A stretch of 64,000 nt of DNA from Gammaproteobacteria bacterium (GCA_020051155.1 JAGVJK010000002.1:2411-66410), one strand, 5' to 3'; counted from the first letter of the stretch, positions 1-64,000 are shown. Made by a program: numbers and translations. The notes: generated by a model not told the origin, from the letters alone.

Positions 1-345
1 CATCCATGTTGCGGTTTCTTGGATTTTTTCCGGGAATAAAATATAACAATCCTTCGCATTGGATTCATCAATCCCCGCTGAGGGAATTAAAATGTTATTT
101 TTGATCGTTAAATACAAATCATAAGGATTATGTTCAGTCTCGAGGATTTGATCCGCTTCCTGACAAATCAACTCATATTTTGAAATGCCTTGTTTATCGC
201 GGACACGACCTTGAATGATACTTAAGACTTTAGAGGTGAGCACTAGAATGCTTTTTTCTGACAGTGAGGTTACGTGCGCATCGAGGAAACTTGCTAAGGT
301 TTCCCCGATTTCAACACGATGAGTCTTGATAGGACTAATGAGCAT
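1..345 (-). CDS. CofE-like gamma-glutamyl ligase (FolC2-type candidate), 3' end cut by the window edge
   Basis: Not in the ORF track because it is open-ended. My translation of the minus strand from the ATG at 343-345 gives MLISPIKTHRVEIGETLASFLDAHVTSLSEKSILVLTSKVLSIIQGRVRDKQ...NILIPSAGIDESNAKDCYILFPE. The SK-x-hydrophobic-S-x(2,3)-GR and AGIDxSN motifs are typical of the F420-0:gamma-glutamyl ligase (CofE) fold. The start overlaps the upstream gene's stop by 11 nt. Confidence 0.55.
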   Translation of the reverse strand, partial: MLISPIKTHRVEIGETLASFLDAHVTSLSEKSILVLTSKVLSIIQGRVRDKQGISKYELICQEADQILETEHNPYDLYLTIKNNILIPSAGIDESNAKDCYILFPEKIQETATWM

Positions 346-994
346 GCGTGGTTTCCATCATGCCATCCAAGAAAGACCAAAGTAAGTTAGCGCCGGCGAG
401 TGCACCTTGGCGTACTTTTTCTTGATCTTCAGCGCAAAGGCCCTCAATCAACGCGGCAACTTCTTCAGTGTGCCATTCATCTGCTTGCATATGAACGGTG
501 AAAAATTGTAGAGCTTGCTCATGGGTAATATTGTAATGAGCTTTTAGTCCTTCAATTTTTGATTCAGCAACTTGCGGGGTTTGACGCTCATAGGCATAGA
601 GTGCGCCCAAACCAGTGGCGTAGTCTGTTTTAACTAAGTCAAAATAACCATCAACTAATTGATGGGTTTTTTCCAGCGTAGCAGGTTGTTGGCAATCTGC
701 TGCTGTAACACCTAAACCTTCAGCAAATCGTATCCAAAGTGCTGGGTGATTATCGTCACCTAACTCTTCATCCATCAAATTGCCTAATAGAATTTGTCGA
801 GATTTGAGATCAGCACAGGAAGTATGAATATTGCTGAGGTAGCGAGGAAAGGCAGCAACATGGTGATAATACTCTTTAGCGTAGACTTGCAACGTATCCA
901 TGCTGAGTTCGCCATGGTTCCAGAGCTGATAGAAGGGGTGTTTTAACAGATGCAGTGCTTCTAACTCTTGATTAAGTTTTTCACAAAAAGTCAT
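335..994 (-). CDS. CADD / PqqC-like (TenA/heme-oxygenase-like fold) protein, candidate pABA synthase
   Basis: ORF 335..1027. The preferred start is the ATG at 992-994 (MTFCEKL...), preceded by GGGAGGA. LKHPFYQLWNHGELSMDTLQVYAKEYYHHV and DEELGDDNHPALWIRFAEGLG match the PqqC/CADD family pattern. It sits between folKP and the CofE-like gene. Confidence 0.7.
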   Translation of the reverse strand: MTFCEKLNQELEALHLLKHPFYQLWNHGELSMDTLQVYAKEYYHHVAAFPRYLSNIHTSCADLKSRQILLGNLMDEELGDDNHPALWIRFAEGLGVTAADCQQPATLEKTHQLVDGYFDLVKTDYATGLGALYAYERQTPQVAESKIEGLKAHYNITHEQALQFFTVHMQADEWHTEEVAALIEGLCAEDQEKVRQGALAGANLLWSFLDGMMETTHAH

Positions 995-1072
995 GATTCC
1001 TCCCGAGATGGTTAATATCGGGGGCATTATATCGGGTTAGATGGAAAAATGCTTGCTTAGAAAAAACTTTTT

Positions 1073-2335
1073 TTAAAGCCCTCCAGTTAAGGCTTGTTGT
1101 GCAACAAAAAATCGCTGATGATCGGCCACATTGTGTACACGTAGATAATCTGCCGCCTGTGCCAATAAGGCTGAGACAGCGATGGTTTCTAAGTCTCGTT
1201 CAGCGGCCGGGCGTGTTGACAGGGTTTGAAAGTAATATTTTCGGGAATGCCCCACTAAAATAGGGACGCCCCAAGCCCTTAAGGCCTCTAAGTGGCGGAG
1301 GATGGCTAGATCTTGAAATGCGGATTTGCCATAGCCAATACCGGGATCGAGGATAATATTTTCTTTTTTAAACCCTAAGGAGAGTAAATGCTCGATCTGT
1401 TTTTCTGCCCAGTCAGTGAGGATTTTAATCGGTGACTGCTCCAGGGGAAGTATGGTGTTCTTGTTGGCGGGTATTTCAGGTGCGTGCATCAAACAAAGCT
1501 TCGAGCCGTGTTCGGCAATGGCTTTTAATGTGTTGTGATCCAAGCTGCCTTTAACATCATTGATCCAAAGAGGCGGCAGTTTTTCCAAAAGATTTTGGAT
1601 GATAAGAGGTGTAAAGGTATCTACACTGAGAGTAATAGTGCCGTCTTTTACTAAAGGAGTCAGGCCTTCTAATACTGGCTCTAAGGCACTGTATTCTTCT
1701 TCCGGTGATTTTATGATAGCGCCTGCTCGTGTGGATTGCGCGCCGATTTCAATAATGCTGGCGCCTTCTTTTGCCAATTGTAGGGCGCGTGCCATAGCAG
1801 CTTCGGGAGTATTAAAACGTCCACCATCGGAAAATGAATCAGCAGTGATATTCACAATGCCGACAAACGCAGGAAATAATGCTAGCGTATTTAAAAAACA
1901 TGGCGTTAATGCAAGCGCAGGATAAGGAGCATTCATCATCGCTAGAAGGTGAGTTAAGAAATCTCGGGTTTTAAGTTCAGGATGAGGAATTTTTAATTGC
2001 GAGGTGTCGAGAGTGAGATCGCCCCATAATAAAATATCCAGATCAATAATACGTGGTGACCAACGTTCGTAATGCTCGGGGCGGCCAATTTCTCGCTCAA
2101 TGTTTTTTAATTCAGTTAATAATTGTTGCGGTGTGTAATCAGTTTCACCGGCAACAATCATATTTAGAAAAGGTTTATCCCAAGAGGCAGGAGCACCTTC
2201 TGGTAAAATGCACGTGGTTTCCAACACAATGGAACATTGCACGTTTGTTAAGTAACGCTTTTTTAGTTGTTCAACGGCTAATCGTAAGTTATGAAGGCGA
2301 TTACCAAGATTTGAGCCGATACTAATGTAAATCAT
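1073..2335 (-). CDS. folKP: Bifunctional HPPK / dihydropteroate synthase (FolK-FolP fusion)
   Basis: The N-terminal part (MIYISIGSNLGNR...IIDLDILLWGD) is HPPK-like. The C-terminal part (VGIVNITADSFSDGGRF...ILDPGIGYGKS...GHSRK) is DHPS-like. Confidence 0.9.
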   Translation of the reverse strand: MIYISIGSNLGNRLHNLRLAVEQLKKRYLTNVQCSIVLETTCILPEGAPASWDKPFLNMIVAGETDYTPQQLLTELKNIEREIGRPEHYERWSPRIIDLDILLWGDLTLDTSQLKIPHPELKTRDFLTHLLAMMNAPYPALALTPCFLNTLALFPAFVGIVNITADSFSDGGRFNTPEAAMARALQLAKEGASIIEIGAQSTRAGAIIKSPEEEYSALEPVLEGLTPLVKDGTITLSVDTFTPLIIQNLLEKLPPLWINDVKGSLDHNTLKAIAEHGSKLCLMHAPEIPANKNTILPLEQSPIKILTDWAEKQIEHLLSLGFKKENIILDPGIGYGKSAFQDLAILRHLEALRAWGVPILVGHSRKYYFQTLSTRPAAERDLETIAVSALLAQAADYLRVHNVADHQRFFVAQQALTGGL

Positions 2336-2348
2336 AGTGAGTGTTTCC

Positions 2349-4523
2349 TTAAAGTCCTGGTGGGCGATCTAGTAAGACTGTACTGCTAGAAGATACAGGC
2401 AATAGAGATGGCGTTGATGGGGTAGCAATGAGCGTTAATGTTTCACGGTACGGAGCTAATCTGTCTATTAGCGTTTTATAGAAAGCTTTATTATTTAGAA
2501 ATAAATTGGTTGTTTTTTTTGAAAAAGCATTCGTAAGAATCTTTTCCATTGTTGAGATTAATAGATGAATCTTCTCCCCGTTATGGCAACGATCAATTTC
2601 ATAGATATGATCGAGCAGCATTTTGAGTTTCACTGGAATTTCTATTTCACATACTTCACCGGTGGAATTTCTAAACCGATAGAGTGTATTCCCAGTGAGA
2701 GGAAATTTTTGTTGCGGAATTTGAACGTGAATAAAATCTTTCAAGTTCCGAATAAAATACCGTACCAAAGGAATGCGTGTACCGGTTACTTTAAAGTAAG
2801 CGTCATATAAGAAAGCTATGTACGTATTGAAAATGGGAGTGAGCGGCTTTGGCTGTGAGAGGGTCGGGTCATTTATTTTTTTGCGAACCTCTTCTGCCTC
2901 ATGCCAAGCGGCTTCTGTATCAGCATGAATAGCGTGAAACCCGGAAGATGCAATGAGATCTGTGCACCCGCGTTTGTCATCCAGAAAGATAATATTTTGT
3001 TGCGATACTACTGAGTAATGAGCTGGCGCAACAATTTGTGTGATACCAAGCTTTAATAAAGCGGGACAATGGTTTAAGTCAAGAGTAACATTTGCTTGAT
3101 CGAGCAACTCAAAGATAAGAAATAATTTGTAATCCCCTAAATCAAAACTTTGCAAAAGCTCGGGGGTAGATAGTGAGCGCAATGACAGAGAAATTAGAGT
3201 TTGTCCAAACTTAAAAGTTGCAATGCCGGAACTAGGATATGTAAAGCTTAAGGGGCCAATAGTTGCTTTGATCTGTCGTTTTTTCTCATCAATAGTAACA
3301 CCTTTATTAACGAGCGCATCTAATGCAACTCGCTGGATTTGAGCTTGCATCGCTTTTGTAAGTTCAGTGGTGATCGGTTTTTTTAGTGCAGATAAAATGT
3401 CGAGAGTTAGCTTTTCCGGTGGAATACTACGACAAAGGTCGACTAGATTTTCAACGGCAGTTAAAGAGCAATGAGAGAGGTCAGATGCCGATGCTAAAGA
3501 CAGCACATAATCTTCTCTTATTAACTGACTGTTTATTAGCGTACATATTAAAATGGAACCTCGTTTATCGACATAGATACCTTGTTGCGGGAGGCTTAGT
3601 AATTCTGACAGAGAAAAGAGATTATACTCTTCTAAGGGGGCAGTAGGTTTGTTAGTTGAGAGGATATCCACATGACAAACTCGATTAATGAGCCCCGTCG
3701 ATCTTCCACTAACTTGAGCATAGAGAGGAGGGGGGCCTTGATAACCTAGCCTTCGCAAGGCTACATAGGCAGGATCTCTTTCTAGTGCAATTGCACCTGA
3801 GGAGGTAATGCCCCAGATATTTTTAGGGTTTTGTCCAAGATGAATTAAAAAAGGCAGAAGAGCTTCTGGATTGATTAATTGAGTTTTATCAAAGATAGTA
3901 TCATCTCGATCAAAAAAAGCAGCAAAGAAAGTATTTTTGCTAAGTGTGGGGGGACACGGGATGTGACTGGTGGAGGAAGAGGGCGATGAAGGGGCAAGGA
4001 TGATTCCTTCTATCAGGTTTCCAAGTTGATGAGCTCTTTGCTGTTGTTCCTCCAGAATCTTGTAAAAAGGGTGCTTTGTGTCTTGTTTGATAATCGTTTT
4101 TAATGCTTCTATACGGATAGCTATGATAGTCAGTAAATTTTTAGCAATCGGTACCTCATCGATATTTTCTAAACCGCGTCGCAATTGTTCGGCAGTATAT
4201 CCATCAATGACGGGATGCTCATCTGGAGTGAGTACTTTGCTGGATTGTAACAAACTGCTGTAACGCTCTATAGTATAAATGTGTTTTTTAAGCAGTTGTA
4301 ATGCCTTACTAGCGATAAGCTCATTGGGTGCAAGTAAACAAGCAATCATCAATAAATTTTCAGAGATAAGCAGATGTTGCAGGGTTCTACCGAAACCGCT
4401 ATAAGGTGGTTTGCCATTAAGAGCGAGCTCCGCGAGCTGTATCCAATCGATGTTTCGAATGCATAAGTCTTGATAAAAGGCCCAGTCAATGGGAGGCTTA
4501 ATTTCTCCAGAAGTTGCACTCAT
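2349..4523 (-). CDS. Hypothetical 724-aa protein with candidate split HAD-phosphatase motifs
   Basis: Long uninterrupted ORF ending 13 bp upstream of folKP. I recognise no family. FFDRDDTIF (DxDxT), IWGITSSG and NIIFLDDKRG resemble HAD motifs I, II and IV. The C-terminus is Ser/Pro-rich. Confidence 0.55.
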   Translation of the reverse strand: MSATSGEIKPPIDWAFYQDLCIRNIDWIQLAELALNGKPPYSGFGRTLQHLLISENLLMIACLLAPNELIASKALQLLKKHIYTIERYSSLLQSSKVLTPDEHPVIDGYTAEQLRRGLENIDEVPIAKNLLTIIAIRIEALKTIIKQDTKHPFYKILEEQQQRAHQLGNLIEGIILAPSSPSSSTSHIPCPPTLSKNTFFAAFFDRDDTIFDKTQLINPEALLPFLIHLGQNPKNIWGITSSGAIALERDPAYVALRRLGYQGPPPLYAQVSGRSTGLINRVCHVDILSTNKPTAPLEEYNLFSLSELLSLPQQGIYVDKRGSILICTLINSQLIREDYVLSLASASDLSHCSLTAVENLVDLCRSIPPEKLTLDILSALKKPITTELTKAMQAQIQRVALDALVNKGVTIDEKKRQIKATIGPLSFTYPSSGIATFKFGQTLISLSLRSLSTPELLQSFDLGDYKLFLIFELLDQANVTLDLNHCPALLKLGITQIVAPAHYSVVSQQNIIFLDDKRGCTDLIASSGFHAIHADTEAAWHEAEEVRKKINDPTLSQPKPLTPIFNTYIAFLYDAYFKVTGTRIPLVRYFIRNLKDFIHVQIPQQKFPLTGNTLYRFRNSTGEVCEIEIPVKLKMLLDHIYEIDRCHNGEKIHLLISTMEKILTNAFSKKTTNLFLNNKAFYKTLIDRLAPYRETLTLIATPSTPSLLPVSSSSTVLLDRPPGL

Positions 4524-4714
4524 AAAACTGTCTCTCCTTTATGGAATCTTTTAATGTTAGTTATTTTAATTTTTGTGCATATCACATTGAGCCGCAGCCT
4601 ATTGATGAAGTTCCTATTGACTTATCGCAAGGTGATCTGCAATCTGGAAAACTAAATAAGTCAACGGACGGAAGTGTATATGATTAATCCAGACATTTCA
4701 AGGGAAGAAGCCTC

Positions 4715-6148
4715 ATGACGACGCAGCTTTCCATCTTTTGGTTTCGGCAGGATCTGAGGATTTCTGATAATCCGGGGCTGTTGGCGGCGGTACAGCGAGG
4801 AGCCGTGTTGCCGGTTTATATTTTGAATGAATCAACACCTCAAGTGTTTCAATTGGGTGGGGCGAGTCGATGGTGGTTACATCATTCTTTGACGCAATTA
4901 AATCAAGATTTAGAAGGAAAGCTTAATTTTTATGTTGGGGATCCTCAGTGCCTTATTTTAGATCTGATTAAAACTCATGACATCAGTGCAGTTTTTTGGA
5001 ATCGTTGTTATGAGCCGTGGCAAATTAAACAAGATGAAGAGCTAAAAAAACAGTTAAAAAAATCTAATATTGAATGTAATAGTTTTAATGGTTCTTTGCT
5101 ACGGGAGCCCTGGGAAACTCTGAAGCCAGATGGTAGCCCTTATAAAGTATTCACGCCATTTTATCGAAAAGGCTTTTTAACAGGACTCGCACCAAGAAAA
5201 CCTTGTGTGATGCCTAAAAAAATAAATTTAATGACAGATGAAAAAAATAAGATGACGTTGAGCGGATTCAATCTTTTGTCCACAAAAAAATGGCAACATA
5301 AGTTTGCGCAGTACTGGGTGGTCGGTGAGGGAGAGGCGCAAAAAAAATTGACGGAGTTTTTAAAAGGAGGGCTTCAAGATTATAAGGAGGGTCGGGATTA
5401 TCCGTCTAAAAAGCATACGTCTCGCTTATCACCGTATTTACATTTTGGAGAAATCTCTCCTCATCAAATTTGGCATGCAGTGCATGAGAATACGTATCGA
5501 TCTATTCATGAAAAAGATCGTGAACATTTTTTAAGTGAAATAGGTTGGCGTGAGTTTTCTTATTATTTACTCTATCATTTTCCGACGTTGCCTACAGATA
5601 ATTTTCAACCTAAGTTTGGTCGTTTTCCCTGGACTGATCACTCTGAGTTTTTAGAAGCTTGGCAGCGAGGGCAGACAGGGTATCCTATTGTTGATGCTGG
5701 GATGCGAGAGTTGTGGCAAACGGGTTATATGCATAATCGGGTGCGCATGATCGTTGCATCATTTTTAGTAAAAAATTTATTGCAACATTGGCATAAGGGG
5801 CGTGATTGGTTTTGGGATTGTTTGTTAGATGCGGATCTTGCCAATAACAGCGCGAGCTGGCAATGGGTGGCGGGCTCGGGTGCTGATGCGGCTCCCTACT
5901 TTAGGATGTTTAATCCGGTGACACAAGGAGAGAAATTTGATGGGGACGGTGATTATACGCGTCGTTTTGTACCAGAGCTGAGTCAGTTGCCGGATGAGTA
6001 TTTGTTTAGACCTTGGGAAGCGCCACCGATGTTGTTAATGGCTGCGGGGATTGTTTTGGGGGAAACTTATCCGATGCCAATTGTTAGTTTGGGGGAGTCT
6101 AGGAGAATTGCTTTGGAGGCGTATGAGGGGATTAAACATAAAGAGTGA
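4715..6148 (+). CDS. phrB: Deoxyribodipyrimidine photolyase
   Basis: WREFSYYLLYHFP, TGYPIVDAGMRELWQTGYMHNRVRMIVASFLVKNL and DADLANNSASWQWVAGSGADAAPYFRMFNP are classic class I CPD photolyase/cryptochrome motifs. Confidence 0.9.
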   Translation: MTTQLSIFWFRQDLRISDNPGLLAAVQRGAVLPVYILNESTPQVFQLGGASRWWLHHSLTQLNQDLEGKLNFYVGDPQCLILDLIKTHDISAVFWNRCYEPWQIKQDEELKKQLKKSNIECNSFNGSLLREPWETLKPDGSPYKVFTPFYRKGFLTGLAPRKPCVMPKKINLMTDEKNKMTLSGFNLLSTKKWQHKFAQYWVVGEGEAQKKLTEFLKGGLQDYKEGRDYPSKKHTSRLSPYLHFGEISPHQIWHAVHENTYRSIHEKDREHFLSEIGWREFSYYLLYHFPTLPTDNFQPKFGRFPWTDHSEFLEAWQRGQTGYPIVDAGMRELWQTGYMHNRVRMIVASFLVKNLLQHWHKGRDWFWDCLLDADLANNSASWQWVAGSGADAAPYFRMFNPVTQGEKFDGDGDYTRRFVPELSQLPDEYLFRPWEAPPMLLMAAGIVLGETYPMPIVSLGESRRIALEAYEGIKHKE

Positions 6149-6314
6149 GTTTAAATAAAGCACGGTGGCGGAGGTTGGCATTCTTTAAAATAACCACCTC
6201 CAAACTGGGTGGGGTGACACAAGAAATTAAACATTTTGCTTGCGCTCTCCTGAAAATAGACATACCATGTTCTTATAATTACACTATTTGTAATTTTGAA
6301 AGCATGGCAATCAT

Positions 6315-7121
6315 ATGAATCTACAGTCTTACATAAAACAGCTCAGGAAATATGGGAAACGAGCCTTCACGATTGAAGAGATTTTGGAAGAATTCAAAGT
6401 ATCTCGCAATTATGCCAGGGTGGCTTTATATCGCCTTATTCAAAGTGGTGACCTTGTCTCCCCGGCTAAAGCTTTTTATGTCATCGTGCCTCCTGAATAT
6501 CAAACATACGGTTGTATACCTGCAGAACAACTTATTCCCATACTCATGAAGCATCTAAATATCGATTATTATGTTGCCCTGTTATCAGCAGGGTTGTTTC
6601 ATGGAGCGACCCATCAAAAACCCGCTAGGTTTCAAGTCATGTTGAATAAAAGGATGAGCGGTAATTTGGTTTTTGGTGATGTTGAAATAGAGTTTATTTA
6701 TAAAAATTCACTCTCTGGGCTTCCAACTCAAGATTTCGTTGTTGATACTGGCTATCTCAAAGTGGCATCACCCGAACTCACTGCAATCGACTTACTCAAT
6801 TACCCTTCTCGTGCGGGGGGGCTTAACCACATAGCAACCGTTTTTTCTGAATTAGCCGAAGCTATAAATCCGGAAAAATTGATAGAGCTTGCCGAAAAGA
6901 TCAATGCTAGATACCAACTACAACGCATTGGTTATATTTTAGAGAAAATTGATGTCATGGATGAAGATAAAAAAGCTCAAATAATGGAAGCCTTAGAAGC
7001 TTTTTTAAAAGGAAAAATGAAATATTACATCCCCATCGCTTCTGAAATAGAAAAAATGGGTTACCCGAGATCCAAACGATGGAAAATAATAGAAAATACT
7101 GAAGTAGAGAGCGATTTATGA
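6315..7121 (+). CDS. abiEi: AbiEi-family type IV toxin-antitoxin antitoxin / transcriptional regulator
   Basis: 268 aa. The N-terminus is wHTH-like (RAFTIEEILEEFKVSRNYARVALYRLIQSGDL). There is a 4-nt start/stop overlap with the downstream AbiEii gene, which is the usual architecture. Confidence 0.7.
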   Translation: MNLQSYIKQLRKYGKRAFTIEEILEEFKVSRNYARVALYRLIQSGDLVSPAKAFYVIVPPEYQTYGCIPAEQLIPILMKHLNIDYYVALLSAGLFHGATHQKPARFQVMLNKRMSGNLVFGDVEIEFIYKNSLSGLPTQDFVVDTGYLKVASPELTAIDLLNYPSRAGGLNHIATVFSELAEAINPEKLIELAEKINARYQLQRIGYILEKIDVMDEDKKAQIMEALEAFLKGKMKYYIPIASEIEKMGYPRSKRWKIIENTEVESDL

Positions 7122-7903
7122 TCCCAAATGTTTTTATACAAAATTGGTCTAATCATGTTAAATGGCAAACACCAGCCCAAATTGAACAAGATCTCATTAT
7201 AAGCAGAGCGTTAGTAGATTTGTACAACGATCCACACATCAAAGACGCCTTAGTTTTCCGCGGCGGTACAGCGCTCAACAAATTATTTATTAACCCGCCG
7301 TCTAGGTATAGTGAAGATATCGATTTCGTGCAGAAAAACGCTGATCCAATCGGCCAAACAATTAATGCGATTCGTGAGGTGCTCAAACCATGGTTAGGTG
7401 ATCCAAAATGGAAAATTACTCAAAGAAGTGCAAAGCTAATTTACAAATACGAATCCATAAACAAGTCTGCATTAAAACTAAAAATCGAAATAAATACAAC
7501 TGAACATTTCCAAGTGCTGCCCTTAAAAAAGGTTGCTTTCTCTATGGATTCAGATTGGTTCAAGGGGACAGCGGATATTATTACTTACGAAATGGATGAG
7601 CTGATGGCGACTAAATTGCGAGCTCTGTACCAGCGCCGCAAAGGACGAGATTTATTTGATATGTGGTATGTGACAACCAATGACTTGATTAACTTAAACC
7701 AAGTTTTTGATATTTTTGCTAAGTATTGCACTTATAACGGCATGAAAATCTCACGAGAAGAATTTATAAAAAATCTTGAGCAGAAGAAAGATAATCGCGA
7801 TTTTCATGTAGATATGAGTCTGTTGCTGCCATCGAAATTGCATTGGAATTTCGAAGAAGCCTATCAATTCGTTGTAGATAACGTAATTAGCAGGCTGCCA
7901 TAA
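7118..7903 (+). CDS. abiEii: AbiEii/AbiGii-family nucleotidyltransferase toxin (DUF1814)
   Basis: FRGGTALNKLF...RYSEDIDF nucleotidyltransferase motif and KLRALYQRRKGRDLFD motif. It overlaps AbiEi (ATGA). Confidence 0.8.
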   Translation: MIPNVFIQNWSNHVKWQTPAQIEQDLIISRALVDLYNDPHIKDALVFRGGTALNKLFINPPSRYSEDIDFVQKNADPIGQTINAIREVLKPWLGDPKWKITQRSAKLIYKYESINKSALKLKIEINTTEHFQVLPLKKVAFSMDSDWFKGTADIITYEMDELMATKLRALYQRRKGRDLFDMWYVTTNDLINLNQVFDIFAKYCTYNGMKISREEFIKNLEQKKDNRDFHVDMSLLLPSKLHWNFEEAYQFVVDNVISRLP

Positions 7904-8107
7904 TGCAAAGAACTAAACTGTATAGTCAAATCTCAATACGCATCACATGTCTAAGCAATGAAAAGCTAAAGCGGTTTTTGGCAGGCGACAATCCAATGCA
8001 TGCAGGTATCGGTGGCAAGTCCGCAATTTTATCTAAAACTTCACGCCCAATATGCACAAGTGCTGGTATGGCGTTACTATCGTTTTTCAAAAGGTAAATT
8101 CTCTAAG

Positions 8108-8197
<90 letters not shown>

Positions 8198-8253
8198 CCG
8201 GGAAGGGTGGTAGATTATATGATTTTGGCATACTGTGCAAGGGGCTTCGAGCG

Positions 8254-8377
8254 TATCGCCTATTCTGCGTCAAGAGACTTTATTCAAATGCGCCGTGAAC
8301 CCTCCCCTGGGGGCTTCGTCGCAGCATCCATGCTGCTCAGAATTTGAATAAAGTCTCTTGACGCAGAATAGGCGATA
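8254..8377. repeat. 124-bp palindromic unit: 36-bp perfect inverted repeat around a 52-bp spacer
   Basis: 8254-8289 (TATCGCCTATTCTGCGTCAAGAGACTTTATTCAAAT) is the exact reverse complement of 8342-8377. The spacer contains its own hairpin, GCAGCATccATGCTGC (8321-8336). Confidence 0.9.
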
Positions 8378-8490
8378 TGAGGGCTCTTTTGAGTGGTTAG
8401 GGGTGTTTGTGTTGGAGCTCAGTATGCCAGTTGAGTTGCTGGCATACTGAAGGGTGTTTACAGGCGCTGAGTTTCTCAGCGGTGTAATGT

Positions 8491-28028: not shown

Positions 28029-28207
28029 CCCCCAATTTTGCGAGGAGCACAGGATTAAGCGGTCGACGGGAACCGCAACCGGGCTGACCATGCATCTTGC
28101 TCGATCTCCGCTGCTATTCCACCTACAAGAGATGATCATTGACTCAACCTCGCTGGCCCGTTAAAGTGACGCTCCCCCACCAAAATAGAACCAAAGGGTA
28201 CAACAAA

Positions 28208-29041
28208 ATGAACTATCGACACGCCTACCACGCCGGCGGTTTTTCAGACGTAATGAAGCATGGCATTGAATGCCTAATCCTTGATTATCTTACAAAAAAA
28301 GAAAAAGGATTCGTCTATCTCGATACCCATGCCGGTATTGGTCATTATGACCTACATAGCGATGAAAGCAGCCGCGGTCAGGAATATCGGCAGGGGATTC
28401 ACAAAATTATGGCCTTACCCAGCGTACCCGAGGAAGTTCAGATTTATCGTGACATTGTCGGCCACTATTACGATGCCCCACAAAAACTGTTTTACCCGGG
28501 CTCCCCCTTAATAGCAAAGCATTTCATGCGAGAGCAAGACAAATTGATCCTCAATGAATTTCACCCAGAGGATAGCCAAATTTTAAAACAAGTCTTTCGC
28601 CGCGAGCCCCAAGTGCATTGCCATCAACGAGATGCCTATGAGTTTCTACCCGCAATGCTTCCCCCCGAACCACGACGTGGTCTTATTTTAATCGATCCCC
28701 CCTATGAAGAACGACAAGAATTATCAAGCGCCATGAAATTGCTGAAACAAGGCATCGATAAATTTGCACAAGGCGTGTACTTGCTATGGTATCCCATCAA
28801 AGACTATCGAAATGAAACCGCAGTTAAAATTCTCAAACAAGCACGCTTGCCCGCAGACAGCCTGCATTTAGAATATTTTCACCAAAAACCAGAAACAGAC
28901 AGCAATAAATTAATCGGTTCCGGTGTTGTAGTGGTGAATCCACCCTGGCCATTGAAAGAGCAAGCGGCAGTTTTTCTTGAACAAATGGTTAAAACTTTAT
29001 CGAAAGCGGGCGAGGGAGACCAACGAATTACAATTCTCTGA
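28208..29041 (+). CDS. rlmJ: 23S rRNA (adenine2030-N6)-methyltransferase
   Basis: From the ATG at 28208 the protein reads MNYRHAYHAGGFSDVMKH...YLDTHAGIGHY...YPGSPLIA...LILIDPPYE...VVVVNPPW. This is collinear with E. coli RlmJ. The ORF track's upstream TTG extension is unlikely to be translated. Confidence 0.85.
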   Translation: MNYRHAYHAGGFSDVMKHGIECLILDYLTKKEKGFVYLDTHAGIGHYDLHSDESSRGQEYRQGIHKIMALPSVPEEVQIYRDIVGHYYDAPQKLFYPGSPLIAKHFMREQDKLILNEFHPEDSQILKQVFRREPQVHCHQRDAYEFLPAMLPPEPRRGLILIDPPYEERQELSSAMKLLKQGIDKFAQGVYLLWYPIKDYRNETAVKILKQARLPADSLHLEYFHQKPETDSNKLIGSGVVVVNPPWPLKEQAAVFLEQMVKTLSKAGEGDQRITIL

Positions 29042-29113
29042 TTTTATTACATTCCCATACAGGCAAAAGTGTATTATCTTAGATAGACACAGCAAGGATG
29101 CTAGGGAATTTTC

Positions 29114-29914
29114 ATGAAGTGTTTGACCTATTGTGTTGCAGAGCAAATTAATCTTGCGAATGTAGAGCAACAATGCAAATTGCAACCAGGATTATTGTAT
29201 CAGCGACATTGGGGAGGATTAGAACTTTTCGATGCAGCTAAAACCCGTTATTGTTATATTTTTAAAAATGGCACTGTTATTGCGTGGGGCTACCACCGGC
29301 ATAATATTAAAGGGATTTTTGATTTGCTGATAGCCGCTGGCGTCAAGATGTTAGATACCTATATTCACGATGAATTTTCTTATCATCTAGCAGAAGAAAC
29401 AAATGTTTGGCCTCACCCGTATTTTAATCTCGATTGTATTTCCCTCGAAAGTGATGATCCAGAAATTAAATTGGCTGTTTCCTATGGTTTATCCATGTCA
29501 GTGAAATTGTATTACTATGAAACTATCATCGAAAAATTAATTAGTCATTATTATCCGCTTATTTCTAAATTAGCTAAGTTCGGACGGTTTAAGTTTTCCC
29601 GAGAAAGAATCAATAAAATTTTAGGGGATATTCTAGCGATTCACAGTGAAATTAATTTAGCGAGTAATTTTTTATATCAACCAAAGTTCTTTTGGCAACA
29701 TCCAGGGTTAGAACGTTATTATTGGTTATTTGAGAAATATCTCGACATTTCAGCGCGTGCAGAAAATATTAATCAACAACTAGATACATTAAATGAAGTA
29801 TTTCTCATGTTTAATGGGTATCTTGAAAACAAGCATACGCATCGATTAGAAATTATTATTATTGTGTTAATCGCAGTTGAAATTCTTTTTAGTGTTTTAA
29901 ATCTTCATCTTTAA
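29114..29914 (+). CDS. DUF155 / RMD1-family protein with a C-terminal TM helix
   Basis: YCYIFKNGTVIAWGY and the C-terminal RLEIIIIVLIAVEILFSVLNL match the RMND1/DUF155 pattern. It is the first gene of a five-gene overlapped cluster. Confidence 0.6.
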   Translation: MKCLTYCVAEQINLANVEQQCKLQPGLLYQRHWGGLELFDAAKTRYCYIFKNGTVIAWGYHRHNIKGIFDLLIAAGVKMLDTYIHDEFSYHLAEETNVWPHPYFNLDCISLESDDPEIKLAVSYGLSMSVKLYYYETIIEKLISHYYPLISKLAKFGRFKFSRERINKILGDILAIHSEINLASNFLYQPKFFWQHPGLERYYWLFEKYLDISARAENINQQLDTLNEVFLMFNGYLENKHTHRLEIIIIVLIAVEILFSVLNLHL

Positions 29915-29926
29915 GCAAGGGATCAT

Positions 29927-30640
29927 ATGATTAATTTAAAAATAAAAAATCAACCGGATGATGAAACCTGTGGACCTACCAGCTTGCACAGTGTTTATCG
30001 ATATTATGGTGATAAGATCTCTCTTAAAACAGTATTAAACACTGTGAAGCGAGTGACAGGTGGTGGCACTATCGCATCTCATTTAGGATGTCATGCGTTA
30101 GAGCGAGGTTATCAAGCTAAATTGTTTACCTATAACTTGAAGATATTTGACCCTAGCTGGTTTCCAGATGGAAAAAGTTCGAGAGAATATCTATATGAGA
30201 AATTAATGGAGCAAAAAAAACATAAATCATCAAAAAAAACCAATGAAGTCAGTGACGGTTACGCTAACTTTCTGCAATTGGGCGGCGATATTTTTTTTAA
30301 AGATCTTTCAACTGCTTTGCTTAGAAAGTTTTTTACTAAATCACAACCGATCATTACCGGATTAAGTGCCACTTATTTATATAATTCAATACGAGAAACC
30401 TTCACGGAGGAGGGAGTTTCTGTTCCAGATGATATTCTAGGAGAACCTTGCGGGCATTTTGTAGTGTTGTGTGGTTATGATGAAGATCAACGACATATGA
30501 TTGTTGCGGATCCTCATCAAAAGAATCCATTATCAAAAGATAATTATTATACGGTAGATCGTAATCGACTTATTAATTCAATCATGTTGGGTGTGTTGAC
30601 CTATGATGCAACACTTCTTATTATTTCACCAAGAGAGTAA
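29927..30640 (+). CDS. C39-like papain-fold cysteine peptidase
   Basis: N-terminal QPDDETCGPTSL (candidate catalytic Cys), followed by CGHFVVLCGYDEDQRHMIVADP (His/Asp), arranged as in C39-type peptidase domains. Confidence 0.55.
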   Translation: MINLKIKNQPDDETCGPTSLHSVYRYYGDKISLKTVLNTVKRVTGGGTIASHLGCHALERGYQAKLFTYNLKIFDPSWFPDGKSSREYLYEKLMEQKKHKSSKKTNEVSDGYANFLQLGGDIFFKDLSTALLRKFFTKSQPIITGLSATYLYNSIRETFTEEGVSVPDDILGEPCGHFVVLCGYDEDQRHMIVADPHQKNPLSKDNYYTVDRNRLINSIMLGVLTYDATLLIISPRE

Positions 30641-30643
30641 TTT

Positions 30644-32110
30644 ATGCAAACTATTTTAGTCACGGATGAGCCAGAGTTTTGGAGTTTTCTTTCTGAAAAG
30701 ACCGAGATTGTCGACGCAGTTGATTATTTGTCGAATATTGATTATACCAATGGATATCATTATCGAGTGATTAATCTTTGTAATTCTCACGAATATCAAA
30801 GTGTAGGGTATTATGTTTCTTTATTAGCAGAAGCGCGAGGCCATAAAATTATCCCAAGCGTTATTGCTATTCAAGATGTAATGAATTCATCCTTAGCAAA
30901 GACATTGTCTGATGCCTTAGAAGCTGAAATTGATCATGAGCTCCATGGACTTAAATCAGAGGAATTTGTGTTAAGTGTTTATTTTGGTAAGAACGTTGCA
31001 GCAAAATATGATGTTCTTGCAAAAAAATTGCACCAGCTATTACCACTGCCAATGTTTAGAGTGTACTTTAAGCACGCTCGACACTGGCATATCAAGCAAA
31101 TTAAACCCGTTAATATTGAGAGCGTATTACCGCAGCATTTAGAGTTTATGAAGGAAGCCGCTTGCCGGTATTTTGAAAAGAAACGTTTTCATAATCATCG
31201 CCCCAAAGCACGTTATTATGATTTAGCAATTCTTCATAACCCGAATGAATCGACACCACCTTCAGATAAAGATGCACTTAAAAAATTCATGGGTGCTGGC
31301 CACGAGCTTGGGATCGATGTTAGTTTAATTGAAAAAAGTGATTTTAAAAATCTAGCAGAATATGATGGCTTATTTATTCGTGAAACTACATCTATTGATC
31401 ATCACACCTATTCATTTGCCAGAAAAGCATATGCAGAGCATATGATGGTGATCGATGATCCTGTATCTATTTTAAAATGTTGCAATAAGGTTTATTTAGC
31501 AGAGCTTACTAGACGCCATAATATACCATCACCAAAAACATGGATTCTCAATCAACAAAACTTAGATAAAATGAATAAAGTATTAAGTTATCCCTGTGTG
31601 TTAAAAAAACCTGATAGTGCTTTTTCACAAGGTGTCATAAAGGTGGAAGATTATTCAGCTTTAACAAAAGCGATTAAACCTTTTTTTAATTCTTCAGATT
31701 TAATTATTGCACAAGAATTTTTACCAACAGACTATGACTGGCGAATCGGTATTTTTGATAACAAACCAATTTTTGCGTGTAAATATTATATGGCAGCAGG
31801 TCATTGGCAAATTTATAATTGGAAAGAAGATGAAAAGCATGAGGATTTTGTCGGTGATTTTGATACCGTCCATGTAGAAGACGTGCCTAAGGAAGTGATT
31901 GCCACCGCATTAAAAGCAACAAAACTGATTGGTGATGGCTTATATGGTGTTGATTTGAAGCAAGTAGGCCAGCAATGTTATGTGATTGAAGTGAACGACA
32001 ATCCTAATCTTGATTCCGGGGTAGAAGATCAAGCGTTGGGTGACGAAATGTATGCTTCCATTATGAAGGTTTTTTTACAGCGCATGCAAAGGTTACACGG
32101 TCATGAGTAA
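30644..32110 (+). CDS. RimK-like ATP-grasp ligase with a ~200-aa N-terminal extension (RLAN-like)
   Basis: The C-terminal half (VLKKPDSAFSQGV, IAQEFLPTDYDWRIGIF, GVDLKQ...VIEVNDNPN) is RimK-type ATP-grasp. The N-terminal domain (YRVINLCNSHEYQSVGYYVSLLAEARGHKIIPS) is what I recall as the RimK-like ATP-grasp N-terminal domain. Confidence 0.75.
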   Translation: MQTILVTDEPEFWSFLSEKTEIVDAVDYLSNIDYTNGYHYRVINLCNSHEYQSVGYYVSLLAEARGHKIIPSVIAIQDVMNSSLAKTLSDALEAEIDHELHGLKSEEFVLSVYFGKNVAAKYDVLAKKLHQLLPLPMFRVYFKHARHWHIKQIKPVNIESVLPQHLEFMKEAACRYFEKKRFHNHRPKARYYDLAILHNPNESTPPSDKDALKKFMGAGHELGIDVSLIEKSDFKNLAEYDGLFIRETTSIDHHTYSFARKAYAEHMMVIDDPVSILKCCNKVYLAELTRRHNIPSPKTWILNQQNLDKMNKVLSYPCVLKKPDSAFSQGVIKVEDYSALTKAIKPFFNSSDLIIAQEFLPTDYDWRIGIFDNKPIFACKYYMAAGHWQIYNWKEDEKHEDFVGDFDTVHVEDVPKEVIATALKATKLIGDGLYGVDLKQVGQQCYVIEVNDNPNLDSGVEDQALGDEMYASIMKVFLQRMQRLHGHE

Positions 32111-33332
32111 AACAGATTATCCACTTTTCTCAGTGTTTGGGATTGAATTAGAATACATGATCGTTGATAAAAATGATTTATCGGTCAAGCCGATTGCTGA
32201 TCAGCTCATATTAGAACTATCAGGAACTGTGGAAAATGAAATAGAGCTGGGAGCGATTGCCCTTAGCAATGAATTAGCCATGCATGTGGTAGAGTTAAAA
32301 ACCAATGGTCCTGCAAAATCCTTAGAGAATTTATCCGAAAACTTTCATGAAGTCATTTTAACGGTGAATGAAGCATTAAAAAAATTTGACGCAGTGCTCA
32401 TGCCAACAGGCGCACATCCATGGTTAGATCCAAAAAAAGGCATTAAATTATGGCATCATGGCGATCGTACTATTTATGAAACCTTTCATCGAATATTCAA
32501 TTGCAGTGGACATGGCTGGGGAAATTTGCAAAGTACCCATTTAAACTTACCCTTTGCCAATGAAGAAGAATTTGTTGCCTTGCATAGTGCCATTCGATTA
32601 TTGCTCGCGTTTATTCCCGCATTAACGGCAAGCACGCCAATTTTAGAAGGACAATATGAAGGAGCCTTAGATAGCCGATTACTTTTTTATGGCACCAACC
32701 AAGCGAGTATTCCCCATATTTCAGGACATATTATTCCAGAGCCAGTGCAATCTATTGCCGAATATCATGCAGTGATTTTACAACCAATGTATCGTGATAT
32801 TGCGCAATATGATCCAGAAAATATTATGCAAAATGAGTGGCTAAACTCGCGTGGCGCAGTGGCTAAATTTAAGTATGGCGCTATAGAAATTAGGATTTTA
32901 GATTTACAAGAGTCACCGCAGATGGATTTAGCCTGCATTGCACTCATTGTCGAAGTGTTAAAAGATTTAATGAAATGTGTTGATTTGAAATCTTCTTTAA
33001 CTTATCCAACGACTGGATTAAAAGTAGTTTATGATGAAGTGATTTACAAAGGATTTGATGCTCAAGTCACAGACCAAGAATTACTAACATTATTGAAATG
33101 TGATTTGCAAGCGCCCTGTACAGTAAAAGAAGTTTGGCAAGCATTGATTACTAGAGTTTCAGATCGTTTGAAGCAGCCAGAGAAGGAGATGCTCCATCTT
33201 ATTCTAGAACATGGAAATTTAGCGCAACGTATTTCACAAGCGGTGGGTACAACAGTGCGACAAGAAGTTTTATTCAACGTTTATCAGTCGTTGATGGACT
33301 GTTTAAAAAGAAATGTGATGTTTTTGCCATGA
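32103..33332 (+). CDS. GCS2-family carboxylate-amine ligase (glutamate-cysteine-ligase-like)
   Basis: FGIELEYMIVD, HLNLPF and IEIRILD are characteristic of YbdK/GCS2-type ligases. There is an 8-nt overlap with the ATP-grasp gene. Confidence 0.7.
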   Translation: MSKTDYPLFSVFGIELEYMIVDKNDLSVKPIADQLILELSGTVENEIELGAIALSNELAMHVVELKTNGPAKSLENLSENFHEVILTVNEALKKFDAVLMPTGAHPWLDPKKGIKLWHHGDRTIYETFHRIFNCSGHGWGNLQSTHLNLPFANEEEFVALHSAIRLLLAFIPALTASTPILEGQYEGALDSRLLFYGTNQASIPHISGHIIPEPVQSIAEYHAVILQPMYRDIAQYDPENIMQNEWLNSRGAVAKFKYGAIEIRILDLQESPQMDLACIALIVEVLKDLMKCVDLKSSLTYPTTGLKVVYDEVIYKGFDAQVTDQELLTLLKCDLQAPCTVKEVWQALITRVSDRLKQPEKEMLHLILEHGNLAQRISQAVGTTVRQEVLFNVYQSLMDCLKRNVMFLP

Positions 33333-34039
33333 CGGATTGTTATCTGATTACCTGTGAACATGCTAGTAGTGAAGTTCCTCAGGAGTATACTTATTTATTT
33401 GCAGGGCAGGAGAGTGCACTGAAGACCCATCGTGGATACGATATCGGTTCAAAACAAGTATACGAGCGATTCGCCGATGAATTGCCTTGTTGGTCACAAG
33501 CAGGAAATTATACTCGCTTGTTGGTAGATTTAAACCGCACGGTGAATCACCCTCAGTTATTTTCAAGTTTTACTCGTAGCTTATCTGCGGCAGACAAAAA
33601 AATGATTTTAGAAAAATTTTATTTTCCTTACGTGTCAAATTTAGAGAAAGCCATTACCCAGCGTCTTGAAACACAGGAAAGAGTCTTTCATCTTTCATTG
33701 CATAGCTTTACGCCTACTATAAATGAAAAAGAGAGAAACAATGATATTGGTTTTTTGTACGATCCTCAGCATGCAGCAGAAAAGAAACTCTGTCTGTTAT
33801 GGCAAAGCGTGCTTAAGGAGCAAATGCCCTCTTTTCACGTGCGAATGAATTATCCCTACAAAGGCACTTCCAATGGCTTAACGTCACATTTTCGCAAAAA
33901 ATATCCAAAGTATCACGGCATCGAAGTGGAAATCAATCAGCGGTTATTTTCTGCTAAGCATTCAGTGAGTGACTTCATTGCGCAGTTTTTAAAAAGCTTC
34001 ACTACCGTATCTGATGTAATGAAAAACAGTCAGGCATAA
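33329..34039 (+). CDS. N-formylglutamate amidohydrolase (FGase/HutG-like) family hydrolase
   Basis: LITCEHASSEVP, LLVDLNR and HLSLHSFTP are FGase-family motifs. There is an ATGA overlap with the GCS2 gene. Confidence 0.7.
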   Translation: MTDCYLITCEHASSEVPQEYTYLFAGQESALKTHRGYDIGSKQVYERFADELPCWSQAGNYTRLLVDLNRTVNHPQLFSSFTRSLSAADKKMILEKFYFPYVSNLEKAITQRLETQERVFHLSLHSFTPTINEKERNNDIGFLYDPQHAAEKKLCLLWQSVLKEQMPSFHVRMNYPYKGTSNGLTSHFRKKYPKYHGIEVEINQRLFSAKHSVSDFIAQFLKSFTTVSDVMKNSQA

Positions 34040-34096
34040 AAAAGGAGGGATCAGTCCCTCCTTTTTTACGGAACCTTTGTCGAACAAAGGTTCCGT
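34038..34096. terminator. Back-to-back hairpins between convergent genes (bidirectional intrinsic terminator)
   Basis: AAAAAAGGAGGGAtcagTCCCTCCTTTTTT (34038-34067) is flanked by A and T runs. It is followed by ACGGAACCTTTGtcgaaCAAAGGTTCCGT (34068-34096). Confidence 0.65.
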
Positions 34097-34112
34097 ATCT
34101 AGCCAATATAAA

Positions 34113-34394
34113 TTAGTTAGATGTTCCACTTTGATCGGTGGATGAAGTAGAAGATGCATCACTAGCAGGAGCTGCATCGCTAGCGGGAGCTGCATCACTA
34201 GCTGGAGCTGGTGTTGCAGGTGTTGTAGCAGCAGGAGCTGCACTTTGATCGCTCGTGCTGGTTGTACTTTGATCAGTGCTGCTGCTAGTTGCTGCAGATT
34301 GATCCGCATCTGTAGAGGAGCCTTTATTTTGGCACGCTACTAAACTGGTAGCAAACAATACGCTCGCTAAAATGACTAAGCCTTTTTTTAACAT
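34113..34394 (-). CDS. Small low-complexity lipoprotein (93 aa)
   Basis: The ATG at 34392-34394 is preceded by GGAGAA. MLKKGLVILASVLFATSLVAC is a signal peptide with an L-V-A-C lipobox. The mature part is Ser/Thr/Ala/Pro/Asp-rich. Confidence 0.7.
   Translation of the reverse strand: MLKKGLVILASVLFATSLVACQNKGSSTDADQSAATSSSTDQSTTSTSDQSAAPAATTPATPAPASDAAPASDAAPASDASSTSSTDQSGTSN
34156..34209. repeat. 3 x 18-bp tandem repeat inside the lipoprotein gene
   Basis: GCATCACTAGCAGGAGCT / GCATCGCTAGCGGGAGCT / GCATCACTAGCTGGAGCT, encoding (AAPASD)x3 on the minus strand. Confidence 0.9.
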
Positions 34395-34692
34395 TTGGTT
34401 CTCCATAAAATTGCTCTTTACAAACAAGCCCCTAATGGATATAACATCCATAAAAGCACATAAAGATTTTACTGTACATTCTAAGATCCGGCAACCTGTT
34501 TTAGAAGTAAAAAAAATATTTGGTCAAGTTACTGGCATCTTTGCGCAACCTATGCTTAATTTTAGAGTGTGAATTGGAATATCATAAAACGTTAAGGGAT
34601 GCATCCAGAGTAACTTCCCATTTTGGACATGCTCCTAGACTGGAAAAGTAAATTAGAGTACAGAACATACACGAGTACAGAAGGGGTAAAAC

Positions 34693-35658
34693 ATGGACAT
34701 AAACGCTAGCATCGGTGGCTGGAAAAAACGCATCCATCGCTGCTCATTCCCACGATTAGCTTATCCACTAATCGCTGCAACAGGCCTCATGGGGGCTACG
34801 TTAGATGCAAACGCATTGACATTCCAACTGCCAGAACAAGGAAAAATTGTTGGGCATGTGTCAACAGCTACAGTTCTAGCCGGTGAATCTTTCACCGATG
34901 TGGCTAGAAAAAATGACATTGGTTACTACGAATTGTTAGAGGCTAACCCTAGCATTAATCCTATGCATCCTAAGGCAGGACAAGTAGTGACCATTCCTAC
35001 CCGTTATATTTTACCATCGGGCCCAAGGGAAGGGATTGTGATTAATACAGCGGAGCTGCGTTTGTATTATTACCCACCCGGCCAAAATACTGTGGTGACG
35101 GAACCGATTGGCATTGGACGCCAAGGTTGGGAAACGCCCACAGGAGATTTGAGTATTATTCAAAAACAAAAAGATCCAACTTGGCATGCGCCTCCCGCGG
35201 TAATTGCTGATTTGGCACGCAAAGGAATTTATTATCCGAAGGAAGTACCACCAGGTCCGGATAATCCTTTGGGTCGGTATATGATGCGTCTTAGCAATCA
35301 TACGTACCTAATCCATGGAACCAATGCACCACAGGGAGTGGGGCGTCGTGTCAGTGCTGGATGTATCCGTATGTACCCAGAAGATGTGGAACGATTGTTT
35401 TACACTGTGGGCATCGGTACCAAAGTTCGTATTGTTAATGAGCCTTACAAAGTGGCTTGGGTGGGAAATAATCTGTACATGGAGTCTCACCAACCATTGA
35501 AAGAAACTCGCAGAGGCGGTCAGTTGTCTACCATGTGGACAACTGCAGTGAAGCAAGTGGCTGGCTTACGTAATAGTGTGAGCGTAGATTGGGCTAGAGT
35601 TAATCAAGTAGGGCATGCACAATCAGGTATACCCGCAGTCGTTGGTACTTCTAGCTAG
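34693..35658 (+). CDS. L,D-transpeptidase with an N-terminal LysM domain (ErfK/YbiS/YnhG-like)
   Basis: LysM-like GESFTDVARKNDIGYYELLEANP...GQVVTIP. YkuD catalytic motif HGTNAPQGVGRRVSAGCIRM. Confidence 0.85.
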   Translation: MDINASIGGWKKRIHRCSFPRLAYPLIAATGLMGATLDANALTFQLPEQGKIVGHVSTATVLAGESFTDVARKNDIGYYELLEANPSINPMHPKAGQVVTIPTRYILPSGPREGIVINTAELRLYYYPPGQNTVVTEPIGIGRQGWETPTGDLSIIQKQKDPTWHAPPAVIADLARKGIYYPKEVPPGPDNPLGRYMMRLSNHTYLIHGTNAPQGVGRRVSAGCIRMYPEDVERLFYTVGIGTKVRIVNEPYKVAWVGNNLYMESHQPLKETRRGGQLSTMWTTAVKQVAGLRNSVSVDWARVNQVGHAQSGIPAVVGTSS

Positions 35659-35679
35659 TATAGTCATGTCTTAGTAGAC

Positions 35680-35718
35680 AAAGGCCTTTCCTTATCGAGG
35701 GAAGGCCTTTTCTTTTTC
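35680..35718 (+). terminator. Probable intrinsic terminator after the L,D-transpeptidase gene
   Basis: AAAGGCCTTtccttatcgagggAAGGCCTTT followed by TCTTTTTC. Confidence 0.5.
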
Positions 35719-35816
35719 TGAAATTTAAAGATCAACTGTACGCAATTGATTCCGCGTAATGTTACAATGCCCGCAACATTTTATTTCATAAAAAAGCTGC
35801 GGGAGAGAGTTATAAC

Positions 35817-37082
35817 ATGAGTCCTTATCATTTGATCGCATTGCTGCTGACCTTTGCAGTATTAGTGGCCTATATCAATCATCGTTATGTAAAGATGCCA
35901 AGTACCATTGCTATCATGTTCGCTTCGTTGTTGATATCTTTTTTCTTAATTGTGATGGGATGGTTTGGTTTTCACGATACGCTGCAAAGTTTATCGACAT
36001 TATTAGCACCTCTCAATTTTCACGATTTATTGATTAATGGCATGCTGAGCTTCTTATTGTTTGCAGGTGCATTGACCATCGACATTAGCCATTTGAGAAA
36101 TCAAAAATGGGAAATAGGTATTTTGGCTTCCCTAGGAACAGTGGGCTCTGCTTTATTAGTCGGGTACGGTATGTATTGGACGTTACCCTTGATCGGTATT
36201 CATTTAAGTTTATTGTATTGCTTATTATTTGGAGCGTTAATTTCTCCGACGGATCCCATTGCCGTGCTTTCTATTTTCAAAGCGCTCAAAGCGCCGCGTG
36301 ACATGACAATTTTTTTAGAGGGTGAGTCTTTATTTAATGACGGTGTCGGCATTGTTATTTTCTTAACAATTTATACCCTAGCGTATCAGGGTGGTGATTT
36401 TTCTATTTCAACTATCACGCTCTTATTCCTACGTCAGGCGATAGGTGGCATTCTTTACGGTGCATTATTAGGATTAATTGGCTATTGGCTGATTGAGCCG
36501 GTGGATGATCATCGTATGCAAATTTTAGTGACCTTAGCGCTGGTTACCGGCGGTTATGCCCTAGCAATGTATTTAGATATTTCTGGTCCCTTAGCAATGG
36601 TGGTTGCAGGGATTTTTATTGGTAATCAGAGCCGTGAATTTTATATGTCACCGCATACCCGAGAAAATTTAGATAATTTTTGGGAGGTGATGGATGAAAT
36701 CTTGAATGCCGTTCTCTTTTTGTTAATCGGTTTTGAGTTATTACAGCTGAATATTAATTTAAAAGAATTAATCGCCATGGGCTTGGCGATAGTGCTTGTT
36801 TTGTTGGTACGCTTTATTTGCGTTGCAGTGCCGATACATTTCTTTCGATTTAAACGTCAATATTTTCCAGGCATGGTGCGCATCCTTACCTGGGGTGGGT
36901 TACGCGGCGGTTTAGCGGTGGCGTTGGCTCTGGCACTACCCGCGGTTGATACACAACGTGGAGTGGTGTTAGCAATGACCTATGGCGTTGTTGTATTTGC
37001 AATCTTGATTCAGGGTATGACAATTAAGCCGATGATCAAGAAGAGCTTGCGTTTACAAAGTGTTGAGCAAGCACGTAACTAA
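35817..37082 (+). CDS. Na+/H+ (cation:proton) antiporter, CPA1/NhaP-type
   Basis: 421 aa and polytopic. GALISPTDPIAV, ESLFNDGVGIVIF and GGLRGGLAVALAL are CPA1 motifs. Confidence 0.8.
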   Translation: MSPYHLIALLLTFAVLVAYINHRYVKMPSTIAIMFASLLISFFLIVMGWFGFHDTLQSLSTLLAPLNFHDLLINGMLSFLLFAGALTIDISHLRNQKWEIGILASLGTVGSALLVGYGMYWTLPLIGIHLSLLYCLLFGALISPTDPIAVLSIFKALKAPRDMTIFLEGESLFNDGVGIVIFLTIYTLAYQGGDFSISTITLLFLRQAIGGILYGALLGLIGYWLIEPVDDHRMQILVTLALVTGGYALAMYLDISGPLAMVVAGIFIGNQSREFYMSPHTRENLDNFWEVMDEILNAVLFLLIGFELLQLNINLKELIAMGLAIVLVLLVRFICVAVPIHFFRFKRQYFPGMVRILTWGGLRGGLAVALALALPAVDTQRGVVLAMTYGVVVFAILIQGMTIKPMIKKSLRLQSVEQARN

Positions 37083-38454
37083 CACAGCACGTTAATTTTT
37101 TTGCCATAGGAATATGCAAAAATTCATTGGGGCCATGGGCATTAGAGTGTGGTCCCAGTACACCAGCAATTAAAAACTGGGCATGAGGAAATTTTTCACC
37201 GAGCATGCCCATAAAGGGAATGGATCCCCCTTCTCCCATGTACATAGCATCCTTACCATAAAAATGATGTGAAGCCTCTTGGTTCGCTTGTAATAGCCAC
37301 GGAGCAGTTTCCGGTGCATTCCAACCCGTGCCTCCTTGTTCAGGAATGAATTCGACCTTAGCACCATAGGGCGGATTTTTTTCTAAGGTTTGTTTTATTG
37401 CTTGAATGGCATCATCGGCATTACAAGTGGGAGGAATACGCATAGAAAGCTTGACGGTGGTTTGTGGACGTAAAACATTTCCTGCATTATCCAAGTGAGG
37501 CATATGACCGATGCCTGTAATACTCAGCGCGGGGCGCCAGGTACGATTCAATAATAATTCTGTTGGGTCGTTATTCACGGGTTGTACGCCTGGTAATACA
37601 GGCAATGCAGTAAAAACGGTCTCTTTTAAAATAGCAGCCGCTGCTTGTGCTTGCTCAACACGATGCTGTGGGATTTGAGTGTTTAGCTCAGGTAATAAAA
37701 CGTTTCCGGTTAATTGATCATCTAAGCGGTCGAGCAATTGCCGAAGAATGCGGAAGGTTTCTACGATGATACCGCTACCATAACCTGAGTGAATCCCTTC
37801 AGTCATGATTTGAATAGTCAGGTTACCGCCAACGAGTCCTCGTAGTGAAGTGGTACACCATAGTTGCTCATAGTTGCCACAGCCAGAGTCTAAACAAATG
37901 ACAAGCTCAGGTGTGCCAATTTGTTTTTGTAAAGCGTCGATATGATAGGGTAAATCGTAACTGCCACTTTCTTCGCACGCTTCAATTAAAATAACACAAC
38001 GACTGTGAGGAATATTTTGGCGTTGTAAGGCTTCGATGGCAGTGAGGGAAGCGAATACTGCGTAACCATCATCGGCACCGCCTCGACCAAATAAGTGATC
38101 GCCTTTGCGTACGGGCGTCCAGGGCGCCAAATCGGGTTGCCATCCTTCCATTTCCGGTTGTTTGTCTAAATGGCCATAGAGTAATACGGTGCGATCATCA
38201 TGCCCAGCAATGTCAATCAAAATGACGGGAGTTCGTTGTGGCAAGCGATGTACTTGCAAAGAAAGTCCTTTGATAGGGCGTTGCTCACACCAGTTTGTAA
38301 TTAATTGTACGGCTTTTTCCATGTGCCCTAGTGTTTCCCAATTGGGCTCAAATAGCGGTGATTTGTTGGGGATTTTAATAAACTCAATCAGTGTCGGCAG
38401 GATAGACTCTTCCCATACCTGTGTAACATCCTGCTGTAATTGCTGTGTATCCAT
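37036..38454 (-). CDS. M20-family metallodipeptidase
   Basis: LLYGHLDKQP, GRGGADDGYAVF and EACEESGS are M20 metal-ligand motifs. The 3' end overlaps the convergent antiporter gene by 47 bp. Confidence 0.8.
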   Translation of the reverse strand: MDTQQLQQDVTQVWEESILPTLIEFIKIPNKSPLFEPNWETLGHMEKAVQLITNWCEQRPIKGLSLQVHRLPQRTPVILIDIAGHDDRTVLLYGHLDKQPEMEGWQPDLAPWTPVRKGDHLFGRGGADDGYAVFASLTAIEALQRQNIPHSRCVILIEACEESGSYDLPYHIDALQKQIGTPELVICLDSGCGNYEQLWCTTSLRGLVGGNLTIQIMTEGIHSGYGSGIIVETFRILRQLLDRLDDQLTGNVLLPELNTQIPQHRVEQAQAAAAILKETVFTALPVLPGVQPVNNDPTELLLNRTWRPALSITGIGHMPHLDNAGNVLRPQTTVKLSMRIPPTCNADDAIQAIKQTLEKNPPYGAKVEFIPEQGGTGWNAPETAPWLLQANQEASHHFYGKDAMYMGEGGSIPFMGMLGEKFPHAQFLIAGVLGPHSNAHGPNEFLHIPMAKKLTCCVSYVLAQHFVNASSS

Positions 38455-38610
38455 GAAGCCCCTCCTGTTAACGCTTACAAACTATACGAGTAAATAATTA
38501 AAAAGACAATTGCATGCATGTCGTTTATCTGTTCAGAATTTATTAAGCTAAGAAGGTTTATTATTTTATCTATACTTTGGGAATGGTAGGGCATTAGAGG
38601 AGCTGTTCCT

Positions 38611-38841
38611 ATGCGACATTCGCAACATACATCCACTGATGATGAAATCTGGGGTGTCTATCAAGATGAAGACGTGCGGGAAGAGCTTATGGATGAGATA
38701 GAATTTGAATGGAGTGGCGAGTTTCGTAGTGGCATGCATCCCAAGAAAGGGCGTTCAACCAATGCTCGTCGATATATCGAGGAATATTGGGAAAATAAAC
38801 GGCTACGAGAAGTACAACAGGATATCTTGGATCTTGATTAG
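38611..38841 (+). CDS. Small acidic hypothetical protein (76 aa)
   Basis: GAGGAG lies 9 nt upstream of the ATG. The basic RRYIEEYWENKRLRE segment follows an acidic N-terminus. I am not confident of any family assignment. Confidence 0.4.
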   Translation: MRHSQHTSTDDEIWGVYQDEDVREELMDEIEFEWSGEFRSGMHPKKGRSTNARRYIEEYWENKRLREVQQDILDLD

Positions 38842-38899
38842 GGGCAGTTTGCCGCAAGCTAGCGAATTGTCAACAGCCCATAAAAAACATCTTTGTTTT

Positions 38900-39244
38900 T
38901 TATAAGCCAAGGACGTTGTCGTCTTCTGAAATGAGCCCAGCGAGTTTGTCTCGAAGGTTTTGTCGTTTAAGAATCTTTTCTTGGGCTACCACCGGTAGGT
39001 CAGTGAAGGTGATGACGTGTTTTCTTATCAGCAAATCAATCAAATCATCAAGGACACGGATCATTTGTAAATCACTTTTGATAAACTGTCGCTCTTTTTC
39101 ATCCATCAATATACCAACATTGAGAAAGTGAAGCACATCAGGATGGTTCTCTACAAGTTCTTCTTGGTGGAGCTCACTTTTAGTTTTGGAAATAGACGTA
39201 ATGGTACCATCCTTGTCACGGTGAACATAAAGCATCCGACACAT
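38900..39244 (-). CDS. Hypothetical protein (114 aa)
   Basis: ORF only. The DLQMIRVLDDLIDLLIRKHVITFTDLP segment looks like a conserved small-protein family that I cannot name. Confidence 0.45.
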   Translation of the reverse strand: MCRMLYVHRDKDGTITSISKTKSELHQEELVENHPDVLHFLNVGILMDEKERQFIKSDLQMIRVLDDLIDLLIRKHVITFTDLPVVAQEKILKRQNLRDKLAGLISEDDNVLGL

Positions 39245-39374
39245 CCTTGTATGGTTGATTTGATAACACTTATCTTATACTAAGCCAGCTATTTTTCAAA
39301 GTAGTCTCTACTGGATGCCTATGCTATACTCCGCGCGGGTTACAAACCTCTAAAAAATTCTTAGGGAGAAAAAT

Positions 39375-41741
39375 ATGGCTAAAAAATATTCGTCACCTAT
39401 TAAAACAGTGGTGTTAGGTGCCGGTGTGATGGGAAGTCAAATTGCAGGCTTGTTAGTAGATGCAGGGCTTCAAGTTACATTGTTGGATTTGGCAGCAGAG
39501 GGGAGTGATCCAAATAGCGGTCTGCAGCAAGCGATTGCACGATTGAAAAAATTAAAACCAGCACCTTTGATGTTGCCGGAGTTAGCCGATGCTATTGTGA
39601 TTGGCAATTATGAACAAGATTTAGAAAAACTTCAGGACGCTGATTTTGTCATTGAAGCGATTGCTGAGCGCATGGATTTAAAAGAACAGTTATATAAAAA
39701 AATAGCCCCCCATATTAATGAACACGCGGTGCTTGTGAGCAATACGTCTGGACTCAGCATTAATGAACTTGCAGAAAGTCTACCAGCAAAATTGCGCGAA
39801 CGTTTTTGTGGCGTTCACTTTTTTAATCCCCCTCGTTATATGAAATTGGTAGAAATCATTCCAAGCAAGTATACCGCCCCAGCATTATTAGATTCTCTTG
39901 AGTCATTTTTAGTGATGCAGTTAGGCAAAGGCGCAGTTCGTGCGAAGGATGAGCCCAATTTTATTGCTAATCGTTTTGGTGTGATGTCGATGTGTCACAT
40001 TCTTCGCTTGGCGCAAGATTTAAACTTAGGTTTTGATGCTATTGACGCGGTGACGGGTGTGTTGATTGGTCATCCCAAAAGTGCGACAGGTCGTACCATT
40101 GACGTTGTAGGGATTGACGTGTTGTTGCATGTTATTCATACGATGCATGAAGGTTTGAAAAACGATCCTTGGGCCGCATTGTTCGATGCCCCCAAATGGT
40201 TGAAAGAGTTAGTTGCACAAGGTGCCTTAGGACAAAAAACAGGTGCTGGTATTTATCGTAAACAAGGTAAAGACATTTTAGTGTTCGACGTCGCAACCAA
40301 TACTTACCGCAAAGCTAACCCAGAAGTGGATAGCGAAGTGCTAGAGATTTTAAAAATAAAAAATCCAACAGAAAAAATGGAAAAATTACGACAATGCCAG
40401 AAACCACAAGCGGTGTTGTTGTGGAATATTTTCCGAGAGCTTTTTCATTATTGTGCATACCACGCCACCACGGTTGCTGAAACAACGCGCGACATTGACT
40501 TAGCGATGCGCTGGGGATTTGGTTGGTCCGAAGGTCCCTTCGAATCATGGCAAGCCTGTAGTTGGAAAAAAGTGATTGGTTGGATTGAAGAAGATATCAA
40601 AAATGGCAAATCCTTCACTCGAGCGCCATTGCCAGAGTGGGTGAAAAAAATTGATCATGTTTACGATGAAGCAGGTGCTTATAATTTCCATACCGGCAAA
40701 CAACAAAAGCCGTCATCATTACCGGTGTATCAACGACAATTGTTCCCCACTCAATTAGTCGGACAAAAAAACAAGTTCGGCGAAACCATTATGGAAAATG
40801 AAGGGTTACGGTTGTGGCATATGAATGATGGTATTGCCATTGCGACCTTTAAAACAAAAAATAATATTATTACGGATGCCGTGATTTCAGGATTGATCGA
40901 CAGCGTAGCCATTGCAGAAGCTGATTTTAAAGGCTTAGTGCTATGGCAGGGCGATACTGAGAACTTTTGCTATGGCGCTGATTTAAAAAACTTTAGTCTG
41001 AAGTTTGTCGGTGATCCTGCTGGACTCAGAGATTTAGTAGCGGGCTTCCAAGACATGGTATTAAAACTACGTTACTCGCGAGTGCCAGTAGTTGCTGCAA
41101 TACGTGGCATGGTTCTCGGTGGTGGTGTAGAGATTTGCCTGCATGCAGCACGGGTAGTGGCTGCAGCGGAAACTTACATGGGATTAGTGGAAGCCGGCGT
41201 TGGTATTTTACCTGCGGGCGGAGGGTCGAAGGAAATGGCATTGCGAGCGGCGCAATATGCTGAGGGACGTGATCCTTTTGTAAAAATAAAACAATTCTTT
41301 GAGCAATTGGCGATGGCAAAAGTCACCAGCAGTGCATTAGAGGCAAAAAAATTCCATTACTTGCGTCCCACAGACGTAATTTTGATGAATAGCAATGAAA
41401 TTCTCTATGGCGCAAAGGCGTGTATTGAGCAAATGAATGCTGCGGGATATTTGCCACCTATTCCTCCGCGAATCCCCGTAGTGGGACGACCGGGACTTGC
41501 AACCTTACAAGCAGTGCTAGAAAACATGAGAGCCGGTCATTTTATCTCTGATTATGATGATGAAATTGCAACAGCTATTGCAACGATTCTTTGTGGTGGC
41601 AATGTGAATGCCAACACCGTCGTTGATGAAACATGGCTGTTGAATTTAGAGTTGGATCATTTTGTGAAGTTAGCACAACAAGAAAAAACTTTGCAGCGGA
41701 TTCAACATACCTTAACCACGGGTAAGCCATTGCGCAATTAA
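39375..41741 (+). CDS. 3-hydroxyacyl-CoA dehydrogenase / enoyl-CoA hydratase fusion (FadN/FadB-like, dehydrogenase domain first)
   Basis: N-terminal Rossmann motif VVLGAGVMGSQIA plus GVHFFNPPRYMKLVEII (3HCDH). The C-terminal crotonase region contains GADL and VVAAIRGMVLGGGVEICL. Confidence 0.85.
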   Translation: MAKKYSSPIKTVVLGAGVMGSQIAGLLVDAGLQVTLLDLAAEGSDPNSGLQQAIARLKKLKPAPLMLPELADAIVIGNYEQDLEKLQDADFVIEAIAERMDLKEQLYKKIAPHINEHAVLVSNTSGLSINELAESLPAKLRERFCGVHFFNPPRYMKLVEIIPSKYTAPALLDSLESFLVMQLGKGAVRAKDEPNFIANRFGVMSMCHILRLAQDLNLGFDAIDAVTGVLIGHPKSATGRTIDVVGIDVLLHVIHTMHEGLKNDPWAALFDAPKWLKELVAQGALGQKTGAGIYRKQGKDILVFDVATNTYRKANPEVDSEVLEILKIKNPTEKMEKLRQCQKPQAVLLWNIFRELFHYCAYHATTVAETTRDIDLAMRWGFGWSEGPFESWQACSWKKVIGWIEEDIKNGKSFTRAPLPEWVKKIDHVYDEAGAYNFHTGKQQKPSSLPVYQRQLFPTQLVGQKNKFGETIMENEGLRLWHMNDGIAIATFKTKNNIITDAVISGLIDSVAIAEADFKGLVLWQGDTENFCYGADLKNFSLKFVGDPAGLRDLVAGFQDMVLKLRYSRVPVVAAIRGMVLGGGVEICLHAARVVAAAETYMGLVEAGVGILPAGGGSKEMALRAAQYAEGRDPFVKIKQFFEQLAMAKVTSSALEAKKFHYLRPTDVILMNSNEILYGAKACIEQMNAAGYLPPIPPRIPVVGRPGLATLQAVLENMRAGHFISDYDDEIATAIATILCGGNVNANTVVDETWLLNLELDHFVKLAQQEKTLQRIQHTLTTGKPLRN

Positions 41742-41769
41742 GCCAAACATTTTATTGGAGGATAAAAAA

Positions 41770-42966
41770 ATGAAAAGCATTCAGGATGTCTATGTTGTTT
41801 CTGCGGTGAGAACGCCCGTGGCTAAAGCGCGCGGAGCTTTTCTTCATACGCGCCCCGATGATTTATTAGCTCACGTGCTAAAAGCTTCATTAGCGAAAGT
41901 TCCTAGTTTAGATCCTGCGGCTATTGATGATGTCATCATTGGTTGTGCGATGCCAGAGGCAGAGCAGGGTATGAACGTCGCGCGAATCGGTATTTTGTTA
42001 GCAGATTTGCCAAACACGGTGCCTGGAATGACTGTCAATCGTTTTTGCTCCTCGGGGATTCAAACCGTTTCCTTAGCAGCTGATCAAATTGCTTTGGGCA
42101 GAGCCGATGTGATCATTGCCGGTGGTACGGAGTCAATGACACTGGTTCCTATGGGCGGGCACGGTTATCGCGCAAATCCAGAATTTTTTACCGATCATAA
42201 TAAGCATGTGGCTATCGCTTATGGGATGGGGATTACCGCAGAAAATGTGGCAGCGCAGTGGCATATAAGCCGTGAAGAGCAAGATATTTTTTCTTACGAA
42301 AGCCACCAAAAGGCATTAAAGGCATTGGAGTCTGGCGCGTTTAAAGAAGAAATAACGCCCTACGAAGTCCATCGTTATTCACCAGATTTCGCTAGCAATC
42401 ATGTTGTGGAACAATCTTTTTTATTTTCACAAGATGAAGGTCCACGTCGCGATACATCTTTAGAAAGATTGGCAAAGCTGCCCACGGTCTTTGATGCAAA
42501 GGGTACCGTAACCGCGGGTAACAGTAGTCAAATGAGCGATGGTGCTGGCGCTTTGGTGTTAGTCAGTGAGAAAGCCTTGAAGCAATTTAATCTGCAACCT
42601 ATTGCACGTTTTGTGGATTTTGCAGTAGCGGGTGTTCCTCCAGAAATTATGGGCATTGGTCCTAAGGAAGCGATTCCAAAAGTGTTAAAACGTTCTGGAT
42701 TAACCTTGCAACAAATCGATTGGATTGAATTAAATGAAGCCTTTGCTGCGCAATCCTTAGCGGTGATCAAAGATTTGAATTTAGATCCTAGTAAGGTCAA
42801 TCCGAACGGTGGTGCTATTGCTCTCGGACATCCTTTGGGAGCAACAGGGGCTATTCGTTCTGCAACGGCGATTCATGGTTGTCGTTTGCAGAAGAAAAAA
42901 TATGCGATGGTAACCATGTGCATTGGTACAGGCATGGGTGCATCAGGTATTTTTGAAATTTTATAA
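41770..42966 (+). CDS. fadA: Acetyl-CoA C-acyltransferase (thiolase)
   Basis: The ATG at 41770 lies 7 nt after GGAGGA. VNRFCSSGIQ (active-site Cys), NGGAIALGHPLGATG and CIGTGMGA. Confidence 0.9.
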   Translation: MKSIQDVYVVSAVRTPVAKARGAFLHTRPDDLLAHVLKASLAKVPSLDPAAIDDVIIGCAMPEAEQGMNVARIGILLADLPNTVPGMTVNRFCSSGIQTVSLAADQIALGRADVIIAGGTESMTLVPMGGHGYRANPEFFTDHNKHVAIAYGMGITAENVAAQWHISREEQDIFSYESHQKALKALESGAFKEEITPYEVHRYSPDFASNHVVEQSFLFSQDEGPRRDTSLERLAKLPTVFDAKGTVTAGNSSQMSDGAGALVLVSEKALKQFNLQPIARFVDFAVAGVPPEIMGIGPKEAIPKVLKRSGLTLQQIDWIELNEAFAAQSLAVIKDLNLDPSKVNPNGGAIALGHPLGATGAIRSATAIHGCRLQKKKYAMVTMCIGTGMGASGIFEIL

Positions 42967-43018
42967 ACCGCTTGCTCATGAAGATGCTTCGCATCTTGAA
43001 GTAGAGGAGGTATGGACG

Positions 43019-43504
43019 ATGAACAAACATATCATTAATGTTGAGATCAATGCGCAGCAAGCACAATTGTGGCAAGGCGATAGTTTGCTGCGCACGTATT
43101 TGGTGTCAACGGCGCGTAATGGTATAGGTCAGCAAACGGGAAGCCTACAGACGCCTTTAGGGCGTCATCAAATTGTTGAGAAAATCGGCGAGGGCATGGC
43201 ATTAAATACGGTCTTTCGTCATCGCAAACCCACCGGTGAGCTTTACACGCCTTATTTGAATCAAACGCAACCTGGTCGTGATTGGATCATCACTCGTATT
43301 TTACGTCTTGCGGGCCTAGAGGAAGGTCATAATCAAGGAGGAACGGTGGATACCCTGCAACGGTGTATCTATTTCCATGGTGCGCCGGATGAATCTCCCA
43401 TGGGGATTCCAGCCTCTCATGGCTGTATTCGTATGCATAACTGGGATATTATCGACTTATTTGACCGCGTCTCAGTGGGAACTCTGGTAAATATAGTGCC
43501 ATAG
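43019..43504 (+). CDS. YkuD-domain L,D-transpeptidase-family protein (161 aa)
   Basis: The ATG at 43019 follows GAGGAGG. IYFHGAPDE...PASHGCIRMHNWDIIDLF is the catalytic motif. Confidence 0.75.
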   Translation: MNKHIINVEINAQQAQLWQGDSLLRTYLVSTARNGIGQQTGSLQTPLGRHQIVEKIGEGMALNTVFRHRKPTGELYTPYLNQTQPGRDWIITRILRLAGLEEGHNQGGTVDTLQRCIYFHGAPDESPMGIPASHGCIRMHNWDIIDLFDRVSVGTLVNIVP

Positions 43505-43541
43505 CATGTATAATCGGTCTTTTTAGCAGAAGGTAGGTTTA

Positions 43542-43883
43542 ATGAACAACAAGCGAATATTCAAGGTAAGCTTTTTACAAGAAGATTCTGTATTTGAAAT
43601 TTACGCTAAAAGCGTTGCAGAATCGGATATGTTTGGCTTTTTAGTGGTAGAAGGCGTGTTGTTTGGTGAAAAAACTTCTATTGTGGTGGATCCCTCCGAA
43701 GAGCGATTAAAAGCAGAATTCAATGGTGTGAAGCGCACTTATATTCCCATGCATGCTGTGTTACGCATTGATGAAGTAGAGCAACAAGGCGCTGCAAAAG
43801 TTAAACCTACGACAAAAGAGACAGCCAGCAAAGTCACACCCTTCGCGAAATCCCTTTATAAGCCTCAGGATGAAAGTCATTAA
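43542..43883 (+). CDS. DUF1820-family protein
   Basis: IFKVSFLQEDSVFEIYAKSV...FGFLVVEGVLFGEKTSIVVDPSEERLKAEFNGVKRTYIPMHAVLRIDEV matches my recollection of this family. Confidence 0.6.
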   Translation: MNNKRIFKVSFLQEDSVFEIYAKSVAESDMFGFLVVEGVLFGEKTSIVVDPSEERLKAEFNGVKRTYIPMHAVLRIDEVEQQGAAKVKPTTKETASKVTPFAKSLYKPQDESH

Positions 43884-43904
43884 AATAAATTGTAAGGATA
43901 ACCT

Positions 43905-44948
43905 ATGAAATCTCTTGGTCCATTGATCATTGATGTACAAGGAACGATCTTAACGGAGGAAGATAAGCAGTTATTATCTCACTCCTTAGTGGGCGGCGTT
44001 ATTTTATTTACCCGTAACTTTGAATCAATTTCACAATTAATTGCGTTAGTGCAGCAGATTAAACAGTTGCGAACACCTGCGTTAATGATCACGGTAGACC
44101 ATGAAGGCGGACGTATTCAGCGTTTTCGTCAGGGCTTTCATGCGTTACCTAGCCTTGGTTCTATTGGCCAATGTTATGAGCAAGATCCCAAAGAAGCTCG
44201 TCAGCTCGCTCACCAGGCAGGTTGGCTCATGGCTAGCGAATTAAAAGCGGTGGGTATTGATGTCAGTTACGCTCCAGTTTTAGATATTGATCGTCAACTG
44301 AATACAGTGATTGGTGATCGTAGTTTTCATCAACAACCAGCGATCATTACTGATTTAGCGAGAGCTTACATTGATGGAATGAATCGAGCGGGGATGTTAG
44401 CCATTGGCAAACATTTTCCAGGGCACGGTGGTGTATCAGCAGATTCTCATATCGATATTCCTGTAGATTCGCGTTCGATGTCGTCAATAGAGGCTGAAGA
44501 TTTACAACCCTTTGCTCAGTTAATTCATGAGTCACGGTTGGCAGGTATTATGCCGGCTCATGTGTGTTATCCAGCGTTAGATCCGATGCCAACAACTTTT
44601 TCTTCGCACTGGTTGGTGACTGTTTTGCGACAACAGCTAGGATTTCAAGGGTTAGTTATTAGTGATGATTTGGGTATGGCAGGTGCTTCCATGGTGGGTG
44701 ATTACCCGACGCGCTTGCGTTTAGCATTGGCTTCCGGTTGTGATATGGCATTGCTTTGCAATCAGCGAGCAGAGGTGAAAACAGTGCTTGCCGCCTGTGA
44801 AGAGTTAGCTTTAGATTTAACCGACAGTATTGCGCCTTTTACAAAACCCGCATTGGTGACTAGCCTTGCGCAATTGCAACAGCAAACGCAATGGCAAGCA
44901 GCTACGCAAGCCATGCAAGAGTTTTTTGAAAAAAGTGTGATGAGTTAA
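43905..44948 (+). CDS. nagZ: Beta-N-acetylhexosaminidase (peptidoglycan recycling)
   Basis: [25 protein letters not shown] and VISDDLGM. Confidence 0.9.
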
Positions 44949-44970
44949 TTTTTACAAAGGAAATCAGAGG

Positions 44971-45531
44971 ATGTCTTTACCAGTACACATTCGTGAAGTT
45001 TATAAGCGTGCTACCTGTCTTTATACTAAAACAGAGGTAGAGGCCGCTTTGGATGATATGGCAGAGGCCATTCACGATCGTTTATCAGACTCTAACCCAG
45101 TTTTATTAGCGGTAATGGTGGGTGGTTTAGTACCCCTAGGTAATTTATTACCGCGCTTAAATTTTCCCTTAGAAGTCTCGTATTTACATGCCACTCGTTA
45201 TCGTGGCGGATTGCAAGGGACGGATATTCAGTGGCGAGCAGTTTCACCGGTCCCCCTAGCAGGGCGCACTGTCTTAGTGGTGGATGATATTTTAGATGGC
45301 GGTATTACCTTACAAGCTATCTTAGAACATCTTCGCGCAGAAGGCGTTAAGGAAGTTTATAGCGCCGTGTTAGTGGATCGACAATTAGATCGAGCACCCG
45401 GTGGTTTAGCCCACGCAGATTTTACCGGACTCACGGTTTCCCATGGTTATGTCTTTGGTTATGGAATGGATTACAAAGAGTATTTGAGAAATGCTCCTGG
45501 CATTTATGTGGTGGCTCCCGAAGATGAGTGA
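44971..45531 (+). CDS. hpt: Hypoxanthine/guanine phosphoribosyltransferase-family protein
   Basis: PRPP-binding motif [14 protein letters not shown], in a protein of 186 aa. Confidence 0.8.
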
Positions 45532-46276
45532 AATTGCAATTCTTGGTGGCTCTGCCATGCCAAATTTACGGGATTTGAATGTGATACGAGAGGAAGAGGT
45601 GTCAACGCCCTTTGGCGCACCATCGGCACTTTTGCGTATTGGAAAATTTGGCGGCAAGGAAATTATTTTTTTAGATCGTCACGGCTTCTCTTTACAGTCC
45701 GGTTATCTCCCGCCCCACAGAATTAATTATCGTGCCAATTTGTTTGCATTGTACCAAGCGGGCGTTAAAAAAATCATTGGTGTTAGTATTGTTGGTGGTA
45801 TTCGGTCTGATATGACCCCGGGGCATTTTGTATTTCCTGATCAATTGATCGATTATACTCACGATCGTCCCAGCACTTTTTTTGAAGATCATTTTGAGCG
45901 AGTGCATCATACGGATTTTACCTATCCTTATTGCCCACAATTACGAGAGTTATTTATTCGTTCATCACAACAATTAAATTTGAGTTACTCTGATGATGCA
46001 ACCTATGGCGTGACGCAAGGACCTCGTTTTGAAACTATCGCAGAAATTAATCGTCTCGAACGTGATGGTTGCGATATCGTAGGTATGACTGCAATGCCAG
46101 AAGCGCTGCTCGCGCGCGAATTAAACATGTCTTACGCTAGTATTGCCGTGGTGGGAGATAAGGCCGCCGGGCGTAGTGATGGACTTCGCAATCGCATGGA
46201 AGAGATTAAGGATGTTGTCGATGCGAGTATGGAAAAAATGCGCGAATTATTAAAGCTCATTGTTAGCCAACTGTAA
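45524..46276 (+). CDS. Purine nucleoside phosphorylase family 2 (MTA/MTI phosphorylase)
   Basis: The ATG at 45524 ([10 protein letters not shown]) overlaps the hpt stop (ATGAGTGA). FLDRHG, INYRAN and [19 protein letters not shown]. Confidence 0.85.
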
Positions 46277-46414
46277 CCACATTTTTTTAAAACCCGCTAC
46301 ACTTAAGTTTTGCATGAAGGGCAATTGCTCAAGTTTATGCAAGAAATAGAGGTAGGAGAATGGGGTTGTACAAAAACATTCCATATCTCGGAATAAATAT
46401 CAAAGGAGATAGAA

Positions 46415-46912
46415 ATGAAACATCAATTAACTAAAACAATGGGTCTTGCAATGGTTGGCGCTGCATTATTAGTGGCTGCTCCTGTGTTTGCAAGCAGCCA
46501 CAATTCATCAGCTTCAGAAGGAGTGTCTTGGCATAGCCATGATCGTGGTAGCATTATTGACCTTTTACAAAAACGTGCCAAAGAGTTCAATTTAACGGCC
46601 GATCAAAAAGATAAAATCAAAGCACTACGTGCAACTAATGAAACAGAAAGAAAAGCATTTTGGGCTGAAATGAAAAAAGATCGACAAGAAATGCGTCAGT
46701 TAATACAAAGCAAAGATTATACGGAAGATAAAGCAAAAGAAATGATTGCTGCAAAATCAGAAGCTCGACAAAAAATGATGTTAATGCGGGCAAACACAGC
46801 ACATCAAGTATGGCTAGTGTTAACACCTGAACAACAACAAAAAGTACAAGCGATGATGGAAAAACGTGAAGCTAAAGTAAAAGCTATAATGGAAAAACAT
46901 AGCAAAAGCTAA
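46415..46912 (+). CDS. Spy/CpxP-family periplasmic chaperone
   Basis: Signal peptide ...APVFASS. Two LTxxQ motifs (LTADQKDKIKAL and LTPEQQQKVQAM) in a helical, Lys/Glu-rich protein. Confidence 0.75.
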   Translation: MKHQLTKTMGLAMVGAALLVAAPVFASSHNSSASEGVSWHSHDRGSIIDLLQKRAKEFNLTADQKDKIKALRATNETERKAFWAEMKKDRQEMRQLIQSKDYTEDKAKEMIAAKSEARQKMMLMRANTAHQVWLVLTPEQQQKVQAMMEKREAKVKAIMEKHSKS

Positions 46913-46924
46913 TCATTTGTCTTT

Positions 46925-47794
46925 CTAAGAAAAAGGGCGAGTATGACTTGCCCTTTGTTTTTCTGGCGTAGGAAAAGTGAGTTGTGTATTCGTCGTTTCC
47001 CCATTTTTTATGGGTACGGTGAGATTGCATTTACTTACTCCATCCCGTCCCCTTATTTCATAGTGACCAGCGGGTAAGTAAAAGTCAGTGTTGGCAATGG
47101 AGCTGCTGGTGACGGGTTTTTGTTTTGTTGAATCAAGGTAAATTTCCCATCGTACATGCTTCGACAAAATGGTGTCATCATGGACGCCACTCAGTGTCAA
47201 TTTTCCGACGGGAATGCTAATGGTTTGCTTCTGATGTACTCCCTCTTTGACGTGCAATAATTTCTTAGCGTGATAATGCCCATAATCGATAAACAGATCA
47301 TATTGTCCTGCCGGTAGTGTAAAGGAGGGGTATTGGCTAATTGTTTTAACAATGTGATGTTTATTGCCAAGACTGCCAGCCGCGGGCTGAATCAACCATC
47401 TTGCGCCTTTATGTGCAAAAGGATGCCCATCAGGGGTTTCTGTAAAAAACTTAATAGTTCCTGCCTTGAAATTAACTGTTTTATGGGGCGGGGTATCTTT
47501 TGAAATAAGCAGCGGCTCCTCGACCCGGCTTTCGCGGTAACGTGCTACCAACCGATAATGACCTGGGTAAATATAAATCAAAGGCTTAGCCTCCTTTGAG
47601 TAATATAAAATGGCATCCGTTTTAGGATGTTTAATCCACCAACGTAGATTCTTCTTTAGAGGAAGCTCATCGCGATTGACCTGCGCCTCTAGCTGGATGG
47701 CATAGTAACCAGGGTGTTCGGGTACAACAACAGCACCAGCCCCTTCGCAAAGGCCTATGGTTAATAACATTAATCCATAACGCAATCGGCTCAT
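46925..47794 (-). CDS. Secreted hypothetical protein with three internal ~90-aa repeats
   Basis: Signal peptide MSRLRYGLMLLTIGLCEGAGA. Recurring RW-x-I ... (Y/L)P(G/A)G(H/Q)Y(R/D/E)(L/I) units: RWWIKH..YPGHYRLVARY, RWLIQP..LPAGQYDLFIDY, and RWEIYL..LPAGHYEIRGRD. Confidence 0.6.
   Translation of the reverse strand: MSRLRYGLMLLTIGLCEGAGAVVVPEHPGYYAIQLEAQVNRDELPLKKNLRWWIKHPKTDAILYYSKEAKPLIYIYPGHYRLVARYRESRVEEPLLISKDTPPHKTVNFKAGTIKFFTETPDGHPFAHKGARWLIQPAAGSLGNKHHIVKTISQYPSFTLPAGQYDLFIDYGHYHAKKLLHVKEGVHQKQTISIPVGKLTLSGVHDDTILSKHVRWEIYLDSTKQKPVTSSSIANTDFYLPAGHYEIRGRDGVSKCNLTVPIKNGETTNTQLTFPTPEKQRASHTRPFS
46932..46963 (+). terminator. Possible intrinsic terminator for the spy-like gene
   Basis: AAAGGGC...GCCCTTT stem followed by GTTTTTC. 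It overlaps the last codons of the convergent 289-aa ORF. Confidence 0.4.
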
Positions 47795-47954
47795 TATTAT
47801 TGATCATCATCTATCTGTTTATCTATTAACCAATATAGACGAAAGTTAAGCAGTTTTAGCGAGAATATGGTGTGATTTTTGGCCAATGTCGCCATTAAAA
47901 GTCAATCTTGATATAATTCTTAGCCTTAGGATGGTGCTGGCGAGGGAGCAAGGA

Positions 47955-48563
47955 ATGAAGCGATATTTTCAGCAAGGTATTAGCCTGTTAGAGCTTTTGT
48001 TAGTCCTTGTTATTGTGGCAGTTTTAGTGGTTTTGGCGGCAAAACGCTACAAGTCCTATCAGGAAGATTCGAATATAGCGATTATGCGTGAAACGATTAC
48101 TACACTCGTGACTGGTTTTAATCAATATTATTTTGCACATTGCAGCTTACAGGATTGGCCAAAGCCGATTACCTTAGCCGCCTTAAACTTACCGCAAACA
48201 GCGCAGGTTTCTAATCCCTTTGGCTCAATGAGCTATGTTTTCGGTATTCGTGATAGCAGTATGCCGAATAAGGGTAATCCAACTTATTATTTGCGCCAGT
48301 TATATATTCAGATTCCCCTCGACCCTAAATACAATTCAGAAACCATGTATTTTCAAAATGCTCTACGTGCCACTAGCGTTTTGGAGAAGGGCGGCTCTCG
48401 CCTGTTGGAGTGGGCGTTTCCTCCAGTAAACCCTAACCAATTGTCACAAGATCCCACCGATCCGAATTGGTTGATGCAGATTAGTTCACGAGAATATCTA
48501 TTGAAAGTGGATCCAGCCAATCCCTGTTGGTTTCCGCCCACCACGAATCCGCCGTTACAATAG
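47955..48563 (+). CDS. Prepilin-type N-terminal cleavage/methylation domain protein (type IV pilin or pseudopilin-like)
   Basis: From the ATG at 47955 the protein reads MKRYFQQG|ISLLELLLVLVIVAVLVVLAA, which is the class III signal pattern. Confidence 0.6.
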   Translation: MKRYFQQGISLLELLLVLVIVAVLVVLAAKRYKSYQEDSNIAIMRETITTLVTGFNQYYFAHCSLQDWPKPITLAALNLPQTAQVSNPFGSMSYVFGIRDSSMPNKGNPTYYLRQLYIQIPLDPKYNSETMYFQNALRATSVLEKGGSRLLEWAFPPVNPNQLSQDPTDPNWLMQISSREYLLKVDPANPCWFPPTTNPPLQ

Positions 48564-48646
48564 GCGTTATAATAGGTAGTTATGCTTCTTGTGAAGTTGG
48601 CTCGAATGCTAGATAATAGCCAACAGTTTATTTAACGAGCAGTAGC

Positions 48647-49763
48647 ATGATTGAAATTAATCCTTTAATTCAAAAAATAAAAGAGATGCAGCAACGTACC
48701 TTATCCATCAGGGGGTACCTTTGACCTTGATACTAAAAAGGAGCGGCTGCAGGAAGTCGAAGGAGAGTTAGAAGATCCCAAAATCTGGGATAATCCAGAA
48801 AAAGCTCAATCCTTAGGAAAAGAACGGACACAGCTACAAGCGGTAGTTTTAACCATTGAGCCACTGATGCAATCCTTAGCTGATGCAGAAGTGTTATTAG
48901 AACTTGCAGCAGCAGAGCAAGATAGTGAGACTATAGAAAGTATTCTACAGGATTTAGAATCCTCAGAACGCCAATTGGCAGATCTCGAATTTAAACGAAT
49001 GTTTTCCGGGCCGATGGATGCTAATAATGCCTATTTAGAAGTACAAGCCGGTTCTGGTGGCACAGAGGCTCAAGACTGGGCGGAAATGTTATTGCGAATG
49101 TATCTGCGTTGGGCGGAGCATCATGGTTTTGAACGAGAGTTATTAGAGGTGTCTGGTGGTGATGTAGCGGGTATTCGCGGTGCTACGATGAAGATCACCG
49201 GGCCTTATGCTTATGGGTGGTTGCGAACAGAATCTGGCGTGCATCGCTTGGTGCGGAAATCGCCTTTTGATTCTGGTAATCGACGGCATACATCTTTCGC
49301 CGCGATTTTTGTTTCGCCCGAGGTGGATGATAGTATTGAAATTGACATTAATCCGGCGGAATTGCGGGTTGACACTTATCGCGCAAGCGGTGCGGGTGGG
49401 CAGCATGTGAATCGAACGGATTCAGCCGTTAGGCTGACCCACTTACCCACGGGTGTGGTGGTGCAATGTCAAAATGAACGCTCGCAACATAAAAATCGCG
49501 CGCAAGCAATGAAACAATTGCGCGCAAAATTATATGAATTAGAACTCAGTAAACGCAACGAAGCTAAACAAGCGGTAGAAGACACTAAAACCGAGATTGG
49601 TTGGGGCAGTCAAATTCGCTCGTATGTGTTAGATGCCTCGCGGATTAAAGATTTGCGTACGGGGGTGGAAACCGGCAATACACAAGCGGTATTGGATGGT
49701 GATTTGGATCTGTTTATTGAGGCAAGTTTAAAAAGTGGTATTGATAAAAGAGAAGGGGCTTAA
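48647..49763 (+). CDS. prfB: Peptide chain release factor 2, with a programmed +1 frameshift
   Basis: Frame 0 runs from the ATG at 48647 through 25 codons to CTT TGA (48719-48724). Frame +1 from 48723 ([13 protein letters not shown]...) joins ORF 48867..49763. SPF and [13 protein letters not shown] motifs are present. Confidence 0.92.
48710..48725 (+). promoter_or_regulatory. prfB autoregulatory recoding site
   Basis: AGGGGG (internal SD-like sequence), then TAC, then CTT TGA C. This is the same as the canonical E. coli prfB shift site. Confidence 0.9.
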
Positions 49764-49767
49764 GCCA

Positions 49768-51270
49768 ATGAATGATGATATAGCGGTAATCGTAGATGAA
49801 AATGAATTAATTGCGCAACGCAAAGCAAAATTAGCTAACTTGCGCCAACAAGGGCAGGCTTATCCCAATGATTTTAAGCGAACCGCTTTTGCCAGTGATT
49901 TAGTCGAGAAGTACGAGCATTTGTCAAAAGAGCAATTGCAAGAAAACCCAGTACATTACACCTTGGCTGGCCGTATGATGACACGTCGTACCATGGGGAA
50001 AGCGGCCTTTGTGAATTTGAAAGATATGACGGGTCAATTCCAAGTGTACTTGCGACAAAGTGATTTGCCAGCTGAGGATTATGAAACTTTTAAGCAATGG
50101 GATATCGGCGATATTCTAGGTGTGACCGGCTACGTTTTCAAAACTAATACGGGCGAGTTATCCTTGCATGCGACACAGATTTCTCTTTTGAGTAAATCCT
50201 TAAGACCATTGCCAGACAAGTTTCATGGTTTAGCGGATCAAGAGTTACGTTACCGTCAACGCTATTTAGATTTAATGATGAACGAGCAAACACAAAAAAC
50301 CTTTATTATTCGCTCGAAAATCATCGAGGGGATTCGCGAGTTTTTAACCCACCAACGCTTTGTTGAAGTGGAAACTCCGATGATGCATGTGATTCCTGGT
50401 GGTGCCGCAGCGAGACCCTTTGTAACAAAACACAATGCTTTAGATATGGAGTTATATTTACGAATTGCGCCAGAGTTATATTTAAAACGATTAGTGGTGG
50501 GCGGCATTGAGCGTGTGTTTGAAATCAATCGTAACTTTCGTAATGAGGGGGTGTCGACTCGACATAACCCAGAGTTTACCATGATTGAGTTTTATCAAGC
50601 CTACGCAGTGTATACGGATTTGATGGACTTAACAGAAGAGTTATTAAAAACGCTTGCGCTTAATGTATTGGGAACAACGCAGATTGAATATCAACAGTAT
50701 GCCTTTGACTTTGCAAAACCCTTTGCTAGGTTATCGATGCGCGAAGCTATTTTGCAATTTAATCCCACTATCACCGCTGCGAGTTTAGAAGACCGAGAGT
50801 CAGCAAAACATATTGCAGAAGGTCTTGGTTTGACGGTAAAACCTTCCTACGGACTTGGAAAAATTCAAACAGAAATTTTTGAAAAGACCGTAGAGAAAAA
50901 TTTAATTCAACCTACTTTTATTACAGAGTATCCCGCAGAAGTTTCACCTTTAGCGCGTTGTAATGATGAAAATCCATTTATTACGGATCGCTTTGAGTTT
51001 TTTGTAGCGGGTCGTGAAATTGCCAATGGTTTTTCAGAATTAAATGATCCGGAAGATCAAGCGGAACGGTTTCGACAACAAGTTAAGGAAAAAGATGCAG
51101 GCGATTTAGAAGCCATGCATTATGACGCTGATTATGTGCAAGCCTTAGAATATGGCATGCCACCAACGGCAGGCGAGGGTATTGGTATCGATCGCTTGGT
51201 GATGCTTTTCACAAATTCACCTTCAATTCGTGATGTGATTTTATTTCCTCACATGCGACATAAAGAGTAA
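49768..51270 (+). CDS. lysS: Lysine--tRNA ligase (class II)
   Basis: The ATG at 49768 lies 4 nt after the prfB stop. [17 protein letters not shown] and [12 protein letters not shown] are class II motifs 1-3. Confidence 0.92.
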
Positions 51271-51281
51271 GGTTTTCGCTA

Positions 51282-52202
51282 TTAGGTAATGATCTTTATG
51301 TCTTCTAATGAGGATTGATGAAGGAAAATTGGGGCGTCAAGCGCTTTATCTTGTAGAAGCGCTAACACCGCGTAAGTATCTTCATCAAGGCGAGCAGACA
51401 TGACCAGCTGACCGCAAGGTCGTTCTTCTTGTTGCAGTGATTCGCCAGGGATCGGCGTTATTGGCGATGTAACGGTGGCTTGGTATAAATGAGATTTTAA
51501 TTGCCCACGATACTGCATGCGGGCAATAATTTCCTGCCCCGTGTAGCATCCCTTATTAAAGCTCACGGCATGCCGCTCAGGTAAGGCGAGTTCGTGAGGG
51601 GTAAACATACCAATGGTATTTGCATAGAGTCGAGCTATGCCATTCTGGATAGCGACGACGTCCCATGCGACGTGATTTGCAACAGTAAGCTGTGATTGCC
51701 AAGCAGCATAAAGGTTTTTACCGTTCGCCGAGGAAGTGATGAGTTGATAAGAGGGGACAACGCCTGGCACATAAAGCAGTGTCATGTCCTTTAATTGGAA
51801 GCACGATTGATTTTCAGATAAAATGACGCCGAGGTTTTGTTCTAGAAAAGCCGTGATACCTGTTCCCCATAGATGAAGCGTCATGAGCTGAGGCTGTGGT
51901 AACAAGGTTACGCGAGAAAATTTTGCATAATTGCTAAGAGTAGGAATCGCTGTATCAGCGATATCCATGGGGACTTTTAAATAAATGTCATCCCCCTGTT
52001 GCCAAAGGGTATACAAAGCGATGACACGACCTTTAATATTGCAATGAGCTGCATACAGCCAAGACTGATTGGACAATTGTGTGAGATCATTTGTGAGTTG
52101 ACCTTGCAAAAAGGTTAGAGCTTTTTCGCCGTCAACACGATAATATTCATAGGCAGGTTCATCGCTCATGTAAGCAGAGGATGGTGAGAGAGTTTGTTGC
52201 AT
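51282..52202 (-). CDS. ygfZ: Folate-binding Fe-S cluster repair / tRNA-modification protein YgfZ
   Basis: The KGCYTGQEIIARMQYRG signature. The ATG at 52200-52202 is preceded by GGAG. Confidence 0.85.
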   Translation of the reverse strand: MQQTLSPSSAYMSDEPAYEYYRVDGEKALTFLQGQLTNDLTQLSNQSWLYAAHCNIKGRVIALYTLWQQGDDIYLKVPMDIADTAIPTLSNYAKFSRVTLLPQPQLMTLHLWGTGITAFLEQNLGVILSENQSCFQLKDMTLLYVPGVVPSYQLITSSANGKNLYAAWQSQLTVANHVAWDVVAIQNGIARLYANTIGMFTPHELALPERHAVSFNKGCYTGQEIIARMQYRGQLKSHLYQATVTSPITPIPGESLQQEERPCGQLVMSARLDEDTYAVLALLQDKALDAPIFLHQSSLEDIKIIT

Positions 52203-52272
52203 GACAGGCTCCAAAGGTTATAGGGTATGTTATATCAAATTATCTTGTACGAGTACAATGTGAGAGAACACA

Positions 52273-52539
52273 ATGACAAACAAACATAATCGATTATACT
52301 GGAGTTGCCGTCGCGGCATGTTGGAATTAGATTTGATGTTAATTCCATTTTTAACCGATCGCTATGCAACATTGACACCGGAACAGCAACAACAATTTTC
52401 TGCATTACTAGAGTCAACCGATATGGAGTTATTTGCCTGGTTAACCGGTAAAGGCTTGCCAGAGGATCCGGATTTAGCGCAACTTGTCACAGGAATTCGT
52501 GCTTATGCCCAAGATCCAAATCGTAATCGGCAAATCTAA
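52273..52539 (+). CDS. sdhE: FAD assembly factor SdhE (YgfY/CptB)
   Basis: RLYWSCRRGMLELDLMLIPF...DMELFAWL contains the RGxxE motif. It is divergent from ygfZ, as in enterobacteria. Confidence 0.85.
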   Translation: MTNKHNRLYWSCRRGMLELDLMLIPFLTDRYATLTPEQQQQFSALLESTDMELFAWLTGKGLPEDPDLAQLVTGIRAYAQDPNRNRQI

Positions 52540-52936
52540 AGCATTACAGATTTATTTTATTCTTATTTTTGGGATGACACTGTTTTTGGCAAGTTGGCTT
52601 TGTCTGCAAACTAAGTGGCAGATTCTTTTTATTTTCCCCCTTTGTTTAATGCTGAGTGTTTATGTTAAACAACAAATAGCCTTGCAGGCGTCTCGTACGC
52701 ATGCGCGAGCGATTGTCAGGTTACGCTATTTTCAAGATACTCAGAACTGGCAATTGCAGGAGCGGTCAGGCAAGTTTTACGAAGCAGTGTTTTATCGTCC
52801 GCCCATGTTAACTAAAAATTTTATCATGCTTTACTTTAAGAAAGAGAATCAAGGAAAACAATCAGTGCTAATTTGGCAAGATGCATTATCAGCAGAGGCT
52901 TATCGTGCAGGGCGATTTTTTTTGAAAAACTTATAA
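52505..52936 (+). CDS. YgfX/CptA-like inner-membrane protein
   Basis: It sits directly after and overlapping sdhE. It has two N-terminal TM helices and a soluble C-terminus, like YgfX. The start is uncertain (52484 or 52505). Confidence 0.5.
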   Translation: MPKIQIVIGKSKALQIYFILIFGMTLFLASWLCLQTKWQILFIFPLCLMLSVYVKQQIALQASRTHARAIVRLRYFQDTQNWQLQERSGKFYEAVFYRPPMLTKNFIMLYFKKENQGKQSVLIWQDALSAEAYRAGRFFLKNL

Positions 52937-53299
52937 AATAAAACCAGCAACTACGCGTCTATTTTCAGCACAGAGCACATTAAAGGTGCGACATGCAGAG
53001 GCATTATTCATCACTTCATAACCGATTTTTCTCGCCATAATGCTTTTTAATTGGAATCCTTCAGGGAATTGTACGGTGTCGCCAGTGCCGATAATAATAA
53101 CTTCTGGCTCCAGTGTTAATAGAGATTCTAGTGTTGTGTCATTTAACTCACTGACGTGATGCACTGGCCATGGTTGAATGAGTGTTTGTGAGCTTAAAAT
53201 AAAACTGGTTTCATAAATCGAGTCATTGACTTTGATTCGCCCTGACTCACAACTGCGAATGAGGTAAGCGCTATGCGCTGAGTCTTGAGATAAAAGCAT
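52931..53299 (-). CDS. Mth938-like (DUF498) domain protein
   Basis: PEVIIIGTGDTVQFP...GIGYEVMNNASACRTFNVLCAENRRVVAGFIL. Confidence 0.7.
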   Translation of the reverse strand: MLLSQDSAHSAYLIRSCESGRIKVNDSIYETSFILSSQTLIQPWPVHHVSELNDTTLESLLTLEPEVIIIGTGDTVQFPEGFQLKSIMARKIGYEVMNNASACRTFNVLCAENRRVVAGFIL

Positions 53300-53434
53300 G
53301 ATAGTGGTTCCTTACAGCAATTTCAGTCAGTGTACCACAGCTTTAACGGCATTAATAAATGCGGTGTTACTTTTCTGGTGAGATTGGAATATTGGAAATG
53401 TATTTGCCTTTCAATGATTATTTTTCCTTTCTAA

Positions 53435-53524
53435 GTTGTCATCCTTGCGCAGGCGGGGACCTATTTTTGTATGGGCTCCGGAGTTACTATGGAAATGGGT
53501 CCCCGCCTGCGCGGGGATGACAAC
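53435..53524. repeat. REP-like GC-rich inverted repeat (27-bp arms, 25/27 matched)
   Basis: GTTGTCATCCTTGCGCAGGCGGGGACC (53435-53461) pairs with GGTCCCCGCCTGCGCGGGGATGACAAC (53498-53524), with a 36-bp spacer. It lies just 3' of the minus-strand decarboxylase-like gene. Confidence 0.85.
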
Positions 53525-53544
53525 CTAGGGGAGTAACATAGAGT

Positions 53545-54906
53545 TTAATGCAGAGATTTCTTGGTTTTTTTAGCGGATTCATCAGCGTCACTTTGTTGTT
53601 TAAAATGACTTAGACAACGATGAAGATCACCGATCAGTAAATCAGCTAATTCGTAACTGAAACCCTCGCGAATCACCGCACGTAATACAACAGACTCTGG
53701 TTCTCCAGGAATGGCATAGACAGGAATCGCCCAGCCACAATAATGTAACCGCTCCGCTAAATCGTGGAGAGTGAAATTTAAATTTCTTTTTAAGGTCCAC
53801 GCAAATACAGGCAAGTCACGGCCATCGCTTAATAATTTAAAAGGGCCCATCTGATTAATTTTTTCTGCAATGTACATAGCAATGTGCTGACAAGTTTGCT
53901 GAGTACGTTGATGTTTTTCAATGCCCCACTGCAAGAAATCATAATATTGAGCAATGATCGATGCTTTCGGTTTAGAAAAACGGGAAGAGAAACTATAAGC
54001 ATCTTCCTGTAAGTCATCAGCATGACGCCACACAATCCAACCAATGCCAGGATGAATCGTGTTACTGGATTGATGTCCTGCGGCGTGAATTGACGTCACG
54101 CAAGATAAGCGAAAGTCCCAGGTTAATTGCGGTTGTAGGAAAGGCGTGATTAATCCGCCATTGGTTGCATCCACATGTAAGGGAATGTTCCATTCCTTTC
54201 TTTGATTTAACGTGCTAAGAGCGTGGTCTAAGGCTTGTATCGGTTCATATTCACCAGTTAAGGAGCCTCCAAGAACGGCAACAATACCAATGGTATTTTC
54301 ATCACACAATTGAATCGCTTTATTGGGATCCATCACATAGTGGTGGCTTGCCATCGGCGCTTCTCGCATTTCTATGTGCCAGCATTGGCAGAACTTTTCC
54401 CATCCAGCTTGCGCATTTGAGCTTAAAACAAGATTAGGCTTGCTGGAATCTGCGGTGTGCATTTTCCACTGTTGTAGCATTGACAGCCCAGCTAGCATGC
54501 AGGCTTCACTGGCATCGGTGGTGGCGCAGCCAACGGCTTTATCGGAAAAAGGATTATTCCACAATTTAGCAAGCAACTGGACGCAAGGTGTTTCTAAGTC
54601 TTGCAATTTTTTCATACGTTGTAATGGTGCGCTGTGGTCAATGAATTCTACAATATGTTGTTTTGATTCGGCATCCAGGGCCGTTGTGATAAAAGTTGCT
54701 AAATTTAAGGCTTCGTTGCCATGGCAATAGGTCTCACTCTGCAATAGATCATAAGCAGTGCGAGGTGAGGGTGTTAGATTTTCTGGCGTGTTATTCACAA
54801 CCGGCGCAGGAGATGGGGAACCATAAACAGAGGTTGGCATAGTATCATATTGATTATTTGGTTTTTTTCGCAATGGCATGGTCCAGCTCCTTGTTTTTAT
54901 ACTCAC
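53545..54906 (-). CDS. Glutamate-decarboxylase-like (group II PLP decarboxylase fold) protein lacking the PLP lysine
   Basis: Collinear with GadB: NLATF, SEACMLAG, CDENTIGIV, HVDATNGG and DFRL...SI.A.GH are all present. However, GadB SGHKFG reads AGHQSS here (Gln279, codon CAA at 54070-54072). Confidence 0.8.
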   Translation of the reverse strand: MSIKTRSWTMPLRKKPNNQYDTMPTSVYGSPSPAPVVNNTPENLTPSPRTAYDLLQSETYCHGNEALNLATFITTALDAESKQHIVEFIDHSAPLQRMKKLQDLETPCVQLLAKLWNNPFSDKAVGCATTDASEACMLAGLSMLQQWKMHTADSSKPNLVLSSNAQAGWEKFCQCWHIEMREAPMASHHYVMDPNKAIQLCDENTIGIVAVLGGSLTGEYEPIQALDHALSTLNQRKEWNIPLHVDATNGGLITPFLQPQLTWDFRLSCVTSIHAAGHQSSNTIHPGIGWIVWRHADDLQEDAYSFSSRFSKPKASIIAQYYDFLQWGIEKHQRTQQTCQHIAMYIAEKINQMGPFKLLSDGRDLPVFAWTLKRNLNFTLHDLAERLHYCGWAIPVYAIPGEPESVVLRAVIREGFSYELADLLIGDLHRCLSHFKQQSDADESAKKTKKSLH

Positions 54907-55224
54907 TAAACAACCTCTAAAAAAGCAGCAACCTTGTTAAAAAGTGCCACCAAAATTGGCTACGAATTAAGCGCCTTACTACTTAAGATAGCTGACAGTT
55001 TTTACCTTTCCAGGGTTTTACAAGGGATTTCCGTAAATTTTTTTTCCATGAGCTTTCTGAGAGAAGACAATGATTGATTAATAAATTTTGAAATGCGTTT
55101 ATTTGAAGAAGATAAAAAATACACAATGTTGCTCGAATTTTGAAAAACCTCTTCTATAATCATCCTCCATCATCTCTCAGGTGGTTTTCAATTGATGTTG
55201 CTAACAAGGAACAAAGGATAGATT

Positions 55225-56211
55225 ATGGGTTCTTGGAATAATAGGCAGAGTTTTTTAAGCTCTTTTGGTTTGACTCGCTCTAGTAGCGATAGTGAGTCGG
55301 GGTTAGAGCTGCTATCACCATCGATTAACGATGATAGTAGTTCTTATAGAGGTGGTCTTGTTGATTGGCGCAAAAAAAATCCAAGTGCCAGCGATAGTGA
55401 TAGTGAGAGTGGGGTAGATACTTTGGATCTACTCCGTAATTTTGAAAGGCGTGATTTTGAGGATGATACAGACAGTGATGCTTATCTTGATGCTCAACCT
55501 ACGATATTTGCTGAAGAGTGGGATTTCATCGTTTGGATCAGTGATTTTATTGGAAGTTTGATTCTTTATCTTGTGGAAACTCCTGTAGCAACGCTAGCCC
55601 ATGATCGACATGCGCATGTTGAGAGCTTGCTTAAATTGGCGCAAGAATTGTTGTTGGATCGAGAAACGGCAGCGATTGATCGCGCGCTTCGATTTATAGA
55701 GGCGGCTCGAGTTGGACGTAAACGAAAGGGAAGACTTAGCAATATCATTGCAGAACGAGAACAATATTTTTCTGAAAATCCAGTTGATGTTCAATTAGCG
55801 CGGCAAGGGTATGAACGCTCCACTCTGAGTGATTCTGATATTAGAGAAAAAATTTGCACTGATGCAATTAGAACAGCGATCAATCTTGCTGATATAGAGG
55901 CGCAAAAAAGTTTTTGTGAAAAATTCTCAAATTTCTTTAGAGCTTGGTTTTCTCGCATTTATACAACACTTTCTGTTCGTATGGATGAGACTCACGAGGA
56001 AGTCTATCCCGTTCCTCGCTCTCCTCTTGGAGAGCAACATCAAGAAGAGATACGTAATATTGCATTTTTTGGTGCTGGGTTAAAGCGCCCCATGCATGAA
56101 GCTGGTGATAACAGGGATAGTTTTTTTAGGCGGGTGAGTGTAAGAGAAACTTCAAATGAGCCAAGATCAGAACCAAGTTTAAGTCCTAGTTCTAGAAGGC
56201 GGACTTATTAG
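55225..56211 (+). CDS. Hypothetical 328-aa protein with a repeated SDSESG-x-(E/D)-x-L motif
   Basis: ORF only. SSSDSESGLELL and SDSDSESGVDTLDLL are near the N-terminus, and the C-terminal tail is basic and Ser-rich. Confidence 0.5.
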   Translation: MGSWNNRQSFLSSFGLTRSSSDSESGLELLSPSINDDSSSYRGGLVDWRKKNPSASDSDSESGVDTLDLLRNFERRDFEDDTDSDAYLDAQPTIFAEEWDFIVWISDFIGSLILYLVETPVATLAHDRHAHVESLLKLAQELLLDRETAAIDRALRFIEAARVGRKRKGRLSNIIAEREQYFSENPVDVQLARQGYERSTLSDSDIREKICTDAIRTAINLADIEAQKSFCEKFSNFFRAWFSRIYTTLSVRMDETHEEVYPVPRSPLGEQHQEEIRNIAFFGAGLKRPMHEAGDNRDSFFRRVSVRETSNEPRSEPSLSPSSRRRTY

Positions 56212-56332
56212 GGGCTCATAGCAGAATGCCTCGGTCAATCCAATGTGCGAAATTATCCAGCTTAAGATATACTGTGCTCCAGACATTTATCCTCTGCTGA
56301 GGATTAAAGCGAATAGATGCTAAATCTCAAGT

Positions 56333-56507
56333 GAAAAAATACTAAAGAGTGCCTTCTCCCCTTGAGGGAGAAGGTGCCCAACGGGCGGATGAGGGGTATT
56401 CAAATTCAGGTAAAATACTTTGTCGAAGTGAACTGATTGGGTACCCCTCATCCGGCCTTCGGCCACCTTCTCCCTCAAGGGGAGAAGGTACTCTTTAGTA
56501 TTTTTTC
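56333..56507. repeat. MITE-like palindromic element, copy 2 (175 bp)
   Basis: GAAAAAATACTAAAGAGTG-CCTTCTCCCCTTGAGGGAGAAGGTGCCCAACGGGCGGATGAGGGGT...ACCCCTCATCCGGCCTTCGGCCACCTTCTCCCTCAAGGGGAGAAGG-TACTCTTTAGTATTTTTTC. The outer 19-bp arms match 18/19. Confidence 0.9.
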
Positions 56508-56573
56508 ATTTAGGATTTAGTAACTATAGTTTTCTCCACTCCGCAGAGATCTTCCGTCATAAAAGGTAGCTTA

Positions 56574-57551
56574 ATGATTGAAATAACTCTTGTGATTCCA
56601 GGACTTCGTTTATTGGATTCAAATCAAATAAAACGTGACATGCCGTCATTGCATCGACTTATCTCTCGCGGAACTCGCGTTGACTCGCAGGCAAACGAAC
56701 AACAGCTGTTAGATCATCTCTTACAATGTCCCGTCACAGAATATCAAGCGCCTTTATGTGCCTTATCCCATGGACTTGCTGCAACAGAGGGATGGTGGTT
56801 ACAAGTGGAACCCATAGAGATCCAAGCGGATCAAAACAGTGCCTATGTACTTGGCAATCGACACTTAGCGATAACACAGGCAGAGGCACAAGCCTTAGTA
56901 ACAAGCTTTAATACTTTCTTGCAACAGGATCAGTTGGAGTTAATATTAGGTAATGAAACTCAATGGTATTTACGACTATCAGAACCGCCAGGTATTAAAA
57001 CCCATTCACTCAGTGCAGCCTTAGCGAAAAATCTTTATGATTATTTACCTACCGGAGAACGCCAAGAATATTGGCGGCGCTTATTAACAGAATTGCAAAT
57101 GCTTTTATATCAAATGCCTCTTTATCAACAGCGGCATAGTGTGGGGCAATCACTCATTAATGGCCTCTGGTTTTCTGGCGAGGGCCAATTGCCAAAGGTA
57201 GTGCCCAAATCTTGTTGGAGTACGTTATGTAGCAACGCACCACTGTTACAGGGATATGCAGCTTGGCTAAAGCAACTGGTGATTCCAGCAACCAGTTCTT
57301 TTGAAAATTACGCACATTCATTGTTTCCTGGGTGTCATTTATGGTTGCTCGAGGACTTTATGAGGGCCGAAGTGTATTGCGACGAAGCCGAGAAGAAGCA
57401 CCTATTAAAGCAATTAGAAGATAATTTGTTCACACCCTTATTGACGGCCTTGAAACACAACCAAGTGGCTAAGGTGAATCTTTACTGTGCAACGGATCAA
57501 TGGATTTTAAATAGCTCTCGCTTTAAACCGTGGTGGCGAAGGGTAATGTAG
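56574..57551 (+). CDS. Conserved hypothetical protein (325 aa)
   Basis: ORF upstream of recJ on the same strand. The N-terminal MIEITLVIPGL...LPSLHRLISRG pattern is reminiscent of an uncharacterised gammaproteobacterial family that I cannot name. Confidence 0.5.
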   Translation: MIEITLVIPGLRLLDSNQIKRDMPSLHRLISRGTRVDSQANEQQLLDHLLQCPVTEYQAPLCALSHGLAATEGWWLQVEPIEIQADQNSAYVLGNRHLAITQAEAQALVTSFNTFLQQDQLELILGNETQWYLRLSEPPGIKTHSLSAALAKNLYDYLPTGERQEYWRRLLTELQMLLYQMPLYQQRHSVGQSLINGLWFSGEGQLPKVVPKSCWSTLCSNAPLLQGYAAWLKQLVIPATSSFENYAHSLFPGCHLWLLEDFMRAEVYCDEAEKKHLLKQLEDNLFTPLLTALKHNQVAKVNLYCATDQWILNSSRFKPWWRRVM

Positions 57552-57609
57552 CCCGCTCTCCTAGAGAATGATATGATGCCTCCCAAAATACTTTACTGAC
57601 GGAGAGCAC

Positions 57610-64000: not shown

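Follow-up and report, generated by a model that had tools for sequence, protein, structure and literature searches.

Enzymes of rimK_fam as well as MptN, LysX and CofF all couple an acidic amino acid to a carboxylate. Ngg, which combines a GNAT with an ATP-grasp ligase, makes the N-acetyl-Gln-Gln of the NAGGN osmolyte (the NCBIfam product name for TIGR03103 is 'N-acetylglutaminylglutamine synthetase'), and mammalian NAT8L together with RIMKLA/B makes N-acetyl-Asp-Glu (NAAG). ATP-grasp enzymes also mature graspetides. On the hydrolytic side, FGase-family enzymes act on small N-acyl-Glu substrates, and the gamma-glutamyl amidohydrolase EgtC belongs to the GATase_4 family. Eukaryotic RMND1, a DUF155 protein, is required for mitochondrial translation. 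The RLAN family was reportedly defined in the comparative-genomic survey of amidoligases by Iyer, Abhiman, Burroughs and Aravind (Mol Biosyst 2009). For the gene cassette described here, the published literature on the system and its component families yielded no product and no experimental characterization, in agreement with the original statement that, as far as was known, neither product nor target had been shown for this architecture. The cassette is an ordinary, typical copy of a widespread, functionally uncharacterized pathway, not something new.

In the window (the whole 64-kb stretch of DNA that was analyzed), ORF calling yields five ORFs on the + strand, which span 29114-34039. The features are:

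29114-29914, + strand: DUF155 protein, 266 aa, with one C-terminal TM helix (Pfam PF02582)
29927-30640, + strand: C39-like peptidase, 237 aa, stand-alone, papain-fold (Pfam Peptidase_C39_2)
30644-32110, + strand: RLAN-ATP-grasp protein, 488 aa (Pfam RLAN and RimK)
30644-31177, + strand: RLAN domain, a module of the 488-aa protein (aa 1-178)
aa 180-190 of the 488-aa protein, + strand: disordered linker between RLAN and ATP-grasp
aa 193-488 of the 488-aa protein, + strand: RimK-clade ATP-grasp ligase module
32103-33332, + strand: GCS2-family protein, 409 aa (Pfam GCS2)
33329-34039, + strand: FGase-fold protein, 236 aa (Pfam FGase)
34039-34066 and 34067-34097, no strand: two tandem hairpins (folding energy compared with shuffles)

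The junctions (+12, +3, -8 and -4 nt, in this order) are as originally claimed. The 12-nt spacer between the DUF155 and C39-like genes (gcaagggatcat) contains a Shine-Dalgarno-like AAGGGA. The GCS2 ORF overlaps the ATP-grasp gene by 8 nt, and the FGase ORF overlaps that of GCS2 by 4 nt. The first hairpin begins at the final base of the FGase stop codon, and the hairpins separate the operon from a convergent small ORF. They have a minimum free energy of -40.9 kcal/mol (z = -8.4; none of 200 shuffles was equally stable). Because the first hairpin is flanked by an A-run and a T-run on opposite sides, it can work both ways, and the pair is probably the bidirectional intrinsic terminator that had been proposed. 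A simple terminator scan did not pick up the hairpins, the probable cause being that the T-run pairs into the stem.

All five proteins exceed the Pfam gathering scores, and the domain identities assigned earlier (DUF155, Peptidase_C39_2, RLAN plus RimK, GCS2 and FGase) stand; every motif that had been quoted for them is present in the translated ORFs. None of the five reaches a cutoff in an NCBIfam search, and PADLOC defence models gave no match at E <= 0.01.

The 488-aa protein carries RLAN (PF14401; 4.6e-45, aa 27-171, 153.4 bits vs a cutoff of 25) directly N-terminal to a RimK-type ATP-grasp module (PF08443; 2.1e-08, aa 281-458, 34.4 bits vs 21). In its AF2 model (pLDDT 87), the two modules are joined by the disordered linker. 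The C-terminal ~300 aa match RimK, LysX/ArgX and Ddl in Foldseek (E about 1e-15). Among 20 diverse homologs, D437 is invariant, and conservation reaches 90% or more at K282, K321, R367, E449 and N451; from general knowledge of the fold, we take these residues to be ATP/Mg2+ ligands. In NCBIfam, the ATP-grasp module comes closest to rimK_fam, MptN, LysX and CofF, all sub-cutoff (59.5 bits vs 143.4 for rimK_fam, TIGR00768), and the S6 ligase equivalog (NF007764) scores 19.7 bits vs 331. The RLAN profile has no sequence relatives in the PDB, and its motif YQSxGYYVSLLAEARGH is very strongly conserved across phyla.

Its predicted partner, the 409-aa protein, is assigned by profile searches as a divergent GCS2-family carboxylate-amine ligase outside the named YbdK and glutamate-cysteine ligase equivalogs. 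It matches Pfam GCS2 (PF04107; 5.3e-23, 82.2 bits vs 21), while its top NCBIfam match, NF010039, reaches 49.6 bits vs a cutoff of 371, and TIGR02050 reaches 46.3 bits vs 176.4. The best PDB matches of the profile, to YbdK (1r8g) and plant GCL, are at just 1e-4. Residues E15, E17, E57, H61, E64, R250, E262 and R264 are invariant in 32 sequences.

The 236-aa protein is a predicted FGase-fold amidohydrolase of an Atu2144-like subfamily (PF05013; 7.4e-25, 88.8 bits vs 28.9). Its nearest solved relative is Atu2144 (2odf, 1.6e-34), a protein without an assigned function; a true FGase (2q7s) is matched only at 2e-5, and the HutG equivalog (TIGR02017) scores 17.4 bits vs 278.75. The invariant residues are E10, H11, H34, D38, R63, R70, H121, H125, R136, R189, E199 and E201. 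The four invariant arginines, together with the His, Glu and Asp residues as candidate metal ligands, would suit an acidic substrate.

The C39-like protein has Pfam matches to Peptidase_C39_2 (3.8e-11), C39 (8.8e-07) and Guanylate_cyc_2 (1.5e-06), and its papain-like catalytic set (Q9, C15, H177, D195) is invariant in 25 homologs. The AF2 model (pLDDT 83) includes a helical insert of ~60-90 aa. Its best Foldseek matches are the double-glycine peptidase domains of PCAT1, ComA and LahT (about 1e-4), followed by PeiR (4e-4) and phytochelatin synthase (5e-3). Neither a fused or adjacent ABC exporter nor a Gly-Gly precursor gene was found near its gene.

The DUF155 protein (PF02582; 3.2e-36, 125.5 bits vs 27) has the layout of the DUF155/RMD1 family (RMND1, Sif2), the domain being followed by a C-terminal TM helix (LEIIIIVLIAVEILFSVLNL). 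E246 and E256, in or beside this helix, are invariant. The protein has no sequence relative in the PDB.

Gene neighborhoods were surveyed at 80 related loci from many phyla, the best 80 of at least 600 matches; being the top scorers, they form a sample biased to the query's own subfamily. The conserved order is C39-like, RLAN-ATP-grasp, GCS2, FGase. The C39-like gene, the first of this core, lies upstream of the ATP-grasp gene in 61 of 78 loci, and GCS2 is directly downstream of it in 63/76. FGase is encoded at 41 of 69 loci (40 plus one divergent copy, in L074); at L018, its slot is occupied by a GATase_4 (class-II glutamine-amidotransferase-like) amidohydrolase. The order occurs in Legionellales, Bacteroidota, Planctomycetota, Spirochaetota, Nitrospirota, Verrucomicrobiota, Fibrobacterota, Acidobacteriota and others, and its recurrence in dozens of genomes is well beyond chance expectation. 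In two cases (P0245 and P0257), RLAN-ATP-grasp and GCS2 are fused into single polypeptides. A second architecture has GNAT fused to RLAN-ATP-grasp, or encoded by an adjacent gene, exactly at those loci that are devoid of GCS2, C39 and FGase. RLAN-ATP-grasp is genomically coupled to another amidoligase, either GCS2 or GNAT. Catalytic residues are invariant across all four enzyme families, except that the ATP-grasp module has one invariant residue and others that are near-invariant.

Four genes, rather than the proposed five, are conserved as a unit; the claim that two ligases and two hydrolases form a unit is borne out by their co-conservation across phyla. In the survey, DUF155 lies next to the cassette at no more than 2 of 73 loci; a few contigs of Legionellales add to these. 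Its adjacency is limited to the window, L084, L085, L087, L032 and L041, in two orientations and at least three lineages. It is unlinked from the cassette in L086 and L088-L090; Legionella oakridgensis, L. micdadei and further contigs of Legionellales show no linkage either. DUF155 is a recurrent but occasional, lineage-variable accessory and not part of the core. RlmJ adjoins the cassette in two lineages. In many phyla, the cassette is surrounded by housekeeping genes. No recurring transporter or precursor gene was found among ~50 upstream and ~50 downstream neighbors, no conserved riboswitch flanks the cassette, and no candidate target protein is linked to it in the 80 loci. A hydrophobic N-terminal signal-like segment is absent from all four core enzymes, as judged from their translated sequences.

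We tentatively propose, with a probability of about 0.4, that the core is a cytoplasmic four-gene cassette for the synthesis and turnover of a small acidic gamma-Glu/alpha-Glu peptide or an N-acyl-glutamate-type metabolite. The GCS2 ligase would activate a carboxylate, which, judging from other members of the family, would be the gamma-carboxyl of Glu, and couple an amine to it. The RLAN-ATP-grasp ligase, as a member of the RimK/MptN/CofF/LysX clade, would then attach L-Glu or a similar acidic residue to a free carboxylate, so that the product would be glutathione-like: an N-terminal gamma-glutamyl cap, X, and a C-terminal Glu. The FGase-fold hydrolase may cut the N-acyl-Glu amide bond, reversing the ATP-grasp step, and the C39-like Cys/His peptidase may cleave or transfer the other bond, which would give one ligase/hydrolase pair per bond. 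With GNAT instead of GCS2, an acetyl cap would take the place of the gamma-glutamyl cap. DUF155 would be an optional membrane partner. In this scheme, we infer the substrates, the linkage types, the pairing of hydrolases with ligases and the order of the steps; the domain identities, intact catalytic residues, co-conservation, fusions and lack of a co-encoded precursor or transporter are observed.

In favor of a small acidic peptide, we count the gene order conserved across phyla, the RLAN-ATP-grasp/GCS2 fusions, and the replacement of GCS2 by GNAT, with Ngg and NAT8L plus RIMKLA/B as small-molecule precedents. The best NCBIfam relatives of the ATP-grasp module, the acidic-substrate-type residues of the FGase-like protein and the GATase_4 in L018 point in the same direction, as do the invariant catalytic residues, the lack of a flanking precursor, transporter or riboswitch, and the lack of signal-like segments. 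On the other hand, these data fit a free peptide and a protein-bound tail alike; RimK itself modifies a protein, and RLAN could be a protein-recognition module. The usual cleavage site of C39 peptidases lies after Gly-Gly in a protein or peptide and is not a gamma-glutamyl bond, and the Foldseek match of the C39-like protein to phytochelatin synthase is weaker than that to C39 domains. As FGase is absent at ~40% of the loci, the scheme of two ligase/hydrolase pairs, taken strictly, does not apply everywhere. Two earlier ideas gained no support: possible export, since there is no conserved transporter, DUF155 has a single C-terminal TM helix and the four enzymes have no signal-like segment; and a role for Cys, to which nothing found points.

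The main rival is protein tagging, which we regard as possible but rather doubtful. Here, the RLAN-ATP-grasp ligase, alone or with GCS2, would glutamylate a housekeeping protein whose gene lies elsewhere, at its C-terminus or on a side chain, in the manner of RimK, the poly-alpha-L-glutamate ligase of ribosomal protein S6. RLAN would recognize the target, the C39-like and FGase-like enzymes would trim or erase the tail, much as the protease RimB acts on RimK products, and DUF155 would tether the system to the membrane. RimK provides the nearest structures and profiles, and a Pseudomonas RimABK operon has been described in which the RimK ligase is paired with a tail-trimming protease (PMC11957791). 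A universal target would explain why no substrate is co-encoded, the conservation of the RLAN motif is expected of an interface with a conserved partner, and C39 enzymes are true polypeptide endopeptidases. However, the RimK scores are far sub-cutoff (59.5 vs 143.4 and 19.7 vs 331 bits), and a linked candidate target was found in 0/80 loci. The GCS2-GNAT swap and the GNAT/ATP-grasp precedents suit a metabolite better, and so does the FGase family with its small N-acyl-Glu compounds.

It is tempting to speculate on a translation-linked variant, in which the ligases would add acidic tails to a protein of the ribosome or one associated with it, the hydrolases would erase them, and DUF155 would anchor the system to the membrane. 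The hints (DUF155 adjacency, the RlmJ neighbor and the ribosome-anchoring role reported for RMND1) are weak, and we consider this variant quite improbable; if true, it would be the first functional clue to the need for RMND1 in mitochondrial translation.

Maturation and export of a ribosomal peptide (graspetide- or bacteriocin-like) is very improbable. Removal of a double-glycine leader would fall to the C39-like enzyme, macrocyclization to the ATP-grasp enzyme and export to DUF155. The C39 fold does resemble the leader peptidases of PCAT transporters, but neither a precursor ORF nor an ABC transporter is conserved beside the cassette. The peptidase is stand-alone and has no N-terminal signal-like segment, the ATP-grasp module groups with the RimK/LysX/Ddl clade, the surroundings are housekeeping genes in many phyla, and nearly all loci are devoid of DUF155.

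A known pathway (glutathione by GshA and GshB, histidine utilization with HutG, or the NAGGN cassette Ngg/AsnO/M42 peptidase) or a set of chance neighbors has next to no likelihood. What speaks for it is a set of weak matches to glutathione synthetase, glutamate-cysteine ligase and HutG profiles. Against it, these matches are far short of the curated cutoffs (GshB 37 bits vs 408, GCL models <=39 vs >=249, HutG 17 vs 279), TIGR03103 has no match to the window protein, no hut genes lie near the window cassette (its neighbors are ligases), defence models gave no PADLOC match, and chance is excluded because the order is conserved across phyla and genes are fused.

Compared with known systems, the FGase-fold protein shares its fold with HutG but has a sub-cutoff score and no hut-operon context. 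The C39-like peptidase has the papain-like fold and the Gln/Cys/His/Asp catalytic set of PCAT/ComA C39 domains; it differs by being stand-alone, by its ~60-90-aa helical insert, and by having neither a transporter or precursor gene nor a signal-like segment. With glutathione biosynthesis, the cassette shares the logic of a GCL-superfamily enzyme and an ATP-grasp ligase, whose genes here overlap by 8 nt and are sometimes fused. However, its ligases are below every GshA/GshB cutoff, a Cys or Gly substrate is not indicated, and two dedicated hydrolases belong to the cassette. RimK is similar in the fold of the ATP-grasp module (Foldseek E about 1e-15, TM to target about 0.75), and Pseudomonas rimABK likewise joins a ligase with a peptidase in one operon. 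The cassette protein, at 488 aa, has an extra ~180-aa RLAN domain and falls well short of the RimK cutoffs; instead of RimA/RimB, it is accompanied by GCS2, a C39-like peptidase and an FGase-fold hydrolase, and it has no known link to S6. The sister GNAT-RLAN-ATP-grasp architecture resembles Ngg and NAT8L plus RIMKLA/B, an N-capping enzyme being joined to a RimK-like ligase, but the GNAT-RLAN fusions score 33 bits vs 569 against TIGR03103, in the GNAT region only, and the window cassette has GCS2, not GNAT. The RLAN-ATP-grasp neighborhoods predicted in the survey by Iyer et al. are matched in the domain itself (PF14401, 153 bits) and in the association with COOH-NH2 ligase and GNAT, which is observed here.

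The conserved unit around this operon is a cassette of four genes, which code, in this order, for a C39-like protein, an RLAN-ATP-grasp protein, a GCS2 protein and an FGase-like protein. In the window, a DUF155 gene precedes the cassette, so that the operon (29114-34039) has five ORFs:

28139-29041, + strand: rlmJ, upstream of the operon (Pfam RsmJ, 2.2e-65)
29114-29914, + strand: ORF 1, DUF155 (Pfam DUF155, 3.2e-36)
29927-30640, + strand: ORF 2, C39-like (Pfam Peptidase_C39_2, 3.8e-11; C39 and Guanylate_cyc_2 are weaker)
30644-32110, + strand: ORF 3, RLAN-ATP-grasp (Pfam RLAN, 4.6e-45, and RimK ATP-grasp, 2.1e-08)
32103-33332, + strand: ORF 4, GCS2 (Pfam GCS2, 5.3e-23)
33329-34039, + strand: ORF 5, FGase-like (Pfam FGase, 7.4e-25)
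34039-34066 and 34067-34097: tandem hairpins (the first one begins within the stop codon of ORF 5, at its last base)

Translation of the window yields the five ORFs exactly where the original prediction places them. Its five domain assignments are borne out by a Pfam run, each exceeding the gathering score. The junctions between the ORFs are +12, +3, -8 and -4 nt, and a Shine-Dalgarno-like AAGGGA is located within the 12-nt spacer 5' of the second gene. At the operon end, where a strong bidirectional terminator was predicted, two tandem hairpins (34039-34097) separate the operon from a convergent small ORF (MFE -40.9 kcal/mol, z = -8.4 versus shuffles). They probably form a terminator, for which "bidirectional" is a fair description because an A-run and a T-run flank the first hairpin. 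No terminator-like site was found between rlmJ and the first ORF, and thus transcriptional read-through from rlmJ into the operon may occur.

The surroundings in the window are of a housekeeping type (an AcrB-type pump, dapD, rlmJ, a YkuD L,D-transpeptidase, a Na+/H+ exchanger, an M20 peptidase and fatty-acid oxidation genes). The convergent small ORF (34113-34451, - strand), which has the hairpin terminator in common with the operon, has a lipoprotein-type signal, MLKKGLVILASVLFATSLVAC, from an internal Met, followed by a Ser/Thr/Ala/Asp-rich low-complexity tail. A small minus-strand ORF is found at the equivalent position in the related locus L084. Two paralogous large proteins (mutual BLASTP 4e-34) are encoded on the + strand between dapD and rlmJ, which are directly adjoining in L084. 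The first (21243-23621, 792 aa) is without a Pfam match, while the second (23778-28028, 1416 aa) has ankyrin repeats and an internally duplicated module. The pair looks like a lineage-specific insertion of ~6.9 kb with eukaryote-like, effector-like genes.

The closest homologues of the operon are from Legionellales. The top ATP-grasp match other than the protein itself has 57% identity, and names such as Legionella or Tatlockia are numerous among the matches. L084 shares the order dapD, rlmJ, DUF155, C39, RLAN-ATP-grasp, GCS2, FGase, small ORF, YkuD and exchanger with the window, and its C39-like protein shows 71% identity. Beyond this lineage, the ATP-grasp protein has matches in at least 8000 clusters at 90% identity; at 50% identity, about 400 clusters match at E <= 1e-30. 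Gene order was surveyed with an alignment of 20 diverse RLAN-ATP-grasp proteins as query and one genome per species as target. The survey covered the 80 top-ranking loci among at least 600 matches, a set in which the query's own subfamily is over-represented because of its high scores. They come from Legionellales, other Gammaproteobacteria, Betaproteobacteria, Bacteroidota, Balneolaceae, Planctomycetota, Verrucomicrobiota, Spirochaetota, Nitrospirota, Fibrobacterota, Acidobacteriota, Desulfobacterota-like MAGs and others. The cassette occurs in free-living as well as intracellular bacteria of many phyla. Only 11 plasmid records have a match, and these are mostly chromids or chromosome-like fragments.

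All-against-all clustering of neighbour ORFs suffered from shadow ORFs on the antisense strand of high-GC genomes, and tblastn counts with the window proteins and same-strand Pfam tallies were used. With loci having enough flanking sequence as denominators, tblastn finds the C39-like gene directly upstream of RLAN-ATP-grasp in 61/78 loci, GCS2 directly downstream in 63/76, and FGase after GCS2 in 40/69. Strand and order are uniform wherever these three genes were counted. Pfam adds one divergent FGase (L074), and in another locus, L018, a GATase_4 amidohydrolase occupies the FGase slot; apart from these two, no recurrent substitute was found in the FGase-less loci. When the nearest same-strand genes on both sides were tallied by Pfam, no family occurred in more than 3 of ~50 loci; therefore, transporters, regulators and short precursor genes are not part of the unit. 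Neither a riboswitch nor a leader RNA was detected in the window (at E <= 1) or beside the cassette in 8 loci. Two neighbourhoods are noted in passing. A glutaredoxin and a 1-Cys peroxiredoxin gene lie ~1 kb past the C39 end of the cassette on a gammaproteobacterial contig (L085, 11906-12801), a hint of a redox or thiol connection at a single locus, seen nowhere else. In a Thioalkalivibrio MAG (L069, 4229-5032, - strand), as also in the lineage of the window, rlmJ is less than 3 kb from the cassette, which may be coincidence or a faint ribosome link.

The DUF155 gene, counted as a full member in the original prediction, adjoins the cassette in only 2/73 surveyed loci (L032 and L041, Pfam-confirmed; outside Legionellales, these are one Spirochaetota MAG and one unclassified MAG). 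Two further loci have it at 2.5-6 kb. The link is probably real, if loose, because 4/81 loci have DUF155 within 8 kb, versus ~0.4 expected by chance (assuming about one copy per genome, ~3000 genes per genome and ~15 genes per such interval). The family is common in Legionellales, and its position relative to the cassette is variable. The window and L084 have it upstream in the orientation of the cassette; L085 and L087 have it in convergent orientation, abutting the FGase end, with outer flanks that differ between loci. L. micdadei and three other contigs encode it at an unlinked position, and L. oakridgensis and three MAGs of Legionella or Tatlockia have no copy within 8 kb of the cassette. 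DUF155 is thus treated as an optional accessory, and its recurrent linkage is the only surprise of the window copy. The protein has a single, C-terminal TM helix (29849-29914). Two residues in or near this helix, E246 and E256, are invariant in 15 homologues, including those from Spirochaetota. Such charges in a solitary TM helix are suggestive of an oligomer that conducts or binds ions. The DUF155 profile has no meaningful match in PDB. In two other loci, of which L035 is confirmed, CorA-type channels take the upstream position. Nothing marks DUF155 as an exporter and no transporter recurs beside the cassette, so that the proposed export has no evidence in its favour; the same holds for Cys in the product. 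What stands of the earlier interpretation is a two-ligase, two-hydrolase unit that is co-conserved across phyla.

The C39-like protein has invariant Gln9, Cys15, His177 and Asp195, and its translation is devoid of a hydrophobic N-terminal signal-like segment. The top structural matches of its AF2 model (pLDDT 83) are the double-glycine C39 peptidase domains of PCAT1, ComA and LahT (E ~1e-4), followed by the isopeptidase PeiR (4e-4) and phytochelatin synthase (5e-3). In the model of the RLAN-ATP-grasp protein (pLDDT 87), an alpha/beta RLAN module (aa 1-178) is connected by a disordered linker to a RimK/LysX/Ddl-like module; the latter dominates the Foldseek matches of the whole protein (E ~1e-15). 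D437 is invariant and E449, N451, K282, K321 and R367 are near-invariant among 20 diverse proteins; in this fold, they are presumably the Mg2+ and ATP ligands. The most conserved stretch of the protein is the RLAN motif YQSxGYYVSLLAEARGH, and no PDB entry is related in sequence to the RLAN profile. The GCS2 protein represents a divergent subfamily, its profile matching YbdK and plant glutamate-cysteine ligase only at ~1e-4. The FGase-like protein, with several invariant His, Glu, Asp and Arg residues, groups with Atu2144 (1.6e-34), while authentic N-formylglutamate amidohydrolase is distant (2e-5).

Gene fusions also connect these enzymes. RLAN, ATP-grasp and GCS2 form a single chain in two 50%-identity cluster representatives (P0245, 975 aa; P0257, 984 aa). 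A GNAT is fused N-terminally to RLAN-ATP-grasp in five scanned representatives and C-terminally in another (P0206); from length and match offset, the N-terminal fusion is expected in ~13 of the best 150. In seven surveyed loci, RLAN-ATP-grasp lacks C39, GCS2 and FGase partners, and all seven are GNAT-associated (five by full-length fusion, two by a separate GNAT gene overlapping the ATP-grasp start). GCS2 and GNAT thus look like alternative partners of one ligase. Assignment of the fusions as NAGGN synthetase Ngg was rejected (33 bits versus a cutoff of 569). In a verrucomicrobial GNAT-type locus (L065, 4123-5376, + strand), a PLP-dependent Orn/DAP/Arg decarboxylase gene is directly 3' of RLAN-ATP-grasp, which hints at small-molecule amino-acid chemistry in this variant. 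An S9 peptidase replacing C39 in flavobacterial loci was also dismissed, the ORFs being secreted Endonuclease I proteins.

The RLAN family reportedly originates from a 2009 amidoligase survey (Iyer et al.), which is said to have predicted that neighbourhoods of ATP-grasp and COOH-NH2 ligases make unidentified peptides or tags. The window operon is a standard member of this computationally predicted system. No functional study or product of the cassette and its parts was found in the literature. Partial versions are probably present in Francisella and Pseudomonas aeruginosa. Deletion of the Francisella 'rimK' FTT0178 (490 aa) did not cause attenuation in mice; from its length and annotation, this gene is a probable orthologue of RLAN-ATP-grasp. 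A P. aeruginosa record typed as plasmid (NZ_CP133752.1, 5908-7497) has a stand-alone RLAN-ATP-grasp gene with 43% identity to that of the window and no C39, GCS2 or FGase partner. It follows ggt, a Glu/Asp ABC transporter, pagP and an SDR gene in a chromosome-like stretch and, judging from PAO1 gene order, is presumably PA1345. PA1345 is mentioned in expression tables, and a December 2025 paper still terms the P. aeruginosa homologue a hypothetical ATP-binding protein. The cassette is very widespread. Its elucidation would yield a new small peptide, glutathione-like or NAAG-like and equipped with dedicated turnover enzymes, or else a new bacterial system of protein glutamylation and deglutamylation, and the compact overlapping operon of the window is a handy unit for heterologous expression and a good experimental handle.

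In the best-supported reading, tentatively put at about 40%, the cassette would make a small acidic peptide in the cytoplasm and also encode the enzymes for its turnover. A gamma-glutamyl-type amide would come from GCS2 and the addition of Glu from the RimK-clade ATP-grasp ligase; of the hydrolases, the FGase-fold enzyme would hydrolyse an N-acyl-Glu bond, and the C39-like Cys peptidase would cleave or transfer the other bond. This is suggested by the replacement of GCS2 by a GNAT, by the acidic substrates that are family precedent for ATP-grasp and FGase enzymes, by the amidohydrolase in the FGase slot of L018 and by the failure to find a co-encoded protein substrate. By the precedent of Ngg and of NAT8L with RIMKLA/B, the GNAT variant would give N-acetyl dipeptides.

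The main rival, in which a housekeeping protein is glutamylated in a RimK-like manner and the hydrolases serve as erasers, is somewhat less probable, and sequence analysis does not discriminate between the two readings. It is favoured by the RimK affinity of the ligase, by the additional RLAN domain and its conservation, by C39 enzymes being endopeptidases and by RimK/RimB as a precedent. A canonical glutathione, histidine-utilisation or NAGGN pathway is unlikely (none of the five proteins reaches an NCBIfam cutoff), as are a RiPP or bacteriocin locus, a defence system, because no PADLOC defence model matches any of the five, and a chance neighbourhood. The small acidic peptide pathway is favoured also by a likeness to a known system, since the cassette and glutathione synthesis have a two-ligase logic in common.
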